The notes under the pieces: model-generated
The model's database searches: none
Seen by the model: only the letters and a program-made list of their open reading frames with translations
Told to the model about the DNA's origin: nothing
Shown here: positions 1 through 64,000 of the stretch, in pieces
How positions within the stretch are numbered: the stretch's first letter is position 1
How the letters are laid out: each line of letters opens with the position of its first letter
Position numbers and translations under genes: made by a program
Source: Escherichia coli
GTDB lineage: Bacteria > Pseudomonadota > Gammaproteobacteria > Enterobacterales > Enterobacteriaceae
Length of the DNA stretch: 64,000 nucleotides
Strand: one strand, 5' to 3'
Assembly: GCF_022846255.1 (NCBI RefSeq)
Contig: NZ_AP025682.1

Positions 1-775
1 TCACGTAGCAATACTGAATTTCTGCCAGTGCGGGCGTAGTGTGATTTGGATCGGCCACCCAGCCGCGCAGCGTGAGATCGCCGTGTTGCCATTCAATCGC
101 CAGCGCTTGTTCGAGAAAAGCGGTGCCGCAAATCGCGCCTAAACGGCGCTCTTTTTGTCCACCTTCCGGCACTGCACGATACTGGCGTACGATTTTGCCG
201 TTATGCGACAGATTGATAGTGACGTCGAAACGCGCCAGCGCAATGCGGCGGATAATTTCATCGATATGGTTAAATTCGGTTTTCTCAGTGCGCAAGAATT
301 TGCGCCGCGCCGGGGTGTTGTAGAACAGGTCCAGCACCTCCAGCGTCGTTCCCACCGGATGCGCCGCCGGTTTAACCGTCACGTCCATATCGCGCCCTTC
401 GGCATAGGCCTGCCAGGCTTCCTGCTGTTCTGCGGTGCGTGAAGTGAGCGTCAGGCGGGAAACCGAACTGATACTCGCCAGTGCCTCACCGCGAAAGCCC
501 AGGCTGATAATGGCTTCGAGATCGTCCAGAGAGGCGATTTTACTGGTGGCATGACGCGCCAGCGCCAGCGCCAGCTCGTCTTTTTTGATACCGCAGCCGT
601 TATCACGAATGCGGATAAGTTTCGCCCCACCGCGTTCGATATCAATATCGATACGCGTCGCACCTGCATCGAGGCTGTTTTCCACCAGTTCTTTGACTAC
701 CGACGCAGGTCGCTCGACCACCTCACCTGCGGCAATCTGGTTCGCCAGTTGTGGCGGTAAGACCTGAATTGGCAT
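1..775 (-). CDS. mutL: DNA mismatch repair protein MutL, N-terminal ~258 codons (gene continues beyond window start)
   Basis: Minus-strand translation begins [39 protein letters not shown] and runs through [20 protein letters not shown] at the window edge; lies directly downstream of amiB as in K-12. Confidence 0.85.
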
Positions 776-784
776 CAATCGTCC

Positions 785-2122
785 TTAGTTTGGCAGCGTG
801 CGATCTGGCGTCGTCACCGTACTGGCAGTTTGTGCCGTTGCCCCCTGCGGCGCAGATTGCATCGGATGCGCAAGGAAATAATTGCGCAGGCCTTTATAAA
901 TGGCTTCTGCCAGCTGTTGTTGGTAATCGTCGCTCGCCAGCAAACGTTCTTCGCTGTTGTTACTGATAAAACCGGTTTCGACCAGTACTGACGGAATATC
1001 CGGCGAACGCAGAACGCCGAGACTCGCGTGTTCTGGTCGGCGTTTATGTATTTCGCCAATGCGTTGCAACTGACTGATCATACTGGTCGCTACATCATAC
1101 CCTACCCGCTGGGAATGACCGAACTGTAAATCCAGCACCGCCTGGCTTAAATAGGGGTCGGCCTGACTGTTCGCCAGCACATCACCCGCCCCGCCCAGTA
1201 GCTCCGACTGTTTCTCATGCTGTTCCAGCCAGCTTGCCATCTCGCTGTTTGCACGACGGTTAGAGAGCACCCATACGGAAGCGCCAGTCGCACTGCGGTT
1301 CGGTGCGGCATCAGCGTGAATCGACACGAGGAAATTGGCGTTTTGCTTACGTGCCACATCGCTGCGCCCCATCACCGAGATAAAGTAATCCCCGTCACGG
1401 GTTAAAACGCCTTTAAACATCGGATCGTCATTGAGCAAAGTACGCAATTTACGCGCGATGGCGATGGTGACATTTTTCTCCCGCGTACCACCGGGGCCGA
1501 TAGCGCCAGGATCCTGACCGCCGTGTCCGGCATCAATAGCGATGATAATTTTATCGCCAGTGTTAGCCGTCGCGCGCGCTGCCGGACGCGTTACCGTATT
1601 ACTGCTGATAACACCCGTAGTGCGGTTACTTTCCGTTTTAAACGGATTGCGCGCCGGTTCGCTGACGCGCGGTGCGACAACCGCAGGTGTTTCAACGCGT
1701 TTCGCAACCACGGGCGGCGGAGGAGGCGGTGGCGGCGCATCGGCGTTAATCGTAAAGACGACAGTGTAATTGCTGCCATTCTGCCGCTTCACCGCTTCGG
1801 TTTTACCATTTTCGGTAAGATCGACCACCAGCCGTAGCGTTTGTGCATCTTTAGGCGTTCCAGAGCGAATCGCCTTCACCAGATTATTGCCGCTGAACAA
1901 CAACGGCAGTCCCTGAATCACGCCCGTTTGTTTGATATCGAGCGCCACGGTGCGTTTGCTTTGATGGCTAAACGCATAATCAGGATCGCCAATAAAACTC
2001 AACGTTATCCGCGCCTGTTGGTTGCCGTTAGAAACCTGAATATCAGAGAGCGTCGCGGCACCCACCTGCGCGCACAGCAGCAGCAACGTCGCTACCAACC
2101 AATTTCTGATGCGATACATCAT
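785..2122 (-). CDS. amiB: N-acetylmuramoyl-L-alanine amidase AmiB
   Basis: ORF track 785..2137; product [16 protein letters not shown]... with proline-rich linker and amidase_3 region ([16 protein letters not shown]); start trimmed to the MMYRIRNW methionine. Confidence 0.88.
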
Positions 2123-2140
2123 CCCGCCACCTTTCAAAGG

Positions 2141-4119
<1,979 letters not shown>

Positions 4120-4121
<2 letters not shown>

Positions 4122-5259
4122 GTCAGAGCCCCTCGATCTCAATCAGTTAGCGCAAAAAATTAAACAGTGGGGGCTGGAACTGGGCTTTCAGCAGGTAGGT
4201 ATTACCGATACCGATCTCAGCGAGTCCGAGCCCAAACTGCAAGCATGGCTGGACAAACAATACCACGGCGAAATGGACTGGATGGCGCGTCACGGTATGC
4301 TGCGCGCCCGCCCCCATGAGTTATTGCCTGGTACGCTGCGCGTGATCAGCGTGCGGATGAATTACCTTCCTGCTAACGCCGCATTTGCCAGCACGCTGAA
4401 AAACCCCAAACTCGGCTATGTTAGCCGTTATGCGCTGGGCCGTGACTATCACAAACTTCTGCGCAACCGACTCAAAAAGCTGGGCGAGATGATTCAGCAA
4501 CATTGTGTTTCGCTGAATTTTAGACCGTTTGTCGATTCTGCGCCTATTCTTGAGCGCCCGTTAGCTGAAAAAGCTGGGCTCGGCTGGACAGGTAAGCACT
4601 CACTTATCCTCAATCGCGAGGCCGGCTCGTTCTTCTTTTTAGGCGAATTGCTGGTCGATATTCCGCTACCCGTGGATCAACCAGTCGAGGAAGGATGCGG
4701 TAAATGCGTGGCCTGTATGACGATTTGCCCGACCGGTGCCATCGTCGAGCCATATACCGTCGATGCTCGCCGCTGTATCTCTTATCTCACCATCGAACTG
4801 GAAGGGGCGATCCCGGAAGAGTTGCGACCGTTAATGGGAAATCGTATTTATGGTTGCGATGACTGCCAGCTTATCTGCCCGTGGAATCGCTATTCGCAAC
4901 TCACTACAGAAGACGATTTCAGCCCGCGTAAGCCGCTACACGCACCGGAACTCATTGAGTTATTCGCCTGGAGCGAAGAGAAGTTTTTAAAAGTCACGGA
5001 AGGATCGGCGATTCGCCGTATAGGTCACCTGCGTTGGCTGCGTAATATTGCCGTAGCCTTAGGCAATGCGCCCTGGGATGAAACGATTCTGGCGGCGCTG
5101 GAGAGTCGTAAAGGTGAGCACCCACTTCTTGATGAGCACATAGCGTGGGCGATTGCGCAGCAAATCGAGAGACGAAATGCGTGCATAGTCGAAGTGCAAT
5201 TGCCGAAAAAACAGCGTCTGGTTCGGGTGATTGAAAAAGGGTTACCGCGTGACGCCTGA
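4120..5259 (+). CDS. queG: epoxyqueuosine reductase QueG (YjeS), 4Fe-4S protein
   Basis: ORF track 4012..5259; product from MSEPLDLNQLAQKIKQWGLELGF..., Cys-rich ferredoxin-like motifs (CGKCVACMTICPTGA, CDDCQLICPWN). Confidence 0.82.
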
Positions 5260-5528
5260 TTCATCCACAGCTTGTGAATAAAAATAAAAACGCATTGCAA
5301 TTCAAGACGAATAAAATCGTCAAGTGATCGACTCGACAAAACGGAATCTTAATTTTTAACTTATCTATCAATAGGTTAAAAAAATACCATTCACCGTGCG
5401 AAGTTTCTTTGAAATTAAGATTACGGCCTGAGGCTGTGGATAACTCTGTTTACAAGAGTTTGTCAGAGACAACAAAAACCAGCAATAACGCATCGCGTCG
5501 CTGTGGATATTTTATTGAGAGAAGAATT

Positions 5529-5604
<76 letters not shown>

Positions 5605-5639
5605 TTGGGTGGTCTGTGCTTTACAGCACTTTCAAATTT

Positions 5640-5715
<76 letters not shown>

Positions 5716-5872
5716 TTAATCTTCGTCTTTCGAACCGCTACTGCCTTGGCTGCCTTCACTCACCTTAGTCACTTACTTTTGTAAGCTCCCAAGGATTCGT
5801 TCAGTTGCCGCCTTGTCGCAATTCGAAATACTGCGATTGGGTGGTCTGTGCTTTGCAGCACTTTTCAAATTT

Positions 5873-5948
<76 letters not shown>

Positions 5949-6158
5949 GTACTACTTAATTTTGCTTTCGTAATTTTCGCATTTCTGCGTCGTTACGGGA
6001 GGCGCATTATACGAGAAATCTTTCCCTCTGCAACCCCCCTAAAAAATTTTTTTTGAGTTTTTATCTCAAGTGCTGAAATTATCAGCAAGACGTTCAATTT
6101 AGCGTCAAAATCACGCCGCCGCAAGTGGATTCCGGCGCTTACGTGACCAGGAAAAAAT

Positions 6159-6704
6159 TTACAGCTTGATAAAATGCTCGCGGTAGTAAGCCAGCTCCGC
6201 CACCGATTCACGAATATCATCCATCGCCTGATGCGTCCCCTGCTTGGTAAAACCATCAAGAATTTCCGGCTTCCAGCGGCGCGCCAGCTCTTTCAGGGTG
6301 CTGACATCAAGATAACGGTAGTGGAAGTACGCTTCCAGTTCCGGCATGTATTTAAACAGGAAGCGACGATCCTGGCCGATGCTGTTACCGCAAATCGGCG
6401 ATTTACCCGCAGGCACCCACTGTTTTAAAAATTCGAGCGTTGCCAGTTCAGCTTCCCGATCGCCCATCGTGCTCGCTTTCACGCGCTCCACCAGCCCGCT
6501 CGCGGTATGGGTGCGCACGTTCCAGTCATCCATCAGCGCCAGCTGTTCATCGGACTGATGTACTGCAATGGTCGGCCCTTCTGCCAGAATATTCAGGTTG
6601 GCATCGGTCACCAGCGTGGCAATCTCAATAATGCGATCGCGCTCGGGATCCAGACCGGTCATCTCAAGATCGATCCAAATCAGGTTGTTTTCATTGGCAC
6701 TCAT
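6159..6704 (-). CDS. orn: oligoribonuclease Orn (DEDDh 3'-5' exonuclease)
   Basis: ORF track 6159..6848; product from [34 protein letters not shown]... (181 aa); upstream extension not coding. Confidence 0.88.
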
Positions 6705-6798
6705 GCTATTTTCCACCCATTCACAGTGACTATATTGATCCACAATTGCGTGTATCATAGATGTTTTGCCCATCAGGGGCGACCAGGAGTCTGTACGA

Positions 6799-7851
6799 TT
6801 GAGTAAAAATAAACTCTCCAAAGGCCAGCAGCGCCGCGTGAACGCCAATCACCAGCGTCGTCTTAAAACGTCTAAGGAGAAGCCCGACTACGACGACAAT
6901 CTGTTTGGCGAGCCTGATGAAGGTATCGTCATCAGCCGCTTTGGTATGCACGCTGATGTGGAATCCGCCGATGGCGACGTTCACCGCTGCAATATTCGCC
7001 GTACCATCCGTTCGCTGGTGACCGGCGACCGCGTAGTCTGGCGTCCGGGTAAACCGGCGGCGGAAGGCGTAAATGTCAAAGGGATCGTGGAAGCGGTGCA
7101 TGAGCGCACCTCGGTGTTGACGCGCCCGGACTTCTACGACGGCGTGAAACCTATTGCCGCCAACATCGACCAGATTGTTATTGTCTCCGCCATTTTGCCG
7201 GAGCTGTCGCTCAATATTATCGACCGTTACCTGGTGGCCTGCGAAACCTTGCTGATTGAGCCGATTATTGTGCTCAACAAGATAGACCTGCTGGACGACG
7301 AAGGCATAGAGTTCGTCAACGAACAGATGGATATCTACCGCAACATTGGTTATCGCGTATTGATGGTTTCCAGCCATACTCAGGATGGGCTGAAACCGCT
7401 GGAAGAGGCGTTGACCGGACGTATCAGCATTTTTGCCGGCCAGTCTGGCGTTGGCAAATCCAGCCTGCTTAACGCGTTGCTGGGGCTGCAAAAAGAGATC
7501 CTGACCAACGATGTCTCTGACAACTCGGGTCTCGGTCAGCACACCACGACCGCCGCTCGGCTGTATCACTTCCCGCACGGTGGTGATGTGATTGACTCCC
7601 CAGGAGTGCGTGAGTTCGGCCTCTGGCACCTGGAGCCGGAACAAATCACTCAGGGCTTTGTCGAATTCCATGACTACTTAGGTCTGTGTAAATATCGCGA
7701 TTGCAAACACGATACCGATCCGGGCTGCGCTATCCGGGAAGCGGTTGAGGAAGGAAAAATCGCGGAAACCCGTTTCGAAAACTATCACCGTATTCTGGAA
7801 AGCATGGCGCAGGTAAAAACGCGTAAAAACTTTTCTGATACGGATGACTGA
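6799..7851 (+). CDS. rsgA: ribosome small-subunit biogenesis GTPase RsgA (YjeQ)
   Basis: ORF track 6766..7851; G-motifs [15 protein letters not shown]-terminal Zn-finger cysteines ([14 protein letters not shown]); probable TTG start giving a 350-aa product. Confidence 0.82.
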
Positions 7852-7947
7852 CAATTAAGCTAACCGTCGTTAGAATCGTCCCCTTTTTTTCAGGATCCGG
7901 CATGTAGGCCGGATCAGGAACGACAAAACAATGGCCTGGAGGCTACC

Positions 7948-8916
7948 TTGTTAAATTCATTTAAACTTTCGCTACAGTACATTCTGCCGAAACTATGGCT
8001 TACTCGCCTGGCGGGTTGGGGCGCAAGCAAGCGGGCAGGATGGCTGACAAAACTGGTTATCGATCTGTTCGTTAAATACTACAAGGTCGACATGAAAGAG
8101 GCGCAAAAGCCGGATACCGCCAGCTACCGCACCTTTAACGAATTCTTTGTCCGTCCGCTGCGTGACGAAGTACGCCCAATCGATACCGATCCGAATGTCC
8201 TGGTTATGCCTGCCGATGGCGTTATCAGCCAGTTGGGTAAAATCGAAGAAGATAAAATCCTGCAAGCCAAAGGCCACAACTACAGCCTCGAAGCCCTGCT
8301 GGCAGGCAACTATCTGATGGCGGACCTGTTCCGCAACGGTACGTTTGTGACCACTTACCTCTCCCCGCGTGACTACCACCGCGTACACATGCCGTGCAAC
8401 GGTATTCTGCGTGAGATGATCTACGTGCCAGGCGATCTCTTCTCCGTTAACCATCTCACCGCTCAGAACGTGCCGAATCTGTTTGCCCGTAACGAACGCG
8501 TGATCTGCCTGTTCGATACCGAATTTGGCCCAATGGCGCAGATTCTGGTCGGGGCGACGATTGTTGGCAGCATTGAGACGGTCTGGGCGGGCACCATTAC
8601 GCCGCCGCGCGAAGGTATCATCAAGCGCTGGACCTGGCCTGCCGGGGAAAACGACGGTTCTGTGGCACTGCTGAAAGGCCAGGAAATGGGTCGCTTTAAA
8701 CTCGGTTCCACCGTTATCAACCTGTTTGCACCGGGTAAAGTGAATCTGGTTGAGCAACTGGAAAGCCTGTCTGTCACGAAAATTGGCCAGCCGCTGGCAG
8801 TATCTACCGAAACCTTTGTTACGCCAGACGCTGAACCCGCCCCGCTTCCTGCTGAAGAGATCGAAGCAGAACACGACGCCAGCCCATTGGTTGACGACAA
8901 AAAAGACCAGGTCTAA
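7948..8916 (+). CDS. psd: phosphatidylserine decarboxylase proenzyme
   Basis: 322-aa [30 protein letters not shown]...; LGST cleavage motif present ([11 protein letters not shown]). Confidence 0.9.
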
Positions 8917-8937
8917 TCCATCAAAGGAAACGCTGAC

Positions 8938-11900
8938 GTGCGCCTGATTATCACTTTTCTGATGGCCTGGTGCCTCAGTTGGGGGGCGTACGCCGCGACG
9001 GCCCCCGATAGCAAACAAATCTCACAAGAACTGGAGCAGGCAAAAGCGGCGAAACCCGCGCAACCGGAAGTCGTAGAGGCGCTCCAGTCTGCCTTAAATG
9101 CGCTTGAGGAACGGAAAGGTTCCCTTGAGCGCATCAAGCAATATCAAGAAGTCATTGATAATTATCCGAAACTCTCCGCTACTCTGCGCGCGCAATTAAA
9201 CAACATGCGTGACGAGCCGCGCAGCGTGTCACCGGGAATGTCTACCGACGCGCTGAATCAGGAAATTCTCCAGGTCAGCAGCCAGTTGCTGGATAAAAGC
9301 CGTCAGGCCCAGCAAGAGCAGGAACGCGCCCGCGAGATTGCCGATTCGCTGAATCAACTGCCGCAACAGCAAACCGATGCCCGCCGTCAGTTAAATGAAA
9401 TCGAGCGCCGCCTGGGGACGCTTACCGGCAATTCCCCGCTCAATCAGGCACAAAATTTCGCGTTGCAGTCTGACTCTGCACGTCTTAAGGCGCTCGTTGA
9501 TGAACTGGAGCTGGCACAGCTGTCTGCCAATAACCGCCAGGAATTAGCGCGTTTACGCTCAGAGCTGGCGGAAAAAGAGAGCCAGCAGCTGGATGCGTAT
9601 TTGCAGGCCTTACGTAATCAGTTGAACAGCCAACGCCAGCTTGAGGCGGAGCGGGCGCTGGAAAGTACCGAATTGTTGGCAGAAAACAGCGCCGATTTGC
9701 CGAAAGATATCGTCGCGCAATTCAAAATTAACCGCGAACTATCGGCGGCTTTGAATCAACAGGCGCAGCGGATGGATCTCGTTGCCTCGCAACAGCGTCA
9801 GGCTGCCAGCCAGACGTTACAGGTCCGGCAGGCGTTGAATACGCTGCGTGAACAGTCGCAATGGCTGGGCTCGTCCAACCTGCTCGGCGAAGCGTTGCGG
9901 GCGCAGGTGGCACGGCTACCGGAAATGCCAAAACCACAACAGCTTGATACCGAAATGGCGCAGTTGCGTGTGCAACGGTTACGTTATGAGGATCTGCTTA
10001 ATAAACAGCCGCAGCTACGGCAAATTCATCAGGCCGACGGTCAGCCGCTGACCGCCGAGCAAAACCGTATTCTGGAAGCACAGCTACGCACTCAGCGTGA
10101 GTTGCTGAACTCATTGTTGCAGGGTGGCGACACGCTACTACTGGAACTGACCAAGCTGAAAGTCTCCAACGGGCAACTGGAGGATGCGCTGAAAGAGGTG
10201 AATGAAGCGACGCACCGCTATCTGTTCTGGACCTCTGACGTGCGCCCGATGACCATCGCCTGGCCGCTGGAAATCGCCCAGGATCTGCGTCGTCTCATTT
10301 CGCTGGACACCTTCAGTCAGTTGGGCAAAGCCAGTGTGATGATGCTGACCAGTAAAGAGACAATTTTACCGCTGTTTGGCGCGTTGATTCTGGTCGGTTG
10401 CAGTATTTACTCACGCCGCTATTTCACCCGTTTTCTTGAACGTTCGGCGGCGAAAGTCGGCAAAGTGACTCAGGATCACTTCTGGCTGACGTTACGCACT
10501 CTTTTCTGGTCGATTCTCGTCGCGTCACCGCTACCGGTGCTGTGGATGACGCTAGGTTACGGCTTGCGCGAGGCGTGGCCTTATCCGCTGGCGGTCGCGA
10601 TTGGTGATGGCGTAACGGCCACAGTGCCGCTGCTGTGGGTAGTGATGATTTGCGCCACCTTTGCCCGCCCGAACGGCTTGTTTATCGCTCATTTTGGCTG
10701 GCCGCGCGAACGGGTTTCCCGTGGGATGCGCTACTACCTGATGAGCATCGGGCTTATTGTGCCACTGATTATGGCGCTGATGATGTTCGATAACCTCGAC
10801 GACCGCGAATTTTCCGGTTCGCTGGGACGGCTTTGCTTTATCCTCATTTGCGGTGCGCTGGCGGTGGTCACTCTCAGCCTGAAAAAGGCCGGGATCCCGC
10901 TGTATCTCAACAAAGAAGGCAGCGGCGACAACATTACCAACCATATGCTGTGGAACATGATGATTGGTGCACCGCTGGTCGCTATTCTGGCGTCGGCGGT
11001 GGGTTATCTGGCAACGGCGCAGGCGCTGTTAGCGAGGCTTGAAACCTCGGTTGCCATTTGGTTCCTGCTACTGGTGGTTTATCACGTTATCCGCCGCTGG
11101 ATGCTGATCCAGCGCCGCAGACTGGCGTTTGACCGGGCGAAGCATCGCCGGGCAGAGATGTTAGCGCAACGTGCACGTGGCGAAGAGGAAGCGCATCATC
11201 ACAGTAGCCCGGAAGGGGCAATTGAAGTCGATGAAAGTGAAGTCGATCTCGATGCCATCAGTGCGCAATCCTTGCGGCTGGTGCGCTCAATTTTGATGTT
11301 GATCGCCCTGCTTTCGGTCATTGTGCTGTGGTCAGAAATCCATTCCGCTTTCGGCTTCCTTGAAAATATTTCGCTGTGGGATGTCACTTCCACGGTACAG
11401 GGAGTGGAAAGTCTGGAACCGATTACCCTCGGTGCGGTGCTGATTGCCATTCTGGTGTTTATCATCACCACGCAGCTGGTGCGCAACCTGCCCGCGCTGC
11501 TGGAACTGGCGATTTTGCAGCACCTGGATTTAACGCCGGGTACGGGCTACGCCATCACCACCATAACCAAATATCTGCTGATGCTGATTGGCGGGCTGGT
11601 CGGCTTCTCGATGATTGGTATTGAGTGGTCGAAATTGCAGTGGCTGGTTGCCGCGCTCGGTGTTGGTCTCGGTTTTGGTCTGCAGGAAATTTTCGCCAAC
11701 TTTATCTCTGGCCTGATCATCCTGTTCGAAAAACCGATTCGCATTGGCGATACGGTAACGATCCGCGATCTTACTGGTAGCGTGACGAAAATTAACACCC
11801 GCGCCACCACCATCAGCGACTGGGACCGTAAAGAGATAATCGTGCCGAACAAGGCGTTTATTACCGAGCAGTTTATCAACTGGTCGCTCTCTGACTCGGT

Positions 11901-12261
11901 CACGCGCGTGGTGTTGACGATTCCGGCCCCTGCCGATGCCAACAGTGAAGAAGTGACGGAAATCCTGCTCACCGCAGCGCGTCGCTGCTCGCTGGTGATC
12001 GACAACCCAGCACCGGAAGTCTTCCTGGTGGATCTACAACAGGGGATTCAGATTTTCGAGCTGCGTATTTACGCCGCTGAGATGGGTCACCGTATGCCGC
12101 TACGCCACGAGATCCACCAGCTAATTCTGGCAGGTTTCCATGCCCACGGTATCGATATGCCATTCCCGCCCTTCCAGATGCGTCTGGAAAGCCTGAATGG
12201 TAAACAAACGGGGAGAACATTAACTTCTGCGGGCAAAGGTCGTCAGGCGGGAAGTTTGTAA
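8938..12261 (+). CDS. mscM: miniconductance mechanosensitive channel MscM (YjeP), MscS/MscK family
   Basis: 1107-aa ORF with GTG start; N-terminal signal peptide, long Q/L-rich coiled-coil periplasmic region, multi-TM region and C-terminal MscS-like domain. Confidence 0.85.
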   Translation: MRLIITFLMAWCLSWGAYAATAPDSKQISQELEQAKAAKPAQPEVVEALQSALNALEERKGSLERIKQYQEVIDNYPKLSATLRAQLNNMRDEPRSVSPGMSTDALNQEILQVSSQLLDKSRQAQQEQERAREIADSLNQLPQQQTDARRQLNEIERRLGTLTGNSPLNQAQNFALQSDSARLKALVDELELAQLSANNRQELARLRSELAEKESQQLDAYLQALRNQLNSQRQLEAERALESTELLAENSADLPKDIVAQFKINRELSAALNQQAQRMDLVASQQRQAASQTLQVRQALNTLREQSQWLGSSNLLGEALRAQVARLPEMPKPQQLDTEMAQLRVQRLRYEDLLNKQPQLRQIHQADGQPLTAEQNRILEAQLRTQRELLNSLLQGGDTLLLELTKLKVSNGQLEDALKEVNEATHRYLFWTSDVRPMTIAWPLEIAQDLRRLISLDTFSQLGKASVMMLTSKETILPLFGALILVGCSIYSRRYFTRFLERSAAKVGKVTQDHFWLTLRTLFWSILVASPLPVLWMTLGYGLREAWPYPLAVAIGDGVTATVPLLWVVMICATFARPNGLFIAHFGWPRERVSRGMRYYLMSIGLIVPLIMALMMFDNLDDREFSGSLGRLCFILICGALAVVTLSLKKAGIPLYLNKEGSGDNITNHMLWNMMIGAPLVAILASAVGYLATAQALLARLETSVAIWFLLLVVYHVIRRWMLIQRRRLAFDRAKHRRAEMLAQRARGEEEAHHHSSPEGAIEVDESEVDLDAISAQSLRLVRSILMLIALLSVIVLWSEIHSAFGFLENISLWDVTSTVQGVESLEPITLGAVLIAILVFIITTQLVRNLPALLELAILQHLDLTPGTGYAITTITKYLLMLIGGLVGFSMIGIEWSKLQWLVAALGVGLGFGLQEIFANFISGLIILFEKPIRIGDTVTIRDLTGSVTKINTRATTISDWDRKEIIVPNKAFITEQFINWSLSDSVTRVVLTIPAPADANSEEVTEILLTAARRCSLVIDNPAPEVFLVDLQQGIQIFELRIYAAEMGHRMPLRHEIHQLILAGFHAHGIDMPFPPFQMRLESLNGKQTGRTLTSAGKGRQAGSL

Positions 12262-12291
12262 GGTCTTTGTGGCCGGATGAACCCATCCGGC

Positions 12292-12606
12292 TTATAAGCA
12301 AAACTGATAGCGCAGAAAAAACTGCCACAGCCAGTAGCCGAAAATAGCCAGCGCGGTGGCGTACATAAACCAGCCGCGTTTTTTTCGCCACAAAGCGAAC
12401 CAGAGAAAAGGGAAAAAGAGCGGTAACGTCATTATCACACCGACATCACGGGTATCGTCATTTTCCAGATACTCCAGCACATGGCAGATATTTTTAACCC
12501 CACCTTCATCAATCATCCACTCTTTATCCAGCGTGGAAGTGATGGTTATCCAGAGGAACGCCACAATAAACCAGATGCAGCATAAGACAAACATGCGCGC
12601 ACTCAT
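12292..12606 (-). CDS. yjeO: inner membrane protein YjeO
   Basis: 104-aa ORF with predicted TM helices; position between mscM and yjeN matches K-12. Confidence 0.7.
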   Translation of the reverse strand: MSARMFVLCCIWFIVAFLWITITSTLDKEWMIDEGGVKNICHVLEYLENDDTRDVGVIMTLPLFFPFLWFALWRKKRGWFMYATALAIFGYWLWQFFLRYQFCL

Positions 12607-12938
12607 AAGATAACCCGTAGTTTAATTTCGCTATAGCGCATACGAAACAAATCGCCGTATCCCACTAATTCTCCGCGAAAAACCAGACATCTAATAAGAT
12701 AAGCGCAATAGATATCCGGCAGGTTTCCCCACCGCGGACCATCGCGCTCTTTGAGGGTATTAATAGTGTTACCCACCACCATCGCTACTTTGCGGGTGTG
12801 GCGGGTATCGACAAAAGAGAGGACCGTTTGCTCTATTTCCGCCACATCCCCGGCAGAAAATTGCAGCTCCCTGATTTCATCTTCGGTTATCACTGGATCC
12901 CGACTAGCGTCGTCCATAACGTCTTCCTTTCCAGACAA
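12603..12938 (-). CDS. yjeN: uncharacterized protein YjeN
   Basis: 111-aa ORF overlapping yjeO start by 4 bp (ATGA); conserved position. Confidence 0.6.
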   Translation of the reverse strand: MSGKEDVMDDASRDPVITEDEIRELQFSAGDVAEIEQTVLSFVDTRHTRKVAMVVGNTINTLKERDGPRWGNLPDIYCAYLIRCLVFRGELVGYGDLFRMRYSEIKLRVIL

Positions 12939-12979
12939 CTCATCGCCGGAGAGACGATGAGTTGCAGGATTTCATATGA

Positions 12980-14482
12980 TCAGTCGAGAGCTAACTCAGG
13001 TTTGTTCGCCATGCGACTGCAATAGTTCTGGTAAATCGCCATCGCTAACAGCGAGAAGAAGACAGGGCCGCCAATCATCCACAATGTGCTGTCCCAGTCT
13101 CCAGCTTCAACCACAGGTTGAATGATGGTGAAGACGTTCGCAAATGTCACCACCAGTACGACAACCACTGTTGCAATCATTGCCGACATATGCGTTTTGA
13201 AAATCACAAACGGTCTGTCGAGATCCTGACGTGCTTTAAAAAATGGGAAAGCCAGCGCGAGGAACAGGTAAGGAAGCGTCATAGACACGTTCGCCATCAG
13301 CGTCAGCTTGTTAAAGAACGCCGATGCGGTACCGCCACCAAACGAAACCAGCAGGATGAAGACAGTAACCAACCCACACTGCATCCACATGGCGATAGAC
13401 GGCATCCCCATCGCATTCAGGCGCGTCATCGGTTCCGGCCACAATGCTTTCGGCGTCCCCTGGATGATGGCTTTCAGCGGTGAATAGCAAAGTGTAAAGA
13501 ACGCACCGGTATAAGCGAGGAACATCGACAGTCCGGTAATACGCGCAAACCATACGCCCAGCGACAATGACGCTTCAGGTGACAAATGCAGTGCGTTACC
13601 CAGCGTCACCCCGAGGCTCTTCATCAGCACATAGGTAATATTGCCGAGGTTAACGGAACCATTACTTAATACCTGCTGCCAGTTTGTGCTGACGCCCCAT
13701 AAAAATATTGCCAGCGAATAACCGATTGAAATAACAATAGCGGCAAAAACAATACCTTTGGCAAAGTTCTTTTCTGGATTTTCCGTTTTATCAACCAGAC
13801 CACCAACCGCTTCAATTCCGCCATAGGCAAAAATGGCAAATACCACAAACGATAGCATTGCCAGACCGGACTGATAACCTGGGTTCGGTGATGCAAGGAA
13901 ATTAATATCCTGCGCGAAATGCCCACCATTTAATAACAAAATAGTAATGCTTACTAACAGCAATACTAAATTCAGACACATTACTGCAATACCGCCCACC
14001 GCAGTAATGCGGGCAATTTTATTAATCCCTTTTGAAGCAACGACGGTGACCAGAATCATCCATGCCACTGCCAGCAGACCAACCACCTGCGTAGGCTCCA
14101 GTCCGGCAATATGCCAGTGCTGGGTCATGTCGCTACCATAGAGGAATGTTGAGAACGGTACCCAAACTTTCGCGGAGGTACTCACCATCCAGATGATATA
14201 AGAGGAAAACCACATAAACGTACCAATGAAGGCAAAACGTGGTCCGACACTATTATTCATCCAGGAATAGATACCGCCTTCTTCTTTGCGATAAGCAGCT
14301 CCCATTTCAGCCATCATTAAGGCGAATGGAATAAAGAATAACAATGCAGAAAATATATAAAAGGGAATCGCACTATAACCCATTAAGTAATAAGCCGATG
14401 GGCTATTGGCAAATCCAAATACGGAAGTAAAGATCATCAATATGAGTCCTATCAGACTCATCTTTTTTATCGAGTGAGGCAT
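12980..14482 (-). CDS. yjeM: APC-superfamily amino acid transporter YjeM
   Basis: ORF track 12980..14524; polytopic membrane protein; start chosen at MPHSIKKMSLIGLI (500 aa). Confidence 0.78.
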   Translation of the reverse strand: MPHSIKKMSLIGLILMIFTSVFGFANSPSAYYLMGYSAIPFYIFSALLFFIPFALMMAEMGAAYRKEEGGIYSWMNNSVGPRFAFIGTFMWFSSYIIWMVSTSAKVWVPFSTFLYGSDMTQHWHIAGLEPTQVVGLLAVAWMILVTVVASKGINKIARITAVGGIAVMCLNLVLLLVSITILLLNGGHFAQDINFLASPNPGYQSGLAMLSFVVFAIFAYGGIEAVGGLVDKTENPEKNFAKGIVFAAIVISIGYSLAIFLWGVSTNWQQVLSNGSVNLGNITYVLMKSLGVTLGNALHLSPEASLSLGVWFARITGLSMFLAYTGAFFTLCYSPLKAIIQGTPKALWPEPMTRLNAMGMPSIAMWMQCGLVTVFILLVSFGGGTASAFFNKLTLMANVSMTLPYLFLALAFPFFKARQDLDRPFVIFKTHMSAMIATVVVVLVVTFANVFTIIQPVVEAGDWDSTLWMIGGPVFFSLLAMAIYQNYCSRMANKPELALD

Positions 14483-14700
14483 GAAACCATCCTTCATTTC
14501 AGCGCGTGTATAAAACGCGCCCACTGAACTGCACTGCCCAACATTGAGCGGGCAGCGTAAAAACCAATACAGAATTGATACCTGGATGATATCAAATATC
14601 CAGTCTTAAATTGTGGCCTTTAGCGGAAAAATGAAAATATATGCTACAGAATGGCGCTTATCACGCCATTCTTCGCTGTTAATTCAGTAATTTTTCAGAA

Positions 14701-15678
14701 TTATGCCCGGTCAACGCTAAAGGCGATGACTTCAGCCAGTGTCTCCGCGCCCAGCGCCAACATCACCAGACGATCAACACCTAATGCCACGCCGGAACAG
14801 TCAGGCATACCGACTTTCAAGGCTTCAATCAGATTCTGGTCAATGGGGTGCTGCGGCAAACCGCGCGCCGCGCGCTTACGGTTATCTTGTTCAAAGCGTT
14901 GTTGCTGCTCACGGGCATCCGTCAATTCATGGAAACCATTCGCCAGCTCAATACCTTTATAATAAACCTCAAAGCGTTCAGCGACCCGATGATCTTCGGT
15001 ACTGATTTGCGCCAGTGATGCCTGGCTGGCTGGAAAGTGGTACACAAAGGTCGGTTTTTCTTTGCCAATATTTGGCTCTACGCCAAAGGTAAACAGCAAT
15101 TGTAGAAGCGTGTCTCGGTCTTCTTCAGTATCGGCAACGTTGCTCAAATCCAGTTTCGCTGCCACTTCCCGCAGTTGCGTTTTGTCGGCAGAGAGTGGGT
15201 CAATTTCCAGATAACGCAAGAAAGCTTGTTGATAAGAAAGGCTTTCTGCTGCCGGACAGTCCAGCACCTGTTGCAAAAGATCGTCCACCTCGTTCATCAA
15301 CCGGTACATATCATAGTGCGGTCGATACCACTCAAGCATAGTGAACTCAGGGTTGTGATAACGCCCCATCTCTTCATTACGGAAGCTGCGGCACAGCTGG
15401 AATACCGGCCCACAACCGGCAACCAGCAGGCGCTTCATATGGTATTCCGGGCTGGTCATTAACCAGAGATTCATCCCCTGCGAATGCCCGGGGCCAACGA
15501 AACGTGTCTCAAACGGGACCAAATGAATATCGGTTACCGTCGCCTGGCTCATACAAGGCGTCTCCACCTCCAGCACTCCACGATCGGCAAAGAAACGACG
15601 GATCTCCGCCATAATCGCCGCGCGTTTTAATAAGTTAGGAATGGATGCGCTCGGCTGCCAGGATGCCGTTTCGCTCAT
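14701..15678 (-). CDS. epmA: elongation factor P--(R)-beta-lysine ligase EpmA (PoxA/GenX), class II aaRS paralogue
   Basis: ORF track 14701..15723; product from [41 protein letters not shown]... (325 aa). Confidence 0.85.
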
Positions 15679-16002
15679 AGTTAAATCTCCAGTTTTTGAC
15701 AAGGGCACGAAGTCTACTCGCAACGCGACGGCGAGACAAATTTTACGCAGGAATAAAACAACGGTGGGCAGTGACTAAAAAAAGCACGATCTGATGGTTT
15801 AGTAATTAAATTAATCATCTTCAGTGATAATTTAGCCCTCTCGCGCACTAAAAAAATCGATCTCGTCAAATTTCAGACTTATCCATCAGACTATACTGTT
15901 GTACCTATAAAGGAGCAGTGGAATAGCGTTCGCAGACCGTAACTTTCAGGCACTTACCCTGAAGTACGGGGCTGTGGGATAAAAACAATCTGGAGGAATG
16001 TC

Positions 16003-17803
16003 GTGCAAACCTTTCAAGCCGATCTTGCCATTGTAGGCGCCGGTGGCGCGGGATTACGTGCTGCAATTGCTGCCGCGCAGGCAAATCCAAATGCAAAAAT
16101 CGCACTAATCTCAAAAGTATACCCGATGCGTAGCCATACCGTTGCTGCAGAAGGGGGCTCCGCCGCTGTCGCGCAGGATCATGACAGCTTCGAATATCAC
16201 TTTCACGATACAGTAGCAGGTGGCGACTGGTTGTGTGAGCAGGATGTCGTGGATTATTTCGTCCACCACTGCCCAACCGAAATGACCCAACTGGAACTGT
16301 GGGGGTGCCCATGGAGCCGTCGCCCGGATGGTAGCGTCAACGTACGTCGCTTCGGCGGCATGAAAATCGAGCGCACCTGGTTCGCCGCCGATAAGACCGG
16401 CTTCCATATGCTGCACACGCTGTTCCAGACCTCTCTGCAATTCCCGCAGATCCAGCGTTTTGACGAACATTTCGTGCTGGATATTCTGGTTGATGATGGT
16501 CATGTTCGCGGCCTGGTAGCAATGAACATGATGGAAGGCACGCTGGTGCAGATCCGTGCTAACGCGGTCGTTATGGCTACCGGCGGTGCGGGTCGCGTTT
16601 ATCGTTACAACACCAACGGCGGCATCGTTACCGGTGACGGTATGGGTATGGCGCTAAGCCACGGCGTTCCGCTGCGTGACATGGAATTCGTTCAGTATCA
16701 CCCAACCGGCCTACCAGGTTCCGGTATCCTGATGACCGAAGGCTGCCGCGGTGAAGGTGGTATTCTGGTCAACAAAAATGGCTACCGTTATCTGCAAGAT
16801 TACGGCATGGGCCCGGAAACTCCGCTGGGCGAGCCGAAAAACAAATATATGGAACTGGGTCCACGCGACAAAGTTTCTCAGGCCTTCTGGCACGAATGGC
16901 GTAAAGGCAACACCATCTCCACGCCACGTGGCGATGTGGTTTACCTCGACCTGCGTCACCTCGGCGAGAAAAAACTGCATGAACGTCTGCCGTTCATCTG
17001 CGAACTGGCGAAAGCGTACGTTGGCGTCGATCCGGTTAAAGAACCGATTCCGGTACGTCCGACCGCACACTACACCATGGGCGGTATCGAAACCGATCAG
17101 AACTGTGAAACCCGCATTAAAGGTCTGTTCGCCGTGGGTGAATGTTCCTCTGTTGGTCTGCACGGTGCGAACCGTCTGGGCTCCAACTCGCTGGCGGAAC
17201 TGGTGGTCTTCGGTCGTCTGGCCGGTGAACAAGCGACAGAGCGTGCAGCAACTGCCGGTAATGGCAACGAAGCGGCAATTGAAGCGCAGGCAGCTGGCGT
17301 TGAACAACGTCTGAAAGATCTGGTTAACCAGGATGGCGGCGAAAACTGGGCTAAGATCCGCGACGAAATGGGCATGGCCATGGAAGAAGGTTGCGGTATC
17401 TACCGTACGCCGGAACTGATGCAGAAAACCATCGACAAGCTGGCAGAGCTGCAGGAACGCTTCAAGCGCGTGCGCATCACCGACACTTCCAGCGTGTTCA
17501 ACACCGACCTGCTCTACACCATTGAGCTGGGCCACGGTCTGAACGTTGCTGAATGTATGGCGCACTCCGCAATGGCACGTAAAGAGTCCCGCGGCGCGCA
17601 CCAGCGTCTGGACGAAGGTTGCACCGAGCGTGACGACGTCAACTTCCTCAAACACACCCTCGCCTTCCGCGATGCTGATGGCACGACTCGCCTGGAGTAC
17701 AGCGACGTGAAGATTACTACGCTGCCGCCAGCTAAACGTGTTTACGGTGGCGAAGCGGATGCAGCCGATAAGGCGGAAGCAGCCAATAAGAAGGAGAAGG
17801 CGA

Positions 17804-17811
<8 letters not shown>
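16003..17811 (+). CDS. frdA: fumarate reductase flavoprotein subunit
   Basis: 602-aa ORF, GTG start, [29 protein letters not shown]-binding N-terminus. Confidence 0.93.
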
Positions 17812-18944
<1,133 letters not shown>

Positions 18945-18954
18945 GGAGCCTGAG

Positions 18955-20510
<1,556 letters not shown>

Positions 20511-20598
20511 AATTTCATCGGGTCCGAATTTTTGGACCTTTTCTCCGCTTTTCCTTGCTGTCATCTACACTTAGAAAAAAACCAGTAAGGAAACATTT

Positions 20599-21132
20599 AT
20601 GCGCCTGCTCCCTCTCGTTGCCGCAGCGACAGCTGCATTTCTGGTCGTTGCCTGCAGTTCTCCTACGCCGCCCCGTGGCGTGACCGTAGTGAATAATTTC
20701 GATGCTAAACGCTATCTCGGTACCTGGTATGAGATTGCCCGTTTTGATCACCGTTTTGAACGTGGACTGGAAAAAGTCACCGCAACATACAGCCTGCGTG
20801 ATGACGGCGGCCTGAATGTCATTAATAAAGGCTATAACCCTGACAGAGAAATGTGGCAACAGAGTGAAGGGAAAGCGTACTTTACCGGCGCACCAACTCG
20901 CGCTGCGCTGAAAGTGTCATTCTTTGGTCCTTTCTATGGCGGTTATAACGTTATTGCACTCGATCGGGAATACCGCCATGCGCTGGTTTGCGGTCCGGAC
21001 CGCGACTACCTGTGGATACTCTCCCGCACGCCAACCATTTCTGACGAAGTGAAACAGGAGATGCTGGCAGTCGCGACCCGGGAAGGGTTTGATGTCAGTA
21101 AGTTTATTTGGGTACAGCAGCCCGGTAGTTAG
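20599..21132 (+). CDS. blc: outer membrane lipoprotein Blc (bacterial lipocalin)
   Basis: 177-aa ORF with lipobox LVVAC and lipocalin signature (GTWYEIARFDHRFERG). Confidence 0.9.
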   Translation: MRLLPLVAAATAAFLVVACSSPTPPRGVTVVNNFDAKRYLGTWYEIARFDHRFERGLEKVTATYSLRDDGGLNVINKGYNPDREMWQQSEGKAYFTGAPTRAALKVSFFGPFYGGYNVIALDREYRHALVCGPDRDYLWILSRTPTISDEVKQEMLAVATREGFDVSKFIWVQQPGS

Positions 21133-21450
21133 TTAGTGAGTGCTGAGTTTCAGACCAATAATCCCCAATACGATTAACGCCAGACTCGCCAGGCGCATCG
21201 GGTTAGCGGACTCGCCGAGCAGCACAATGCCGGTGATGGCCGCGCCGACTGCGCCAATACCCGTCCACACGGCATAAGCCGTCCCTACTGGTAACGATTT
21301 CATCGCCCAGGCAAGTAGCGCCATACTGACAATCATCGCCGTCACAGTAATAACACTTGGCGTCAAACGACTAAAGCCGTGGGTATATTTCAGGCCAACG
21401 GCCCATACCACTTCCAGCAGGCCAGCAATAACTAAGATAATCCAGGACAT
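21133..21450 (-). CDS. gdx: guanidinium exporter Gdx (SugE), SMR family
   Basis: ORF track 21133..21513; 105-aa 4-TM product from [26 protein letters not shown]... Confidence 0.88.
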
Positions 21451-21465
21451 ATCAGGCTCCGGAGA

Positions 21466-21516
21466 ATTGGGGCCGTCCCCGGTGAAAAGAGGCGTTTGCA
21501 GGTCGTCCTGCAAAGC
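21466..21516 (-). promoter_or_regulatory. guanidine-II (mini-ykkC) riboswitch in the gdx leader
   Basis: Two hairpins with ACGR loops on the gdx-sense strand: TTTGCAGG-ACGA-CCTGCAAA and GGGG-ACGG-CCCC, just upstream of the gdx start. Confidence 0.65.
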
Positions 21517-21624
21517 TGATGGTTGAACGGATATTTTGCCAGGTGGCAGGGGAATTTCAACTATTACCTTTGTGACTATCGCAAAAAAACAAACGGCACG
21601 ACATAACTGTCGTACCGTTATTGC

Positions 21625-21771
21625 TTACTGCTGCGCTTTCGTTGCTGCGCCAGAAATCGCGTTACCGCCATCAGAAATGTCTTCACCAACGCCACGCGTG
21701 GTGTTGCAGGCAGTTAATACTGTTGAAAGCACCAGAACAGAAAAGATCGCTGCAATTGTCTTCTTCACCAT
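21625..21771 (-). CDS. ecnB: entericidin B lipoprotein (48 aa)
   Basis: Hand translation [48 protein letters not shown] with lipobox LTAC; below the 60-aa ORF-track cutoff. Confidence 0.75.
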
Positions 21772-21882
21772 AACGTCTTCCTTTTAGGTAATGTTATTTA
21801 TGTTTGCCTATAGCAAATTAATAATAGACAACATCACCAAAAATGATGGAAATCTGATGATTTTTCGGAGGAGAAGAAAAAA

Positions 21883-22008
21883 TTAGCTGGCAGCGCGGGA
21901 GATGGAGTTGCCGAGATGTTTGATATCTTCGCCGAAACCGCGAGCGGTGTTACAGCCCGTGAGCAGCGCGCTGGCAAGCAAAACAAGAACGATAAGGCGT
22001 TTCATCAT
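21883..22008 (-). CDS. ecnA: entericidin A lipoprotein (41 aa)
   Basis: Hand translation MMKRLIVLVLLASALLTGCNTARGFGEDIKHLGNSISRAAS with lipobox LTGC. Confidence 0.75.
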   Translation of the reverse strand: MMKRLIVLVLLASALLTGCNTARGFGEDIKHLGNSISRAAS

Positions 22009-22059
22009 CTCTGACCTGAAAAAGTGATGGTGCAGCCTGCAGGCCGCACCACAACCGCA

Positions 22060-22626
22060 TTACTTCACGCGAGAGACGTATTCACCAGAGCGGGTATCCA
22101 CTTTGATGACTTCGCCGATCTGTACGAACAGCGGAACTTTAACCACAGCGCCAGTAGACAGGGTAGCCGGTTTGCCGCCAGTACCTGCGGTATCACCTTT
22201 CAGGCCCGGATCGGTATCAACGATTTCCAGTTCAACGAAGTTCGGCGGAGTAACGGAGATCGGCTGACCATTCCACAGAGTTACGATACACTCTGCCTGA
22301 TCCAGCAACCATTTAGCGTTGTCGCCAATTGCTTTTGCATCAGCAGACAGCTGCTCGAAAGTTTCGTTGTTCATGAAGTGCCAGAACTCACCGTCGTTGT
22401 ACAGGTAAGTCAGGTTCATATCGACAACATCAGCGCCTTCAGCGGAATCAGTAGATTTGAAGGTTTTTTCTACGCGAGTACCGGTCAGCAGACGACGCAG
22501 TTTAACGCGAGCAAATGCCTGGCCTTTACCCGGTTTTACGAATTCACTCGCTTCAACCGCGTAAGGTTCGCCGTCTAACATGATTTTAAGACCAGCACGA
22601 AAATCGTTGCTATAGTACGTTGCCAT
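22060..22626 (-). CDS. efp: translation elongation factor P
   Basis: 188-aa [50 protein letters not shown]... Confidence 0.93.
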
Positions 22627-22667
22627 AAGGCCCTCTGAAATTTGTTAATTGGTAGCTAAGCCACAAA

Positions 22668-23696
22668 ATGGCGCATATTGTAACCCTAAATACCCCATCC
22701 AGAGAAGATTGGTTAACGCAACTTGCCGATGTTGTGACCGATCCTGATGAACTTCTGCGTCTTTTGAATATAGACGCGGACGAAAAACTGTTGGCCGGAC
22801 GCAGCGCCAAAAAGCTGTTTGCCCTGCGTGTGCCCCGCTCATTTATCGATCGCATGGAGAAAGGCAATCCGGACGATCCTCTTTTGCGTCAGGTACTTAC
22901 CTCGCAAGATGAGTTTGTCGTCGCGCCCGGATTCTCCACCGACCCGCTGGAAGAACAGCATAGCGTAGTGCCTGGTTTGTTGCATAAATACCACAACCGG
23001 GCGCTTTTGCTGGTCAAAGGCGGCTGCGCGGTAAATTGCCGCTATTGCTTCCGTCGCCACTTCCCCTATGCCGAAAATCAGGGCAACAAGCGTAACTGGC
23101 AGACTGCACTTGAGTATGTTGCTGCGCATCCGGAACTGGACGAGATGATTTTCTCCGGCGGCGATCCGCTGATGGCGAAAGATCACGAGCTGGACTGGTT
23201 GCTCACACAACTGGAAGCCATCCCGCATATCAAACGTCTGCGGATTCACAGCCGTCTGCCGATTGTGATCCCGGCACGCATCACAGATGCGCTGGTTGAA
23301 CGCTTTTCTCATTCTACGCTGCAAATCTTGCTGGTGAATCACATCAACCATGCCAATGAGGTAGATGAAACATTCCGTCAGGCGATGGCTAAGTTGCGCC
23401 GGGTGGGCGTTACTTTGCTGAACCAGAGCGTTCTGTTACGTGGTGTGAACGATAACGCGCAAACGCTGGCAAACCTGAGTAATGCGTTGTTCGATGCGGG
23501 CGTGATGCCGTATTACCTGCATGTGCTCGATAAAGTACAGGGCGCGGCGCATTTTATGGTGAGTGATGACGAAGCACGGCAGATTATGCGTGAGTTGCTG
23601 ACACTGGTGTCGGGATATCTGGTGCCTAAACTGGCGCGAGAAATTGGCGGCGAACCCAGCAAAACGCCCCTGGATCTCCAGCTACGCCAGCAGTAA
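22668..23696 (+). CDS. epmB: EF-P beta-lysylation protein EpmB (YjeK), lysine 2,3-aminomutase-like radical SAM enzyme
   Basis: 342-aa ORF with radical-SAM CxxxCxxC (CAVNCRYCFRRH); divergent from efp. Confidence 0.88.
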   Translation: MAHIVTLNTPSREDWLTQLADVVTDPDELLRLLNIDADEKLLAGRSAKKLFALRVPRSFIDRMEKGNPDDPLLRQVLTSQDEFVVAPGFSTDPLEEQHSVVPGLLHKYHNRALLLVKGGCAVNCRYCFRRHFPYAENQGNKRNWQTALEYVAAHPELDEMIFSGGDPLMAKDHELDWLLTQLEAIPHIKRLRIHSRLPIVIPARITDALVERFSHSTLQILLVNHINHANEVDETFRQAMAKLRRVGVTLLNQSVLLRGVNDNAQTLANLSNALFDAGVMPYYLHVLDKVQGAAHFMVSDDEARQIMRELLTLVSGYLVPKLAREIGGEPSKTPLDLQLRQQ

Positions 23697-23930
23697 CTGA
23701 TTAAACAGGGAAGTTTAATCTTTGCACGTTGCATAACCTTTAATTATTCATATACATTGCTGTTATTACTTTTTATATAACCAACACCAATAATTAACCT
23801 TTCTTTTCTGTTTATATAGAGTGAGCACGGCTATTTATGTTATTTTAACAACTATTACTACCAAGCCCATTTATCTGGCTTATAAACTAAAATTAATTAT
23901 TTAATTGAGAAATGGTTAGGGAGAACCTAC

Positions 23931-24800
23931 ATGGCTATAAGCATCAAGGGTGTTAATACCGGTGTTATTCGCAAGAGTAATAATTTCATTGCACTGGCGC
24001 TGAAAATTAAAGAACCTCGCAATAAAGAATCGTTGTTCTTTATGTCTGCCATGGAATTGCGCGACCTTCTGATTGCGCTGGAAAGTCGTCTGCATCAAAA
24101 GCATAAACTGGATGCTGCTGCACGCCTTCAGTATGAACAAGCTCGCGATAAAGTCATTAAGAAAATGGCAGAAAATATCCCAGAAATTCTGGTTGATGAG
24201 CTTAAAAATGCCGATATTAATCGTCGGATTAACACGCTGGAACTTACCGATGATCAGGGCGAAAATCTTACCTTCGTATTAACGCTACATGACGGTAGCA
24301 AATGTGAGTTAGTCGTCAATGAGTTGCAGATTGAAATGCTGGCGCGAGCAATCATTCATGCAATTAATAATGCGGAAATGCGTGAACTGGCATTACGTAT
24401 TACCTCACTGTTAGATTTCCTGCCGTTATACGACGTTGACTGCCAGGAAAATGGCAATCTGGAATATGACACCTATTCCCAACCGGAATGGAAACATAAC
24501 TTGTTCAACCATTATCTGGCGGTGCTTTACCGCTTTAAAGATGAAAGTGGCAATGAACAATTTAGCGGCGCAGTGGTGAAAACGCGTGAAGCAACACCGG
24601 GTAAAGAAGTGGAGGCGATCACTCGCCGAATGCTTGATTTCAGCCCCCGACTGAAAAAACTCGCGGGTGTGCCATGTCAGGTCTATGTTCGCACCGTAGC
24701 GGCAAATAACGCCCAACCGCTAACCCAGGATCAATGCTTACGCGCGCTGCATCACTTACGTGTTCAATCCACCAGCAAAACTGCACCACAGGCGAAATAA
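23931..24800 (+). CDS. yjeJ: uncharacterized protein YjeJ
   Basis: 289-aa ORF preceded by AT-rich intergenic region; conserved position between epmB and yjeI. Confidence 0.6.
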   Translation: MAISIKGVNTGVIRKSNNFIALALKIKEPRNKESLFFMSAMELRDLLIALESRLHQKHKLDAAARLQYEQARDKVIKKMAENIPEILVDELKNADINRRINTLELTDDQGENLTFVLTLHDGSKCELVVNELQIEMLARAIIHAINNAEMRELALRITSLLDFLPLYDVDCQENGNLEYDTYSQPEWKHNLFNHYLAVLYRFKDESGNEQFSGAVVKTREATPGKEVEAITRRMLDFSPRLKKLAGVPCQVYVRTVAANNAQPLTQDQCLRALHHLRVQSTSKTAPQAK

Positions 24801-24849
24801 TCTCATCTGTTTTACTACGAGGCTGGAAGTATCCAGCCTCTGGATCACA

Positions 24850-25203
24850 TCAGTTCGGGCACTTATAAACCTGACCGATAATCTGGCTATCCGTCGGGAC
24901 AAAACTGGACAACATTCCCTGCGACGGGCTGCTGATGCCATAAATCACGTTACCGCCCATTGCAGCCGCCTGGTTGCGCAGATCGTTTGCTGCGCCGCGC
25001 ATAGAACCGCCTTCTTCTCCGTGTTGCCCGGAAAGCCAGTTGCTTTGCTTACCTGTCGCAGTACCAATCAGCTGGCACTCTGCACCTGGTTGCTCGTCCA
25101 CAATGCGTACACTCTGACCGGCAGCACTCAATTCGTTGCTGGAGCTACAACCCGCCATCAGTAGCGCGGCACCGACAATCCCTGCTAAGTATTTTACGTG
25201 CAT
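24850..25203 (-). CDS. yjeI: putative lipoprotein YjeI
   Basis: ORF track 24850..25236; start chosen at MHVKYLAGIVGAALLMAGCSS (lipobox LMAGC). Confidence 0.6.
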   Translation of the reverse strand: MHVKYLAGIVGAALLMAGCSSSNELSAAGQSVRIVDEQPGAECQLIGTATGKQSNWLSGQHGEEGGSMRGAANDLRNQAAAMGGNVIYGISSPSQGMLSSFVPTDSQIIGQVYKCPN

Positions 25204-25340
25204 GTTATTCCCCATAATCAATGAGCTGGACGCCACTCGCGTCGTCCGTGTCTGAATCTTATACTAGAAAGATGACCAAAAGAAAAACCCCCAGACATTT
25301 CTGCCCGGGGGTTTGTTTATTTCTGCGAGGTGCAGGGCAA

Positions 25341-26999
<1,659 letters not shown>

Positions 27000-27030
27000 T
27001 TAAATTCGTATGTTCAGTGTCGTGCGCGGA

Positions 27031-27375
<345 letters not shown>

Positions 27376-27399
27376 TTACGTGGTTTCCCGGCTGGTGAC

Positions 27400-27440
27400 C
27401 AGAGAAATGGGGATGAGGCTTCGCCCCTTCAAGGGGGAAA
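27400..27440 (-). promoter_or_regulatory. sigma-32 heat-shock promoter of groSL
   Basis: On the groS-sense strand: CCCCCTTGAA (-35) ... CCCCATTTC (-10), ~80 bp upstream of groS ATG. Confidence 0.6.
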
Positions 27441-27599
27441 AAGAAAAAAAATTCTGATCAGCACAAAATCGGGTGAAAACCCTGATTCACCTCACATTTC
27501 ATCGCAATTTCTTCATCACCGTCATAAGCGAATCTGATTGTGCTACCATCGAAAATCTACGCAGTTGCCCATAATTTGGGCGCAATCGGACATCAACCC

Positions 27600-28856
27600 A
27601 TGAGTGGACTCAAACAAGAACTGGGGCTGGCACAGGGCATTGGCCTGCTATCGACGTCATTATTAGGCACCGGCGTGTTTGCCGTTCCTGCGTTAGCTGC
27701 ACTGGTAGCAGGCAATAACAGCCTGTGGGCGTGGCCCGTTTTGATTATCTTAGTGTTCCCGATTGCGATTGTGTTTGCGATTCTGGGTCGCCACTATCCC
27801 AGCGCAGGCGGTGTCGCGCACTTCGTCGGTATGGCGTTTGGTTCGCGGATTGAGCGAGTCACCGGCTGGCTGTTTTTATCGGTCATTCCCGTGGGTTTGC
27901 CTGCCGCACTACAAATTGCAGCCGGATTCGGCCAGGCAATGTTTGGCTGGAATAGCTGGCAACTGTTGTTGGCAGAACTCGGTACGCTGGCGTTGGTGTG
28001 GTATATCGGTACTCGCGGTGCCAGTTCCAGTGCTAATCTACAAACCGTTATTGCCGGACTTATCGTCGCGCTGATTGTCGCTATCTGGTGGGCGGGCGAT
28101 ATCAAACCTGCGAATATCCCCTTCCCTGCGCCAGGAAATATCGAACTTACCGGGTTATTTGCTGCGTTATCAGTGATGTTCTGGTGTTTTGTCGGTCTGG
28201 AAGCATTTGCCCATCTTGCCTCGGAATTTAAAAATCCAGAGCGTGATTTTCCTCGTGCTTTGATGATTGGTCTGCTGCTGGCAGGATTAGTCTACTGGGG
28301 CTGTACGGTAGTCGTCTTACACTTCGACGCCTATGGTGAACAAATGGCCGCGGCAGCATCGCTTCCAAAAATTGTAGTGCTGTTGTTCGGTGTAGGAGCG
28401 TTATGGATTGCCTGCGTGATTGGCTATCTGGCCTGCTTTGCCAGTCTCAACATTTATATACAGAGCTTCGCCCGCCTGGTCTGGTCGCAGGCGCAACATA
28501 ATCCTGACCACTACCTGGCACGCCTCTCTTCTCGTCATATCCCGAATAATGCCCTCAATGCGGTGCTCGGCTGCTGCGTGGTGAGCACGCTGGTGATTCA
28601 TGCTTTAGGGATCAATCTGGACGCACTTATCATCTATGCCAATGGCATCTTTATTATGATTTATCTGTTATGCATGCTGGCAGGCTGTAAATTATTGCAA
28701 GGACGTTATCGACTACTGGCGGTGGTTGGCGGGCTGTTATGCGTTCTGTTACTGGCAATGGTCGGCTGGAAAAGTCTCTATGCGCTAATCATGCTGGCGG
28801 GGTTATGGCTGTTTCTGCCAAAACGAAAAACGCCGGAAAATGGCATAACCACATAA
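27600..28856 (+). CDS. yjeH: amino acid exporter YjeH (APC superfamily)
   Basis: ORF track 27540..28856; polytopic membrane protein; start chosen at MSGLKQELGLAQGIGLLSTSLLGTGVF (418 aa). Confidence 0.8.
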   Translation: MSGLKQELGLAQGIGLLSTSLLGTGVFAVPALAALVAGNNSLWAWPVLIILVFPIAIVFAILGRHYPSAGGVAHFVGMAFGSRIERVTGWLFLSVIPVGLPAALQIAAGFGQAMFGWNSWQLLLAELGTLALVWYIGTRGASSSANLQTVIAGLIVALIVAIWWAGDIKPANIPFPAPGNIELTGLFAALSVMFWCFVGLEAFAHLASEFKNPERDFPRALMIGLLLAGLVYWGCTVVVLHFDAYGEQMAAAASLPKIVVLLFGVGALWIACVIGYLACFASLNIYIQSFARLVWSQAQHNPDHYLARLSSRHIPNNALNAVLGCCVVSTLVIHALGINLDALIIYANGIFIMIYLLCMLAGCKLLQGRYRLLAVVGGLLCVLLLAMVGWKSLYALIMLAGLWLFLPKRKTPENGITT

Positions 28857-28871
28857 TCCGGCGTTTCGACA

Positions 28872-29348
28872 TTAATCCTGGCGATCGTCTTTATGATCAA
28901 GGCGGTCGTGGTCATCATCCTTTCGCTGGTACTCACCATCAAAAGTATTACCGCCACCGGTCCCGGCGCTAAAACCGCCGCCTGGCATGCGAGAAAAGCG
29001 CAAATGCGGCATCAACTTCACTGTCAGATGCTTTTGCACCGGCGGCAATAAAAGCAGAAGACCGAGGAAGTCGGTGAAAAAGCCAGGTAATAAAAGCAGC
29101 AAACCGGCAATGATCAGCGAAACACTTTTAATCATCTCCGCCGCTGGGTTTTCACCCGCCGCCATTTTTTGCTGCATCAGCACGAAATTCTTAAAGCCCT
29201 GGTTGCGTACCAGTGACATACCGATAACTGACGTGAATATAACCAGCACGAGGGTCAGCAATACCCCCAATACATGGGCAACCTGAATAAAGATTGAAAT
29301 CTCAATATAGACATAAAGGAAAATGGCAATAAAAGGTAACCAGCGCAA
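28872..29348 (-). CDS. fxsA: inner membrane protein FxsA
   Basis: 158-aa ORF MRWLPFIAIFLYVYIEISIFIQVAHVLGVLLTLVLVIF... Confidence 0.82.
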   Translation of the reverse strand: MRWLPFIAIFLYVYIEISIFIQVAHVLGVLLTLVLVIFTSVIGMSLVRNQGFKNFVLMQQKMAAGENPAAEMIKSVSLIIAGLLLLLPGFFTDFLGLLLLLPPVQKHLTVKLMPHLRFSRMPGGGFSAGTGGGNTFDGEYQRKDDDHDRLDHKDDRQD

Positions 29349-29684
29349 AGGTTTCTCCTGTAATAGCAGCCGGTTAACCCCGGCTACCTGAATGGGTTGC
29401 GAATCGCGTTCAGCTTATATTGTGGTCATTAGCAAAATTTCAAGATGTTTGCGCAACTATTTTTGGTAGTAATCCCAAAGCGGTGATCTATTTCACAAAT
29501 TAATAATTAAGGGGTAAAAACCGGCACTTAAAGTGATCCAGATTACGGTAGAAATCCTCAAGCAGCATATGATCTCGGGTATTCGGTCGATGCAGGGGAT
29601 AATCGTCGGTCGAAAAACATTCGAAACCACATATATTCTGTGTGTTTAAAGCAAATCATTGGCAGCTTGAAAAAGAAGGTTCAC

Positions 29685-31121
29685 ATGTCAAACAACATTC
29701 GTATCGAAGAAGATCTGTTGGGTACCAGGGAAGTTCCAGCTGATGCCTACTATGGTGTTCACACTCTGAGAGCGATTGAAAACTTCTATATCAGCAACAA
29801 CAAAATCAGTGATATTCCTGAATTTGTTCGCGGTATGGTAATGGTTAAAAAAGCCGCAGCTATGGCAAACAAAGAGCTGCAAACCATTCCTAAAAGTGTA
29901 GCGAATGCCATCATTGCCGCATGTGATGAAGTCCTGAACAACGGAAAATGCATGGATCAGTTCCCGGTAGACGTCTACCAGGGCGGCGCAGGTACTTCCG
30001 TAAACATGAACACCAACGAAGTGCTGGCCAATATCGGTCTGGAACTGATGGGTCACCAGAAAGGTGAATATCAGTACCTGAACCCGAACGACCATGTTAA
30101 CAAATGTCAGTCCACTAACGACGCCTACCCGACCGGTTTCCGTATCGCAGTTTACTCTTCCCTGATTAAGCTGGTAGATGCGATTAACCAACTGCGTGAA
30201 GGCTTTGAACGTAAAGCTGTCGAATTCCAGGACATCCTGAAAATGGGTCGTACACAGCTGCAGGACGCAGTACCGATGACCCTCGGCCAGGAATTCCGCG
30301 CTTTCAGCATCCTGCTGAAAGAAGAAGTGAAAAACATCCAACGTACCGCTGAACTGCTGCTGGAAGTTAACCTTGGCGCAACAGCAATCGGTACTGGTCT
30401 GAACACGCCGAAAGAGTACTCTCCGCTGGCAGTGAAAAAACTGGCTGAAGTCACTGGCTTCCCATGCGTACCGGCTGAAGACCTGATCGAAGCGACCTCT
30501 GACTGCGGCGCTTATGTTATGGTTCACGGCGCGCTGAAACGCCTGGCTGTGAAGATGTCCAAAATCTGTAACGACCTGCGCTTGCTCTCTTCTGGTCCAC
30601 GTGCCGGCCTGAACGAGATCAACCTGCCGGAACTGCAAGCGGGCTCTTCCATCATGCCAGCTAAAGTAAACCCGGTTGTTCCGGAAGTGGTTAACCAGGT
30701 ATGCTTCAAAGTCATCGGTAACGACACCACTGTTACCATGGCAGCAGAAGCAGGTCAGCTGCAGTTGAACGTTATGGAGCCGGTCATTGGCCAGGCCATG
30801 TTTGAATCCGTTCACATTCTGACCAACGCTTGCTACAACCTGCTGGAAAAATGCATTAACGGCATCACTGCTAACAAAGAAGTGTGCGAAGGTTACGTTT
30901 ACAACTCTATCGGTATCGTTACTTACCTGAACCCGTTCATCGGTCACCACAACGGTGACATCGTGGGTAAAATCTGTGCCGAAACCGGTAAGAGTGTACG
31001 TGAAGTCGTTCTGGAACGCGGTCTGTTGACTGAAGCGGAACTTGACGATATTTTCTCCGTACAGAATCTGATGCACCCGGCTTACAAAGCAAAACGCTAT
31101 ACTGATGAAAGCGAACAGTAA
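29685..31121 (+). CDS. aspA: aspartate ammonia-lyase
   Basis: ORF track 29640..31121; product from [34 protein letters not shown]...; fumarase/aspartase family signature [12 protein letters not shown]. Confidence 0.93.
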
Positions 31122-31144
31122 TCGTACAGGGTAGTACAAATAAA

Positions 31145-31176
31145 GAAGGCACGTCAGATGACGTGCCTTTTTTCTT
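31145..31176 (+). terminator. rho-independent terminator downstream of aspA
   Basis: Hairpin AAGGCACGTCA-GAT-GACGTGCCTT followed by TTTTCTT. Confidence 0.7.
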
Positions 31177-31238
31177 GTGAGCAGTAACTTAAAAATAACA
31201 ATCTAATATCAACTTGTTAAAAAACAAGGAAGGCTAAT

Positions 31239-32540
31239 ATGCTAGTTGTAGAACTCATCATAGTTTTGCTGGCGATCTTCTTGGGCGCCAGATTGGGGGG
31301 AATAGGTATTGGTTTTGCAGGCGGATTGGGGGTGCTGGTTCTTGCCGCTATTGGCGTTAAACCCGGTAACATCCCGTTCGATGTCATTTCCATTATCATG
31401 GCGGTTATCGCCGCTATTTCTGCCATGCAGGTTGCTGGCGGTCTGGACTATCTGGTTCATCAGACAGAAAAGCTGCTGCGCCGTAACCCGAAATACATCA
31501 CGATCCTCGCACCGATCGTGACCTATTTCCTGACTATCTTTGCTGGTACTGGCAACATCTCTCTGGCGACACTGCCAGTTATCGCTGAAGTTGCGAAGGA
31601 ACAAGGCGTTAAACCTTGCCGTCCGCTGTCTACTGCAGTGGTATCCGCGCAGATTGCGATCACCGCATCGCCAATCTCAGCAGCAGTGGTTTACATGTCT
31701 TCCGTGATGGAAGGTCATGGCATCAGCTACCTCCATCTGCTCTCCGTGGTCATCCCGTCCACCCTGCTGGCGGTTCTGGTGATGTCCTTCCTGGTCACTA
31801 TGCTGTTCAACTCCAAACTCTCTGACGATCCGATTTATCGCAAGCGTCTGGAAGAGGGCCTGGTTGAACTGCGCGGTGAAAAGCAGATTGAAATCAAATC
31901 CGGTGCAAAAACGTCCGTCTGGCTATTCCTGCTGGGCGTAGTTGGCGTGGTTATCTATGCAATCATCAACAGCCCAAGCATGGGTCTGGTTGAAAAACCG
32001 CTGATGAACACCACCAACGCAATCCTGATCATCATGCTCAGCGTTGCAACTCTGACCACCGTTATCTGTAAAGTCGATACCGACAACATCCTCAACTCCA
32101 GCACCTTCAAAGCAGGTATGAGCGCCTGTATTTGTATCCTGGGTGTTGCGTGGCTGGGCGATACTTTCGTTTCCAACAACATCGACTGGATCAAAGATAC
32201 CGCTGGTGAAGTGATTCAGGGTCATCCGTGGCTGCTGGCCGTCATCTTCTTCTTTGCTTCTGCTCTGCTGTACTCTCAGGCTGCAACCGCAAAAGCACTG
32301 ATGCCGATGGCTCTGGCACTGAACGTTTCTCCTCTGACCGCTGTTGCTTCTTTCGCTGCGGTGTCTGGTCTGTTCATTCTGCCGACCTACCCGACGCTGG
32401 TTGCTGCGGTACAGATGGATGACACGGGTACTACCCGTATCGGTAAATTCGTCTTCAACCATCCGTTCTTCATCCCGGGTACTCTGGGTGTTGCCCTGGC
32501 CGTTTGCTTCGGCTTCGTGCTGGGTAGCTTCATGCTGTAA
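31239..32540 (+). CDS. dcuA: anaerobic C4-dicarboxylate transporter DcuA
   Basis: 433-aa polytopic membrane ORF MLVVELIIVLLAIFLGARLGGIGIGFAGGLGVLVLA... Confidence 0.9.
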   Translation: MLVVELIIVLLAIFLGARLGGIGIGFAGGLGVLVLAAIGVKPGNIPFDVISIIMAVIAAISAMQVAGGLDYLVHQTEKLLRRNPKYITILAPIVTYFLTIFAGTGNISLATLPVIAEVAKEQGVKPCRPLSTAVVSAQIAITASPISAAVVYMSSVMEGHGISYLHLLSVVIPSTLLAVLVMSFLVTMLFNSKLSDDPIYRKRLEEGLVELRGEKQIEIKSGAKTSVWLFLLGVVGVVIYAIINSPSMGLVEKPLMNTTNAILIIMLSVATLTTVICKVDTDNILNSSTFKAGMSACICILGVAWLGDTFVSNNIDWIKDTAGEVIQGHPWLLAVIFFFASALLYSQAATAKALMPMALALNVSPLTAVASFAAVSGLFILPTYPTLVAAVQMDDTGTTRIGKFVFNHPFFIPGTLGVALAVCFGFVLGSFML

Positions 32541-32547
32541 TGACCCA

Positions 32548-32578
32548 TCGCGGGGCGTTCACGCCCCGCTTTCTTTCC
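32548..32578 (+). terminator. rho-independent terminator downstream of dcuA
   Basis: Hairpin GCGGGGCG-TTCA-CGCCCCGC followed by TTTCTTT. Confidence 0.6.
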
Positions 32579-32655
32579 CGCCGACTAACATCCTTCCCCC
32601 GTCCGTTGTATAGTGACCTCTCTCTTGCGGTTCCATCTGTTCTTGCGAGGTGTTT

Positions 32656-32994
32656 ATGCTTGATGAAAAAAGTTCGAATACCGCGTCTGTCGTGGTGCTA
32701 TGTACGGCACCGGATGAAGCGACAGCCCAGGATTTAGCCGCCAAAGTGCTGGCGGAAAAACTGGCGGCCTGCGCGACCTTGATCCCCGGCGCTACCTCTC
32801 TCTATTACTGGGAAGGTAAGCTGGAGCAAGAATACGAAGTGCAGATGATTTTAAAAACTACCGTATCTCTCCAGCAGGCACTGCTGGAATGCCTGAAGTC
32901 TCATCATCCATATCAAACCCCGGAACTTCTGGTTTTACCTGTTACACACGGAGACACAGATTACCTCTCATGGCTCAACGCATCTTTACGCTGA
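32656..32994 (+). CDS. cutA: divalent-cation tolerance protein CutA
   Basis: ORF track 32650..32994; product [55 protein letters not shown]... Confidence 0.85.
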
Positions 32995-34667
32995 TCCTGC
33001 TACTTTGCAGCACTTCCGTTTTTGCCGGATTATTCGACGCGCCGGGACGTTCACAATTTGTCCCCGCGGATCAAGCCTTTGCTTTTGATTTTCAGCAAAA
33101 CCAACATGACCTGAATCTGACCTGGCAGATCAAAGACGGTTACTACCTCTACCGTAAACAGGTCCGCATTACGCCGGAACACGCGAAAATTGCCGACGTG
33201 CAGCTGCCGCAAGGCGTCTGGCATGAAGATGAGTTTTACGGCAAAAGCGAGATTTACCGCGATCGGCTGACACTTCCCGTCACCATCAACCAGGCGAGTG
33301 CGGGAGCGACGTTAACTGTCACCTACCAGGGCTGTGCTGATGCCGGTTTCTGTTATCCGCCAGAAACCAAAACCGTTCCGTTAAGCGAAGTGGTCGTCAA
33401 CAACTCAGCGCCACAGCCTGTGTCTGTTCCGCAGCAAGAGCAGCCCACCGCGCAATTGCCCTTTTCCGCGCTCTGGGCGTTGTTGATCGGTATTGGTATC
33501 GCCTTTACGCCATGCGTGCTGCCAATGTACCCACTGATTTCTGGTATCGTGCTGGGCGGTAAACAGCGGCTCTCCACTGCCAGAGCATTGTTGCTGACCT
33601 TTATTTATGTGCAGGGGATGGCGCTGACTTACACGGCACTGGGTCTGGTGGTTGCCGCCGCAGGGTTACAGTTCCAGGCGGCGCTACAGCACCCATACGT
33701 GCTCATTGGCCTCGCTATCGTCTTTACCTTGCTGGCGATGTCAATGTTTGGCTTGTTTACTCTGCAACTCCCCTCTTCGCTGCAAACACGTCTCACGCTG
33801 ATGAGCAATCGCCAACAGGGCGGCTCACCTGGCGGTGTGTTTGTTATGGGGGCGATTGCCGGACTGATCTGTTCACCATGCACCACCGCACCGCTTAGCG
33901 CGATTCTGCTGTATATCGCCCAAAGCGGGAACATGTTGCTGGGGGGCGGCACGCTTTATCTCTATGCGTTGGGCATGGGCCTGCCGCTGATGCTAATAAC
34001 CGTCTTTGGTAACCGCCTGCTGCCGAAAAGCGGCCCGTGGATGGAACAAGTCAAAACCGCGTTTGGTTTTGTGATCTTCGCACTGCCGGTCTTCCTGCTG
34101 GAGCGAGTGATTGGTGATATATGGGGATTACGCTTGTGGTCGGCGCTTGGTGTCGCATTCTTTGGCTGGGCCTTTATCACCAGCCTACAGGCCAAACGCG
34201 GCTGGATGCGCGTGGTGCAAATAATCCTGCTGGCAGCGGCATTGGTTAGCGTGCGCCCACTTCAGGATTGGGCATTTGGTGCGACGCATACCGCGCAAAC
34301 TCAGACGCATCTCAACTTTACACAAATCAAAACGGTAGATGAGTTAAATCAGGCGCTCGTTGAAGCCAAAGGCAAACCAGTGATGTTAGATCTCTATGCC
34401 GACTGGTGCGTCGCCTGTAAAGAGTTTGAGAAATACACCTTCAGCGACCCGCAGGTGCAAAAAGCGTTAGCAGACACGGTCTTACTTCAGGCTAACGTCA
34501 CTGCCAACGACGCCCAAGATGTGGCGCTGTTAAAGCATCTTAATGTCCTTGGCCTACCGACAATTCTCTTTTTTGACGGACAAGGCCAGGAGCATCCACA
34601 AGCACGCGTCACGGGCTTTATGGATGCTGAAACCTTCAGCGCACATTTGCGCGATCGCCAACCGTGA
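32970..34667 (+). CDS. dsbD: thiol:disulfide interchange protein DsbD (DipZ)
   Basis: ORF track 32889..34667; product from [19 protein letters not shown]...; C-terminal thioredoxin CVAC motif ([10 protein letters not shown]); overlaps cutA 3' end. Confidence 0.88.
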
Positions 34668-34703
34668 ACGACACTTGCAGTGGGAAAGACGGAGGAAAAT
34701 AGC

Positions 34704-35279
34704 GTGCAACGTGAAGATGTACTGGGAGAAGCCCTGAAATTATTAGAATTACAAGGGATTGCCAACACCACGCTGGAGATGGTTGCTGAACGTGTGGATT
34801 ATCCACTGGACGAGCTACGCCGCTTCTGGCCAGACAAAGAGGCAATCCTCTACGATGCGCTGCGTTATCTTAGCCAACAGATAGATGTCTGGCGTCGTCA
34901 GCTGATGCTGGACGAAACGCAAACCGCCGAACAAAAGTTGCTGGCACGTTATCAGGCGTTATCGGAGTGCGTTAAAAACAACCGCTATCCGGGCTGTCTG
35001 TTTATCGCTGCCTGTACGTTTTATCCCGATCCTGGCCACCCTATTCATCAACTGGCCGATCAGCAAAAAAGCGCGGCCTACGATTTCACCCACGAACTGT
35101 TAACCACGCTGGAAGTTGACGATCCGGCGATGGTAGCAAAGCAGATGGAACTGGTGCTGGAAGGCTGTTTAAGCCGAATGCTGGTGAATCGTAGCCACGC
35201 GGATGTCGACACCGCACATCGGCTGGCAGAAGATATCCTGCGCTTCGCTCGCTGCCGCCAGGGTGGCGCACTGACCTGA
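34704..35279 (+). CDS. yjdC: TetR-family transcriptional regulator YjdC
   Basis: ORF track 34680..35279; N-terminal HTH ([25 protein letters not shown]); probable GTG start. Confidence 0.75.
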
Positions 35280-35385
35280 CAGAAACACAGAAAAGAAGCG
35301 ATTTGCCGCAATCTTAAGCAGTTGAATCGCTTTTACTGAAATTAGGTTGACGAGATGTGCATATTACGGTTTAATGCGCCCCGTT

Positions 35386-35461
35386 GCCCGGATAGCTCAG
35401 TCGGTAGAGCAGGGGATTGAAAATCCCCGTGTCCTTGGTTCGATTCCGAGTCCGGGCACCA
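35386..35461 (+). tRNA. pheU: tRNA-Phe (anticodon GAA)
   Basis: GCCCGGATAGCTCAGTCGGTAGAGCAGGGGATTGAAAATCCCCGTGTCCTTGGTTCGATTCCGAGTCCGGGCACCA (76 nt); symbol by position downstream of yjdC. Confidence 0.92.
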
Positions 35462-35474
35462 AATTCATATCAAC

Positions 35475-35497
35475 GGACCTCCACGGAGGTCCGTTTT
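35475..35497 (+). terminator. hairpin terminator after tRNA-Phe
   Basis: GGACCTCC-AC-GGAGGTCC followed by GTTTTTCG. Confidence 0.55.
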
Positions 35498-35658
35498 TCG
35501 TTTCAGAACGCCACAATTTAAGCGTTCTACCTACAAATCAATTCTACCGAACTCAACCAGATTCCCCCCACATCAACCCCATTGTGTGGGTATAATTGCG
35601 GGTATACCCCAGTTCGACAGAATTTGTACCCTCTTTAACGCATTCAGAAGGCTGTACT

Positions 35659-36924
35659 ATGGCACTGACTGACGCAAAAATCCGGGCTGCAAAGCCCTCT
35701 GACAAGGCTTATAAACTCACTGACGGGGCCGGCATGTTCCTGCTGGTTCATCCTAATGGTTCCCGTTACTGGCGTCTCCGTTATCGTATTCTGGGTAAGG
35801 AGAAGACTCTGGCACTTGGTGTGTATCCAGAAGTTTCTCTCTCCGAAGCTCGTACAAAACGGGATGAGGCCCGAAAACTGATTTCAGAGGGGATTGACCC
35901 TTGCGAACAGAAAAGAGTTAAAAAAGTAGTCCCTGATTTACAGCTCTCTTTTGAACATATTGCACGACGCTGGCATGCCAGTAATAAACAATGGGCACAA
36001 TCACACAGCGATAAAGTACTCAAAAGCCTCGAGACACACGTTTTCCCCTTTATCGGCAACCGGGATATCACAACACTCAATACCCCGGACCTGCTTATTC
36101 CTGTTCGTGCTGCAGAAGCAAAACAAATTTATGAAATCGCCAGTCGTCTGCAGCAAAGAATATCTGCTGTAATGCGTTACGCCGTACAGTCTGGCATCAT
36201 CAGATATAACCCGGCTCTGGATATGGCTGGTGCATTGACCACGGTAAAAGGCCAGCATCGCCCCGCTCTGAATCTTTCACGCCTGCCTGAACTTCTGTCG
36301 CGTATTGACGGTTATAAAGGCCAGCCTGTCACCCGGCTTGCCGTTATGCTGAATTTACTGGTTTTTATTCGTTCCAGTGAACTCAGATATGCCCGCTGGT
36401 CTGAAATTGATATTGACAATGCCATGTGGACTATTCCAGCCGAACGCGAACCTCTGCCTGGCGTAAAATTCTCACACCGGGGCTCCAAGATGCGAACACC
36501 ACATCTTGTGCCACTCAGCAAACAGGCTGTAGCCATACTGACAGAACTTCAGACATGGGCTGGTGAAAATGGTCTGATCTTTACGGGAGCACATGACCCG
36601 CGTAAACCAATCAGTGAAAATACTGTAAATAAAGCCCTGAGGGTGATGGGATATGACACAACCCGGGAAGTCTGTGGCCATGGATTCCGGGCGATGGCAT
36701 GCAGTGCATTGATTGAATCAGGTTTGTGGTCCCGCGATGCAGTGGAACGTCAGATGAGTCATCAGGAGCGTAATGGTGTACGTGCTGCGTATATCCATAA
36801 AGCAGAACATCTGGAAGAACGTCGACTGATGCTACAGTGGTGGGCAGATTTTCTGGATGCAAACAGAGAAAGATTTATCAGTCCATTTGAATATGCAAAG
36901 ATTAATAACCCATTAAAACAGTAA
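35659..36924 (+). CDS. int: P4-type (tyrosine recombinase) integrase of the tRNA-Phe island
   Basis: ORF track 35596..36924; N-terminus MALTDAKIRAAKPSDKAYKLTDGAGMFLLVHPNGSRYWRLRYRILGKEKTLALGVYPEVSLSEAR typical of P4-like integrases; C-terminal catalytic region with HGFRAMACS...ERQMSHQ; starts ~200 bp after the tRNA 3' end. Confidence 0.85.
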   Translation: MALTDAKIRAAKPSDKAYKLTDGAGMFLLVHPNGSRYWRLRYRILGKEKTLALGVYPEVSLSEARTKRDEARKLISEGIDPCEQKRVKKVVPDLQLSFEHIARRWHASNKQWAQSHSDKVLKSLETHVFPFIGNRDITTLNTPDLLIPVRAAEAKQIYEIASRLQQRISAVMRYAVQSGIIRYNPALDMAGALTTVKGQHRPALNLSRLPELLSRIDGYKGQPVTRLAVMLNLLVFIRSSELRYARWSEIDIDNAMWTIPAEREPLPGVKFSHRGSKMRTPHLVPLSKQAVAILTELQTWAGENGLIFTGAHDPRKPISENTVNKALRVMGYDTTREVCGHGFRAMACSALIESGLWSRDAVERQMSHQERNGVRAAYIHKAEHLEERRLMLQWWADFLDANRERFISPFEYAKINNPLKQ

Positions 36925-37218
36925 TCATCCCGGGCAAATGCCCGGGAATCTACTCCAGGATTATTTTCTTTGTTAAAAAAACAGACAAAACGGTATTAAC
37001 TTCGTAAGCGTACAGCGAGGGCCTTATTAGCGAGGAAGATTTCTCTTGTAGGTAGTAATGTAACCCAAAGATAACGGCTTCTTTAAACTTTTGGGCAGCA
37101 ACATTTATAATCTCATGGCTACTTTTCACTGCCAGGCTGATTTAAACACAACCATTTTATGTTGGTAAATCAACAAAGGGGACATATAGCCCCCTTCTTT
37201 CATCAGGTTAATTTTCCA

Positions 37219-37731
37219 TCAGTCGGTCCAAGTAGTTAATTCAAAGGTTGTCCGGTAGACTCCTGGAACCAATGTCTGGTCTCCGAGGATTTTTGCAGTT
37301 ATTCGACTTGTTGTCCCAACAACAAATGGAGCGAATCCGGCTCCACTACCTACCTTCACCCCATTAGCAAGGTTATCCCCTGCGTAGTTGTGAATCGGTG
37401 CGCCGTATGAACTAAGGTACGCTTTTGCAGTATGACCATCTGGCCCGGTAAAACTGAATGGCGCCTTCAACGGTCCTGGCGAAGTCTCTCCTTGAGGATT
37501 GCGGAGTTTTCCGAATGTTGGTGTTCCCCTGGTTTGAGTCATATCAAGGTGCCCCCAAACCTCACCATCTTTTGCATTTGTAGTCGTTGGCCCAGCGTCG
37601 ACCCAATCTATTGTGAATTCAGCATCTGATTCAACTGTATGAGTGGCTGTTACTGTCACAGCATGGCAAGTTAGCGCCATTGTTATACCTGCAATGACAC
37701 TGCTTGCGATAGCTATTTTCTTTAAATTCAT
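37219..37731 (-). CDS. secreted fimbrial/afimbrial adhesin subunit (AfaE-like, last gene of the chaperone-usher operon)
   Basis: 170-aa ORF with signal peptide MNLKKIAIASSVIAGITMALTCHA; position after afaD-like gene matches the afaE slot; sequence itself not recognised as a known AfaE variant. Confidence 0.5.
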   Translation of the reverse strand: MNLKKIAIASSVIAGITMALTCHAVTVTATHTVESDAEFTIDWVDAGPTTTNAKDGEVWGHLDMTQTRGTPTFGKLRNPQGETSPGPLKAPFSFTGPDGHTAKAYLSSYGAPIHNYAGDNLANGVKVGSGAGFAPFVVGTTSRITAKILGDQTLVPGVYRTTFELTTWTD

Positions 37732-38025
37732 ACCTTATCCTTATACTTGGTTATAATAAATGGCAAAACATATTTCTATAATACTGCTTCACCACAATAA
37801 ACACTGGCCCGCTATTTAAATACCCTGCAGGAAAACACGAATACATTAAGTCCCCCAACAGGACACATATAAATATTTAAATGCTTCCACCAGTGATATT
37901 TTAATGTACAGTCAACTACAACAGTAGCTGCCCGTTCATTAAACTTAACGTTCAATATATTTTCACAGATACTTAGCTACATATGTTCCATAACAGACGT
38001 CCACTTTTTGATGAAAAGGTGGACA

Positions 38026-38071
38026 CTGCATCACCAATACAAGTTTAACTGCATCACCAATACAAGTTTAA
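38026..38071. repeat. perfect tandem duplication of a 23-bp unit (CTGCATCACCAATACAAGTTTAA x2)
   Basis: Seen directly in the AT-rich spacer between the afaD-like and afaE-like genes. Confidence 0.8.
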
Positions 38072-38288
38072 TGGCTACATACGGCACTCAGTTTACACTT
38101 ACATTACATATGCATTTTAACACATCAACTATAACACCTTTATTTAAGTCTGTTGTGGACCATAGAATATGGTAAATTACAACAAGCAAAATAAAGTTAT
38201 ACATGCTTTTATAAAATAACATGCTATTTTAGAGGGCAGCCATTGACAACTGAATAGTTACTTTATTAGCATAAAGAAATTATGAATA

Positions 38289-38708
38289 TTATGAGCATTC
38301 TCCGCTAACTGATAATATATATTCATCAGGCCCAAGCAGCTGATTTCCGTCAATCACAACATCAAATGTATGCTGCTCAGGTATCCCGGTACTGACCATA
38401 CCTTGCCCATCACTTACCGATGGCAACCATCCTGCGCCATCCAACCTAACCCGCATTTCATTATGACTGTCATGTCTACCCAGTATAATATAGTGACCAG
38501 GAATATTTCCCATTTGTCTGCTATTCATCCAGATATGAAAACTTGTATAGGTGCCTCGGCAGATAATCCTTCCTGTTGCCACCTTCGTACCGTCTTTTAA
38601 CTCGCCACTCCTTCCATCACTGGTATTAAGACTCAGTTCAACTGCCTGCGCCAGACTGGATATAACCACCAGTACAATACCACTACATACTATCTGTATT
38701 TTCTTCAT
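38289..38708 (-). CDS. afaD: AfaD/DraD-family invasin-like subunit
   Basis: 139-aa ORF; strings DGTKVATGRIICRGTYTSFHIWMNSRQ, EMRVRLDGAGW and FDVVIDGNQLLGPDEYILSVSGEC match my recollection of AfaD (GAKVATGRIICRE..GFHVWMNERQ.., FDV..DGNQ..PGEY..SV.G.C). Confidence 0.65.
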   Translation of the reverse strand: MKKIQIVCSGIVLVVISSLAQAVELSLNTSDGRSGELKDGTKVATGRIICRGTYTSFHIWMNSRQMGNIPGHYIILGRHDSHNEMRVRLDGAGWLPSVSDGQGMVSTGIPEQHTFDVVIDGNQLLGPDEYILSVSGECS

Positions 38709-38723
38709 CAGGGTACTCCTTGG

Positions 38724-41312
38724 TCACATACACACAGTGCGCACCAGAAAAATACCAGTTGCTTCTTTCTCCTCTGGAAGTCGATAATTTGCACGGCAAG
38801 AACTGTTACGCCCCCATTGAACCTTCAACTGTCCGGTTTCATCCAGTCCGCTCAAATACACCTCTCCATTATCCCCCACAACCCCTGCCCCACCAGGCAT
38901 TTGACCTTTCTTTCCTTCCTCTGTCACCACAGCTCCAAAAGGCAGGCGAGAGCCGTCACTACGTGACAGAGTTATCAGTGCTCTTCCCCCTACTCGAGTG
39001 ATAAACTTCGCCCGAACCACGGCTCCCTTTGTAGGAACAACACGAGTATCTGTCTGTGATACTTCCACATTTTCCGGGAAAGTTGTCGGATCCAGTGTAA
39101 TAAGATTTTCTTGGTATGGAGATACATGATTCACAAGAGTGTAACCTCTGGTATCGGTCCTAACGCCAGGCAAACTCCCAACTGAAGCGCCATTAACTCC
39201 AGGTGCTACAACCAGAGCAACCGTATCCTCTCCTTTCTGACCAAGAGTGATACCTTCATTGTGGAGCACCATACCTCCTGATATACCAGCACTCATCTGG
39301 CGAATATGACTGCTGTAACTGTACATCCCCGCCAACTCACCATAGGTACCAAACCACCTCAAATTCAGTCGGCTACTGTCTACATTATTTTCACTTCCGG
39401 GAGCTATCCGCTCACTCACATCCCAATACAACCTACGGTCAAATGCGCGACCATTCAAACCGGTTTCGTACCAAGTATTCTGCCCCGTAGTTCTTTGCGT
39501 TTGAGTTGTAACATTAATATCGTTATCTCTACCCCCAATCCACTGCCCCAGAGGAATATTCATCCACAGATTGATACTATCCTCTATATGCCCTCTCTGA
39601 TAATATGCATTTGTACTATAGTTACGTGACCAATTAACGTACCACGAAATATTCTTCCATGACGTTCCATATGACATGCCGAAAGAATCCTGCTTCTGTC
39701 GGTTATGACGGAACTCATCACGGCTACCGTAAAGGCTCATATACCCCAGAGATCCCAGAGACTGATTAAGGCGTAATGTTGTCCGGCGACTCCTGTCCCC
39801 ACTATAACTATATGCACGAAAGTTATCATTTCTAAATGTACTCAGCACATCGGACAATGTGTGGAAGCCTGAGGACGTATACTGATATCTCGCCGCTGTC
39901 AAATCTGTATTCGTAAGTTCAAATGACTTGTTGTAACGCAGACGCCATGTCTCTCCCGTCTCCGTATCCCGTCCCTTCTGCTGACCGCGGGAATGAATGC
40001 CGTCAACCGACACCGCCCCCAGTCTGCCCATTGACCATCCCAGCCCCAGAGCCGCTGACTGATAATGCGATGACATCTGTGCTCCCCCGAAGGCCGTCAG
40101 CCCCCATGGCAGACCATACATGACACTCATCTGCCCCAGCGGTGAATGCTCAACAGCATCATCTGAAGAACGGTACTCCCCCCCGGCAATGCTGTACTTC
40201 ATATATCCCTCACGAAGCGCAATGGCCGGTGTGGTGTAAGGCACCGTAAACACCTGAGCAGTACCATCAGATTCCTGTACCGTTACCTGAAGGTCTCCAC
40301 CTGACCCCGTCAGCGGCAGGTCCGTCAGGGCAAATGCGCCCGGGGCCACCGTCCGGCTGTCAATCAGATAACCATTCTGGCGCACCTCAATCCTGGCCTG
40401 GGTCCGGGCAATACCTCTGACCACCGGCGCAAATTCACGCTGGTTATAAGGCACCATGCTCTCATCTGACCCCAGCATCACCCCACGGAACGGCACACTG
40501 TCAAAAATGTCTGAAGGCGTGTAATCCTCACCCAGCGTCAGACGACTTCTGAGACTGTTAATCCCCCGCTCCGCACGAATATAGGCACTCTCCCACTGCC
40601 CCGGCTGACCGGATGACCTGTTCCAGGTTGTCAGGTTACGCACCCGCCAGGGACCAAGATTAATGCCCGGCTCAAGAGTGACCCAGTAATTGTCAGTAAC
40701 CGATTTCCCGTATCCACGATATTCTGAACGACTGGTATTTGCCTGCCAGTTCAGCAGAAAAGCAGGAATACCATCATCCCATAAGGCCTCCGGCGCTATC
40801 CCCCTCAGTGGCGGGCGCAGGGCCACCTGAGGAATACTCAGCAGCAACTGCTGTGACGCAAACTGGTATGTTTCCGTGGCCTGTGGAATAACGGATAACT
40901 CAGCACAGGCGTCAGCTTCCTTTCCGTCATCCCCGTGAAACAACTCCGGATATTCCTCCGTCATGACACCATAGCGGGCCAGCATTTCCCGGGTCAGACA
41001 GGTTTTCAGATAAGTCTTACCCTCCGCATCTTTCTCCGTACGGAACGCCATGTCCCGCGAATCCACCCGCGAACCGTTCAGGATAATATCAACCGGATAG
41101 ATACCGGGCAGTTGGGCACCTTCTTCAAACAACGTCAGGTCCACCCCCTTTCCGCCACCTTTAAGCATGGAAGCATCAAAGGAGTATGTGCGGGCCTCAG
41201 TATTCCCGGTGTAAAGAAGGGTACAGGCCGCCATCACAGAGAGAGCAACCGCTGTAATTTTTGTTTTTACGCAATATAAAGATAAACCTGAAGATGACTT
41301 ATTCCTGTGCAT
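38724..41312 (-). CDS. afaC: fimbrial outer-membrane usher protein
   Basis: 862-aa ORF with signal peptide and usher N-terminal signature (FDASMLKGGGKGVDLTLFEEGAQLPGIYPVDIILNG); symbol by synteny with afaD-like gene. Confidence 0.8.
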   Translation of the reverse strand: MHRNKSSSGLSLYCVKTKITAVALSVMAACTLLYTGNTEARTYSFDASMLKGGGKGVDLTLFEEGAQLPGIYPVDIILNGSRVDSRDMAFRTEKDAEGKTYLKTCLTREMLARYGVMTEEYPELFHGDDGKEADACAELSVIPQATETYQFASQQLLLSIPQVALRPPLRGIAPEALWDDGIPAFLLNWQANTSRSEYRGYGKSVTDNYWVTLEPGINLGPWRVRNLTTWNRSSGQPGQWESAYIRAERGINSLRSRLTLGEDYTPSDIFDSVPFRGVMLGSDESMVPYNQREFAPVVRGIARTQARIEVRQNGYLIDSRTVAPGAFALTDLPLTGSGGDLQVTVQESDGTAQVFTVPYTTPAIALREGYMKYSIAGGEYRSSDDAVEHSPLGQMSVMYGLPWGLTAFGGAQMSSHYQSAALGLGWSMGRLGAVSVDGIHSRGQQKGRDTETGETWRLRYNKSFELTNTDLTAARYQYTSSGFHTLSDVLSTFRNDNFRAYSYSGDRSRRTTLRLNQSLGSLGYMSLYGSRDEFRHNRQKQDSFGMSYGTSWKNISWYVNWSRNYSTNAYYQRGHIEDSINLWMNIPLGQWIGGRDNDINVTTQTQRTTGQNTWYETGLNGRAFDRRLYWDVSERIAPGSENNVDSSRLNLRWFGTYGELAGMYSYSSHIRQMSAGISGGMVLHNEGITLGQKGEDTVALVVAPGVNGASVGSLPGVRTDTRGYTLVNHVSPYQENLITLDPTTFPENVEVSQTDTRVVPTKGAVVRAKFITRVGGRALITLSRSDGSRLPFGAVVTEEGKKGQMPGGAGVVGDNGEVYLSGLDETGQLKVQWGRNSSCRANYRLPEEKEATGIFLVRTVCM

Positions 41313-41479
41313 TATTCACACCTGAGCCACGGTTTCTTTTTATTTACATATGCCGGAGGATATACACACGTATTTGTGCGTTTGCACGCCTATTCACACA
41401 CACTTATTTCACACACGCTCAGTATTCAACCGGGTTAATCAAATAAGCCCGCCGCTGACGTTAATATTTATTCCGGCTT

Positions 41480-42247
41480 TCAGCTTTTTAATTCCGATTC
41501 AAACGGCTTACTCTTTCCGCCGTAATCCGTAATCACTGTCCAGCTGACTTTTCCTGATGCACCAGAAGGAATTTCATATTCGTAAGAGGAGTACGGAGAA
41601 ATATAACGATGCTCCTTAACCTCTTTCCCACCAACGCTCAGCTCTGAAATATTAATATAAAATGGTGTCGGGTTATTCCCTTTCAGTTTATTACCTGATT
41701 TTGTCCACTCCACTTTTCCGCCTGCATCCTCCGGACGCCCTTTAACCGCAGGCGGACGAACAAACAGCTTCACACAACTGCTGACGGAAAGATTTACCTG
41801 CAGGGTTGCCTTGTCAGCTTTCTTTTTATCAGCACCTTTCTCTTCTGCCCATCGGTCATCATGCTTTGGCGGAATGCCTTTCACACAAAGCCACTGCAGA
41901 CTCTCACGGTCCTCAGGAAAAACACCCCCGGTACGGACAATTCGCAAACGGCTCGACTGAAGTGCATCCAGACGGAAAAGCGGCGGCGTCACCACAAAGG
42001 GGGCCGGGTCCTTCTGATTCTCTGCCAGCACCTCTGACTGAACCAGCATCGGATAATCCAGGTCATTCATTACCGTCAGTGAGGCCCCCGATGAATCCAG
42101 GTTGTAAAACACCCTTGTGGCCCCCAGATGCAGGGAAAAAACCTTTGACGTAGTCTTCGTGCTTTCCTGGTTTCCGGCTGCCATTACGCCGGAAGCCGGC
42201 AACCCCGCCAGTATGCCAACGAGCGCTGCAAGATGTCTGATTTTCAT
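41480..42247 (-). CDS. afaB: periplasmic pilus chaperone (PapD-like)
   Basis: 255-aa ORF with signal peptide and conserved chaperone core (PFVVTPPLFRLDALQSSRLRIV); symbol by synteny. Confidence 0.8.
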   Translation of the reverse strand: MKIRHLAALVGILAGLPASGVMAAGNQESTKTTSKVFSLHLGATRVFYNLDSSGASLTVMNDLDYPMLVQSEVLAENQKDPAPFVVTPPLFRLDALQSSRLRIVRTGGVFPEDRESLQWLCVKGIPPKHDDRWAEEKGADKKKADKATLQVNLSVSSCVKLFVRPPAVKGRPEDAGGKVEWTKSGNKLKGNNPTPFYINISELSVGGKEVKEHRYISPYSSYEYEIPSGASGKVSWTVITDYGGKSKPFESELKS

Positions 42248-53068: not shown

Positions 53069-53887
53069 TTAAGCAGCCATCTGATGATATTTTTCCCTGA
53101 AGGCTGCCGGGGAGATATTCCCCAGACGAGAGTGACGACGCTGACGATTGTAGAAAATCTCAATGTATTCCCGTATTACTGAGATGGCTTCATCCCGGTT
53201 ATTAAAACGATAGTGGCTCAGGCTCTCATTTTTCAGCGTTCCCCAGAAGCTTTCCATCGGAGCGTTGTCGTAACAGTTACCTTTACGCGACATTGATGTT
53301 TTCAGACCAAACTGCTCCTGTATGACCCGGTAATCGTATGCGCAGTACTGTGAACCTCGATCAGAGTGGTGGATTAGCCCGGCAGGTGGGCGCTGGCTCC
53401 TGAGCGCCATAAACAGGGCTTTACCTGTCAGCTCTTTTGTCATGCGCTCTCCCATGGCGTAGCCGACAATTTCGCACGTATAAACATCTTTGATGCCAGC
53501 GAGGTACAACCATCCCTCCTGTGTGGCAACATACGTCAGGTCCGCCACCCAGACCTAATTTGGTGCTGTAGGAGCGAACGTCTGGTTCAGCAGATTTGGC
53601 GCAACTGGCAGATTGTGGTTCGAGTTCGTAGTCGCTCTGAACTTGCGTTTCTGCTTACAGCGTAGCCTTAGCTCCTTACGAAGACGTGCCAGTCGGTCTC
53701 GACCAACGATGATGCCATTCTCTGCCAGCTCTGTCTGGAGCCGCCGGGTTCCATATGTTTCGCGAGTGCGGATATGTGCCACCTTAATCTCCAGTTTTAG
53801 CCGCTCATCACTTTGTTTTCTGTCTGAGGGTTCATGCTGTACCCAGTTGTAATAACCGCTCCTGGATACACCAAATACCTGACACAT
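53069..53887 (-). pseudogene. IS3-family (IS600-like) transposase OrfB with premature TAG
   Basis: Track ORFs 53555..53887 and 53069..53548 are one DDE transposase (..APTAPN * VWVADLTYVATQEGWLYLAG..HHSDRGSQY..) split by an amber codon where Gln (CAG) is expected. Confidence 0.7.
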
Positions 53888-53964
53888 CGCTTCAATGGGA
53901 AATTGTTGTCGCCATTGTTCGATTAACGCGTATTTTTCAGCGACTCCTGTGCAAAATACGCTGT

Positions 53965-55185
53965 TGTAGATTCAATCTGTCAATGCAACACCCCTTTCAA
54001 TTATCTCTTTCGGTGTTTTGAACTTCAGTGTCTTTCTCGGTCTGTTGTTTAGCTGAGCAGCAACCAGATCTAGTTCATGTTGAGTATATTGGGCAAGACA
54101 TGTCTTTTTAGGAAAGTACTGCCGAATTAGCCCATTTGTGTTCTCATTTGTTCCCCGCTGCCAAGGACTCTGAGGATCGCAGAAGTAAACTTTAACGCCG
54201 GTGCTGACAGTAAATTCTAGATGTCTGGCCAGTTCCATTCCTCTGTCCCATGTCAGTGATTTTCTGAGTTCTGACGGTAAACTCAGGAATTTGTCGGTAA
54301 GAGCCTGATTTACTGAGACAGAATCTTTGCCCCTGAGTCTAAGGATGATCGTATAACGTGATTTTCGGTCTACAAGTGTGGCTATATGAGAGTTTTTTGT
54401 ACCTGAGACTAAATCGCCCTCCCAATGCCCCAGAGAGCGTCTGTTATCGATATTTCGGGAACGTTCGTGAATTGGTGTTCCGTTCACTATGTTAATCGTA
54501 CCTCTTTCGCCTTTGCGGGTATGACGCCTGCCATGGCGAAGGCTATGCGACCGTCGCAGATGCTGTATATTCAGGTGGTGTAGCGCTTCACGGCTACGAA
54601 AGTACAGCGTTTTATAAATTGTCTCAGGTGATATTCGCAGCGTTTTTTGACGTGGTTTTGTTCGCCTTAACCATCCTGATATTTGCTCTGGAGACCATTT
54701 CATCTCCAGCTTTTCCAGAACAAGCTTTCGCAATGGTAAATTTTGATCCAGTAAGCACGGTTTTGGCCTTTTCGCCATTCTGTTGGCTCGGTTATTAGCA
54801 TCAACAGCTTTGTAATAGCGTCTGCCCCGATTACGCTGAACTTCACGTGAGATCGTCGAAGGACTGCGATTCAGCGCAGTAGCTATCGCACGAATGCTCA
54901 TTTTGGCTGACAAACCAGCTCGTATCTCCTCGCGCTCAGACAGTGTCAGGTGAGCTACAGCCCGCTTACGCTCATGGGGTTTTATGCCGCCAGTATCCCT
55001 TAACATAGTGAAGATCGTTCCGGGTTTTGAACCCAGGATATTCGCTATTTCACTGAAGCCTGTTCCGTTCTTCCATAGTTCAAAAACAGAGGCTTTTTCC
55101 TCTGCTGTAAATGTTCGTCTCATTCAAAAAACCTCCGCAACCCCATGTTTTCACATAACTGTTGCGTTGATCAATTGAATCTACA
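53965..55185 (-). mobile_element. IS30 (1221 bp) inserted into the IS600-like orfA
   Basis: Ends TGTAGATTCAATCTGTCAATGCAACA ... GTTGCGTTGATCAATTGAATCTACA; flanked by a 2-bp direct repeat GT; contains one 383-aa transposase. Confidence 0.85.
53972..55123 (-). CDS. IS30 transposase
   Basis: 383-aa ORF MRRTFTAEEKASVFELWKNGTGFSEIANILGSKPGTIFTMLRDTGG... with HTH and DDE regions; apparently intact. Confidence 0.85.
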   Translation of the reverse strand: MRRTFTAEEKASVFELWKNGTGFSEIANILGSKPGTIFTMLRDTGGIKPHERKRAVAHLTLSEREEIRAGLSAKMSIRAIATALNRSPSTISREVQRNRGRRYYKAVDANNRANRMAKRPKPCLLDQNLPLRKLVLEKLEMKWSPEQISGWLRRTKPRQKTLRISPETIYKTLYFRSREALHHLNIQHLRRSHSLRHGRRHTRKGERGTINIVNGTPIHERSRNIDNRRSLGHWEGDLVSGTKNSHIATLVDRKSRYTIILRLRGKDSVSVNQALTDKFLSLPSELRKSLTWDRGMELARHLEFTVSTGVKVYFCDPQSPWQRGTNENTNGLIRQYFPKKTCLAQYTQHELDLVAAQLNNRPRKTLKFKTPKEIIERGVALTD

Positions 55186-55448
55186 GTTGCTTTTTTTAAT
55201 ATATCTCGCTCAAGGCGAGCTTCATTTAACGCCTTACGCAGTTGCAGAATTTCAGATTCCAGTTCAGCCAGCGTGCGGGAACCAGGAGTACCGAGCCCTT
55301 TTCTGGCGGCGGTAACCCATTGTCCTAAAGTGCCTTCAGGAAGAGATAATCGGGAAGCGCCTTCACTGCTCGAAAGTTGATTTTCAAGAACCATTCTGAC
55401 AGCTTCGGCTTTGAACTCTTTAGAGTAACGTTGGGTTTTTCTGCTCAT
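55186..55448 (-). pseudogene. IS3-family (IS600-like) transposase OrfA, C-terminus displaced by the IS30 insertion
   Basis: MSRKTQRYSKEFKAEAVRMVLENQ...LERDILKKAT then the IS30 end; the remaining codons (AYFAQESLKNTR*) resume on the far side of IS30 at ~53925-53962. Confidence 0.7.
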
Positions 55449-55985
55449 TATTAGCTCCTTCTGATGCCATTCTATTTCAGGAAGGAGTGTCCGTTAAACT
55501 CAGGCTACCTCACAACAGGGGACAGACAACGCACGGGATAAAAGGGACGTTTTCGTCAGAATGTTGTTCTGCCGGCGCTGCATGTTCTCCCCGTATTCTG
55601 GCCAGTGTGATGCCAGTGTAAATTCATGTCAAAAAGTGTCAGCGAGAAAATTTACACCTGAAAAAGTCGGTCGTAAAACTGTTTCATGGCGAAACATCAG
55701 GAAGTATGTCAGAAATGTGATCGCTATTGTGGTTTTACGGAAGAGCATAAGGCAAAAAACGGCGGGAAATTCATTGACATTCACGGAGGATAAACAGCAC
55801 CATTTTATTATCCAGCAAGAAAACCGTAATCCCCCTCTGAATCCGGACAAGGTTCGTACTGGCAACATAACCTGAAATGGCACTAATGGCCAGAGCTTAC
55901 TAATACATAATCCCTACAGGATGTAGCCACCAGTTTTGTTCATCCGGTATTCTGATTTGGTAACATGCTCCAGAAAGGAAGAAAT

Positions 55986-57218
55986 ATGTACTGCAATGAA
56001 TTAAAAGAATTTGCGCAAGAGCAGGAACAAAAACTTATCAGTGCGCTTGCTGATACCAGAGAGCACCCGTCCCCCGATGGTGAAACAAGAAGCCGGGATA
56101 ATTATCAACGGGATTACGCGCGTATTCTGTATTCATCATCATTTCGCAGGTTGCAGGGAAAGATGCAACTTTTTGAAATTGATCCTGAAAAATTCAACAG
56201 AAACAGATTAACGCACAGTCTTGAGGTTGCTCAGATCGCCCGAAGTATCGCGTCAGACCTCAAACTGGTTAACCCGGTGGTGGTTGAACTGGCAGCTCTG
56301 GCGCATGACATCGGAAATCCTCCTTTCGGTCATTCCGGTGAAAAACTGCTTAATGAACTGTCTGAAGAAATCGGCGGCTATGAAGGTAATGCACAGGCGC
56401 TACGTATCCTGAGAAAACTGGAGAAGAAATTTTCATACTGCAACGGATTAAATCTGACTCACCGTAGTTTACTTTCGGTTGTTAAGTATCCCGCCCCTCG
56501 CACTGCAACTACTGCCGGCAAGTTCATTTATGATGATGACTTTGATTTTTATACTAACCTGCTTGCTGAAAATCAGCTCGATCTGAATCCCGGAGAGAAA
56601 ACGATTGATGCACAGATAATGGATCTCGCGGATGAGATTGCCTACGCTGCGCATGACCTGGAAGATGCCCTTAGCAGGAACATGGTCACGATTGAAGATA
56701 TTGAATATGAGTTTCAGATTTCTGACGAATTCCGGGGAGCGAGGGAACAGTTCAGGGAAATCGTTACTCAGTCGAGAAACACCGCTTTTCAGGCTAACTT
56801 ACTGAAAACCTCAGAAGAATTTGCCATCATATTCCGCAAGGAGTTAACTTCAAATATTGTCAATCGCCTCGTTGCTGATATTTCTGTAGTAACGAACCTG
56901 AATGGTTTTCAGGAACTGGGATTCGGGAAACTGAATGCGTTATCCGAAGGGCTCAAAAAACTTCTCTTTAAAGTCATCATGCGAAAACGTAATATCCTCA
57001 CCTATGAGTTCAGGGGAAATAAAATAATCAGGGATTTATATGACTTTTACAATGAAGGAGAGAATTATAAATTTCTGCCTCCTGAACTTAAATTCACCTT
57101 ACCCCAACCAGATTCCTGTATATTTGAAATCAGCAAAAAACGAGCAGTGGTTGACTATATTTCAGGTATGATGGATACATTTGCAGTCAAGGAATGGGAA
57201 ACTCACTGTCTGAAGTAA
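55986..57218 (+). CDS. Dgt-family HD-domain dNTP triphosphohydrolase-like protein (dGTPase-like)
   Basis: ORF track 55965..57218; HD motifs RLTHSLEVAQIARSIA and LAHDIGNPPFGHSGE plus EGNAQALRIL; RBS AAAGGAAG before ATG at 55986; AT-rich island gene. Confidence 0.8.
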   Translation: MYCNELKEFAQEQEQKLISALADTREHPSPDGETRSRDNYQRDYARILYSSSFRRLQGKMQLFEIDPEKFNRNRLTHSLEVAQIARSIASDLKLVNPVVVELAALAHDIGNPPFGHSGEKLLNELSEEIGGYEGNAQALRILRKLEKKFSYCNGLNLTHRSLLSVVKYPAPRTATTAGKFIYDDDFDFYTNLLAENQLDLNPGEKTIDAQIMDLADEIAYAAHDLEDALSRNMVTIEDIEYEFQISDEFRGAREQFREIVTQSRNTAFQANLLKTSEEFAIIFRKELTSNIVNRLVADISVVTNLNGFQELGFGKLNALSEGLKKLLFKVIMRKRNILTYEFRGNKIIRDLYDFYNEGENYKFLPPELKFTLPQPDSCIFEISKKRAVVDYISGMMDTFAVKEWETHCLK

Positions 57219-57317
57219 CACTGTCGATTACCAGAGGCGCATATTTTCCCGTTATGGTTATTGCGCCTTTATTCCGTTTCGGTGACAGGTTATTTTAAAT
57301 ATTCTGGAAATGCGTTG

Positions 57318-57887
57318 ATGGGCAAGAACAATTACCCTGAAAATAAATACAGGAAATGGTTTTCCACAGCAATAACATATCTTATTACAGGTGGTTTGTG
57401 CTGGTATATGTTGTGGGCATCCGCTATATCTCATTATACTGTTTTACAAAATACGGTACCTGAATGGACAACATATTTTTGCACCGGTATAATCACCGGA
57501 TCTCTTTCTTTTATTTATGCATTTTATATCCGCACCTTTAACAGAACATTAAAGTATTTATTAAATGCATTCACGGGGGGATTTTGTCTTGGATTTATAC
57601 TGAGTCTGAACTGTTACGATGTCTGTGTTTATCTTTTTCCGGATAAGGTTATTAGCTATGAATCTGAATATGATGTTGTTTTTCCGGGACCATCAAGAGG
57701 AAAGTATGGACATTGTGAAGCGGGACTCTGGTTGAAAGATCAAAACACTTCCAGATGGATACAACTTTGTACAAATAAAGAGTTCCTGCGCAGTCACCAT
57801 AAACAGGGGATGACAGGTGTATGGGTAACAGCTCGTGTTAATAAAATTGGGTCGTATATCGTGAAATATGAATTTATCTATATGTAG
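57318..57887 (+). CDS. hypothetical membrane protein (3 predicted TM helices plus ~90-aa soluble C-terminal domain)
   Basis: ORF track 57261..57887; hydrophobic segments ITYLITGGLCWYMLWASAI, GIITGSLSFIYAFYI, FTGGFCLGFILSLNCY; starts ~100 bp after the dGTPase-like gene on the same strand. Confidence 0.55.
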   Translation: MGKNNYPENKYRKWFSTAITYLITGGLCWYMLWASAISHYTVLQNTVPEWTTYFCTGIITGSLSFIYAFYIRTFNRTLKYLLNAFTGGFCLGFILSLNCYDVCVYLFPDKVISYESEYDVVFPGPSRGKYGHCEAGLWLKDQNTSRWIQLCTNKEFLRSHHKQGMTGVWVTARVNKIGSYIVKYEFIYM

Positions 57888-58303
57888 GTAAAAGCTGACA
57901 TGTTTACCATGGATGAGTTGCTATATTTTTGCGCATACAGGAGTAATCGATTACTGGCTATACTAAAAATACAGAGAAAAGCTATCCCGGGATAAAGATT
58001 ACCAACTCACAGAGACAAGCCTTGCCTTATAAACAGATAAATATCATCAACACAGATTCAGAAGCTGAAGCAGTAAGCCATGGTAAACTGCCTGCTGCCA
58101 GTACAGATAAAACAATCAGTCTCGCTGACTGGCTCTTATCACTATCGTTATTTCATAACTCTACAGTATAACTCATTTATCTTTATTGCCATATATTAGC
58201 ATGAAGTCAGGCATTTTCATTCCCTGCCGATAATATATCAACTCCGGAGAAGTGTTTACTATATATTCCTTGATATTAATACAGATCAAAATATATATTG
58301 CTG

Positions 58304-58738
58304 TTATTCATAATCAGGACCAGATGATACTTCCTGAGATATAAGAAAATCATCAAGAGAACCTCCGGCTTTTATAGCCTCTGCTATGGCCTTAGGCCGA
58401 CGTCCTTGTCCATTCCAGTACATTCTTTTACCGTTATCGTCATACTCGTATTTATGCCCTCCTGACACACTTTTTCTGCCTGCCTGTGACTTTTTGCCAA
58501 ATTCACGATAAAAATCTTCCAGAGATATACCATGTTCATCCATGAGTGATTTGATAGCTTTCATATTTTCCTTTCGCTCATTACGTTGCTGAATAGCTAT
58601 GTCAAAGTTTTCCTTAACCTTATTTAAATCTTCATCAGACATTTCTATAACCAGTTTTTTAACAAAGTCAATACTCAGAAGTAATGCCCGGTAAGTAATG
58701 AACTCTTCATTTTCAAAAGGAATTTTCTTCTTACTCAT
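58304..58738 (-). CDS. H-NS-family nucleoid-associated protein paralogue
   Basis: 144-aa ORF; C-terminal DNA-binding region GRKSVSGGHKYEYDDNGKRMYWNGQGRRPKAIAEAIKAGGSLDDFLI matches the H-NS motif (..Y.Y.DENG...TW.GQGR.P......GKSLDDFLI). Confidence 0.75.
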   Translation of the reverse strand: MSKKKIPFENEEFITYRALLLSIDFVKKLVIEMSDEDLNKVKENFDIAIQQRNERKENMKAIKSLMDEHGISLEDFYREFGKKSQAGRKSVSGGHKYEYDDNGKRMYWNGQGRRPKAIAEAIKAGGSLDDFLISQEVSSGPDYE

Positions 58739-59631
58739 TTATTAACACTCAGCTTTTCATTCATTTATGGCAAATCCTATCAGGTGATTCACCATAAAAA
58801 TAATATGTGTATCACATTTTTCGGTACTTAATCGTCACTTCCTTTCCGAAGGAAAGGCCATCGCAGAAAGTAAGAGAACGTTCTTTGTATTTGATACTTA
58901 GCGAAATTGCGCCGGTCACTACTTGTCTGAGTCCATTCACTTTCGTTAATGTTAATGAGAAAAACCCGCAGTATGATGCGTAATTTCATCAAACTGATGA
59001 AATTCGGTAGCAATCATATATCTGGTGTAGCCTGCATATTCGCAGGAACACGAATATCGATTATACTAATGGACTAACAATCTTCAGCCTCTTCAAGAAG
59101 ATGTTATAAATACACACAGATACTGATTCTCATCCCTTTCAGGCCTGGAACACTATTTCTGCTTTTTAGCATCATCTGGTAGCAATACTTTCCAGGTATG
59201 TCGCCCCATTTTTGTTCGTCTCCATTTTTTTAAGAAGTGCTCAAGTGAAAAACTTTTTACCTCTCCGGGAGTTGTCGTATTTGCTGATATTGTTCGTTTG
59301 TTTAAAGAACCTACTGGTCTTGCCATTAATATTACCTGCTGATTGCTTCACGCCCGGACTCCTCGCACTGTGCGCGGGTTATTGTTTCGTTTTCAGCCCC
59401 GGGGTCGCCAAGGCTCTGGATGGGGTACTACTTCCATTGACAGCATGAGGTAACAATACTGATGGTAACGCTGACCATTAACCGTAAACCACAGGGCATT
59501 TTCAGTAAATCACCGGCAACGCCGCTGCAGGATAAAACGAACACTGCACATAACGTGAAGGCCAGGGAACGGATACCACAGTTGAACGATAAACAGAGCC
59601 CTGCTCTGCTGAAAAAACACCGTGGCGGCAT

Positions 59632-59973
59632 ATGACAAAACGCCAGCGTAAAAACCGTGAGCGTATTAATCGTCTTGTGGAACACTGGCCTGAGTTATTC
59701 AACCGGGAAAAACCCCAACCGCTTAAAGTTGAGATATCTGACGACCTGATACAGGATATCGCCATCAGAGAACTGGCGTTTAGCGCAGGTGCATTACGCG
59801 CGGCAGTAGCGTCTTATGTGCAGTCTCCGCGCTATTACCGTGCGTTAATGGCAGGTGGCGCCCGTTACGACCTGAAGGGGCAACCGTGCGGGGAGGTGAC
59901 ACCACATGAACAGAAAGAGGCAGAGACCCGTTTAATGATGCTGAATGACCGACGAAAAGCCAGAAAGCGTTGA
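59632..59973 (+). CDS. ProQ/FinO-domain RNA-binding protein (small, island-encoded)
   Basis: 113-aa ORF; LRAAVASYVQSPRYYRALMAGGARYDLKGQPCGEVTPHEQKEAETR resembles the ProQ N-terminal domain ([39 protein letters not shown]) as I recall it. Confidence 0.65.
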   Translation: MTKRQRKNRERINRLVEHWPELFNREKPQPLKVEISDDLIQDIAIRELAFSAGALRAAVASYVQSPRYYRALMAGGARYDLKGQPCGEVTPHEQKEAETRLMMLNDRRKARKR

Positions 59974-59977
59974 TTCA

Positions 59978-60772
59978 CTAAGCTGTAATCAATGTACAGC
60001 GCTGTACCGGACGATGGGTAATGGCGGTCACAACCGGTAACCCCAGAGACAATGTGACTGTTTTTAACGCAACATACTGGCCGGATGTATCACCCCGGGC
60101 GACCTGAAAACACTTTTCCACCCGGCATTGTCCGCCAGCGCTTATCACCTGCCAGGTCTGTTGTAGTAAATCCACCAGTTGTGAACATTCTTCATCAACT
60201 GTCACACTGGCTCGCGGATGGCAAATGCTCGTCTGGCTGAGCAGCAACAGGCATCGCATTGTTGCTCCTCCATGTTGTTCCCGCAACCAGCGTAATACCA
60301 CCGGCGATGATGGACTGGCCGTGTGATTACGCTCAGTAATACGTTCGTGCACCTGTCGATAAAAGGAAGTACAGAATGCATAAATCTGTTGCCCGTTGAT
60401 ATTTCCTTCTGCCGAATGGAGTGTGAAGTGAAATGCCAGCAGATGTGGCCAGTGGTCCACCGCCTGCTGAATAAAACGCCGGATATCTCCCGGCTCTGAA
60501 AGTAAGGCTTCGGTTATTTGCACGGAATACGACTCCTTCAGACTCTGTTGAATTTTGTTAAGCCGGTGCAGACACACGGGAAAATACGCATCAACACCGG
60601 CACGATACGATACAAACACCAGTGACTGGTGATACGAATGGAATGACGAATACGTCAGAAAGGAATACCCCCCGCTGGCTGACAGGAGGGTATCAGCAGG
60701 AAGATGAACGGGAATGTCGCCAGCACCAGGGACAGGGCTGATTTCCACAATACCAGCGCCGGCATTTTGCAC
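59978..60772 (-). CDS. hypothetical protein (island cargo, downstream of AlpA-like gene)
   Basis: 264-aa ORF from the track; no family recognised; true start uncertain. Confidence 0.4.
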   Translation of the reverse strand: MQNAGAGIVEISPVPGAGDIPVHLPADTLLSASGGYSFLTYSSFHSYHQSLVFVSYRAGVDAYFPVCLHRLNKIQQSLKESYSVQITEALLSEPGDIRRFIQQAVDHWPHLLAFHFTLHSAEGNINGQQIYAFCTSFYRQVHERITERNHTASPSSPVVLRWLREQHGGATMRCLLLLSQTSICHPRASVTVDEECSQLVDLLQQTWQVISAGGQCRVEKCFQVARGDTSGQYVALKTVTLSLGLPVVTAITHRPVQRCTLITA

Positions 60773-60802
60773 ATCGCCAGCGTACCGGTATTACAACACG
60801 TT

Positions 60803-61132
60803 TCATGCAGCAGCTCCTCGTGACTCCTCGATTCGCTGCTGCATCCACTGCTCCACTTCGCTTTTGTACCAGCGGCTGCTGCGACCCAGTTTGATGGGTT
60901 TAGGAAAATGGCCTTCACTGATCAGCTTGTAAAACCATTTGTCAGTCATACCGGTGAAGCTGGTGATGTAGTTCATGTCGATCAGGGGATCGTCGGCACG
61001 CAGCAACACGCTGTCGTGGCTTATTGTTGTCAACATGGTCAGAATGTCCTCTGTGAGATTTATGAAGGTTGGGCAAATGCGGGTGAATCTGCTGAACGGA
61101 GTTTTCAGAGCTGGCCTGCTACGGGATACCAA
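60803..61132 (-). CDS. AlpA-family phage/island transcriptional regulator (HTH)
   Basis: Track ORF 109 aa; C-terminal part ITSFTGMTDKWFYKLISEGHFPKPIKLGRSSRWYKSEVEQWM matches the AlpA-type HTH; true start probably an internal Met. Confidence 0.65.
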   Translation of the reverse strand: MVSRSRPALKTPFSRFTRICPTFINLTEDILTMLTTISHDSVLLRADDPLIDMNYITSFTGMTDKWFYKLISEGHFPKPIKLGRSSRWYKSEVEQWMQQRIEESRGAAA

Positions 61133-61809
61133 GGATTACCAGCGAGGCAACGGGCTTCCGGATCGCACACTCCACGGCGATCGCGGGCGAAATCACTGAA
61201 CGCCCATATCAACTCTTTGAGGATGTCTTCGCAGTCCGGTGAACGACTGTCCAGCAGCACATCCCGGGTGATCTGCTTCTGGTACGGTGCCGCTTCATCC
61301 GGTGACGCGAAGCCCAGTACGTTGCTCCAGGCATCCAGAATCAACCGATCCAGTTCAGGGCCATCGAAATGCTCCTGTCTGACGCACAGCACCACGTGGT
61401 ATTCCGGCTTTTCCGGATGACGGGTCAGGAGCCAGCAAAGGTCGCGTCCGGGTTTCGCATTCATCAGCGCACTGACGGTTTCGATAAAATCCATACCAAA
61501 CCAGGTCGTTCTGCTGTTGAAGGTATTGTCATATTCACACGGTAGACGAAGCAGGATCCGCCGTACCCGGGAGCAGGACTGTTCACGCAGCGCACGCTCA
61601 AGAACGCCGATGACTTTGCTCTGATAAGATGGCCAGAAGGGGGCAAGGCTATCGTCGAAATAAGGAATAGCATTCATAAGATATGCTCCGTTATGCGCAG
61701 CCCACAACGCGTCCTGCCCGTGAATGAGCTGACGTGTTATGGCTTGCGGATGAGATTGATGGAATAAGTGAAGAACTGAAGCAGAACGGGAAGATAAGGG
61801 ACAGAACAC
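61105..61809 (-). CDS. hypothetical protein (island cargo)
   Basis: 234-aa ORF from the track, same strand and operon-like spacing with AlpA-like gene; no family recognised. Confidence 0.4.
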   Translation of the reverse strand: MFCPLSSRSASVLHLFHQSHPQAITRQLIHGQDALWAAHNGAYLMNAIPYFDDSLAPFWPSYQSKVIGVLERALREQSCSRVRRILLRLPCEYDNTFNSRTTWFGMDFIETVSALMNAKPGRDLCWLLTRHPEKPEYHVVLCVRQEHFDGPELDRLILDAWSNVLGFASPDEAAPYQKQITRDVLLDSRSPDCEDILKELIWAFSDFARDRRGVCDPEARCLAGNPWYPVAGQL

Positions 61810-61923
61810 CGGATACAGGTTCAGGATGAATGATCTCCGTTGACTTCAGTTCACATCATTAATCAATGCGGTAAGTTTTTACCGACGGAGTGTTTCCAGG
61901 AGCGGAGGCTCAGGCCTTAAGCT

Positions 61924-62490
61924 TCAGAAGTGAGGCTTACGAGGACGCCCTGCAGCAGGACGTTCAGGAACTTCATTGCAGCCGTAGGCACACAGCCCGT
62001 CTTTTTGCTCTTCTTTCGCCAGATAATGCAGGGCACCGCGAATATTATCGATGCTTTCAGGATCGTTGTGGCGCACAGGAATGTTGATGTTGTATGTATA
62101 ATGCGGCTGATATGTACAGCGGTGTGCCGAACCGCTGTTATGCGTAATAGACCGCCAGCATTCCGTAATCCGCTCCGCAAAGGGATATATTTTTTTAACC
62201 CTCTGACGATCGATCCAGAAAACCGCATGCGCATGAAAACCATGATCAACCGTCCATTCAATCACCCAGAAGAAGCCAACGATATTTTCAAATTGTTCCA
62301 CCTGCTCCAGCAGCATACGCAACTGCAATTCAAGCCAGCGATGATCAGGTTGTAAGAAATCAGGCGTATCTTTCCTGTAGAAGAAATCCATGCGTAAGGC
62401 CCGCAGGCAGGAATAGCGTGCCATCATTTGATTGATGTGATTGTCAAGTAAAGCGGTAAAAAACCAGTTTGGTGTGTAAGATTTAGGCAT
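61924..62490 (-). CDS. hypothetical protein (island cargo)
   Basis: 188-aa ORF from the track; no family recognised. Confidence 0.4.
   Translation of the reverse strand: MPKSYTPNWFFTALLDNHINQMMARYSCLRALRMDFFYRKDTPDFLQPDHRWLELQLRMLLEQVEQFENIVGFFWVIEWTVDHGFHAHAVFWIDRQRVKKIYPFAERITECWRSITHNSGSAHRCTYQPHYTYNINIPVRHNDPESIDNIRGALHYLAKEEQKDGLCAYGCNEVPERPAAGRPRKPHF

Positions 62491-64000: not shown

Follow-up and report, generated by a model that had tools for sequence, protein, structure and literature searches.

In the Escherichia coli DNA analysed here, a stretch of 64,000 nucleotides referred to below as the window, the 5′ leader of gdx (sugE) carries a guanidine-II (mini-ykkC) riboswitch. Taken whole, with the mechanism proposed below, the best explanation of the region is the chromosomal E. 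coli guanidine-II riboswitch of the gdx leader, at a probability of about 0.93. The element is already known and the E. coli copy itself is well studied, since the same aptamer has been examined by NMR and SAXS and by smFRET, and both a deletion and reviews have been published. The remaining question is mechanistic, namely which strand sequesters the Shine-Dalgarno (SD) sequence.

Identity and setting of the riboswitch

When the whole window was scanned on both strands with 4227 Rfam families, RF01068 (Guanidine-II/mini-ykkC) matched the minus strand at 21514..21468 over the full model, positions 1-48 of 48, scoring 50.4 bits where the gathering score is 32 (E = 5.2e-7). In a local rescan the E-value was 6.5e-9, and no second Rfam family was found within 800 nt of the match. 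A first-pass annotation made from the sequence had proposed this riboswitch at 21466-21516, an interval that encloses the Rfam match, and had named a scan with the Rfam mini-ykkC covariance model as the check; the score above gathering and the SugE/Gdx gene downstream bear the identification out. The annotation had named no strand for the element, which lies on the minus strand. The two hairpins that it described, with ACGA and ACGG loops, are both present in the sequence and in the Rfam alignment. It had placed them immediately upstream of an SMR exporter gene; an SMR gene does follow, but 18 nt, including the SD, intervene.

The minus-strand leader from 21530 to 21440 reads CCGUUCAACCAUCAGC-UUUGCAGGACGACCUGCAAA-CGCCUCUUUUCACC-GGGGACGGCCCC-AAUUCUCC-GGAG-CCUGAU-AUGUCCUGG, and its features are collected in Table 1. 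In both hairpins G-C pairs close an ACGR tetraloop (GG-ACGR-CC), and the element sits in a 5′ leader adjoining the ribosome-binding site (RBS) of a SugE/Gdx gene, as expected of the class. Linkers between the hairpins of guanidine-II riboswitches range from roughly 7 to 40 nt. Here the linker has 14 nt, compared with 9-36 nt among the matches listed from the pattern scan described below. A search of the window for the bare motif GGACGRCC-N10-40-GGACGRCC finds a single copy, and none of 100 dinucleotide shuffles contains it. On folding, the pairs of P1 have probabilities of 0.78-1.0.

Table 1. Features of the gdx leader and adjoining sequence, in window coordinates.
Feature	Position	Strand	Basis
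Intrinsic terminator of ecnB, 12-bp stem then U run	21592..21619	-	Terminator scan
Putative promoter TTGAAA-16 nt-(TG)CAAAAT, sigma-70-like, extended -10	21533..21560	-	Consensus scan only
Guanidine-II aptamer (P1 + linker + P2)	21468..21514	-	Rfam RF01068, 50.4 bits
P1 hairpin UUUGCAGG-ACGA-CCUGCAAA, 8 bp, ACGA loop	21495..21514	-	Sequence
Linker CGCCUCUUUUCACC, 14 nt; carries CCUCU, the anti-SD as drawn in the literature	21481..21494	-	Sequence
P2 hairpin GGGG-ACGG-CCCC, 4 bp, ACGG loop	21469..21480	-	Sequence and Rfam alignment
Shine-Dalgarno GGAG, 8 nt past P2	21460..21457	-	Sequence
SD plus CC, candidate partner of P2 3′ half GGCCCC (21474..21469)	21455..21460	-	ViennaRNA pair probabilities
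GUCCU (G of AUG + Ser2 codon UCC + U), predicted partner of P2 5′ half GGGAC (21479..21475)	21444..21448	-	E. coli MFE
gdx (sugE) CDS, 105 aa, guanidinium/H+ antiporter, SMR family	21133..21450	-	NF008512; RefSeq sugE

All defining features are shared with the E. coli sugE/gdx representative of guanidine-II, from which the aptamer does not differ, and the 91-nt leader is identical to that of K-12. Compared with many other E. coli, the window strain differs only outside the element, or has the K-12 allele at a linker polymorphism. The guanidine-I (ykkC), -III and -IV riboswitches have the same ligand, the same gene classes (Gdx/SugE and guanidine carboxylase operons) and the same ON logic, with folds unrelated to that of guanidine-II; guanidine-I and -IV act on transcription termination and guanidine-III through a pseudoknot and RNase E access (PMC12186494). 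None of these three families was matched in the Rfam scan of the 64 kb.

The window is E. coli chromosome with the gene order ampC-blc-sugE(gdx)-ecnB-ecnA-efp-epmB. The AUG of gdx (21450..21448, minus strand) lies 18 nt past the end of P2, as set by its position and that of the SD at 21460..21457. The 105-aa product scores 193.5 bits against the NCBIfam equivalog NF008512 (SugE), for which the cut-off is 126, and EmrE and Qac profiles reach 43-75 bits, all under their own cut-offs; with the SugE/Gdx profile above its cut-off and better than EmrE/Qac, the product is of the Gdx subtype. Its closest solved structures are the SMR transporters 6WK5/8VXU (E about 1e-32; 1.5e-32 for the 6WK5 family), with EmrE structures far behind at about 1e-10.

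That the hairpins resemble the class by chance, or belong to an extended coding sequence, is extremely improbable. An in-frame ORF beginning with TTG (21513..21133, 126 aa) does span them in the ORF list, but positions 1-104 of the SugE profile align from the ATG at 21450, where the RefSeq start is also placed, and the spacers between P2 and AUG in relatives differ by non-multiples of 3. Chance is made unlikely by the E-value of 5e-7, the 0 of 100 shuffles and the covariation in the stem.

The terminator of ecnB is the 5′ boundary of the gdx unit, which is probably transcribed from its own promoter 3′ of that terminator. The putative promoter has a predicted start near 21526, about 12 nt ahead of P1, and the Citrobacter-type plasmid copy of the leader has a similar -10. 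The upstream gene ecnB was identified by NF007487. It belongs to the entericidin pair ecnA/ecnB (lipoproteins of 41 and 48 aa, toxin and antitoxin; 21625-22008, minus strand), which lies immediately upstream of gdx on the same strand, with the strong terminator between. According to a review, ecnB, not sugE, may account for the original "suppressor of groEL" phenotype (PMC12186494).

In the RefSeq (PGAP) record NZ_CP116067.1, which is 100% identical over the 561-nt region and in which the Rfam model scores above the gathering threshold, no riboswitch or regulatory feature is marked between ecnB and sugE (3938227-3938400, equivalent to window 21451-21624). The riboswitch is still worth annotating, because the RefSeq record examined leaves the element unmarked.

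Elsewhere in the window, a tRNA-Phe gene at 35386-35461 is followed by a mosaic island (35386-60000) with an integrase, an afa-8-type afimbrial adhesin operon, IS elements and nanX/nanY. The island also contains the AfaR sRNA within the afa-8-type operon (37974-38230, 270 bits) and isrC (44410-44532). Among complete E. coli genomes none covers at least 80% of window 35386-60000, and in the otherwise identical strain DETEC-S792 the site is occupied by another island, which has helicase, TerB-domain and AbiEii genes. The minus strand at 5529-5948 holds three tRNA-Gly(GCC) genes in tandem, each with 69.1 bits to the Rfam tRNA model; they are the ordinary glyV-X-Y cluster.

Distribution and natural variation

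Of 5426 complete E. coli genomes, 5424 have the 561-nt region. Among the 5412 E. coli records that match the 91-nt leader, 3152, K-12 included, show 100% identity to it. Two polymorphisms are common in E. coli: C to G in the linker at window 21491 (RNA C40) and C to U in the spacer at window 21464 (C67). The former changed CCUCU to CGUCU in all four variant genomes sampled, and two of these had both changes. In 6 of the 5412 records less than 80% of the leader is covered. In E. coli strain 167, a urine isolate (NZ_CM132950.1; L127), there is a natural 29-nt deletion corresponding to window 21493..21465, which removes the linker, P2 and AAUU, so that P1 is followed directly by CUCCGGAGCCUGAUAUG. 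It resembles a laboratory deletion, ZX-1, that has been reported to be constitutive and is considered below.

A scan for the pattern GGACGACC-N12-40-GGGGACGRCCCC, with one genome per species, gave at least 120 loci in many phyla. Among the matches listed, a Gdx-like gene is directly 3′ on the same strand for 78 of 127. Pairs 3-6 of P1, those left free by the search pattern, are 88-99% paired with many pair types in the 72 distinct hairpins among the matches listed. P2 pairing in relatives is uninformative, because P2 is fixed by the search patterns. In 19 leaders from Enterobacterales, 97.8% of aptamer cells (P1 + P2) are paired and 6 of the 8 P1 pairs show compensatory changes on both sides; the covariation score of P1 in these leaders was reached by 0 of 500 shuffles, and no slid register came close. 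A Citrobacter-type blc-sugE segment found on 684 plasmids retains the riboswitch.

Two loci, in Rahnella aquatilis pKM12v2 (L255) and A. baumannii (L256), have two short hairpins with GGACGACC or GGAACGACC cores upstream of SMR genes. These hairpins are 90 nt upstream of the gdx-like genes and fall short of the Rfam gathering threshold; possibly they are guanidine-II variants, degenerate or with short stems, that escape the curated model. At other loci (L011, L022, L025, L079, L096 and L103), mainly from Actinomadura, Streptomonospora and Propionibacteriaceae, with L096 from a Devosia MAG, the pattern occurs two to three times per locus or ahead of non-SMR ORFs of up to about 418 aa. These loci presumably belong to carboxylase or other guanidine-metabolism operons.

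The ON state and the strand that sequesters the SD

NMR and SAXS studies of the E. coli sugE aptamer (49-nt; KD about 133 µM) placed the ACGA loop on P1 and the ACGG loop on P2 (PMC9300104), and the same assignment within a guanidine-II riboswitch was made in a study of caesium resistance (PMC13064478). The aptamer has also been studied by smFRET and simulation (PMC9094411), where the crystal structure 5NDI of E. coli P1 is cited. Guanidinium binding in the loops and the P1-P2 kissing complex have been published for the E. coli aptamer (PMC9300104; PMC9094411). As established in the literature, guanidinium binds the ACGR tetraloops and promotes loop-loop "kissing" of P1 and P2 through C-G pairs; this is predicted to make the SD accessible and so to turn on translation of the guanidinium exporter. 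In published structures of the ligand-bound state, two guanidinium ions stabilise the kissing complex.

An ON switch of gdx translation is predicted in the literature and has indirect support in E. coli. The class is predicted to be translational (PMC5558903; PMC12186494), and reviews list E. coli among the guanidine-II hosts and regard the class as a translational switch predicted to turn genes ON (PMC12186494). In the caesium-resistant E. coli mutant ZX-1 a 20-bp deletion, AGAATTGGGGCCGTCCCCGG, was found in the gdx leader; gdx expression was constitutive in the mutant and induced by guanidinium in the wild type (PMC13064478). These in vivo data are indirect, consisting of RNA-seq with n=1 per condition and growth phenotypes (PMC13064478). 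The 20-bp deletion corresponds exactly to window 21463-21482, so that P2 is lost and the linker and SD are kept.

The leader might instead work as a transcription attenuator, with P1 and the U-rich tract after it forming an intrinsic terminator, and the terminator scan does flag P1 plus CGCCUCUUUU. This is very improbable. The U run begins 6 nt past the P1 stem, and relatives lack a U-rich linker (for example cgcaucacucauc). Stabilisation of P1 by the ligand would switch the gene OFF, contrary to the known logic; moreover, P1 is present in both states and therefore could not switch. The literature also treats the class as translational (PMC5558903; PMC12186494).

With translational control as the preferred reading, two strands come into question for closing the SD. 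On ligand-free folding the SD is sequestered. In the ViennaRNA ensemble P1 is stable and P2 only about 0.15 populated; the SD guanines pair with the 3′ arm of P2, and the CC that follows GGAG with the loop G and R (0.63-0.69). A further helix in the E. coli MFE structure joins GGGAC of P2 to GUCCU at the start codon. The ligand-free OFF state in E. coli and close relatives would then be mainly one with an opened P2. Bases G and R of the loop, together with CCCC, make up its 3′ half, which would pair with GG-A-GCC, the SD plus two bases; for the 5′ half, the start-codon region GUCCU is a possible partner. Closing of P2 for the kissing complex would directly release the RBS.

That the anti-SD in E. 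coli and close relatives is the P2 hairpin, not the linker, is put at close to, but not above, an even chance. The P2 3′ half is favoured by folding, by polymorphism within E. coli, by the ZX-1 deletion from the literature and by limited covariation; together these are suggestive, and do not prove it. The main competitor is the same riboswitch with the pyrimidine-rich linker (CCUCU) pairing GGAG in the OFF state, P1-P2 kissing then removing the linker from the SD. We consider this unlikely for E. coli, and mixtures or kinetic mechanisms make up the remainder. These weights reflect the support from folding and covariation set against its limits.

The linker anti-SD was published as the model for P. 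aeruginosa (PMC5558903) and has been redrawn for E. coli (PMC9300104; PMC9094411); linkers are indeed pyrimidine-rich, with a mean of 66-72% C+U. In E. coli, however, the complementarity of linker and SD amounts to only 4 bp, one of them G.U, and the predicted pairing between them is about 0. Removal of CCUCU in silico leaves the SD closed, with an opening cost of 5.2 kcal/mol compared to 5.3 kcal/mol in the wild type. The CCUCU sequence is polymorphic within E. coli and poorly conserved in close relatives. In silico, the opening cost is 0.8 kcal/mol after the CC following the SD is changed to AA, and 3.8 kcal/mol with the ZX-1 deletion. Since ZX-1 is reported to be constitutive with linker and SD intact (PMC13064478), the mutant fits an anti-SD in P2 better than one in the linker.

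An arrangement similar to the P2 anti-SD has been proposed for Gloeobacter violaceus, in which an alternative stem-loop over P2 and the ribosome-binding site is exclusive with the folded aptamer (Huang, Wang & Lilley 2017, PMC5486947). Its logic is the same as that of the OFF state inferred for E. coli; it concerns another species and was given in one sentence, without comparative or mutational support. The E. coli literature, unlike this proposal, draws the linker as anti-SD.

For comparison, 131 Gdx-linked leaders from genome and metagenome scans were folded and the predicted partner of the SD recorded. The P2 3′ arm was the dominant partner in 81 of the 131 and the linker in 24, mostly from distant taxa. 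Among close relatives the P2 3′ arm dominated in 51 of 61 leaders, with a mean of 0.78 compared to 0.08 for the linker; the linker was the predicted partner in 19 of 70 leaders from distant taxa. A G-rich SD will almost automatically pair with a CCCC arm.

More specific is the covariation in close relatives of loop position R4 with the base after GGAG, which is G:C in 45 leaders and A:U in 6. All 45 close relatives with an ACGG loop have GGAGC, and in relatives with an ACGA loop the base after GGAG is U in 6, C in 3 and G in 3. Fisher tests of the association gave p from 0.009 to 9e-5 with clusters by Gdx identity, by which phylogeny is not fully controlled. The covariation score observed was reached by 1 of 500 shuffles in an SD-anchored, artificial alignment (A2), which was used for the formal count because the MAFFT alignment (A1) misregisters the SD region. 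This is a single covarying base pair for the OFF state, in 2-3 (perhaps) independent lineages, and three ACGA-loop lineages (L134, L202 and Budvicia L104) have an A.C mismatch. Outside the close relatives the R4-swap test gave an equivocal 20 versus 17; a class-wide R4:Y5 covariation was not supported there, and the pair is kept as a clade-level lead. When P1 and P2 were enforced, the opening cost of the SD was 4.4 compared to 5.3 kcal/mol, a small fall because some pairing of the SD with early coding sequence persists in the enforced model.

Pairing of the P2 5′ half at the start codon was examined through codon 2. In riboswitch-linked gdx genes Ser2 is UCC in 79 of 86 UCN cases, and its third position is C in 92% compared with 20-66% at control four-fold sites, a modest excess. 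For window 21442-21450 and 156 related leaders, codon 2 is Ser-UCC in 88%, versus 13% of Ser codons elsewhere in the same genes. An external control, made up of a viral-contig scan with 2 loci and 9 plasmid homologues with only two Ser2 genes, was uninformative. The UCC bias is consistent with GUCCU:GGGAC pairing and lends it weak support. The preference for UCN over AGY at Ser2 was rejected as pairing evidence: the codon family used is frozen at each site, and Ser42 is just as firmly fixed as AGY. This codon-family inertia also accounts for most of the difference between 88% and 13%, whereas the third-position excess is notable.

Also set aside was an OFF state of two helices in which the linker pairs the P2 5′ arm. 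It is among the E. coli suboptimal structures and has an ensemble probability of 0.01-0.04 across leaders; a state resembling it was simulated in PMC9094411.

Significance

As a discovery the element carries little weight, being a member of an Rfam family and among the best-studied small riboswitches. Its modest residual value lies in a testable refinement of the expression platform and in the natural riboswitch-deletion allele of a clinical isolate. The exporter under its control has been linked to tolerance of guanidinium, quaternary ammonium compounds, ionic liquids and caesium, and the riboswitch moves with blc-sugE on CMY-2-type resistance plasmids. If the P2 hairpin is the anti-SD, the nucleotides engaged in guanidinium binding and in the kissing pairs would compete directly with SD sequestration, and natural deletions of the P2 segment, as in strain 167, would be constitutive gdx-up alleles.

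Follow-up and report, generated by a model that had tools for sequence, protein, structure and literature searches.

Pathogenicity islands carrying the afa-8 operon were described at tRNA-Phe genes by Lalioui and Le Bouguenec in 2001 as PAI I(AL862) and PAI II(AL862) (cited in PMC6174562 and PMC7545054). As far as these later papers relate it, pheU was the site of the first afa-8 island to be discovered, and pheV is the commoner location (PMC6174562; see also PMC7545054). In the accounts given there a P4-type integrase gene stands right after the tRNA gene, and beyond it the afa-8 operon (afaE-8, afaD, afaC, afaB, afaA, and afaF), with the AfaR small RNA, is encoded on the opposite strand. Islands of other kinds occupy pheU and pheV in E. 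coli and Shigella, among them LEE variants, SHI-3, PAI II-CFT073, and the insertions of LEE-negative STEC. A study of insertions at pheU, pheV, and selC reported that the pheU and pheV islands have the same 22-bp repeat, shifted by one base (PMC6174562). Phage P4 provides a further system for comparison, in which the attachment core is the 3′ end of the tRNA-Leu gene leuX through CCA and the integrase gene adjoins the core.

In this study, we analysed 64,000 nucleotides of Escherichia coli DNA (contig NZ_AP025682.1; this whole stretch is hereafter called the window), in which a tRNA-Phe gene is followed by an integrase gene and an afa-8 operon (Table 1). The junction at the 3′ end of this tRNA gene is very probably attL, that is, the integrase-proximal edge of a genomic (pathogenicity) island of the afa-8 family that was put into pheU by site-specific recombination. 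The arrangement agrees with that of the AL862 islands, to the extent that these are described in the sources named above, in the integrase right after the tRNA gene, in the opposite-strand afa-8 operon, in the insertion at pheU as the site of first discovery, and in the presence of AfaR, and it differs in that afaF is truncated by an insertion sequence (IS). Membership in the afa-8 island named after AL862 is thus suggested by the integrase and the afa-8 block. With the other pheU and pheV islands the locus shares the attachment sites and the mosaic structure and, judging from its relatives, would also share the 22-bp terminal repeat, shifted by one base when compared with the K-12 tRNA, and the right-end backbone of GTPase, antirestriction, RadC, CbtA/YeeU, and DUF4942 genes, whereas their cargo is LEE, aerobactin, or pap instead of afa-8.

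Table 1 Features of the window on both sides of the tRNA-Phe junction.
Feature	Position	Strand	Basis
dsbD (core flank)	32970-34667	+	Annotated features under genome matches
dicD/yjdC (core flank)	about 34704-35279	+	Annotated features under genome matches
pheU tRNA-Phe(GAA), intact	35386..35461	+	ARAGORN; Rfam tRNA, 68 bits
att core segment, last 23 nt of the tRNA, TTCGATTCCGAGTCCGGGCACCA	35439..35461	+	Counterpart at the right end of islands in two relatives
Putative strand-exchange interval (core/island junction), CACCAAATTCATAT	35457..35470	.	Comparison of attL with attR
pheU intrinsic terminator (10-bp stem with 6 G-C pairs, 4-nt loop, T run)	35472..35500	+	Hairpin 35472-35495; 11-nt perfect arms
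Tandem 12-mers TGTGGGTATAAT / TGCGGGTATACC, candidate arm-type Int sites	35585..35608	+	Direct-repeat search
Arm-like motif in inverted orientation, GAGGGTACAAAT, 25 nt before the start codon of int	35622..35633	-	Motif search
P4-type tyrosine integrase, 421 aa, apparently intact	35659..36924	+	Pfam; NCBIfam PRK09692; alignment with P4 Int
afaE-8 / bmaE, afimbrial adhesin	37219..37731	-	97-98% DNA identity to loci annotated BmaE/AfaE-8
AfaR small RNA	37974..38230	+	Rfam RF02515, 270.5 bits (gathering score 100), full length
afaD, invasin	38289-38708	-	Annotation of relatives
afaC, usher	38724-41312	-	NCBIfam usher match
afaB, chaperone	41480-42247	-	NCBIfam chaperone match
afaA, PapB-type regulator	42325-42669	-	Pfam PapB
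afaF, PapI-like regulator, truncated after 44 aa at the start of an IS3-family element	43213..43347	+	Translation
IS debris: IS3-family element, IS110 fragment, IS630-type transposase	43343..46400	.	Pfam rve, DEDD_Tnp_IS110, DDE_3
isrC match within the IS3-family element	44410-44532		Rfam
nanX/nanY-like genes (MFS transporter and oxidoreductase), GC 37%	47028..49435	+	NCBIfam PRK12307 above cut-off; nanX/nanY annotated in relatives
Contact-dependent inhibition (CDI) remnant: cdiB split in two ORFs, small orphan ORFs	50666..52997	-	Pfam POTRA_2/POTRA_3 and ShlB on separate ORFs
IS3-family element broken by an IS30 transposase gene (53972-55123)	53069..55448	-	Pfam rve, HTH_38; ORF layout
Defence-type (anti-phage) dGTPase	55965-57218	+	PADLOC dGTPase E = 1.3e-110; NCBIfam dGTP_triPase above cut-off
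dGTPase neighbour, conserved	57261-57887	+	Co-occurs with dGTPase in relatives; no family match in NCBIfam, Pfam, and PADLOC searches
H-NS paralogue	58304-58738	-	Pfam
ProQ/FinO	59632-59973	+	Pfam
AlpA-family regulator, excisionase candidate	60803-61039	-	Pfam
YagK/YfjJ-like	61924-62490	-	Pfam

The first-pass annotation, made from the letters of the window, had placed the core/island junction at the 3′ end of a tRNA-Phe gene, within 35386-35660. This was borne out by ARAGORN, which located the gene at 35386-35461, by Rfam, and by comparison with K-12 pheU, to which the gene is identical over all 76 nt. Upstream of it the genes stand in the K-12 order in reverse, with cutA, dcuA, aspA, groSL, and frdABCD following further upstream of dsbD, back to glyVXY. 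Since dsbD and dicD/yjdC form the upstream flank, the tRNA gene is pheU and not pheV. A 24-kb piece of this flank (window positions 6000-30000) was found in one piece, at a coverage of at least 80%, in 5403 of the 5426 complete E. coli genomes that made up our genome set, with a best identity to any of them of 98.7%. The source strain belongs to a poorly sampled lineage of the Escherichia/Shigella type: an identical DsbD was met in only three contigs from short reads, all of which break off at the tRNA gene, and an exact 60-nt pattern taken from the end of the window did not occur in the species-representative genomes.

The integrase gene begins with an ATG at 35659, 198 nt past the tRNA gene, in close agreement with the earlier claim of a P4-type integrase about 200 bp downstream (at 35660). 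Its product aligned with phage P4 Int over 410 aa with 55% identity and 73% positives (E = 3e-175). Pfam matches were obtained for the N-terminus (Arm-DNA-bind_3, E = 1.1e-29), the central part (Phage_int_M, E = 1.2e-27), and the C-terminal catalytic domain (Phage_integrase, E = 1.7e-17), and in the alignment with P4 Int the catalytic residues R238, H341, R344, H368, and Y378 were all present. The spacing of 198 nt and the 22-nt repeat with which related islands end on their far side, described below, fit the view that this integrase would be the recombinase acting at the 3′ end of the tRNA gene. No promoter-like site was detected by a sigma-70 scan of the spacer between the tRNA and integrase genes, and hence we propose no promoter for int.

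To locate the exchange point, attL (the window and strain 2009C-3133), attR (2009C-3133 and GmM077), and the K-12 site were compared. The attL copies have an intact GGG and the island-type spacer from the tenth base after the tRNA gene onward (C at 35471), whereas the attR copies of the relatives have GG and the K-12-type spacer from the equivalent position (A). This difference maps the probable crossover to the interval CACCAAATTCATAT. The intrinsic terminator of pheU would lie on the island side of such a crossover, and it is conserved in K-12 and in the attR copies.

The spacer of 197 nt between the tRNA and integrase genes contains GGGTAYA four times against 0.05 expected (P about 2e-5). 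The longer motif TGYGGGTATA is weakly enriched across the whole window (12 against 5.9 expected), and the local cluster test is the relevant one. One of the two tandem 12-mer copies is missing from the K-12 site, and in attR of the relatives a tandem pair, GCGGGTACAAAT and GAGGGTACATTT, stands about 47 nt before the repeat. The annotated arm repeats of P4 have the same layout as the 12-mers of the window, comprising a tandem pair of 12-nt repeats, 12 nt apart, between core and int and an inverted copy that overlaps the start of int; a second tandem pair lies across the P4 core, as at the right ends of the relatives. The motif itself differs (GGGTAYA in the window and GGGGGCA in P4), as does the target tRNA gene. 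From this layout and the local clustering, the GGGTAYA 12-mers are probably arm-type sites of Int.

Within the window, only the left copy of the tRNA 3′ end is present. A second copy, a variant with one base deleted, or a second copy of the post-tRNA spacer was found there neither by a mismatch search nor by gapped BLAST, and cadCBA is likewise absent from the window. The statement that the far end of the island and its direct repeat lie outside the window therefore stands, and the search for the last ~20 nt of the tRNA gene that had been proposed as a check gave nothing in the downstream part of the window, the indel variant included. The comparison with K-12 and with pheV/pheU islands that had also been proposed showed cadC in K-12 and related islands in other strains. 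Among these is strain 2009C-3133, whose 58.4-kb island at pheU shares the int-afa-8 left end. In this strain and in GmM077 the island stops at TTCGATTCCGAGTCC-GGCACCA, adjoining yjdQ-cadC; the repeat at this right end is 22 nt long in both and corresponds to the 23-nt tRNA 3′ end minus one G. Past it the terminator and the spacer recur, and yjdQ and cadC follow. When the 23-nt tRNA end was searched for in the right ends of these relatives allowing mismatches only, there was no match, and alignment then revealed the one-base deletion. Because the repeat carries this deletion, it can escape a search for the last ~20 nt that allows mismatches but no gaps. After the module that runs from dGTPase to YfjJ, the relatives have 14-22 kb more, with genes for a GTPase, DUF932, an antirestriction protein, RadC/JAB, YeeU/CbtA, and DUF4942. 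By analogy, the right end of the island in the window should lie a further 13-22 kb beyond the window, where one should meet, in this order, arm-type repeats in tandem, the tRNA end copied over 22 nt without one G, the yjdQ scar, and cadC.

K-12 has pheU-yjdQ-cadC at this site, which confirms the claim that its tRNA gene is followed by the cad locus. The gene yjdQ, annotated as a pseudogene, stands as far from pheU (198 nt) as the integrase does in the window, and consists of integrase codons 1-11 fused to about codons 359-420 (the last ~62) of a diverged allele. Its C-terminal piece, which contains a stop and a frameshift, has about 58% amino acid identity. Hence the K-12 site is neither empty nor virgin: it is an old integrase scar, gutted by an internal deletion, in which about 200 bp of the spacer survive, with neither cargo nor a second repeat left. 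In genomes with an island at the site, yjdQ has been moved to the opposite end of that island. K-12-like genomes match the window for 114-133 nt beyond the tRNA gene with ~94% identity (in K-12 for 133 nt, to 35594), and this stretch is near-universal because it belongs to the old scar; the similarity is paralogous and not continuing core. The claim that the core ends exactly at the tRNA gene thus held to within 10 nt, as judged by the comparison of attL and attR for the exchange point, whereas similarity to K-12 runs for 133 nt past the gene.

Beyond the tRNA gene, 28.5 kb of the island is visible in the window. Its GC content is 45.3% (1-kb windows, sd 0.062, range 0.33-0.55) compared with 51.8% for the upstream core (1-kb windows, sd 0.033), and individual modules span 32% to 51%. 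The AfaR small RNA lies in the spacer between afaD and afaE. Similarity to the afa-8 locus of the relatives stops at about 43342. At the place of the CDI remnant, which lacks cdiA in the window, the relatives have an intact cdiBA. The module of H-NS, ProQ, AlpA, and YfjJ genes occurs in the same order in pheU and pheV islands elsewhere, 14-22 kb before their right ends, and FEX669 has the same distal module as the window, located at pheV. Mobility genes are represented by elements of the IS3, IS30, IS110, IS630, and IS481 types, and the window closes with the start of an IS481-type transposase gene. The last gene of the window is widespread, being listed in 2266 blocks. The afa-8 operon, AfaR, the dGTPase, and the nanXY-like genes form a cargo of virulence or fitness type, the virulence role being taken from the literature. 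With this strain-variable content and the shifting GC content, the description of everything past the tRNA gene as accessory proved right. The afa-8 island of AL862 reportedly measures about 61 kb and carries sugar-utilisation genes, as its abstract of 2001 is said to state.

The distribution of the junction was examined with probes in the 5426 genomes. The K-12 arrangement dicD-pheU-yjdQ-cadC was complete in 3692 (68%), dicD-pheU with the start of the integrase in 1318 (24%), and the stretch from dsbD to afaD in three (2009C-3133, MRY15-131, and SCU-308); at least five other genomes have the tRNA-int-afa-8 block with a left flank of the pheV type. None of the genomes covered at least 80% of positions 35462-60000, for which the partial matches were scattered over different strains, pheV islands, and plasmids. 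Beyond about 43.3 kb the content of the island is unlike that of every complete genome searched, and the combination of afa-8, nanXY-like genes, dead CDI locus, and dGTPase module is found whole in none of them. The statement that core synteny stops at the tRNA gene is borne out by these results, with a sharp change in conservation there: the upstream flank is present in 5403 genomes and the downstream stretch in none at that coverage.

These counts bear directly on the case that the first-pass annotation had named against itself, in which other E. coli genomes carry the same genes at this position as conserved core. The genes after the tRNA would then be ordinary chromosome and K-12 would be atypical, which we regard as next to impossible. 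The same integrase type does occur at the site in 1318 genomes, and the first 114-133 nt after the tRNA gene are near-universal, but this stretch is accounted for by the old scar; cadC comes right after pheU-yjdQ in 68% of the genomes, the integrase with afa-8 is at pheU in only three, and GC content, IS load, and the integrase are typical of mobile DNA. The genes are thus not conserved core at this site, and the reading was rejected as refuted by the population counts. It is very improbable, although a little less so, that the element is a P4-like satellite prophage, that is, a phage-inducible element and not a pathogenicity island. The 55% identity of the integrases, the P4-like att layout, the AlpA/Vis-type small regulator, which P4 also encodes, and the YfjJ/Gp2-like genes would agree with a satellite. 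However, no primase/alpha, sid, psu, delta, or capsid-related genes are present in the 28.5 kb seen, so that the P4 functions for replication and helper exploitation are missing there; the element is several times larger than P4, and its cargo consists of an adhesin operon, metabolic genes, CDI, defence genes, and IS elements. The relatives, at 58 kb and with antirestriction, RadC, and CbtA-type genes in the backbone, are typical tRNA islands of E. coli.

Somewhat more weight, though still little, can be given to the presence of two islands in tandem, an afa-8 island followed by a separate island with the dGTPase, H-NS, AlpA, and YfjJ genes, in place of one reshaped island. Many islands at pheU and pheV have the distal module but no afa-8, 2009C-3133 contains an internal integrase fragment, and the old yjdQ scar indicates that serial occupation of pheU happens. 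However, neither the tRNA 3′ end nor the spacer recurs internally anywhere in the window, and a second integrase is likewise absent from it. The borders of the modules coincide with IS elements, which points to IS-mediated or homologous shuffling. We therefore consider this explanation unlikely.

Taken together, these findings favour a single island at attL of pheU. In the mechanism that we propose, the P4-type Int would have recombined the attP of the island with the 3′ end of pheU, the exchange occurring within or just past the last 5 nt of the tRNA gene (35457-35470). Because the exchange would take place at the extreme 3′ end, the tRNA gene stays intact. The island would have been inserted between pheU and the older scar, and the tRNA 3′ end and the terminator would now be supplied by the island, with the spacer, the arm sites, int, and all that follows to the right being island DNA. 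The cargo may later have been reshaped by IS elements and by homologous exchange with pheV islands. In its present form the island is an IS-riddled mosaic of afa-8 with AfaR, nanXY-like genes, a dead CDI locus, the dGTPase, and an H-NS/ProQ/AlpA/YfjJ backbone, and with such heavy IS damage it may no longer be mobile.

A more speculative reading, which we put forward only tentatively and consider rather doubtful, concerns the displaced scar. Each island that enters pheU would push the scar, consisting of the 22-23-nt core, ~190 nt of spacer, and yjdQ, to its far end, and the resulting imperfect direct repeat of ~215 nt with ~90% identity, far longer than the 22-nt one, might permit RecA-dependent loss or replacement of whole islands. 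If this were true, islands could be lost or replaced without the integrase, which could explain the free shuffling of cargo between pheU and pheV islands; with an intact Int, AlpA, and the GGGTAYA arm sites, even a decayed-looking island would remain exchangeable.

The kind of feature described here is already known: the junction is a textbook case for tRNA-Phe islands, in a family on record since 2001, of which this mosaic is a new instance, and what is known of tRNA-Phe islands is unchanged by it. Only three points are mildly new, namely how the arm sites are laid out, where the crossover maps, and how rarely afa-8 sits at pheU (3 of 5426 genomes), here in a lineage that has been poorly sampled. 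For annotation, the analysis provides an exact island boundary and the caution that the repeat at the far end differs by an indel. For the strain itself, the junction marks the start of a horizontally acquired virulence and defence island, with which the strain carries the afa-8 adhesin/invasin system, a system associated with extra-intestinal and calf infections.

A search against Rfam returned a full-length, 270-bit match to RF02515, the AfaR small RNA, inside the afaD-afaE spacer; the window therefore contains the RNA that regulates the afa-8 operon. The gene for the PapI-like regulator AfaF was cut to 44 aa exactly at the start of an IS3-family element, and this same element contained a match to isrC (RF01387). 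The truncation may have changed how afa-8 is controlled by phase variation.

Coordinates of the features in the window and in the compared loci
Feature	Sequence	Coordinates	Strand
glyVXY	window	5529-5948	-
Core genes compared	window	6000-30000	
dsbD	window	32970-34667	
AfaR	window	37974-38230	+
afaF, truncated	window	43213-43347	+
IS3-family element abutting afaF	window	43343-44564	
isrC match	window	44410-44532	
nanX/nanY-like (yjhB/yjhC) genes	window	47028-49435	+
Reduced contact-dependent inhibition locus (split cdiB, orphan ORFs)	window	50666-52997	-
IS3-family element with nested IS30	window	53069-55448	-
IS30 transposase gene	window	53972-55123	
Interval containing dGTPase gene	window	55965-57887	+
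AT-rich stretch	window	62500-63700	
Cargo of 2009C-3133 pheU island	L001	38255-45001	
Cargo of 2009C-3133 pheU island	L003	3330-7066	
yjdQ	L002 (K-12)	7192-7354	
yjdQ-type scar	L003 (2009C-3133)	36566-36944	
yjdQ-type scar	L004	about 41080-41451	

The island also carried a defence-type dGTPase (PADLOC, E = 1.3e-110), which was accompanied by a protein of 189-208 aa in every relative having the dGTPase. This partner matched no entry in any family library, and the two genes may form a two-gene unit. The related pheU island of strain 2009C-3133 encodes a SIR2-family protein, a type I restriction-modification system, and the thymidine hypermodification-type proteins thymidylate synthase and aGPT-Pplase3, whereas the window has none of this defence and modification cargo. 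Genes similar to nanX/nanY, for a sialic-acid-derivative transporter and an oxidoreductase, belong to the island's cargo; they had a GC content of 37% and were flanked by IS remnants.

In the relatives' islands an intact cdiB-cdiA pair of about 9.5 kb occupies the corresponding position, whereas cdiB in the window was broken into two ORFs (the ShlB and POTRA parts) with small orphan ORFs alongside; this region is a reduced contact-dependent inhibition locus. Nested insertions were also observed, with an IS30 transposase gene inside an IS3-family element. Further along lies a 1.2-kb stretch at 32% GC, in which no ORF of at least 60 aa and no Rfam match was detected. Strain FEX669 has this stretch, 96% conserved, in its pheV island, where it adjoins the YfjJ-like gene.

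Among 5426 complete E. coli genomes, none matched the core genes at more than 98.7% identity, and the exact DsbD protein was found in three short-read contigs only; the lineage carrying the window is poorly sampled. The three tandem tRNA-Gly(GCC) genes were ordinary and at their expected core position.

K-12 yjdQ is a gutted integrase, consisting of codons 1-11 and about 359-420 of a diverged allele. In genomes with an occupied pheU, a yjdQ-type scar lay displaced at the island's cadC end, and this displacement is evidence for serial use of the pheU site.

Follow-up and report, generated by a model that had tools for sequence, protein, structure and literature searches.

The DNA analyzed here, referred to below as the window, is a stretch of 64,000 nucleotides from Escherichia coli (contig NZ_AP025682.1 of assembly GCF_022846255.1). 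It carries an afa-8 chaperone-usher operon on its minus strand, and the features of this operon and its surroundings are listed in Table 1. The adhesin AfaE-8 matched no Pfam family and no NCBIfam family; its identification comes from near-identical RefSeq relatives, in which the gene at this position is annotated as “M agglutinin-type afimbrial adhesin BmaE/AfaE-8”. NCBIfam also returned no family for AfaA or for the ORFs adjacent to the insertion sequence (IS). The regulatory gene afaF is truncated: its homology with all of the single-copy relatives described below ends at ~43342, and an IS3-family element, with a minus-strand segment at 43351–44118, follows. Just past this element lies a full-length match (135 bits) to the isrC family of Hfq-binding sRNAs (RF01387), at 44410–44532 on the minus strand. 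A Guanidine-II (mini-ykkC) riboswitch match (50.4 bits; 21468–21514, minus strand) and three tandem tRNA-Gly(GCC) genes (5529–5948, minus strand) are ordinary core-genome features.

In the window, the spacer between afaD and afaE-8 is AT-rich and 557 bp long. A repeat search showed that it contains the unit ACTGCATCACCAATACAAGTTTA twice, head to tail, as exact 23-nt copies. Tandem Repeats Finder reported the same repeat at 38025–38071, with a period of 23, 2.0 copies, 100% matches, zero indels, and a score of 94. The repeat can equally be read as two exact copies of CTGCATCACCAATACAAGTTTAA (38026–38048 and 38049–38071), which is the register used in a prior sequence-only reading of this DNA. 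That reading had described a perfect 23-bp tandem duplication in the AT-rich afaD-afaE spacer. The description is borne out by Tandem Repeats Finder, the exact-copy search, and shuffled controls, and the placement is correct, since the AfaD Pfam match and the BmaE/AfaE-8 annotation of relatives flank the repeat. When up to three mismatches were allowed, CTGCATCACCAATACAAGTTTAA had no other match in the 64-kb window, the afaF-afaA regulatory region included, and none of 100 shuffles gave any match. At the base composition of the spacer (32.7% GC), about 2e-8 perfect 23+23 tandem pairs would be expected by chance in 64 kb, and the duplication is the only perfect tandem repeat of the window. Two further short tandem repeats, at 17755–17790 (18 bp × 2) and 25347–25382 (9 bp × 4), are imperfect, both with 88% identity.

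Table 1 Features of the afa-8 region in the window; labels beginning with L denote sequences used for comparison
Feature	Position	Strand	Remarks
tRNA-Phe	35386–35461		Integration site of the afa-8 island, on the plus strand; beside dsbD-cutA-dcuA-aspA
Integrase gene	~35659–36924		Next to tRNA-Phe
afaE-8/bmaE	37219–37731	−	Adhesin, 170 aa; rare allele WP_137493805.1; relatives' annotation
afaR sigma-E promoter	37940–37973	+	−35 TAAACTT (37940–37946), 16-bp spacer, −10 TCACA (37963–37967), 6-bp discriminator
afaR	37974–38230	+	AfaR sRNA, 257 nt; Rfam RF02515, model positions 1–234 of 234
Inverted repeat GTCCACTTTTT/AAAAGGTGGAC	37999–38024	both	Plus strand: AfaR SL1, nt 26–51; minus strand: afaD terminator hairpin
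Copy 1 of unit ACTGCATCACCAATACAAGTTTA	38025–38047	+	AfaR nt 52–74, 5′ arm of stem-loop 2; minus strand: part of afaD 3′UTR
Copy 2 of unit	38048–38070	+	23 nt missing from all single-copy relatives; choice of “insert” copy is arbitrary
Variable sites in the unit	38028, 38034, 38042		AfaR nt 55 (L013–L015, L017), nt 61 (L009), nt 69 (L002, L018)
AfaR seed U92–C130	38088–38126	+	Moved to nt 115–153 here, sequence intact
AfaR terminator hairpin and U tail	38204–38230	+	Rfam model positions 208–234
afaD	38289–38708	−	AfaD-VIII invasin, 139 aa; Pfam PF05775, 86 bits; relatives' annotation
afaD 5′UTR/RBS	38708–38745	−	AfaR target, G−37 to A+1 (PMC3664800)
afaC	38724–41312	−	Usher; Pfam Usher, PapC_N, PapC_C
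afaB	41480–42247	−	Chaperone; Pfam PapD_N, PapD_C
afaF	43213–43347	+	PapI/FaeA-family regulator, 44 of 62 codons left; IS3-family element begins at ~43343
tRNA-Phe of related island L023	7380–7455 (in L023)
tRNA-Phe of related island L024	6171–6246 (in L024)		Beside dsbD-cutA-dcuA-aspA

Position of the repeat within afaR

An Rfam scan of the spacer gave an untruncated match to the AfaR family (270.5 bits against a gathering score of 100; E = 2e-55). AfaR is a sigma-E-dependent and Hfq-dependent sRNA of ~230 nt, encoded on the strand complementary to the afaD 3′UTR (Pichon, du Merle, Lequeutre and Le Bouguenec, Nucleic Acids Res 2013, PMC3664800). Its nucleotides U92 to C130 pair with positions G−37 to A+1 of the afaD 5′UTR, which leads to RNase E cleavage and to less of AfaD-VIII, an invasin of pathogenic E. 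coli (PMC3664800). The pairing was validated by compensatory mutations at A110/C111, AfaR-dependent cleavage sites were located at G29 and A66 of afaD, temperature control of AfaR was also reported, and binding sites for AfaA, a PapB-family protein, were predicted near the afaR promoter (PMC3664800). In the window, AfaR lies on the plus strand, opposite to afaD and afaE-8, as in the locus described for the family. The numbering of the Rfam model agreed with that of the published RNA: with +1 at 37974, U92, C130, and A110/C111 all fell on the expected bases.

The AfaR of the window is 257 nt long, compared with 234 positions in the family model, and the excess is the 23-nt duplication. In the Rfam alignment, 31 nt of the window stand opposite 8 positions of the model, in the apical region of stem-loop 2 (SL2). 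The duplication therefore sits inside the already known afaR gene, and its unit corresponds to AfaR nt 52–74; the sequence-only reading, which treated the region as a spacer, had overlooked this gene on the opposite strand. The first base of the duplication directly abuts the inverted repeat (11-bp arms) that forms stem-loop 1 (SL1) of AfaR on one strand and the afaD terminator hairpin on the other. Within AfaR the unit is upstream of the U92–C130 segment; on the minus strand, its bases form the final 23 nt of the afaD 3′UTR ahead of the terminator hairpin. In its locus, and in the sequences of its sigma-E promoter, 5′ hairpin, U92–C130 segment, and terminator, the RNA is like the published one; it differs in length (~230–234 nt there, 257 nt here) and in the doubling of nt 52–74, which gives a longer 5′ arm and apex of SL2. 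By these sequence criteria it belongs to the AfaR family in everything except length. It represents allelic variation in an sRNA already described and does not constitute a novel type of element. The published study, which covered three strains (PMC3664800), does not report the duplication allele, nor was it found in the searchable literature on afaR.

The functional parts of AfaR and its target were compared in an alignment of 22 sequences. The promoter matches the published sigma-E description by sequence, with the discriminator gatacT and a T at −1; it is identical in all 22 sequences and is untouched by the duplication. The seed, U92–C130, has no variable site. The target region in afaD, examined from −80 to +75, is identical in 21 of the 22 sequences and in all carriers of the duplication; the exception, L002, differs only at +73, beyond the G−37 to A+1 segment. 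The 3′ hairpin and U tail of AfaR align perfectly to the model. A generic terminator scan of 37600–38400, which requires at least three G-C pairs, flagged none and missed both published terminators, and a generic sigma-70 scan of the same region gave three promoter-like sites where 4.1 were expected.

On the minus strand, the duplication lengthens the afaD 3′UTR. [quoted passage not shown] Its hairpin starts 240 nt past the afaD stop codon in single-copy alleles, in agreement with that study, and 263 nt past it in the window, where the 3′UTR is 23 nt longer. The sequence after the hairpin, GUCUGUUAUGG, has no clear U tract, and the status of the hairpin as an intrinsic terminator rests on the published RT-PCR results.

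Small ORFs also overlap the repeat (38008–38175, 55 aa, and 37983–38048, 21 aa, on the plus strand; 37963–38037, 24 aa, on the minus strand). We rejected a coding function for them, because the 23-nt insertion would shift the reading frame and the region is that of a validated non-coding RNA.

Distribution and inheritance of the two-copy allele

Among 5,426 complete E. coli genomes, the afa-8 spacer was present in 29 records from 28 genomes; all had one copy of the unit and a spacer of 534–535 bp, and the two-copy allele was found in none of the 28. One copy was also present in 4 PLSDB plasmids, in 10 assemblies retrieved by their exact AfaD protein, and in all 4 JGI metagenome contigs recovered with a pattern that fits both alleles; a search of the JGI metagenomes for the exact duplication junction gave no matches. 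In contrast to these single-copy records, every contig encoding the exact AfaE-8 protein of the window had the 557-bp spacer and the perfect 46-mer, in at least seven samples. The two-copy data sets are GCA_005387665.1, GCA_005387485.1, ENA ERZ929318/Logan ERR2349758, DRR102846, DRR102837, DRR322658, and SRR19238557; their contigs come from NCBI assemblies, one MEGAHIT metagenome, and Logan assemblies. A single copy throughout the relatives, with no difference in expression, had been named in the sequence-only reading as the finding that would count against its proposal. The single copy is nearly universal among the relatives compared; the exception is a small lineage in which the two-copy allele is also present.

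In alignments of 4 and of 22 sequences, the relatives differed from the window by a single clean gap of 23 columns. The carriers retrieved first (L004–L007) are identical to the window across the afaD-afaE segment. The duplication haplotype has seven private SNPs that are absent from every single-copy sequence of the 22-sequence alignment, whereas the single-copy state is spread over many different haplotypes. Because many diverse haplotypes have one copy and the two copies of the duplication are identical, we conclude that the duplication is the derived state.

The carrier islands are found at two tRNA-Phe loci and are 0–7 SNPs apart (Table 1). One of them (L024) shares 100% identity with the window across 12.4 kb, a stretch that takes in the aspA-dcuA-cutA-dsbD flank. 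Another (L023) has the same island at the other tRNA-Phe locus (yqgA-like/speC/nupG/mltC); across 7.5 kb it shows 7 mismatches and 2 gaps. An island at two loci recalls strain AL862, which reportedly carries two afa-8 clusters. The afaF/IS junction is shared by the carriers L025, L027, and L028, and the truncation of afaF is thus linked to the duplication haplotype; this hints that regulation of the cluster may be under relaxed or altered selection in the lineage. Taken together, the alignments show a single derived event on one rare haplotype, which has since been passed on stably and has reached a second integration site.

The AfaE-8 allele of this haplotype, WP_137493805.1, is indexed on 7 contigs, compared with 67–146 for the common alleles. 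It differs by at least 8 residues from all other sampled alleles, and K103, I144, and L149 were seen in no other. AfaE-8 as a whole is highly polymorphic, with 8–20 amino acid differences per 170 aa among alleles (L001–L021), and afaD and the spacer have few SNPs; this pattern looks like diversifying selection or recombination acting on the adhesin. One of the private SNPs of the duplication haplotype lies at 37864, 133 nt upstream of the afaE ATG, where the plus strand has C and all other sequences have T. This position is between the afaR promoter and afaE, inside the fragment that carries afaE promoter activity.

Predicted effect on AfaR folding and afaD pairing

The duplication leaves the promoter, SL1, the seed, the terminator, and the afaD target of AfaR unaltered. 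With promoter, seed, terminator, and target intact, AfaR is probably still made and active, as a 257-nt variant.

Folding of the two forms was compared with RNAfold. The minimum free energy of AfaR fell from −46.4 kcal/mol with one copy to −51.3 kcal/mol with two. In the predicted two-copy structure, SL2 is retained through copy 1, and the junction adds a helix, AACUG/CAGUU, that pairs with nt 93–97 of the seed. The energy needed to open U92–C130 was higher for the two-copy form, 6.7 compared with 4.3 kcal/mol, and a similar rise was obtained at 30 and 42°C. For the internal loop that holds A110/C111, the prediction was more than 97% unpaired in both alleles. Binding of AfaR to afaD was calculated with a cofold partition function, using as target the same afaC/afaD fragment as the published reporter (PMC3664800). 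At 37°C the calculated binding energy weakened from −13.05 kcal/mol in the one-copy form to −10.33 kcal/mol in the two-copy form; the predicted loss was 2.4–3.0 kcal/mol over 30, 37, and 42°C, and differences of 2–3 kcal/mol are within the error of the nearest-neighbor model, which ignores Hfq. If these predictions hold, the stabilized SL2 of the two-copy AfaR would hide the 5′ edge of the seed and weaken afaD binding by ~2.5–3 kcal/mol. On these models, the duplication would most likely have no consequence or would slightly relieve the repression of AfaD. On the minus strand, the afaD terminator hairpin was kept, and a weak extra hairpin was predicted between the copies, just upstream of the terminator.

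Natural variation in AfaR bears on how much the unit matters. Among the 22 sequences, three of the six variable sites of AfaR fall in the 23-nt unit (P ~0.015). All three substitutions, G55A, C61U, and A69C, are uncompensated; the seed and SL1 are invariant. G55A would break the predicted G55–C117 pair of SL2, and this uncompensated change casts some doubt on the importance of the lower stem of SL2. These comparisons suggest that the unit is the least constrained part of AfaR.

We also considered part of the unit (UCACCAAUACAAG) as a second pairing site. RNAcofold placed it against early afaD codons (about +31 to +64), close to the published cleavage sites G29 and A66. This candidate was rejected because 7% of shuffled units reached or surpassed its duplex energy of −16.7 kcal/mol and because better sites were present elsewhere in the operon.

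Origin and consequences of the duplication

In E. coli, short tandem duplications can arise by slippage or template switching beside hairpin-forming inverted repeats. The duplication in afaR resembles such events in its perfect abutting copies, in the single-copy ancestor seen in relatives, and in its boundary at the foot of an inverted repeat. It is unlike them in having only 1 nt of microhomology beyond the unit (A at 38025, 38048, and 38071) and in the length of the unit, which at 23 nt exceeds that of typical microsatellite slippage. We propose that it most likely arose once, in one afa-8 haplotype, when replication slipped or switched templates at the base of the inverted repeat that makes up SL1 and the terminator. 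The polymerase would have stalled at the inverted repeat and then slipped or switched templates, the unit itself being one arm of the imperfect SL2 palindrome; the allele would since have been inherited, moving with the island. This route is a conjecture, and a single shared nucleotide is little microhomology for slippage of the classical kind. The sequence-only reading had offered a slippage product and a duplicated regulator-binding site as alternatives, and the clean 23-bp gap, the identical copies, and the widespread single-copy state favor the former. An origin as the target-site duplication of an excised IS was rejected, since 23 bp is too long and there is no IS remnant; to our knowledge, all IS target duplications are far shorter than 23 bp.

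The reading that we prefer, with a probability of roughly 0.7, is that of a recent, derived 23-bp tandem duplication within afaR that arose once, has been inherited, leaves the functional parts of the gene intact, and has at most a mild effect.

The strongest competitor is an adaptive regulatory allele, in which a stabilized SL2 would occlude part of the seed and weaken repression, and selection would have favored the additional AfaD or a changed response to temperature. The predicted binding loss of 2.4–3.0 kcal/mol and the raised opening energy of the seed point in this direction, but differences of this size fall inside the error of the model, the A110/C111 nucleation loop is equally accessible in both alleles, and the unit lies in the part of AfaR most tolerant of SNPs. 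The two-copy allele has persisted while the island was transferred or duplicated to a second tRNA-Phe locus and up to 7 SNPs accumulated, and it has not collapsed to one copy. This persistence and spread to two sites fit neutrality and would also fit positive selection. The link to a divergent AfaE-8 and an altered afaF could be taken as a sign of selection. However, the truncation of afaF by the linked IS means that regulation of the cluster may differ in this lineage, which would confound any phenotype of the duplication, and the AfaE-8 allele is a confounder as well. Also against selection are the rarity of the allele (7 contigs, compared with 67–146 for common AfaE-8 alleles, and 0 of 28 complete genomes) and its single origin without recurrence. 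On balance we regard an adaptive allele as unlikely, with a probability of about one in five. Its most specific form seems slightly less probable still: a selected tuning allele that would partly mask the seed and yield more invasin, in a rare lineage whose AfaF lacks its C-terminus and whose AfaE-8 is divergent.

Much less probable is a protein-binding site whose duplication would alter transcription of the distal adhesin gene afaE. The idea draws on the AT-rich region upstream of afaE and on the AfaA sites predicted near the afaR promoter (PMC3664800). The repeat, however, is 294–340 bp upstream of the afaE ATG, past the afaD terminator and within two transcribed units. Moreover, afaE has its own promoter, whose activity was shown with the 300 bp preceding the ATG (PMC3664800); this fragment, 37732–38031 of the window, reaches 7 nt into copy 1 and leaves out the inserted copy entirely. 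The window has no further occurrence of the 23-mer, and the unit has neither a GATC nor an Lrp-type motif. The proposed AfaA-binding consensus, CTATATTTT, is also absent from it, the nearest near-match being at 37955–37963 in the afaR promoter. The duplicated regulator site for the adhesin promoter suggested by the sequence-only reading is thus unsupported: the repeat is on the afaD side of the afaD terminator, with the inserted copy outside the active fragment, and it shows neither recurrence nor the AfaA consensus.

A phase-variable contingency repeat with frequent switching of copy number is very improbable, even though perfect tandem repeats can slip and adhesin operons are often phase variable, because all carriers of the haplotype (at least seven samples) have two copies, all other sequences have one, and none has three or more. 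An assembly or sequencing artefact, for which nothing specific speaks beyond the absence of the duplication from the RefSeq complete genomes searched, is refuted by the identical junction in independent assemblies from different pipelines and samples.

The duplication in afaR illustrates that repeats in a “spacer” need to be read on both strands. Its 46-mer junction precisely marks a single rare lineage of the afa-8 island, which occurs in several data sets of human or animal origin. AfaR belongs to the small number of sRNAs for which control over a chaperone-usher virulence factor has been demonstrated. The duplication, otherwise an unremarkable indel polymorphism of an established gene, supplies a natural allele of AfaR in which one arm of SL2 is doubled and the promoter, seed, and terminator are intact; this allele would serve as a test of SL2 gating of seed accessibility, Hfq loading, and RNA stability.

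Follow-up and report, generated by a model that had tools for sequence, protein, structure and literature searches.

A mobile dGTPase, very probably a single-gene enzyme of the known defence kind, lies beside a seemingly unrelated membrane gene on an Escherichia coli island

On an Escherichia coli island, a gene for a dGTPase is followed on the same strand by a gene for a small membrane protein, and the question that this locus raises is whether the two genes form an anti-phage system of their own or whether the enzyme stands alone and the membrane gene has come to lie beside it by chance. The original prediction took the former view and placed here the likeliest undescribed system of the window, by which is meant the whole stretch of 64,000 nucleotides that was analysed. 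Based on the analysis below, the locus is very probably a single-gene dGTPase of known defence kind beside an unrelated membrane gene. The membrane gene, which is beside the dGTPase gene in E. coli alone, appears to be a chance neighbour, and thus we see no new two-gene defence system here.

The dGTPase gene (55986–57218, plus strand) encodes an HD-domain dGTP triphosphohydrolase of 410 aa. The open reading frame that holds it occupies 55965–57218 on the plus strand, with the start taken at 55986, as in RefSeq, where the gene has 1233 nt; this start is preceded by a ribosome-binding site, AAGGAAG, at about 55973–55979. The site lies in the stretch that separates the dGTPase gene from what is left of the 5' part of cdiB (55584–55985, plus strand), an intergenic region in which the promoter is presumably located; a consensus scan of the plus strand of this region found no promoter-like site. 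The protein matches the Pfam families HD and HD_assoc (E 3e-14 for each), passes the model TIGR01353 dGTP_triPase with 321 bits for a cut-off of 152, and matches the PADLOC dGTPase model PDLC02374 with E 1.8e-110 over profile positions 28–369 of 395. The catalytic residues are all present, namely H77, H107-D108, H116/E119, D213/D216 and the DLADE segment, and they line up with those of the Vibrio cholerae structure 9VWA and of Sp-dGTPase (9P8W). The expected HD-domain dGTPase of about 410 aa is therefore confirmed, and a protein identical to it is present in E. coli (P0062).

It can be asked whether this is simply the ordinary housekeeping Dgt. This identification was rejected, as the original prediction had anticipated: the protein reaches 157 bits against NF003429, for which the cut-off is 405, the lengths are about 505 aa for Dgt and 410 aa for the window protein, and the structure of E. 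coli Dgt (PDB 4X9E) matches with E 2e-21 over the N-terminal residues 39–125 only. The two enzymes share the superfamily and the chemistry, while the window gene lies on an accessory island instead.

The relatives of the window dGTPase with 64–82% identity lie in prophages or adjoin NACHT or SIR2 genes. In Proteus the relative is 3' of a prophage integrase; in Edwardsiella it is within a prophage, having recET on one side and the repressor on the other; in Klebsiella it adjoins a NACHT gene and in Pantoea a SIR2 gene; and a copy with 64% identity is carried by Stx2c phages. The membrane gene is near none of these five, and among 50,697 phage records no membrane protein of this kind was found. 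It is noted that the placement on mobile elements and next to defence genes is true of the relatives, the window copy being on an integrase-bearing island. The other window neighbours that were tested gave no PADLOC match, and thus the island is not a classic defence island. Together with the PADLOC match of the enzyme itself, the relatives agree with the claim that the dGTPase is of the mobile, defence-associated kind; a setting among defence genes is seen for the relatives beside NACHT and SIR2 and not among the window neighbours tested.

Alternatively, the island dGTPase could be a second housekeeping enzyme of the nucleotide pool, serving dNTP balance or the mutation rate, that is carried on mobile DNA and is not immune in function. 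Housekeeping enzymes do exist in the Dgt family, the tested window neighbours include no recognised defence genes, and the protein remains below the cut-offs of two NCBIfam models, antiphage_dGTPase NF041026 (286 bits for 400) and the anti-phage dGTPase model NF003701 (254 bits for 383). This is also consistent with the integron study, according to which dGTPase homologues with differing functions are difficult to tell apart (10.1101/2024.07.02.601686). However, if the enzyme had such a role, its patchy occurrence in E. coli would be difficult to understand, with the gene matched in 345 of 5426 complete genomes (about 6%), and E. coli already has Dgt, to which the window protein is only distantly related. 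Considering also that prophages or islands carry the close relatives, beside NACHT or SIR2, and that the PADLOC match is strong, we regard this alternative as quite unlikely.

The single-gene defence dGTPase is thus the preferred reading of the enzyme, and we compare it with the enzymes already described. Defence dGTPases act as single genes in the description given by Tal et al. (10.1101/2021.04.26.441389), and the integron dGTPase 'Ogmios' is likewise a single-gene defence (10.1101/2024.07.02.601686). The window enzyme resembles the enzymes of Tal et al. in having HD and HD_assoc, the same catalytic residues and the match to the PADLOC model, and also in being on mobile DNA and stand-alone in every other taxon examined. 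By contrast, it is shorter than the four dGTPases that they describe as validated (410 aa versus 455–484 aa; 10.1101/2021.04.26.441389) and lies below the NCBI anti-phage cut-off. Their list is restricted to proteins longer than 400 aa whose identity to Sp-dGTPase is 25% or higher and whose coverage is 90% or higher (10.1101/2021.04.26.441389); the 410-aa protein matches Sp-dGTPase 9P8W with E 1e-47, the HMMER alignment running in two stretches, 36–172 and 204–405. As judged from sequence comparison, the 410-aa dGTPase belongs to a clade that is sister to the long, validated enzymes and, since those are longer, the anti-phage activity of this clade is argued from context and homology. Note also that the window protein is not the E. 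coli G177 enzyme tested by Tal et al., an identification that was rejected because the latter has 455 aa and is 55% identical to Sp-dGTPase.

The closest solved relative is a 402-aa dGTPase-like protein of Vibrio cholerae (PDB 9VWA, 9VWC and 9VWG; E 6e-115), for which we found no publication describing the entries. 9VWA aligns end to end with the window dGTPase, over residues 1–407, with all catalytic segments conserved, and it also moves horizontally, as copies with 89–94% identity are present in Vibrio, Shewanella, Pseudoalteromonas, Enterovibrio, Marinobacterium and Psychromonas. The two proteins differ in their host group, and one relative is 81% identical to 9VWA and 54% identical to the window protein. 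The enzyme represents one more clade, of about 410 aa, of mobile dGTPases, which is common in pathogenicity and contact-dependent inhibition (CDI) islands of E. coli and which the defence-annotation profiles already catch.

By analogy with the dGTPases of Tal et al., it is expected that on phage infection the window enzyme probably hydrolyses dGTP into deoxyguanosine and triphosphate. The loss of dGTP would then starve phage DNA replication and in this way protect against the phage, and the enzyme would work without a partner, the membrane protein evolving independently of it.

The second gene of the locus, the membrane gene (57318–57887, plus strand), starts at ATG 57318 and encodes 189 aa with three transmembrane helices. 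In the AlphaFold2 model (pLDDT 87) the helices span residues 8–38, 49–71 and 78–106 and are followed by a beta domain at 110–187, in accordance with the description of a co-oriented protein of about 190 aa with three transmembrane helices and a soluble tail. Two cysteines of the beta domain, C133 and C151, are invariant in the family alignment, and the domain is probably disulfide-bonded. From the alignment, the distribution of Lys and Arg and the model, the protein is predicted to be in the inner membrane with its C-terminal beta domain facing the periplasm. The profile searches that had been proposed for both proteins gave an assignment for the dGTPase (PADLOC, TIGR01353 and Pfam) and no family for the membrane protein, which has no significant match in sequence searches of Pfam, NCBIfam, PADLOC, PHROG or the PDB; likewise, among the 37 plus 20 family members scanned, no Pfam match giving a function and no PADLOC match was found.

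The relatives of the membrane gene, with 43–77% identity across genera, constitute a small uncharacterised family, most of whose genes have housekeeping neighbours and some of which adjoin CDI loci; three remote members are in housekeeping contexts too. Outside E. coli the set comprises 37 loci, 33 from representative genomes and 4 from species looked up individually. When the open reading frames within 4 kb of the membrane-gene relatives were clustered over these 37 loci, no universal neighbour appeared, and the best family, a LysE-type exporter, was present at only 9–12 loci. The membrane protein most likely has an envelope-related role of its own.

If the two genes were to function together, it would be expected that they occur together elsewhere. 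With tblastn, no dGTPase was found within 6 kb of the membrane-gene relatives at any of the 33 representative-genome loci or in any of the 4 further species, and the five relatives of the dGTPase described above have no membrane gene near them. Among the taxa examined, the two genes are neighbours only in the E. coli island. Within E. coli they are co-oriented, 99 nt apart and nearly always on one island segment, the membrane gene being matched in 334 complete genomes. Of the complete genomes, 319 have the dGTPase gene over 80% or more of its length and 203 have the membrane gene to this extent; in at least 116 complete genomes the dGTPase gene is wholly or mostly preserved and no intact membrane gene is present. 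About 130 E. coli genomes have a partial membrane gene, of which the first approximately 290 nt alone are kept in all 12 examples listed; in strain EC4, for instance, the dGTPase gene is intact and a papA fragment cuts the membrane gene at nt 292. As the truncated allele may have originated in a single event, this is evidence of tolerated loss, not of repeated loss.

The spacer between the two genes (57219–57317, plus strand) is consistent with their separate histories. The nucleotide similarity to the dGTPase relatives stops at 57218–57221, that is, at the stop codon, while that to the membrane-gene relatives begins at 57331–57339, about 15 nt within the gene, and the 99-nt spacer matches the relatives of neither gene. 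The GC content also differs, being 42.7% in the dGTPase gene and 36.5% in the membrane gene. On these sequence grounds the spacer is read as the junction of two DNA segments with different origin, and we propose that recombination inside the E. coli island, with its order cdiBAI, dGTPase, membrane gene and hns-like gene, would have put the membrane gene beside the dGTPase gene. The spacer has a hairpin at about 57233–57270, followed by a U-rich stretch, which is possibly a weak terminator; its folding energy of −31.9 kcal/mol (z −1.6) is not significant, and neither a terminator scan nor a consensus promoter scan called anything in the spacer. Because this hairpin is unconvincing as a terminator, co-transcription of the two genes in E. 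coli is possible. However, two island genes that point the same way with little DNA between them do not for that reason make up an operon or a system.

We now return to the two-gene module, in which the membrane protein would be an infection sensor, an anchor or a second effector for the dGTPase. If it existed, it would mean a new membrane control of a nucleotide-depleting immune enzyme. It would account for the orientation of the genes and for their close spacing on an island shared by several hundred E. coli genomes, and a dGTPase that works with a regulatory partner is already known: the Clover system consists of the dGTPase CloA and the nucleotidyltransferase CloB (PMC12265719), so that the earlier understanding of defence dGTPases as single genes only is out of date. 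The likeness to Clover lies in a dGTPase effector with a co-oriented adjacent second gene, and the CloA structures match the window dGTPase with E of about 1e-25. However, the window dGTPase is nearer to the stand-alone dGTPases than to CloA, the window pair is not conserved, and the second Clover protein is a nucleotidyltransferase of the Pol-beta type that bears the [D/E]h[D/E] motif, whereas the window neighbour is a three-helix membrane protein with no such domain or motif. A Clover-type system was rejected because no nucleotidyltransferase domain was found in the neighbour with Pfam or NCBIfam.

A further point for the module comes from AlphaFold DB, where one relative of the membrane protein (34% identity, TM-score 0.86) bears the label of a SMODS-associating 2TM beta-strand-rich effector, and the window protein resembles this CBASS effector type in being small, with N-terminal membrane helices and then a beta-rich domain. 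It has three helices, though, and not two; none of the 57 membrane-family members matches the Pfam family or the PADLOC models of the CBASS S-2TM-beta effector, and in the Pfam-annotated neighbourhoods of the family genes there is no SMODS, CD-NTase or cyclic-nucleotide synthase. Moreover, the conserved domain of the membrane protein is predicted to be periplasmic while the enzyme is cytoplasmic, no effector profile of PADLOC or Pfam matches the family, the homology tracts and GC contents of the two genes are separate, the dGTPase gene persists in many E. coli genomes where no intact membrane gene exists, and outside E. coli co-occurrence is absent in either direction. We therefore consider the module very unlikely, and the proposed partnership is not upheld: the pair was never found together elsewhere, an outcome that the original prediction itself had named, together with a lack of phage resistance, as speaking against an undescribed system.

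A narrower version can be conceived, in which the three-helix protein became a membrane partner for the dGTPase at a later stage and solely within the lineage of the E. coli island. The protein might then tether or restrain the dGTPase until phage envelope damage frees the enzyme. A recent, lineage-specific coupling of this kind would be invisible to cross-taxon tests of co-occurrence; we deem it extremely improbable.

With the single-gene dGTPase and an unrelated membrane gene as the preferred reading, the surroundings of the locus can be considered. The GC content around both genes is 0.36–0.44, compared with 0.50–0.57 over much of the window, and the predicted low-GC island between insertion-sequence debris and an H-NS paralogue is indeed present. 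On the 5' side of the dGTPase gene are IS3 pieces broken by IS30, cdiB remnants and an IS4 fragment (NCBIfam matches to IS30, IS3 and IS4). The decayed cdi locus with its insertion sequences (50666–55448, minus strand) comprises a probable cdiI, a C-terminal fragment of cdiA, pieces of cdiB, one of them with POTRA-like matches, and the IS3 interrupted by IS30. Strain mip270_05 has an intact cdiBAI at the same place, and the E. coli match begins at window position 55510 and includes the 5' end of cdiB.

This neighbourhood raises the possibility that the membrane gene belongs with the CDI locus, as an orphan immunity or accessory protein against envelope-acting toxins, with the dGTPase gene inserted between it and cdiB. 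Immunity proteins against such toxins are typically small membrane or periplasmic proteins. Of the 37 loci outside E. coli, four have a CdiA-like gene within 6 kb (Pantoea agglomerans L036, Pantoea sp. Eser L044, Sodalis L045 and Klebsiella L050), the E. coli island also has a CdiA-like gene near the membrane gene, with the CdiA-like sequence at 51180–51641 similar by eye to the CdiA of L036, and in Hafnia the membrane gene adjoins a type VI secretion vgrG/effector cluster. On the other hand, about 30 of the 37 loci have no CDI gene nearby; the gene is not placed uniformly relative to cdiA, as it may follow cdiA in the same orientation, converge with it or lie upstream of cdiB; L036 and L050 already have a separate cdiI after cdiA; and the 43–77% identity across genera is unlike that of fast-evolving immunity proteins. 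We thus take a CDI function to be unlikely, and as an uncharacterised envelope-protein family that occasionally lies by CDI loci, the family may deserve a look.

Finally, we note that on the other side of the locus an H-NS/StpA-like paralogue (58304–58738, minus strand), convergent with both genes, forms part of the island backbone; its product matches NF007656 StpA with E 3.6e-17, under the cut-off, and RefSeq has an H-NS family protein at the same position.

In the window, the HD-domain dGTPase lies on the plus strand in an ORF called at 55965-57218, with translation starting at the ATG at 55986, 6 bases downstream of an AAGGAAG ribosome-binding site; this gives the 410-aa product annotated by RefSeq in E. 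coli, to which the retrieved E. coli protein P0062 is 100% identical. On the same strand the second gene runs from the ATG at 57318 to 57887 and encodes a membrane protein of 189 aa. The GC content around the two genes is low (0.36-0.44). Upstream of the dGTPase gene are an IS3 element split by IS30, cdiB remnants and an IS4 fragment, and downstream of the membrane gene are a convergent H-NS/StpA-like gene and then a ProQ/FinO-like gene. Thus the layout that had been predicted, with an HD dGTPase of about 410 aa in low-GC DNA between IS debris and an H-NS paralogue, is confirmed by the ORFs, the GC content and the neighbours.

The dGTPase carries the Pfam HD and HD_assoc domains, passes TIGR01353 (dGTP triphosphohydrolase) with 321 bits against a cut-off of 152, and matches the PADLOC defence dGTPase model with an E-value of 1.8e-110 over nearly the full profile length. 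The metal-binding and catalytic residues H77, H107-D108, H116/E119 and DLADE 213-217 are present and align with those of solved relatives. It is not the ordinary housekeeping Dgt, a possibility that would have been fatal to the original prediction: NF003429 gives 157 bits against a cut-off of 405, and the E. coli Dgt structure 4X9E is matched in an N-terminal stretch only, with an E-value of 2e-21. Nor is it among the enzymes that Tal et al. validated, which have 455-484 aa, and it falls below the cut-offs of the NCBI anti-phage dGTPase models. Of the solved structures, the nearest is that of a dGTPase-like protein of 402 aa from Vibrio cholerae (PDB 9VWA, E-value 6e-115), possibly the integron cassette 'Ogmios' (10.1101/2024.07.02.601686). 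Proteins with 89-94% identity to this V. cholerae protein occur in Vibrio, Shewanella, Pseudoalteromonas, Enterovibrio, Marinobacterium and Psychromonas (retrieved proteins P0234-P0267), and this degree of identity across several marine genera suggests recent horizontal spread.

The relatives of the window dGTPase are found as mobile cargo at every site examined, as one would expect if the gene serves defence. The Proteus relative (82% identity) adjoins a prophage integrase, the Edwardsiella relative (81%) lies between recET and the repressor of a prophage, the Klebsiella relative (75%) lies beside a NACHT gene, the Pantoea relative (75%) is immediately 5' of a SIR2 gene, and Stx2c-converting phages carry a relative with 64% identity. 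It is noted that the gene in the Stx2c phage is unannotated (L058:3001-4224, i.e. Stx2c_EH0430, LC727889.1 2242-3465) and lies near one prophage end, with the attachment-site duplication about 1.8 kb away.

The dGTPase is a single gene of an already known type of defence enzyme, belonging to a sub-clade shorter than the first-validated enzymes and already detectable by existing defence-annotation profiles. In the defence dGTPase family, dGTP hydrolysis during infection starves phage DNA synthesis (10.1101/2021.04.26.441389); by analogy with this family mechanism, the window dGTPase would hydrolyse dGTP on infection and phage DNA synthesis would be starved. A two-gene dGTPase system, Clover, is known (PMC12265719), but its partner is a nucleotidyltransferase and the window locus does not fit that definition.

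The original prediction proposed the membrane protein as a possible partner of the dGTPase in an undescribed two-gene module, and this pairing fails in both directions. In a one-genome-per-species scan for the membrane gene, which yielded 33 loci from about a dozen genera, neither the dGTPase nor the H-NS paralogue was found by tblastn within 6 kb of the membrane gene at any locus; the neighbourhoods of the relatives in Pantoea, Enterobacter, Pseudomonas and Hafnia contain no HD protein, and three remote family members sit in housekeeping contexts. In the other direction, the four dGTPase relatives of other genera all lack the membrane gene in their vicinity, and the membrane protein has no match among 50,697 phage records. 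Adjacency of the two genes was therefore not found outside E. coli in the loci examined. The two genes also belong to separate DNA tracts: similarity to the dGTPase relatives stops at 57218-57221, the stop codon, similarity to the membrane-gene relatives starts at 57331-57339, and the 99-nt spacer between the genes matches neither set. The GC content is 42.7% in the dGTPase gene versus 36.5% in the membrane gene. These data argue that the membrane gene is not related to the dGTPase and came to lie beside it within the E. coli island, so that the two-gene module is unsupported and the defence gene here is of a kind already described. The spacer contains a hairpin followed by a U-rich stretch; since the hairpin is statistically unconvincing as a terminator, co-transcription in E. 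coli is possible. A functional coupling specific to the E. coli lineage is very improbable, with nothing pointing to it.

At least 80% of the dGTPase gene is present in 319 complete E. coli genomes and at least 80% of the membrane gene in 203, with only a partial membrane gene in about 130; among the matches listed, the partial gene consists of the first ~290 nt only in 12 of 12. In strain EC4 (L019:6001-6615) the dGTPase is intact and a rearrangement bringing in a papA fragment cuts the membrane gene. It is noted that in a common E. coli allele, that of EC4 and about 130 other complete genomes, the membrane gene stops after nt 292, fused to a papA fragment and a pap regulatory region, with the upstream dGTPase intact, and that in EC4 the resistance genes floR and tet(A) lie a few kb beyond the truncated gene.

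The order of the E. coli island is cdiBAI, dGTPase, membrane gene, hns-like gene and, further on, integrase. In the window the contact-dependent inhibition locus is decayed (50666-52997 and 53069-55448), with cdiB split into a 5' end at about 55510-55583 and other pieces at 51849-52997 by IS3, itself interrupted by IS30; all that is left of cdiA is a piece of its C-terminal end (51180-51641), after which come a probable immunity gene (50666-50986) and the IS4 fragment (50012-50572). Downstream of the gene pair, 58304-62490 is the backbone of a CP4-57-like island with the H-NS paralogue, the ProQ/FinO-like gene (59632-59973) and further ORFs that are YagK/YfjJ-domain and inovirus Gp2-family proteins according to RefSeq in the matching E. 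coli island; three of these ORFs have no NCBIfam or PADLOC match. Farther away are a chaperone-usher fimbrial operon (usher and SafB-like chaperone, 38724-42247) with strongly negative GC skew and a low-GC (0.36) pair of an MFS transporter and a Gfo/Idh/MocA-type oxidoreductase (47028-49435), for both of which PADLOC indicates no defence relation.

Searches of Pfam, NCBIfam, PADLOC, PHROGs and PDB sequences returned no match for the membrane protein. Its family is small, with 61 clusters at 90% identity and 54 at 50% identity among 1.84 billion representatives, chiefly from Enterobacterales and Pseudomonas. In the AlphaFold2 model (pLDDT 87), three long helices are followed by a beta domain (110-187), in agreement with the three TM helices and tail described before. 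In the family alignment the membrane part is variable and the C-terminal domain is well conserved: a PGP motif and two cysteines are invariant, and the tail reads GSYI..Y.F. Because Lys and Arg are concentrated at the N-terminus and in the second loop, the beta domain should be periplasmic by the positive-inside rule, a placement that fits with a disulfide bond. Fold searches revealed no function. A 216-aa relative in AlphaFold DB (A0AAU6U6D7; TM-score 0.86 at 34% identity) bears the label 'SMODS-associating 2TM beta-strand rich effector domain-containing protein'. Neither that Pfam family nor any PADLOC model was hit by a member of the two family alignments scanned, and the label may be an over-annotation or a sign of very distant relationship.

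A toxin-immunity or accessory role of the membrane protein is a minor and rather unlikely possibility. A CdiA-like gene lies within 6 kb of the membrane-gene relative at 4 of 37 loci outside E. coli, namely in Pantoea agglomerans (L036:12-6561), Pantoea sp. Eser (L044:4228-6516), Klebsiella sp. BIGb0407 (L050:103-6258) and Sodalis (L045:6001-12478), as it does in the E. coli island (L001:3040-17379), and in Hafnia the membrane gene adjoins a T6SS vgrG/DUF4123/Tle1-like effector cluster. For one gene, neighbours of this sort probably exceed what chance would give, but the arrangements relative to the toxin loci differ and about 30 of the 37 loci have no such neighbour. Note also that a membrane-family gene lies directly 3' of a GNAT acetyltransferase gene in Pseudomonas sp. 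CYM-20-01 (L008:5456-6582) and on a short metagenome contig (L056:2890-4003), the two genes overlapping by 4 nt in one case and lying 29 nt apart in the other; no other sign of an operon-like arrangement was seen in the family.

Follow-up and report, generated by a model that had tools for sequence, protein, structure and literature searches.

At the locus described here, a gene for an H-NS-family protein and a gene of the ProQ/FinO family stand back to back on either side of a mosaic junction, and we find it reasonably probable that these are two unrelated regulatory genes, i.e. an intact H-NS gene and a decaying FinO gene, with a spacer between them that consists of promoters and leaders and holds no detectable sRNA gene. 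The window, i.e. the whole stretch of 64,000 nucleotides of Escherichia coli DNA that was analysed, carries both genes within a CP4-like island whose integration site is tRNA-Phe (pheU), on a chromosome of the E. coli type. According to the ORF list, the H-NS gene lies on the minus strand at the lower coordinates and the FinO gene on the plus strand at the higher ones. The pair is thus divergent and not convergent, as an initial reading of the letters (the sequence-only reading) had described it; the convergent partner of the FinO gene is a backbone gene on its other side. The genes around the junction are:

55965-57218, plus strand: anti-phage-type dGTPase, cargo (NCBIfam dGTP_triPase 1.4e-95; PADLOC dGTPase 1.3e-110)
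57318-57887, plus strand: 189-aa hypothetical protein, cargo, travelling with the H-NS paralogue
58304-58738, minus strand: intact gene for a divergent nucleoid-associated protein of the H-NS family (144 aa and a stop codon)
59462-59635, plus strand: 57-aa ORF, the 5' piece of the FinO-family gene, equivalent to the N-terminal extension of full-length homologues
59632-59973, plus strand: FinO-domain ORF (113 aa), 3' part of the split gene (Pfam, PDB, AF2/Foldseek)
59978-60526, minus strand: UCP030791/YagK-like backbone gene, convergent with FinO (ORF list, homologues)
60803-61132, minus strand: AlpA-like HTH regulator of the backbone (Pfam Phage_AlpA 3.9e-10)
61105-61809, minus strand: hypothetical backbone protein, with homologues of about 190 aa and a position kept in all backbone loci
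61924-62490, minus strand: inovirus Gp2/YagK-YfjJ-type backbone gene (weak Pfam REP_ORF2-G2P and YagK_YfjJ_C matches)

That the H-NS and FinO genes are neighbours by mosaic accident, and no conserved unit, follows from their distribution. Homology to other FinO contexts ends at 59187 (BLAST, alignment), which marks the mosaic junction. Across 5426 complete E. coli genomes, the full arrangement of H-NS and FinO was found in 200 and any match in 1455. The backbone module, in the order FinO, UCP030791, AlpA, hypothetical protein and Gp2/YagK, is paired with many different left-hand cargoes, and its FinO side elsewhere adjoins T6SS, CDI, IS1, dnd or Rpn cargo without the present H-NS gene. On the cargo side, the genes for the dGTPase, the 189-aa protein and the H-NS paralogue keep an identical order in L001-L003, in all of which the 144-aa ORF is intact, and the cassette that they form is AT-rich (36-37 % GC). 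PADLOC matched the dGTPase alone, with no defence-system match for the H-NS, FinO or backbone proteins. In database sequence searches, the island FinO was never found on plasmids in this form.

Within the backbone, the homologues of the UCP030791/YagK-like gene are 182 aa long and annotated as UCP030791 or YagK/YfjJ domain proteins. The AlpA-like gene keeps its position in L001-L010, L013 and L016, and its true start is probably internal to the ORF given above, since the homologues are only 76-79 aa long. For the hypothetical protein that follows, searches of Pfam, NCBIfam, PADLOC and PHROG returned no family match, while the last gene of the module is labelled 'inovirus-type Gp2 protein' in RefSeq.

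The suggestion of the sequence-only reading that the island brings its own nucleoid-associated protein was borne out, and in other genomes a 61 %-identical paralogue of 146 aa (listed in 4769 blocks of the contig index) is found with the same backbone, at the opposite end and about 5 kb from FinO. Since this 144/146-aa clade recurs with the backbone, some functional link between the island nucleoid-associated protein and the backbone is possible. A functional H-NS/FinO pair with an sRNA in between, by contrast, is not supported, given the divergent orientation, the junction at 59187, the damaged FinO gene and the lack of sRNA signals in the gap, and adjacency alone is no ground for pairing the two.

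The family assignment of the 144-aa protein stands on firm profile matches. Both H-NS models of Pfam (PF00816 and PF22470) scored above their gathering cut-offs, i.e. HNS_C with 2.2e-12 (47 bits versus 25.6) and HNS_N with 2e-07 (31.2 bits versus 24.5, residues 19-76), and the DNA-binding motif is present as YWNGQGRRP, in agreement with the AT-hook-like family pattern (T/S)WxGQGRxP, with Q-G-R invariant in the alignment. An H-NS paralogue lacking this motif would have been misnamed by the sequence-only reading; the alignment to H-NS and StpA that it had called for confirmed the name instead. The best PDB sequence matches were the C-terminal domains of StpA (8.5e-8) and H-NS (2e-6), again with QGR conserved. 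Overall, the protein shares 32 % identity with H-NS and 36 % with StpA; the PDB-based alignments are independent of the H-NS and StpA sequences used for these two figures. Nevertheless, the protein is neither H-NS nor StpA proper: besides the low identity, it scored well below the NCBIfam equivalog cut-offs for StpA (62.8 bits versus 202) and H-NS (34.5 versus 211). Compared with both, it is extended by 12 aa at the N-terminus, lacks 11 aa of the central helix and has an acidic tail, and the position of H-NS Arg12 is taken by Asp, in an N-terminal alignment of low confidence. Between the 144-aa protein and its 146-aa paralogue, omega is about 0.46.

As judged from sequence, then, membership in the H-NS family and conservation of the motif are established, and from these we infer DNA binding, oligomerisation and targets. 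The protein would contact the minor groove of AT-rich DNA with the canonical QGR hook of its C-terminal domain, would self-associate via a shortened, divergent N-terminal coiled coil and may thereby act as an island-borne silencer or as a modulator of H-NS-type repression. It could be argued that the protein is no silencer, and that, like Ler or H-NST, it serves as an anti-silencer or a dominant-negative modulator whose divergent oligomerisation domain would relieve H-NS repression of the island genes. The strong divergence of the N-terminal domain (i.e. the extension, the central-helix deletion and the Asp at the Arg12 position) and the scores far under both equivalog cut-offs would fit such a role. 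However, H-NST is devoid of the DNA-binding domain, whereas the 144-aa protein has both domains at full length, and the divergence itself is read from the low-confidence part of the alignment; we therefore regard this role as unlikely. Literature searches returned no functional study on the 144/146-aa clade. If it is active, it would add a deeply divergent, island-borne branch to the known H-NS paralogues. A sizeable share of E. coli genomes carries this branch, and in those strains it could then alter the sharing of H-NS silencing between core and acquired DNA.

The second gene encodes a genuine FinO domain. The 113-aa ORF matched Pfam ProQ/FinO (PF04352) with 1.9e-24 (86.2 bits versus a cut-off of 27) over profile positions 3-107 of 109, and its PDB sequence matches were the N-terminal domain of ProQ, FinO, NMB1681 and RocC. 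The AF2 model (pLDDT 90.2, pTM 0.78) has the FinO fold: in Foldseek, the best 26 PDB matches were all FinO-domain structures (FinO, RocC, NMB1681 and Lpp1663; TM about 0.75-0.78, rmsd 2.0-2.4 A), with the next one at E>1. The comparison with ProQ, FinO and RocC suggested by the sequence-only reading thus upheld a ProQ/FinO-like protein at 59632-59973, in sequence as well as in fold. An assignment to FinO proper or ProQ proper was rejected on the NCBIfam scores, which lie below the cut-offs for FinO (64.8 bits versus 136) and ProQ (53.6 versus 127), as do those of the intact FinO homologues.

What does not stand is the small size. The sequence-only reading described a small FinO-domain protein, and the domain is there, yet the ORF is only the 3' part of a frameshifted gene of the 165-180-aa type. 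Full-length relatives are 165-180 aa long, their FinO domain being preceded by an extension of about 55 aa, and the 57-aa ORF directly upstream (MVTLTINRKPQGIF...) matches the N-termini of homologues of 164-171 aa (P0006, P0009, P0011, P0012 and P0013). The extension of the island subfamily follows the pattern M-x-x-LTINRKP-x-GI... TPWRHM, which in intact members is part of a single uninterrupted ORF and here is not. The NCBIfam FinO model does not align to this extension; its LTINRKP..GI motif and the Trp in TPWRH may correspond to the N-terminus of FinO and its Trp36, which they resemble. Two lesions were mapped:

59601-59617, plus strand: frameshift lesion, i.e. a tandem CTGCT duplication (59601-59605 and 59606-59610), then an A6 run (59612-59617)
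59417-59418: junction lacking a 188-bp segment, directly ahead of the FinO ribosome-binding site

The 5-bp CTGCT duplication, identified by alignment with alleles that do not carry it, yields the 57-aa and 113-aa ORFs, the stop of the former overlapping the start of the latter as ATGA. In RefSeq, the split allele is marked 'frameshifted' in two of five records (EC42405 and strain 317), with two CDS in the other three (SCU-101, 55989 and strain 100248). L004, L008, L009 and L010 carry the segment missing at the second site, L006 has part of it, and in L005 it measures 218 bp; about 547 genomes have the insert-bearing form and about 221 the junction without it.

A third change concerns the domain itself. 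The position of RocC Gly52 is Glu34 in the 113-aa ORF, while at least 90 % of the family alignment has Gly there. In RocC, this glycine is nearly completely conserved and stabilises the beta-turn of the 3'-nucleotide pocket (PMC9674577). The change to Glu need not be inactivating, because the intact full-length allele L009 has Glu as well.

Taken together, the FinO gene of the window carries three lesions, i.e. the CTGCT frameshift, the 188-bp loss directly upstream and Glu at a near-invariant glycine, and it is therefore most likely a pseudogene or decaying gene. Other copies carry independent lesions: L005 and L010 share a 2-bp deletion, L005 is frameshifted once more, L003 contains an internal stop, and L001 has at least seven replacements, several of which fall on residues that are otherwise invariant. 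Against decay, the 113-aa ORF is uninterrupted and has kept S50, R56, Y68 and R78 at the positions of the RNA-contacting RocC residues Ser70, Arg75, Tyr87 and Arg97 (3'-end pocket and helix N-cap), a correspondence obtained by alignment to ProQ, with the numbering then carried over to RocC by hand.

This raises the question of whether the split gene could still work, either through coupling at the ATGA overlap, which would give a minimal RNA binder, or through a -1 slip on the A6 run, which would restore a near-ancestral full-length protein (...KQSPALLKK/TPWRHMTKRQ..., compared with the ancestral ...KQKPADKTPWRHMTKRQ...). Relative to the N-terminal ORF, the domain frame is shifted by exactly -1, and it is open from 59593; the A6 run was created by a T-to-A change beside the duplication, and A6 followed by C is what we take to be the IS1 frameshift motif. 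An ATGA overlap of stop and start is typical of translationally coupled genes. Roughly 330-430 genomes carry the split allele, in several island contexts, with the domain ORF uninterrupted in six of eight sampled copies, and the confident model with its FinO fold would suit a folded product. For the slip, however, the zero-frame context G AAA AAA C is not a canonical X XXY YYZ heptamer, and no convincing stimulatory structure lies downstream, the sole hairpin (59617-59631) needing G-U pairs on the opposite strand. For either route, the 188-bp loss may have taken a promoter or leader, and the additional lesions in L001 and L003 together with the frameshifts at other sites in L005 and L010 give a pattern of decay and not of a maintained recoding site.

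Selection points the same way. Among intact FinO copies, omega is 0.13-0.17, but a low omega of the split domain against divergent alleles most plausibly reflects a recombined 3' segment and is not taken as a sign of purifying selection on the split domain. Close split alleles differ in the FinO domain by 0 synonymous versus 1-6 nonsynonymous changes; because these changes are solely nonsynonymous, there is no evidence of selection after the split. Retained function of the split gene, by coupling and slippage taken jointly, is therefore doubtful, and decay remains our preferred explanation. At best, termination-reinitiation at the overlap would give the bare 113-aa domain, which, by analogy with other family members, might bind RNA 3' hairpins without the extension that confers chaperone activity, a role known for extensions of FinO-family proteins (PMC9977716).

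The spacer was scrutinised as a possible home of an sRNA, as the sequence-only reading had placed an ORF-poor gap of about 900 bp at 58740-59630. That interval takes in the FinO 5' fragment, so that the true intergenic distance from the H-NS gene to the 5' fragment (58739-59461) is about 720 bp. It comprises:

58739-59186: cargo-side intergenic part, present solely in the roughly 200 genomes with the shared arrangement
58982-59004: inverted repeat with perfect 10-bp arms, AATTTCATCA-aac-TGATGAAATT, the one place in the gap with strong structure
59153-59326, minus strand: RefSeq 57-aa hypothetical ORF, a doubtful gene
59187-59417: 231-bp block travelling with the FinO gene, 96-97 % identical in other island contexts

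The H-NS paralogue must have its promoter in the cargo-side part, and the spacer as a whole would consist of two promoter/leader regions joined at the 59187 junction. The 57-aa ORF matched phrog_21027, a PHROG of unassigned function, at 4.6e-10 over residues 25-56, with no Pfam match and no tblastn match in phages; its homologues are restricted to Escherichia, are 41-91 aa long and change frames and C-termini, and it was consequently not accepted as a reliable gene.

The case for an sRNA here is tied to the idea of two-tier control, i.e. transcriptional silencing by the H-NS paralogue and post-transcriptional control by FinO, with the sRNA partner of the latter encoded in the spacer. FinO proteins of mobile elements typically work with an antisense or small RNA of their own, as in FinO/FinP, FopA, PcnR and RocC/RocR (PMC9977716), and the recurrence of the 144/146-aa H-NS clade with the same backbone would be in keeping with such a unit. 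Weak terminator-like hairpins are somewhat more numerous than in shuffles (4 versus 1.4), one of them on the plus strand at 59362-59378, inside the FinO-linked block. Promoter-like sites, on the other hand, occur at chance level (5 versus 4.8), and the Rfam scan of 57800-60900 gave nothing at E<=1; at the gathering threshold, the families found across 35000-64000 were AfaR, isrC and tRNA-Phe only, all outside the spacer. Shuffled versions fold at least as well as the conserved block (59187-59400) on both strands (z +0.9 and +0.8), and no noncoding element upstream of the FinO genes is shared across the more distant contexts (L007, L008 and L011). The inverted repeat would appear to favour a structured RNA, but sliding-window folding of the palindromic region 58950-59075 gave z -3.3 to -3.9 on both strands. 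Equal scores on both strands mark a palindrome in the DNA and not an RNA specific to one strand. Considering also that the adjacency is confined to the 200 genomes, that the related H-NS gene elsewhere sits at the far end of the backbone and that the FinO gene of the window is damaged, we deem a two-tier unit of this kind very unlikely. The proposed sRNA gene is thus unsupported, although computational scans of this sort could miss a novel RNA, and a spacer of joined promoters and leaders remains the reading that we adopt.

On the other side of FinO, its stop codon and that of the UCP030791/YagK-like gene are 4 nt apart, and terminator scans detected no terminator between or just past the two genes. 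In most sampled loci, the two gene ends are separated by 1-18 nt; because of this spacing and the missing terminator, tail-to-tail overlap of the transcripts might be expected. It is tempting to speculate that the intact island FinO of about 170 aa is an RNA matchmaker for the AlpA/Gp2-YagK module of the island, acting on the sense-antisense pair formed by FinO and UCP030791, with silencing by the 144/146-aa H-NS added on top and the split allele still supplying protein by coupling or a -1 slip. The analogues would be FinO/FinP and FopA/Inc, which control transfer or replication genes; as a whole, this chain is a long shot. Literature searches found no functional study on the island FinO. Regardless, the H-NS and FinO genes are ordinary, uncharacterised members of known families, and the FinO gene should be annotated as split and probably decaying. 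With DNA matches in up to 1455 of the 5426 genomes, the island type is nonetheless a candidate for a third class of FinO-domain proteins in E. coli, in addition to ProQ and the FinO of plasmids.

Among known systems, the 144-aa protein is most readily compared to Hfp (H-NS2) of UPEC 536 and EAEC 042 and to Sfh of plasmid R27, which are likewise acquired, full-length, two-domain H-NS proteins of mobile elements with QGR kept (PMC2814080, PMC7544231). Hfp has 134 aa, is 57.7 % identical to H-NS and resides in asnW or serU islands (PMC2814080, PMC7544231), whereas the present protein is 32 % identical to H-NS, lies in a pheU island and has the N-terminal extension, shortened central helix and acidic tail described above. 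Going by the published description, it therefore falls outside the Hfp clade (about 134 aa, asnW/serU or EARL islands). The HlpC clade is reported to keep Arg12 (PMC7544231), in contrast to the Asp of the 144-aa protein in the low-confidence alignment.

For the FinO gene, ProQ and its minimal homologues Lpp1663 and NMB1681 share the FinO domain, and the 113-aa ORF is similar in size to such domain-only proteins. In contrast to ProQ, however, it is without a Tudor-like C-terminal domain and stays at 53.6 versus 127 bits, and its size stems from the frameshift and does not reflect a native architecture as in the minimal homologues. F-like plasmid FinO resembles it in fold (1dvo: TM 0.78, rmsd 2.0 A, 32 % identity), and the intact island subfamily shares further traits with it, i.e. 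an N-terminal extension of about 55 aa, no C-terminal Tudor domain and coding on a mobile element. Unlike the plasmid gene with its FinP/traJ circuit, the island gene is chromosomal, without tra/FinP context, and scores 64.8 versus 136 bits, and the window copy has lost the extension because of the frameshift. Finally, the plasmid proteins FopA (pCol1B9) and PcnR (IncI2), also of the FinO family, act with antisense RNAs on replication-initiator mRNAs; by analogy, the island FinO, likewise small, carried on a mobile element and encoded beside genes annotated as replication-initiator-like (Gp2/YagK-YfjJ), might be their counterpart.

The window is an E. coli-type chromosome with a mosaic island to the right of a tRNA-Phe gene. 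On the left, this gene is bordered by aspA-dcuA-cutA-dsbD-dicD, a stretch matching E. coli genomes at up to 99.5 % identity, and the integration site is therefore pheU. The GC content is 36-37 % over 57000-59000 and then 47-53 % over 59000-62000. The island and its edge contain the following features:

35386-35461, tRNA-Phe gene
right of tRNA-Phe, P4-type integrase
right of tRNA-Phe, chaperone-usher fimbrial operon
37974-38230 (+), AfaR sRNA family (270 bits, full length), adjoining the fimbrial operon
44410-44532 (-), isrC sRNA family (135 bits, full length)
right of tRNA-Phe, IS630, MFS transporter and oxidoreductase
52338-52997, before the H-NS/FinO region, truncated ShlB/CdiB-type gene with POTRA domains only
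53972-55448 (-), also before that region, 383-aa transposase ORF (assigned to IS30 from the sequence by eye) overlapping or abutting a 122-aa IS3-family orfA-like ORF; left edge of the dGTPase/H-NS cassette
55965-57218 (+), dGTPase fitting anti-phage dGTPase models (PADLOC, 1.3e-110; NCBIfam dGTP_triPase, 1.4e-95)
58304-58738 (-), H-NS paralogue, 144 aa
59153-59326 (-), RefSeq-annotated 57-aa ORF
59462-59635, 57-aa ORF with the FinO N-terminus
59632-59973 (+), FinO ORF, 113 aa
59978-60526 (-), UCP030791/YagK-like gene

The dGTPase, a 189-aa hypothetical protein and the H-NS paralogue travel as one AT-rich cassette, with an IS3-family element on the left side in all four copies examined.

Both family assignments made in the sequence-only reading held up. 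The H-NS paralogue exceeds the gathering score for each of the two Pfam H-NS domains (C-terminal, 2.2e-12; N-terminal, 2e-07), aligns with the DNA-binding-domain structures of StpA (8.5e-8) and H-NS (2e-6), and keeps the DNA-binding motif with an intact Q-G-R hook (YWNGQGRRP). Identity is 32 % to H-NS and 36 % to StpA (BLAST gave 47 % in a 55-aa and 41 % in an 82-aa alignment), and the protein scores far under the NCBIfam equivalog cut-offs; it is a member of the Pfam H-NS family, in none of the named subfamilies. Its N-terminus is extended by 12 aa, 11 aa are missing from the central-helix region and the protein carries a 9-aa acidic tail; the C-terminal domain is highly conserved. The ORF was intact in every copy seen, with an omega of about 0.46 against a related 146-aa clade, and we infer AT-rich DNA binding and self-association.

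The FinO ORF matches the Pfam ProQ/FinO family over nearly the entire profile (1.9e-24), as well as the PDB sequences of ProQ-NTD, FinO, NMB1681 and RocC. An AlphaFold2 model built with 25 homologues reached a mean pLDDT of 90.2, and its best 26 PDB fold matches were all FinO-domain structures (TM 0.64-0.78, rmsd mostly 2.0-2.7 Å), the 27th having E>1; loss of the H-NS motif or of the FinO fold, which would have refuted the assignments, is thus not seen. Again, the gene is a Pfam family member in none of the named subfamilies.

The two genes had been described as a convergent pair. In fact, they are divergent, as the H-NS ORF starts at 58738 on the minus strand and the FinO ORF at 59632 on the plus strand; the gene convergent with FinO is the one at 59978-60526 (-). 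Nor is the 113-aa ORF a small FinO-domain protein in its own right, but only part of a gene: among the best 120 protein clusters, most relatives have 158-190 aa. They start with M-V/T-T/K-LTINRKP-x-GI, followed by a variable Q/K/T-rich linker and then by ...KTPWRHMTKRQRKNR, where the FinO domain begins. In the window, this N-terminus lies in the separate 57-aa ORF at 59462-59635, in another frame. DNA alignment with other alleles located the lesion to a tandem CTGCT duplication (59601-59605 and 59606-59610), followed by an A6 run created by a T-to-A change. RefSeq treats this CTGCT allele as a 'frameshifted' ProQ/FINO pseudogene in EC42405 and 317, and annotates two CDS instead in SCU-101, 55989 and strain 100248. 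The window copy fails as an intact member of its own subfamily.

Across 11 loci, i.e. the window (59462-59635) and loci fetched from other genomes (L-numbers), indels concentrate in the linker that joins the conserved N-terminal motif to the FinO domain: a 35-bp in-frame deletion (L004, L009), the 5-bp duplication seen in the window and a 2-bp deletion (L005, L010). Within the domain, residue 34 is Glu instead of the Gly carried by at least 90 % of the aligned relatives; via ProQ, it aligns with the beta-turn glycine of the 3'-nucleotide pocket. In RocC, this is Gly52, which PMC9674577 calls 'nearly completely conserved'. RocC Ser70, Arg75, Tyr87 and Arg97 correspond to S50, R56, Y68 and R78 and are conserved. 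Since the intact allele L009 also has Glu at this position, Glu34 is no proof of inactivation.

The CTGCT allele is common, being found in about 330 and at most 429 genomes, around one-third of 1001 positive genomes (91-nt probe over the lesion, 98.9 % match, full coverage), and in several island contexts. It is conceivable that the split gene keeps residual function: its stop and start overlap (ATGA), which allows termination-reinitiation, and the FinO frame, open from 59593, lies precisely at -1 to that of the N-terminal ORF, so that a -1 slip on A6 would give ...KQSPALLKK-TPWRHMTKRQ..., near the ancestral ...KQKPADKTPWRHMTKRQ.... As the extensions supply duplexing and strand exchange and the FinO domain alone binding and stability (FinO/ProQ review, PMC9977716), the bare 113-aa product would be a binder, not a matchmaker. 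Intact family members are under strong constraint (omega 0.13-0.17). Among eight sampled split copies, L003 has an internal stop and L001 at least seven replacements, of which several hit positions that are invariant elsewhere (SPHYSCALMADG vs SPRYYRALMAGG in relatives), and the close group of L002, L008, L013 and L016 shows no synonymous vs one to six nonsynonymous differences. The window copy differs from this group by seven synonymous changes, clustered with an L004/L010-type C-terminus, a pattern that points to recombination of this segment, not to selection acting since the split. Other alleles carry other lesions: L005 and L010 share the 2-bp deletion, and L005 has one more frameshift. 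Judged from the sequences, the lesions form a pattern of apparent repeated decay.

Because the 57-aa ORF at 59462-59635 belongs to the FinO gene, the true spacer is 58739-59461, around 720 bp, and the rest of the supposed ~900-bp gap (58740-59630) holds the FinO 5' part. Immediately before the FinO ribosome-binding site, the window and its closest relatives, L001-L003, lack 188 bp (junction 59417/59418), a further lesion of the locus; this segment is present in L004, L008, L009 and L010, partial in L006 and 218 bp long in L005, and a 91-nt junction probe matched in one piece at ≥95 % identity in about 221 genomes and in two pieces around the insert in about 547.

The sRNA proposed for this gap found no support. 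An Rfam search of the spacer (E≤1) returned no family, sigma-70-like sites occurred at chance frequency (5 vs 4.8), and a comparison of the regions ahead of FinO genes from other contexts revealed no common noncoding element. Terminator-like hairpins numbered 4 vs 1.4 expected; a weak one at 59362-59378 (+) lies within the block travelling with FinO (59187-59417), whose folding is poorer than that of shuffled sequences on either strand. The sole structured spot, 58950-59075, is centred on a perfect 10-bp inverted repeat (58982-59004) and gives equal scores for the two strands (z about -3.3 to -3.9), behaving as a DNA palindrome would; folding is thus not strand-specific. The annotated ORF at 59153-59326 (-), with its first 46 codons inside the travelling block, matches phrog_21027 (4.6e-10). 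Its homologues, restricted to Escherichia, switch frame and C-terminus, and conservation therefore looks DNA-level rather than protein-level.

The whole arrangement (≥80 % of 58250-60000) is present in 200 of 5426 complete E. coli genomes and parts of it in 1455, always chromosomal, with mere fragments matching on plasmids. Homology with other contexts starts at 59187, 59293 or 59418 and extends rightward, into a backbone of FinO (+), convergent UCP030791/YagK-like gene (-), AlpA-like HTH, 190-aa hypothetical and inovirus-Gp2/YagK-YfjJ protein. FinO is its first gene in ten fetched loci, as well as in L013 and L016, whereas the cargo to the left varies, comprising T6SS genes, cdiBA, IS1, a dnd cluster or Rpn nuclease, and IS3-dGTPase-hypothetical-H-NS in the window. 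Given this variation and the homology starting at 59187, this position is a mosaic junction within the spacer; the H-NS and FinO genes do not form a unit.

The 146-aa H-NS paralogue, 61 % identical to the window's, is very widespread (4769 blocks of the contig index). In L013 (6001-11715) and L016 (6001-11686), it is located some 2.2 kb upstream of the backbone's Gp2 end, with the split FinO at the other end. The backbone is thus flanked, in different genomes, by two branches of one H-NS clade on opposite sides. What remains of the association is therefore that this clade accompanies the island type, not FinO specifically. Distant FinO relatives (78 % nucleotide identity) occur in PICI/P4-like elements beside DUF927 primase and PerC, and a proQ-like and PerC-like pair is listed for region ROD34 of EAEC 042 (PMC2808357). 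In one such element (L011, 3851-4665), which also carries Icd-like and DUF927 primase genes, a 176-aa full-length relative overlaps a co-directional PerC-family gene by 4 nt, a second, different genomic niche of this FinO subfamily.

Only 4 nt separate the FinO stop (59971-59973) from that of the UCP030791/YagK-like gene (59978-59980); in most other sampled loci, the distance is 1-18 nt. With no terminator detected on either side of these ends, tail-to-tail overlap of the two transcripts is expected; an action of the backbone FinO protein on them would be a long shot.

RefSeq routinely annotates both genes in hundreds of genomes, and we found no functional study of either island gene in the literature. 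The finding is correct, ordinary and at annotation level; its interpretation was over-read. In how they would work, the H-NS paralogue resembles Hfp, H-NS2 and Sfh, and the intact form of the FinO gene resembles FinO, FopA and PcnR. In sequence, the 144-aa paralogue with 32 % identity to H-NS is unlike Hfp, which has 134 aa and is 57.7 % identical to H-NS (PMC2814080).

Follow-up and report, generated by a model that had tools for sequence, protein, structure and literature searches.

An AlpA-linked backbone module with three diverged YagK/YfjJ-type paralogues, one bearing putative HUH nickase motifs, in a CP4-57-like island of Escherichia coli

The window, i.e. the whole 64,000-nt stretch of E. 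coli DNA that was analyzed (contig NZ_AP025682.1), contains at positions 59978–62490 not a group of orphan genes but a module that belongs to the conserved backbone of genomic islands of the CP4-57/P4-integrase type. Sequence comparison places three of its genes (g1, g2 and g4), paralogues of ancient divergence that encode single-domain proteins of approximately 185 aa, in the YagK/YfjJ (“inovirus Gp2-like”) superfamily; the fold of this superfamily is probably that of DNA-nicking, Rep-type HUH proteins. The family is already known and the trio represents further members of it. The best explanation, which we consider moderately probable, is a backbone island module composed of AlpA, a truncated zinc-ribbon ORF and the YagK/YfjJ trio, in which g1 would act as a nickase or initiator and g2 and g4 as its partners. 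The features of the region are as follows:

62491–63730: AT-rich stretch upstream of g1, ~1.2 kb, 31–39% GC, no credible ORF
61924–62490, minus strand: g1, 188 aa, “inovirus-type Gp2”/YagK-YfjJ-like
61678–61923, minus strand: g1–g2 intergenic region, 246 nt, in which 61678–61809 is the non-coding upstream part of the maximal 234-aa ORF
61105–61677, minus strand: g2, 190 aa, predicted YagK/YfjJ-domain paralogue, very diverged
60803–61036, minus strand: alpA, 77 aa, AlpA-family helix-turn-helix protein
60693–60806, minus strand: zinc-ribbon ORF, 37 aa, CxxC...CxxC
60550–60628, minus strand: structured block upstream of g4, with hairpins CCAGT-CAC-ACTGG and GCCGGTG...CACCGGC
59978–60523, minus strand: g4, 181 aa, PF27752 (UCP030791)
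59632–59973, plus strand: ProQ/FinO-domain gene, 113 aa, convergent, PF04352 (E 1.9e-24)

The maximal ORFs of the module, all on the minus strand, span positions 61924–62490 (188 aa), 61105–61809 (234 aa), 60803–61132 (the AlpA ORF, 109 aa) and 59978–60772 (264 aa). The original prediction had described three co-directional ORFs of 188, 234 and 264 aa around an AlpA-type regulator. These ORFs are indeed present, but those of 234 and 264 aa are over-extended and do not correspond to genes. In homologous copies their 5′ extensions contain a stop codon or frame-breaking indels, and the dN/dS values of the extensions are 0.7–1.6 (1.56 for the g2 extension compared with locus L001, which carries a stop codon there). 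The exception is the g2 extension compared with locus L005, whose dN/dS of 0.17 derives from only 8 substitutions. In the RefSeq annotation the g2, g4 and alpA homologs comprise 191 codons, 182 codons and 234 nt, respectively. The start codons of g2 (ATG, 61677) and g4 (GTG, 60523) are preceded by good ribosome-binding sites, GGAG and AAGGAG, respectively. The stops, indels and dN/dS values of the extensions, the RefSeq lengths and the ribosome-binding sites therefore indicate genes encoding proteins of ~188, 190, 77 (AlpA, starting at ATG 61036) and 181 aa. A further small ORF, missing from the original prediction, is located between alpA and g4: it would encode the 37-aa zinc-ribbon protein, and its ATG overlaps the alpA stop codon (ATGA). 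The remaining gaps measure 246 nt (g1–g2), 68 nt (g2–alpA) and 169 nt (zinc-ribbon ORF to g4).

Comparison with two diverged copies of the module gave dN/dS values of 0.07–0.19 for g1, 0.15–0.18 for g2, 0.02 for alpA and 0.26–0.48 for g4. These are real genes under purifying selection, not chance ORFs. The 3.6-kb block was found at ≥80% coverage in 916 of the 5426 complete E. coli genomes. A reading of the region as pseudogenes or junk DNA was also considered, and is ruled out by the dN/dS values together with the synteny described below.

The protein encoded by g1 matches phrog_7120 (E 1.9e-10) and shows similarity below the gathering thresholds to PF23343 (E 9.4e-5; 23.1 bits, threshold 27.8) and PF11726 (E 7e-4; 20.0 bits, threshold 25.8). 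Its homologs in RefSeq are named inovirus-type Gp2 or YagK/YfjJ, and clusters of these homologs carry both PF23343 and PF11726. Two sequence features of HUH endonucleases, a His pair flanking a hydrophobic residue on a beta-strand and, on a helix C-terminal to this motif, a Tyr in the context Y-x-x-K or Y-x-x-x-Y, are both present in g1 (AF2 model, pLDDT 89.6): H86-A-H88 is located on strand 84–94, and Y156-L-A-K159 at the end of helix 144–158. Among 46 g1-family and YfjJ sequences H88, Y156 and K159 are invariant, and H86 is conserved in at least 90%; within the g1 family all four residues are kept invariant or nearly so across genera at 39–60% identity. These motifs correspond to those of a Rep-type HUH nickase, and within the trio g1 is the putative catalyst.

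For g2, direct scans of Pfam (E up to 10), NCBIfam, PHROG and PADLOC gave no match. This gene is nearly restricted to Escherichia: a search of 1.84 billion representatives yielded almost only Escherichia fragments and two distant full-length relatives (P0307 and P0310). The same search also returned an odd 1480-aa repeat protein. P0307, matched by g2 at E 3e-14, itself matches PF11726 at 41.8 bits (cut-off 25.8), and an iterated HMM built from g2 recruited a YfjJ-type protein of 243 aa (7.9e-9), g4-like proteins and then g4 of the window. The HUH motif of g2 retains a single His (E92-Y93-H94), and helix 149–163, equivalent to motif III, contains F160 and F163 but no Tyr, i.e. Phe is found where g1 has Tyr. 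The AF2 models of g1 and g2 (pLDDT 76.7 for g2) share the same order of secondary structures: helix, strand, helix, strand, strand, helix, strand, helix. The top Foldseek matches of g2 are HUH nucleases, all of them weak, the best being a REP-associated tyrosine transposase.

The same databases (Pfam with E up to 10, NCBIfam, PHROG and PADLOC) gave no direct match for g4 either. Precomputed annotation places PF27752 on all g4 homologs, some of which are named “inovirus Gp2 family protein”. An iterated profile from g4 recruited YagK_YfjJ_C proteins (3.6e-15 and 1e-10) and P0307 (5.6e-7), which identifies g4, at the level of sequence profiles, as a degenerate YagK/YfjJ paralogue. Its HUH motif is gone (T-M-R-C-L-L-L-L, no His). 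A conserved Q149-Y150 precedes A-L-K154, with Y150 present in at least 90% of sequences and K154 invariant; the equivalence of these residues to those of g1 is uncertain.

The relationship among the three proteins is remote. Pairwise BLASTP detected only a marginal, collinear match between g1 and g2 (E 0.027), and hhalign comparisons of shallow g1, g2 and g4 alignments (Neff 1.2–2.5) were not significant (E 0.1–0.4). After distant homologs had been added, comparison of the g1 family with a g2/g4/YfjJ alignment gave E 4e-4 over 165 collinear columns, and a superfamily alignment is likewise collinear. RefSeq already applies the name “inovirus Gp2” to g1 and sometimes to g4. The original statement that the three proteins could not be assigned to any family thus holds for direct scans of g2 and g4, which were empty, but homologs link all three to YagK/YfjJ; no housekeeping role emerged for any of them, in keeping with that prediction. 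Structural matches obtained with Foldseek had E values above 1e-3 and TM scores of 0.3–0.45, at which generic ferredoxin-like domains score as high as HUH nucleases; the origin-binding domain of AAV Rep, a sequence-specific DNA binder, was among the best. A PDB sequence search with both family profiles matched no solved structure, and a literature search found no biochemical test of any family member. The plasmid matches listed for the family were on replicons of 30–350 kb; none of them was a small plasmid with this protein as its only Rep. The g1 family is nearly absent from 2.9 million viral contigs.

The presence of AlpA was confirmed: this 77-aa helix-turn-helix protein, of the excision-regulator or excisionase type and encoded within an integrase-bearing island, matches PF05930 above the gathering score (E 3.9e-10; 39.9 bits, cut-off 21). 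It also matches phrog_2790 (excisionase/regulator) and, weakly, the PADLOC candidate model PDC-M06B (E 4.6e-5). The role of AlpA as an excision factor is documented (PMC10803314). The zinc-ribbon ORF (CAKC...CPWC) has no direct Pfam match. A local HMM links it (E 3e-11) to proteins of 130–160 aa with PF25165 and PF11682 from other genera, and tblastn detected similarity to DUF7828 + Zn_ribbon_11 proteins in the C-terminal ribbon only (E 8e-4). In L001 this ORF is frameshifted by a 26-nt deletion. Judging by these similarities, a DUF7828 + Zn_ribbon_11 gene was probably truncated to leave this ORF.

Among the non-coding parts, the block at 60550–60628 is conserved better than its flanks in the window, L001 and L005. 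The 150-nt segment 60550–60699 has a fold z of -4.86, and 0 of 200 shuffled sequences folded as well. The motif of the block occurs only once in the window; it is a candidate promoter/operator, 5′ UTR or protein-binding site. The g1–g2 intergenic region shows lower identity to L001 and L005 (88–89%, with indels), and its halves have DNA fold z values of -1.3 and -3.0. The AT-rich stretch upstream of g1, in which only ORFs of 46 and 57 aa are found, accompanies the module in many genomes; in E. coli genomes it is partly conserved and has no annotated feature. The g1 promoter, or else a silenced regulatory region, is presumably located in this stretch. A hairpin at ~62529–62552, just upstream of g1, has a z of -3.6; another, directly 3′ of the zinc-ribbon ORF, is not conserved.

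A search of the module for an origin revealed no iterons, repeated motif or identifiable origin or nick site. One long-range inverted repeat was noted in this search, probably a product of chance. The module contains no helicase or primase gene and no Rfam family, a promoter scan gave fewer matches than in shuffled sequence, and tblastn of the intergenic gaps for the p197 and DUF7828 genes found in other genera detected no remnants.

The island starts at a tRNA-Phe gene (35386–35461), followed by a P4-type integrase gene (35596–36924) encoding Arm-DNA-bind_3, Phage_int_M and Phage_integrase domains. These features, and a similar linkage in CP4-57, bear out the proposal that the AlpA cassette resides in a P4/CP4-57-like island. 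The 3′ end of tRNA-Phe has no attR copy within the window, so the end of the island lies beyond position 64000. The module is located 25 kb from the integrase, within an IS-riddled mosaic island, and may therefore have ceased to contribute to the movement of this island. Its neighbors include, besides AlpA, a ProQ/FinO-domain protein, an H-NS paralogue and IS elements. The ProQ/FinO gene adjoins g4 in L001 and EC2001 (frameshifted in the latter) and is absent from L005, in which homology stops after g4; only some copies of the module have this gene as a neighbor, and in other genera neither ProQ nor H-NS is linked to the module.

The association with alpA is recurrent: alpA lies ≤1 kb upstream of g1 in 16 of the 18 species loci; in 7, g4-like genes come next. 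Loci L002, L004 and L013 contain triads in which one paralogue is intact and one or two are degenerate. A related gene order (alpA, g1, zinc-ribbon gene, g4-like gene) is found in other Enterobacterales and resembles the alpA-yfjI(DUF3987)-yfjJ order of K-12 CP4-57; an E. coli plasmid carries the order AlpA-YfjI-Gp2-like-helicase. A similar theme occurs in the SRL island (PMC6980539), and in Pseudomonas tmRNA islands the core genes include alpA and a Gp2-like gene (10.1101/2024.08.29.610337).

According to the favored explanation, the island would first undergo AlpA-assisted excision. g1, acting as a metal-dependent single-strand DNA nickase or initiator, would cut an island-borne site and form a 5′-phosphotyrosine link with the DNA; rolling-circle-type replication or strand transfer would follow, with helicase and polymerase provided by the host or a helper. 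g2 and g4, presumably paralogues without catalytic activity, would serve as DNA-binding, specificity or regulatory partners. It is less probable, and on the whole unlikely, that the trio forms a heteromeric DNA-processing machine of one HUH nickase and two pseudo-enzymes, which would recognize a hairpin-bearing site in the island (e.g. the conserved structured block at 60550–60628) and then initiate rolling-circle replication or single-strand transfer of the AlpA-excised island. Possible, although somewhat doubtful, is that all three proteins, g1 included, are domesticated non-catalytic DNA/RNA-binding regulators built on a former HUH fold, which together with their AlpA, H-NS-like and ProQ/FinO-like neighbors control expression, silencing or excision of the island. 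The absence of the His pair from g2 and g4, the lack of a helicase/primase or recognizable origin, the regulator neighbors (AlpA, the H-NS paralogue and the ProQ/FinO-domain protein), the high rank of the origin-binding domain of AAV Rep in the structural comparison and the conserved structured block upstream of g4 are all consistent with such regulators. However, the (near-)invariance of H86, H88, Y156 and K159 across genera is hard to explain without catalysis, and ProQ and H-NS are not module-linked in other genera.

The original prediction had also raised excision control or defence as functions of the cassette: excision control is plausible for AlpA only, and no PADLOC model matches g1, g2 or g4. 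A module directed against phages or other mobile elements, or one for satellite interference, in which, for instance, g2 and g4 might serve as sensors and g1 might nick the DNA of phages as it enters single-stranded or replicates, appears quite unlikely. It would fit the position of Gp2-like genes at the edge of defence-rich cargo (abpAB after yfjJ in K-12), a dGTPase of anti-phage type encoded at a distance of 3 kb in the window, the SIR2 and type I R-M genes in EC2001, and the PICMI satellite, which protects its host from other phages (alpA having been tested there for excision only; PMC10803314). Apart from the missing PADLOC match, these genes are conserved core neighbors of alpA and the flanking cargo varies, a pattern which suits backbone genes better than defence cargo. 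Very improbable is a remnant of an integrated inovirus prophage or of an IS200/IS605- or RAYT-type single-strand transposon with no present island function. The database name “inovirus Gp2”, the PF23343 similarity and the Foldseek matches of g2 (the REP-associated tyrosine transposase, with IS200 TnpA also listed) point in this direction; against it are the lack of inovirus genes nearby and of flanking hairpin ends or REP-like repeats, purifying selection and alpA synteny across genera, and the size of the proteins (~190 aa, compared to ~410 aa for gpII of Ff phages). The filamentous-prophage reading in particular was rejected after a tblastn search with g1 of 50,697 phage records, in which no inovirus and only an 82-kb Acinetobacter phage record was found.

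In E. coli and related bacteria, much of the cargo for virulence, defence and fitness resides on CP4-57-type islands, whose movement and persistence after excision are poorly understood. Many of these islands encode, beside alpA, a small protein in which both the HUH and the Tyr motif are intact. The recognition of g2 and g4 as degenerate members of the same superfamily leads to the hypothesis of one enzyme with pseudo-enzyme partners, centered on residues H86, H88 and Y156. A heteromeric machine, if true, would supply the missing replication or mobilization function of these very common tRNA-linked islands of Enterobacterales. Even if g1 cuts no DNA, three “hypothetical proteins” present in about one-sixth of complete E. 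coli genomes gain a family and corrected starts.

Compared with known systems, the trio recalls YfjJ and YagK (PF11726; “inovirus Gp2 family protein” at NCBI) of the K-12 cryptic prophages CP4-57 and CP4-6, which are likewise single-domain proteins (~190–240 aa) whose genes lie shortly after alpA in islands of the P4-integrase type. A collinear pattern of motifs is shared as well: a strand with R-x-D-L-x-F/Y, W...H-x-H-V-x-L-L, a helix with W, and a C-terminal Y-L-x-K. In contrast to these systems, the window contains three tandem paralogues instead of one, two of which lack the HUH histidines, and no YfjI (DUF3987); alpA is placed within the cluster and not upstream of it, and none of the three proteins reaches the PF11726 gathering score directly. 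The Rep-type HUH endonucleases comprise the nuclease domains of AAV Rep, parvovirus NS1, SIRV1 ORF119 and CRESS-virus Rep and, remotely through PF23343, gpII of filamentous phages; unlike them, the trio has no attached or adjacent helicase domain, and the metal-binding histidines are absent from g2 and g4. The PF27752 (UCP030791) domain carried by g4 homologs defines a family of uncharacterized function. DUF7828 + Zn_ribbon_11 (PF25165/PF11682) proteins have the ribbon end in common with the ORF of the window, which lacks the DUF7828 part, and their genes precede g4-like genes in other genera. No primase (of the P4 alpha or PICMI prim type), capsid-hijacking genes or pac/cos functions were found in the module. 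AlpA-centered modules of satellites and islands (P4 Vis, PICI, PICMI alpA and the Pseudomonas tmRNA islands) place a small AlpA/Vis-type helix-turn-helix protein beside replication or DNA-processing genes and, as here, belong to integrase-bearing elements that target tRNA or tmRNA genes.

The original prediction of four co-directional ORFs, an AlpA-type HTH regulator gene and three genes (g1, g2 and g4) of 188, 234 and 264 aa, was checked in an alignment to two divergent copies of the block, L001 (E. coli AREA_499) and L005 (an Enterobacteriaceae MAG). The positions were retained, all on the minus strand, but not the two greater lengths, which are those of ORFs read from the first start after a stop. 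The 5′ extensions of both over-long ORFs are less conserved and, compared with L001 and L005, are interrupted by a stop codon or by indels that break the reading frame; they have dN/dS values of 0.7–1.6, with the exception of the g2 extension against L005 (0.17, on 8 substitutions). The RefSeq homologues are annotated at 191 and 182 codons, and good Shine-Dalgarno sequences precede ATG 61677 (g2) and GTG 60523 (g4). Together, these features point to shorter gene starts, which give the following organization:

62490–61924 (minus strand): g1, 188 aa
61677–61105 (minus strand): g2, 190 aa
61036–60803 (minus strand): alpA, 77 aa
60806–60693 (minus strand): Cys-rich (zinc-ribbon) ORF, 37 aa, ATG overlapping the alpA stop codon
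60523–59978 (minus strand): g4, 181 aa

The regulator had been correctly recognized, since AlpA matches PF05930 with 39.9 bits (cut-off 21). The dN/dS values are 0.07–0.19 for g1, 0.15–0.18 for g2, 0.02 for alpA and 0.26–0.48 for g4, and sequence comparison indicates that all four are expressed genes under selection. The intergenic gaps along the block are 246, 68 and 169 nt. Among 5426 complete E. coli genomes, 916 contain the 3.6-kb block at a coverage of at least 80%, and even the best match is just 92.8% identical.

Homologue-based searches placed g1, g2 and g4, previously described as unrecognised, in the YagK/YfjJ superfamily of mobile-element proteins. The matches of g1 to PF23343 (REP_ORF2-G2P; E = 9.4e-5) and PF11726 (YagK_YfjJ_C; E = 7e-4) were both sub-threshold, and phrog_7120 matched it at 1.9e-10. 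Its homologues (39–60% identity), found across Enterobacterales, are named “inovirus-type Gp2 protein”, “YagK/YfjJ domain-containing protein” or “rolling circle replication-associated protein”. Homologues of g4 carry PF27752 (UCP030791), a recent Pfam family, some being named “inovirus Gp2 family protein”. g2 had no match in any profile library scanned, and an exhaustive phmmer search (1.84 billion representatives) identified only an Escherichia cluster, fragments and two remote full-length relatives, P0307 (34% identity, E = 3e-14) and P0310 (E = 9e-10), both encoded by genes with a g1/YfjJ-like neighbour on one side and a PF27752 gene on the other. P0307 matches PF11726 with 41.8 bits (E = 1.4e-10), above the gathering threshold. 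A 1480-aa repeat protein, P0309, gave seven matches to g2 residues 89–118 (E = 5e-10), a similarity that probably reflects a short helix motif in common.

Iterated HMM searches (inclusion threshold 1e-5) covered all ORFs of 22 loci and the window region. Starting from g2, P0307 and P0310 were recruited first, followed by a YfjJ-type 243-aa protein (7.9e-9) and a g4-like protein (8e-6), and in later rounds by g4-like proteins of six genera and then g4 of the window. The search starting from g4 gathered a YagK_YfjJ_C protein (3.6e-15), the 243-aa protein (1e-10) and P0307 (5.6e-7). In hhalign, the g1 family and the combined g2/g4/YfjJ alignment matched over 165 collinear columns (E = 4e-4). This recruitment in both directions and the hhalign result indicate that g1, g2 and g4 are anciently diverged paralogues of one superfamily.

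Across 46 g1-family and YfjJ-type sequences, six positions are invariant (E78, H88, W112, Y156, K159 and K163), and a seventh, H86, nearly so. The H-A-H of g1 lies on a beta-strand and its Y-L-A-K ends a later helix, an order shared with motifs II and III of Rep-type HUH (His-hydrophobic-His) endonucleases. At the equivalent strand g2 has E-Y-H, with one His, and Phe residues occupy the equivalent helix; g4 has T-M-R-C, without His, and keeps a conserved Q-Y...K. g1 is the only paralogue with both the putative metal-binding His pair and the Tyr intact; g2 and g4 have lost catalytic residues but remain under purifying selection. The AF2 models, confident for g1 (pLDDT 89.6, pTM 0.85) and fair for g2 (pLDDT 76.7, pTM 0.77), have helices and strands in the same order. 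The top Foldseek matches of g2 were HUH nucleases (RAYT 4er8, AAV Rep origin-binding domain, parvovirus NS1, IS200 TnpA and SIRV1 ORF119) with E-values of 7e-3 or worse, and the structure searches are only suggestive of an HUH fold. A sequence search of solved structures gave no match. The identification of g1 as a putative HUH nuclease is well supported by its motifs, and the predicted fold is compatible with it.

The best-supported reading is that the block may be a DNA-processing backbone module. AlpA would promote excision of the island by the island integrase, and g1 would nick a specific single-stranded or extruded site, leading to rolling-circle-type replication or strand transfer reliant on a host or helper helicase; g2 and g4 would be non-catalytic partners in site recognition, regulation or assembly. 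Against nicking by g1 stand the absence of a biochemical precedent in the YagK/YfjJ family, the weak structural matches and the position of the module deep within an IS-riddled island; furthermore, the module contains no helicase or primase and no origin was identified in it. The main rival, that g1, g2 and g4 are all domesticated DNA-binding regulators, is opposed by the strict conservation of H-x-H and Y-x-x-K in g1.

The conserved block at 60550–60628 (minus strand), between the zinc-ribbon ORF and g4, is a candidate cis site in this model, and could equally be a promoter or 5′ UTR. It contains two hairpins, is conserved above its flanks and occurs once in the window, and the surrounding 150 nt fold as DNA better than 200 of 200 shuffles (z −4.86). 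Upstream of g1, 62491–63730 (1.2 kb, 31–39% GC) contains no credible ORF and no annotated feature in RefSeq copies; more than 3900 E. coli genomes contain parts of this AT-rich stretch. A weak psRNA2-like match (63568–63733, minus strand; 34 bits, 65 needed) lies just before a transposase gene starting at 63737. No Rfam family was found within the block.

Several other readings were rejected: a filamentous prophage (no inovirus matching g1 among 50,697 phage records, and no inovirus genes nearby), typical phage or satellite content (just 2 loci in 2.9 million viral contigs), a small-plasmid Rep (replicons of 30–350 kb among the plasmid matches listed) and a housekeeping role of the block proteins. 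As to the suggested defence function, none of the known defence-system models gave a match to g1, g2 or g4.

The window is Escherichia chromosome, with a core stretch that almost every complete E. coli genome matches at 95–99% identity. A mosaic island lies downstream of the integrase gene, with the alpA block approximately 25 kb inside; no second copy of the tRNA-Phe 3′ end is present within the window, so the island extends beyond 64000. Its features include:

35386–35461: tRNA-Phe
35596–36924: P4-type integrase, after tRNA-Phe (Arm-DNA-bind_3, Phage_int_M and Phage_integrase domains)
37974–38230 (plus strand): AfaR small RNA (270 bits)
38724–42247 (minus strand): chaperone-usher genes (862-aa PapC-type usher, PapD-type chaperone)
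55965–57218 (plus strand): anti-phage-type dGTPase (PADLOC dGTPase, E = 1.3e-110; NCBIfam antiphage_dGTPase, 286 bits, cut-off of 400 not reached)
58304–58738 (minus strand): island-borne H-NS/StpA-like paralogue, 144 aa
59462–59973 (plus strand): ProQ-family protein (FinO domain only, 113 aa) and the overlapping 57-aa ORF before it

Further cargo comprises IS630- and IS30-type transposases, an MFS transporter and an oxidoreductase. AfaR lies next to the chaperone-usher genes, an afa/dra-type adhesin operon just within the tRNA-Phe island. A full-length match to the Hfq-binding sRNA isrC (44410–44532, minus strand; 135 bits) lies within the island, near IS630-type transposase genes. The dGTPase gene is followed by a 208-aa ORF (57261–57887, plus strand), hydrophobic-looking and without a family; E. 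coli EC2001 has this pair ahead of the module too, and carries a frameshifted copy of the ProQ gene. For the island ProQ-family gene, the analysis identified no antisense RNA partner. A guanidine-II (mini-ykkC) riboswitch (21468–21514, minus strand), in the stretch holding sugE, is an expected core-genome feature.

A synteny scan with the g1 alignment against one genome per species returned 18 loci, mostly from Enterobacterales (Citrobacter, Klebsiella, Atlantibacter, Kluyvera, Serratia, Salmonella, Mixta, Photorhabdus, Enterobacter and Buttiauxella), with one from a MAG labelled Bacillota. In 16 loci alpA lies upstream of g1, at a distance of no more than approximately 1 kb, and a contig end cuts the remaining two. 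The usual order begins with a YeeP-like GTPase gene and, in several loci, a ~327-aa ORF (both on the opposite strand), the latter occupying the place of yfjH in CP4-57, a likeness that is positional. Then follow alpA, a ~197-aa conserved protein without a Pfam match (5197–5790 in locus L014, and in 11 other loci), g1, one to three DUF7828 + Zn_ribbon_11 genes, a g4-like gene and variable cargo. In at least 10 loci, one or two degenerate paralogues come after a protein with the HUH motif intact. The Escherichia-type order is rearranged (g1, g2, alpA, short zinc-ribbon ORF, g4), with g2 present instead of the ~197-aa protein, of which tblastn detected no remnant in the window. The zinc-ribbon ORF is probably a remnant, because it matches full-length DUF7828 + Zn_ribbon_11 proteins at the ribbon end only and is frameshifted in L001. 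A mobI(A/C) gene (4052–4438) lies approximately 8 kb from the module in the related island of L001, which hints that some such islands could be mobilised by IncA/C plasmids.

Overall, AlpA and three diverged YagK/YfjJ paralogues make up a backbone module that is common in islands. Part of it was already annotated, and the family was known but uncharacterised (no functional study of YfjJ or YagK turned up in a literature search); new here are the family assignment of g2, the set of one intact and two degenerate paralogues, and the corrected gene starts. In CP4-57 of K-12 the order is intA, yfjH, alpA, yfjI (DUF3987) and yfjJ, followed by the AbpAB defence genes, and on an E. coli plasmid AlpA and YfjI occur with a Gp2-like protein and a DEAD-box helicase. 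YfjJ-like and Vis/AlpA genes are listed together in the Shigella SRL island (PMC6980539), and alpA and a Gp2-like gene are among the likely core genes of tmRNA islands that a jumbo phage moves in Pseudomonas (10.1101/2024.08.29.610337). In PICMI satellites, excision requires AlpA, which resembles excisionases (PMC10803314).
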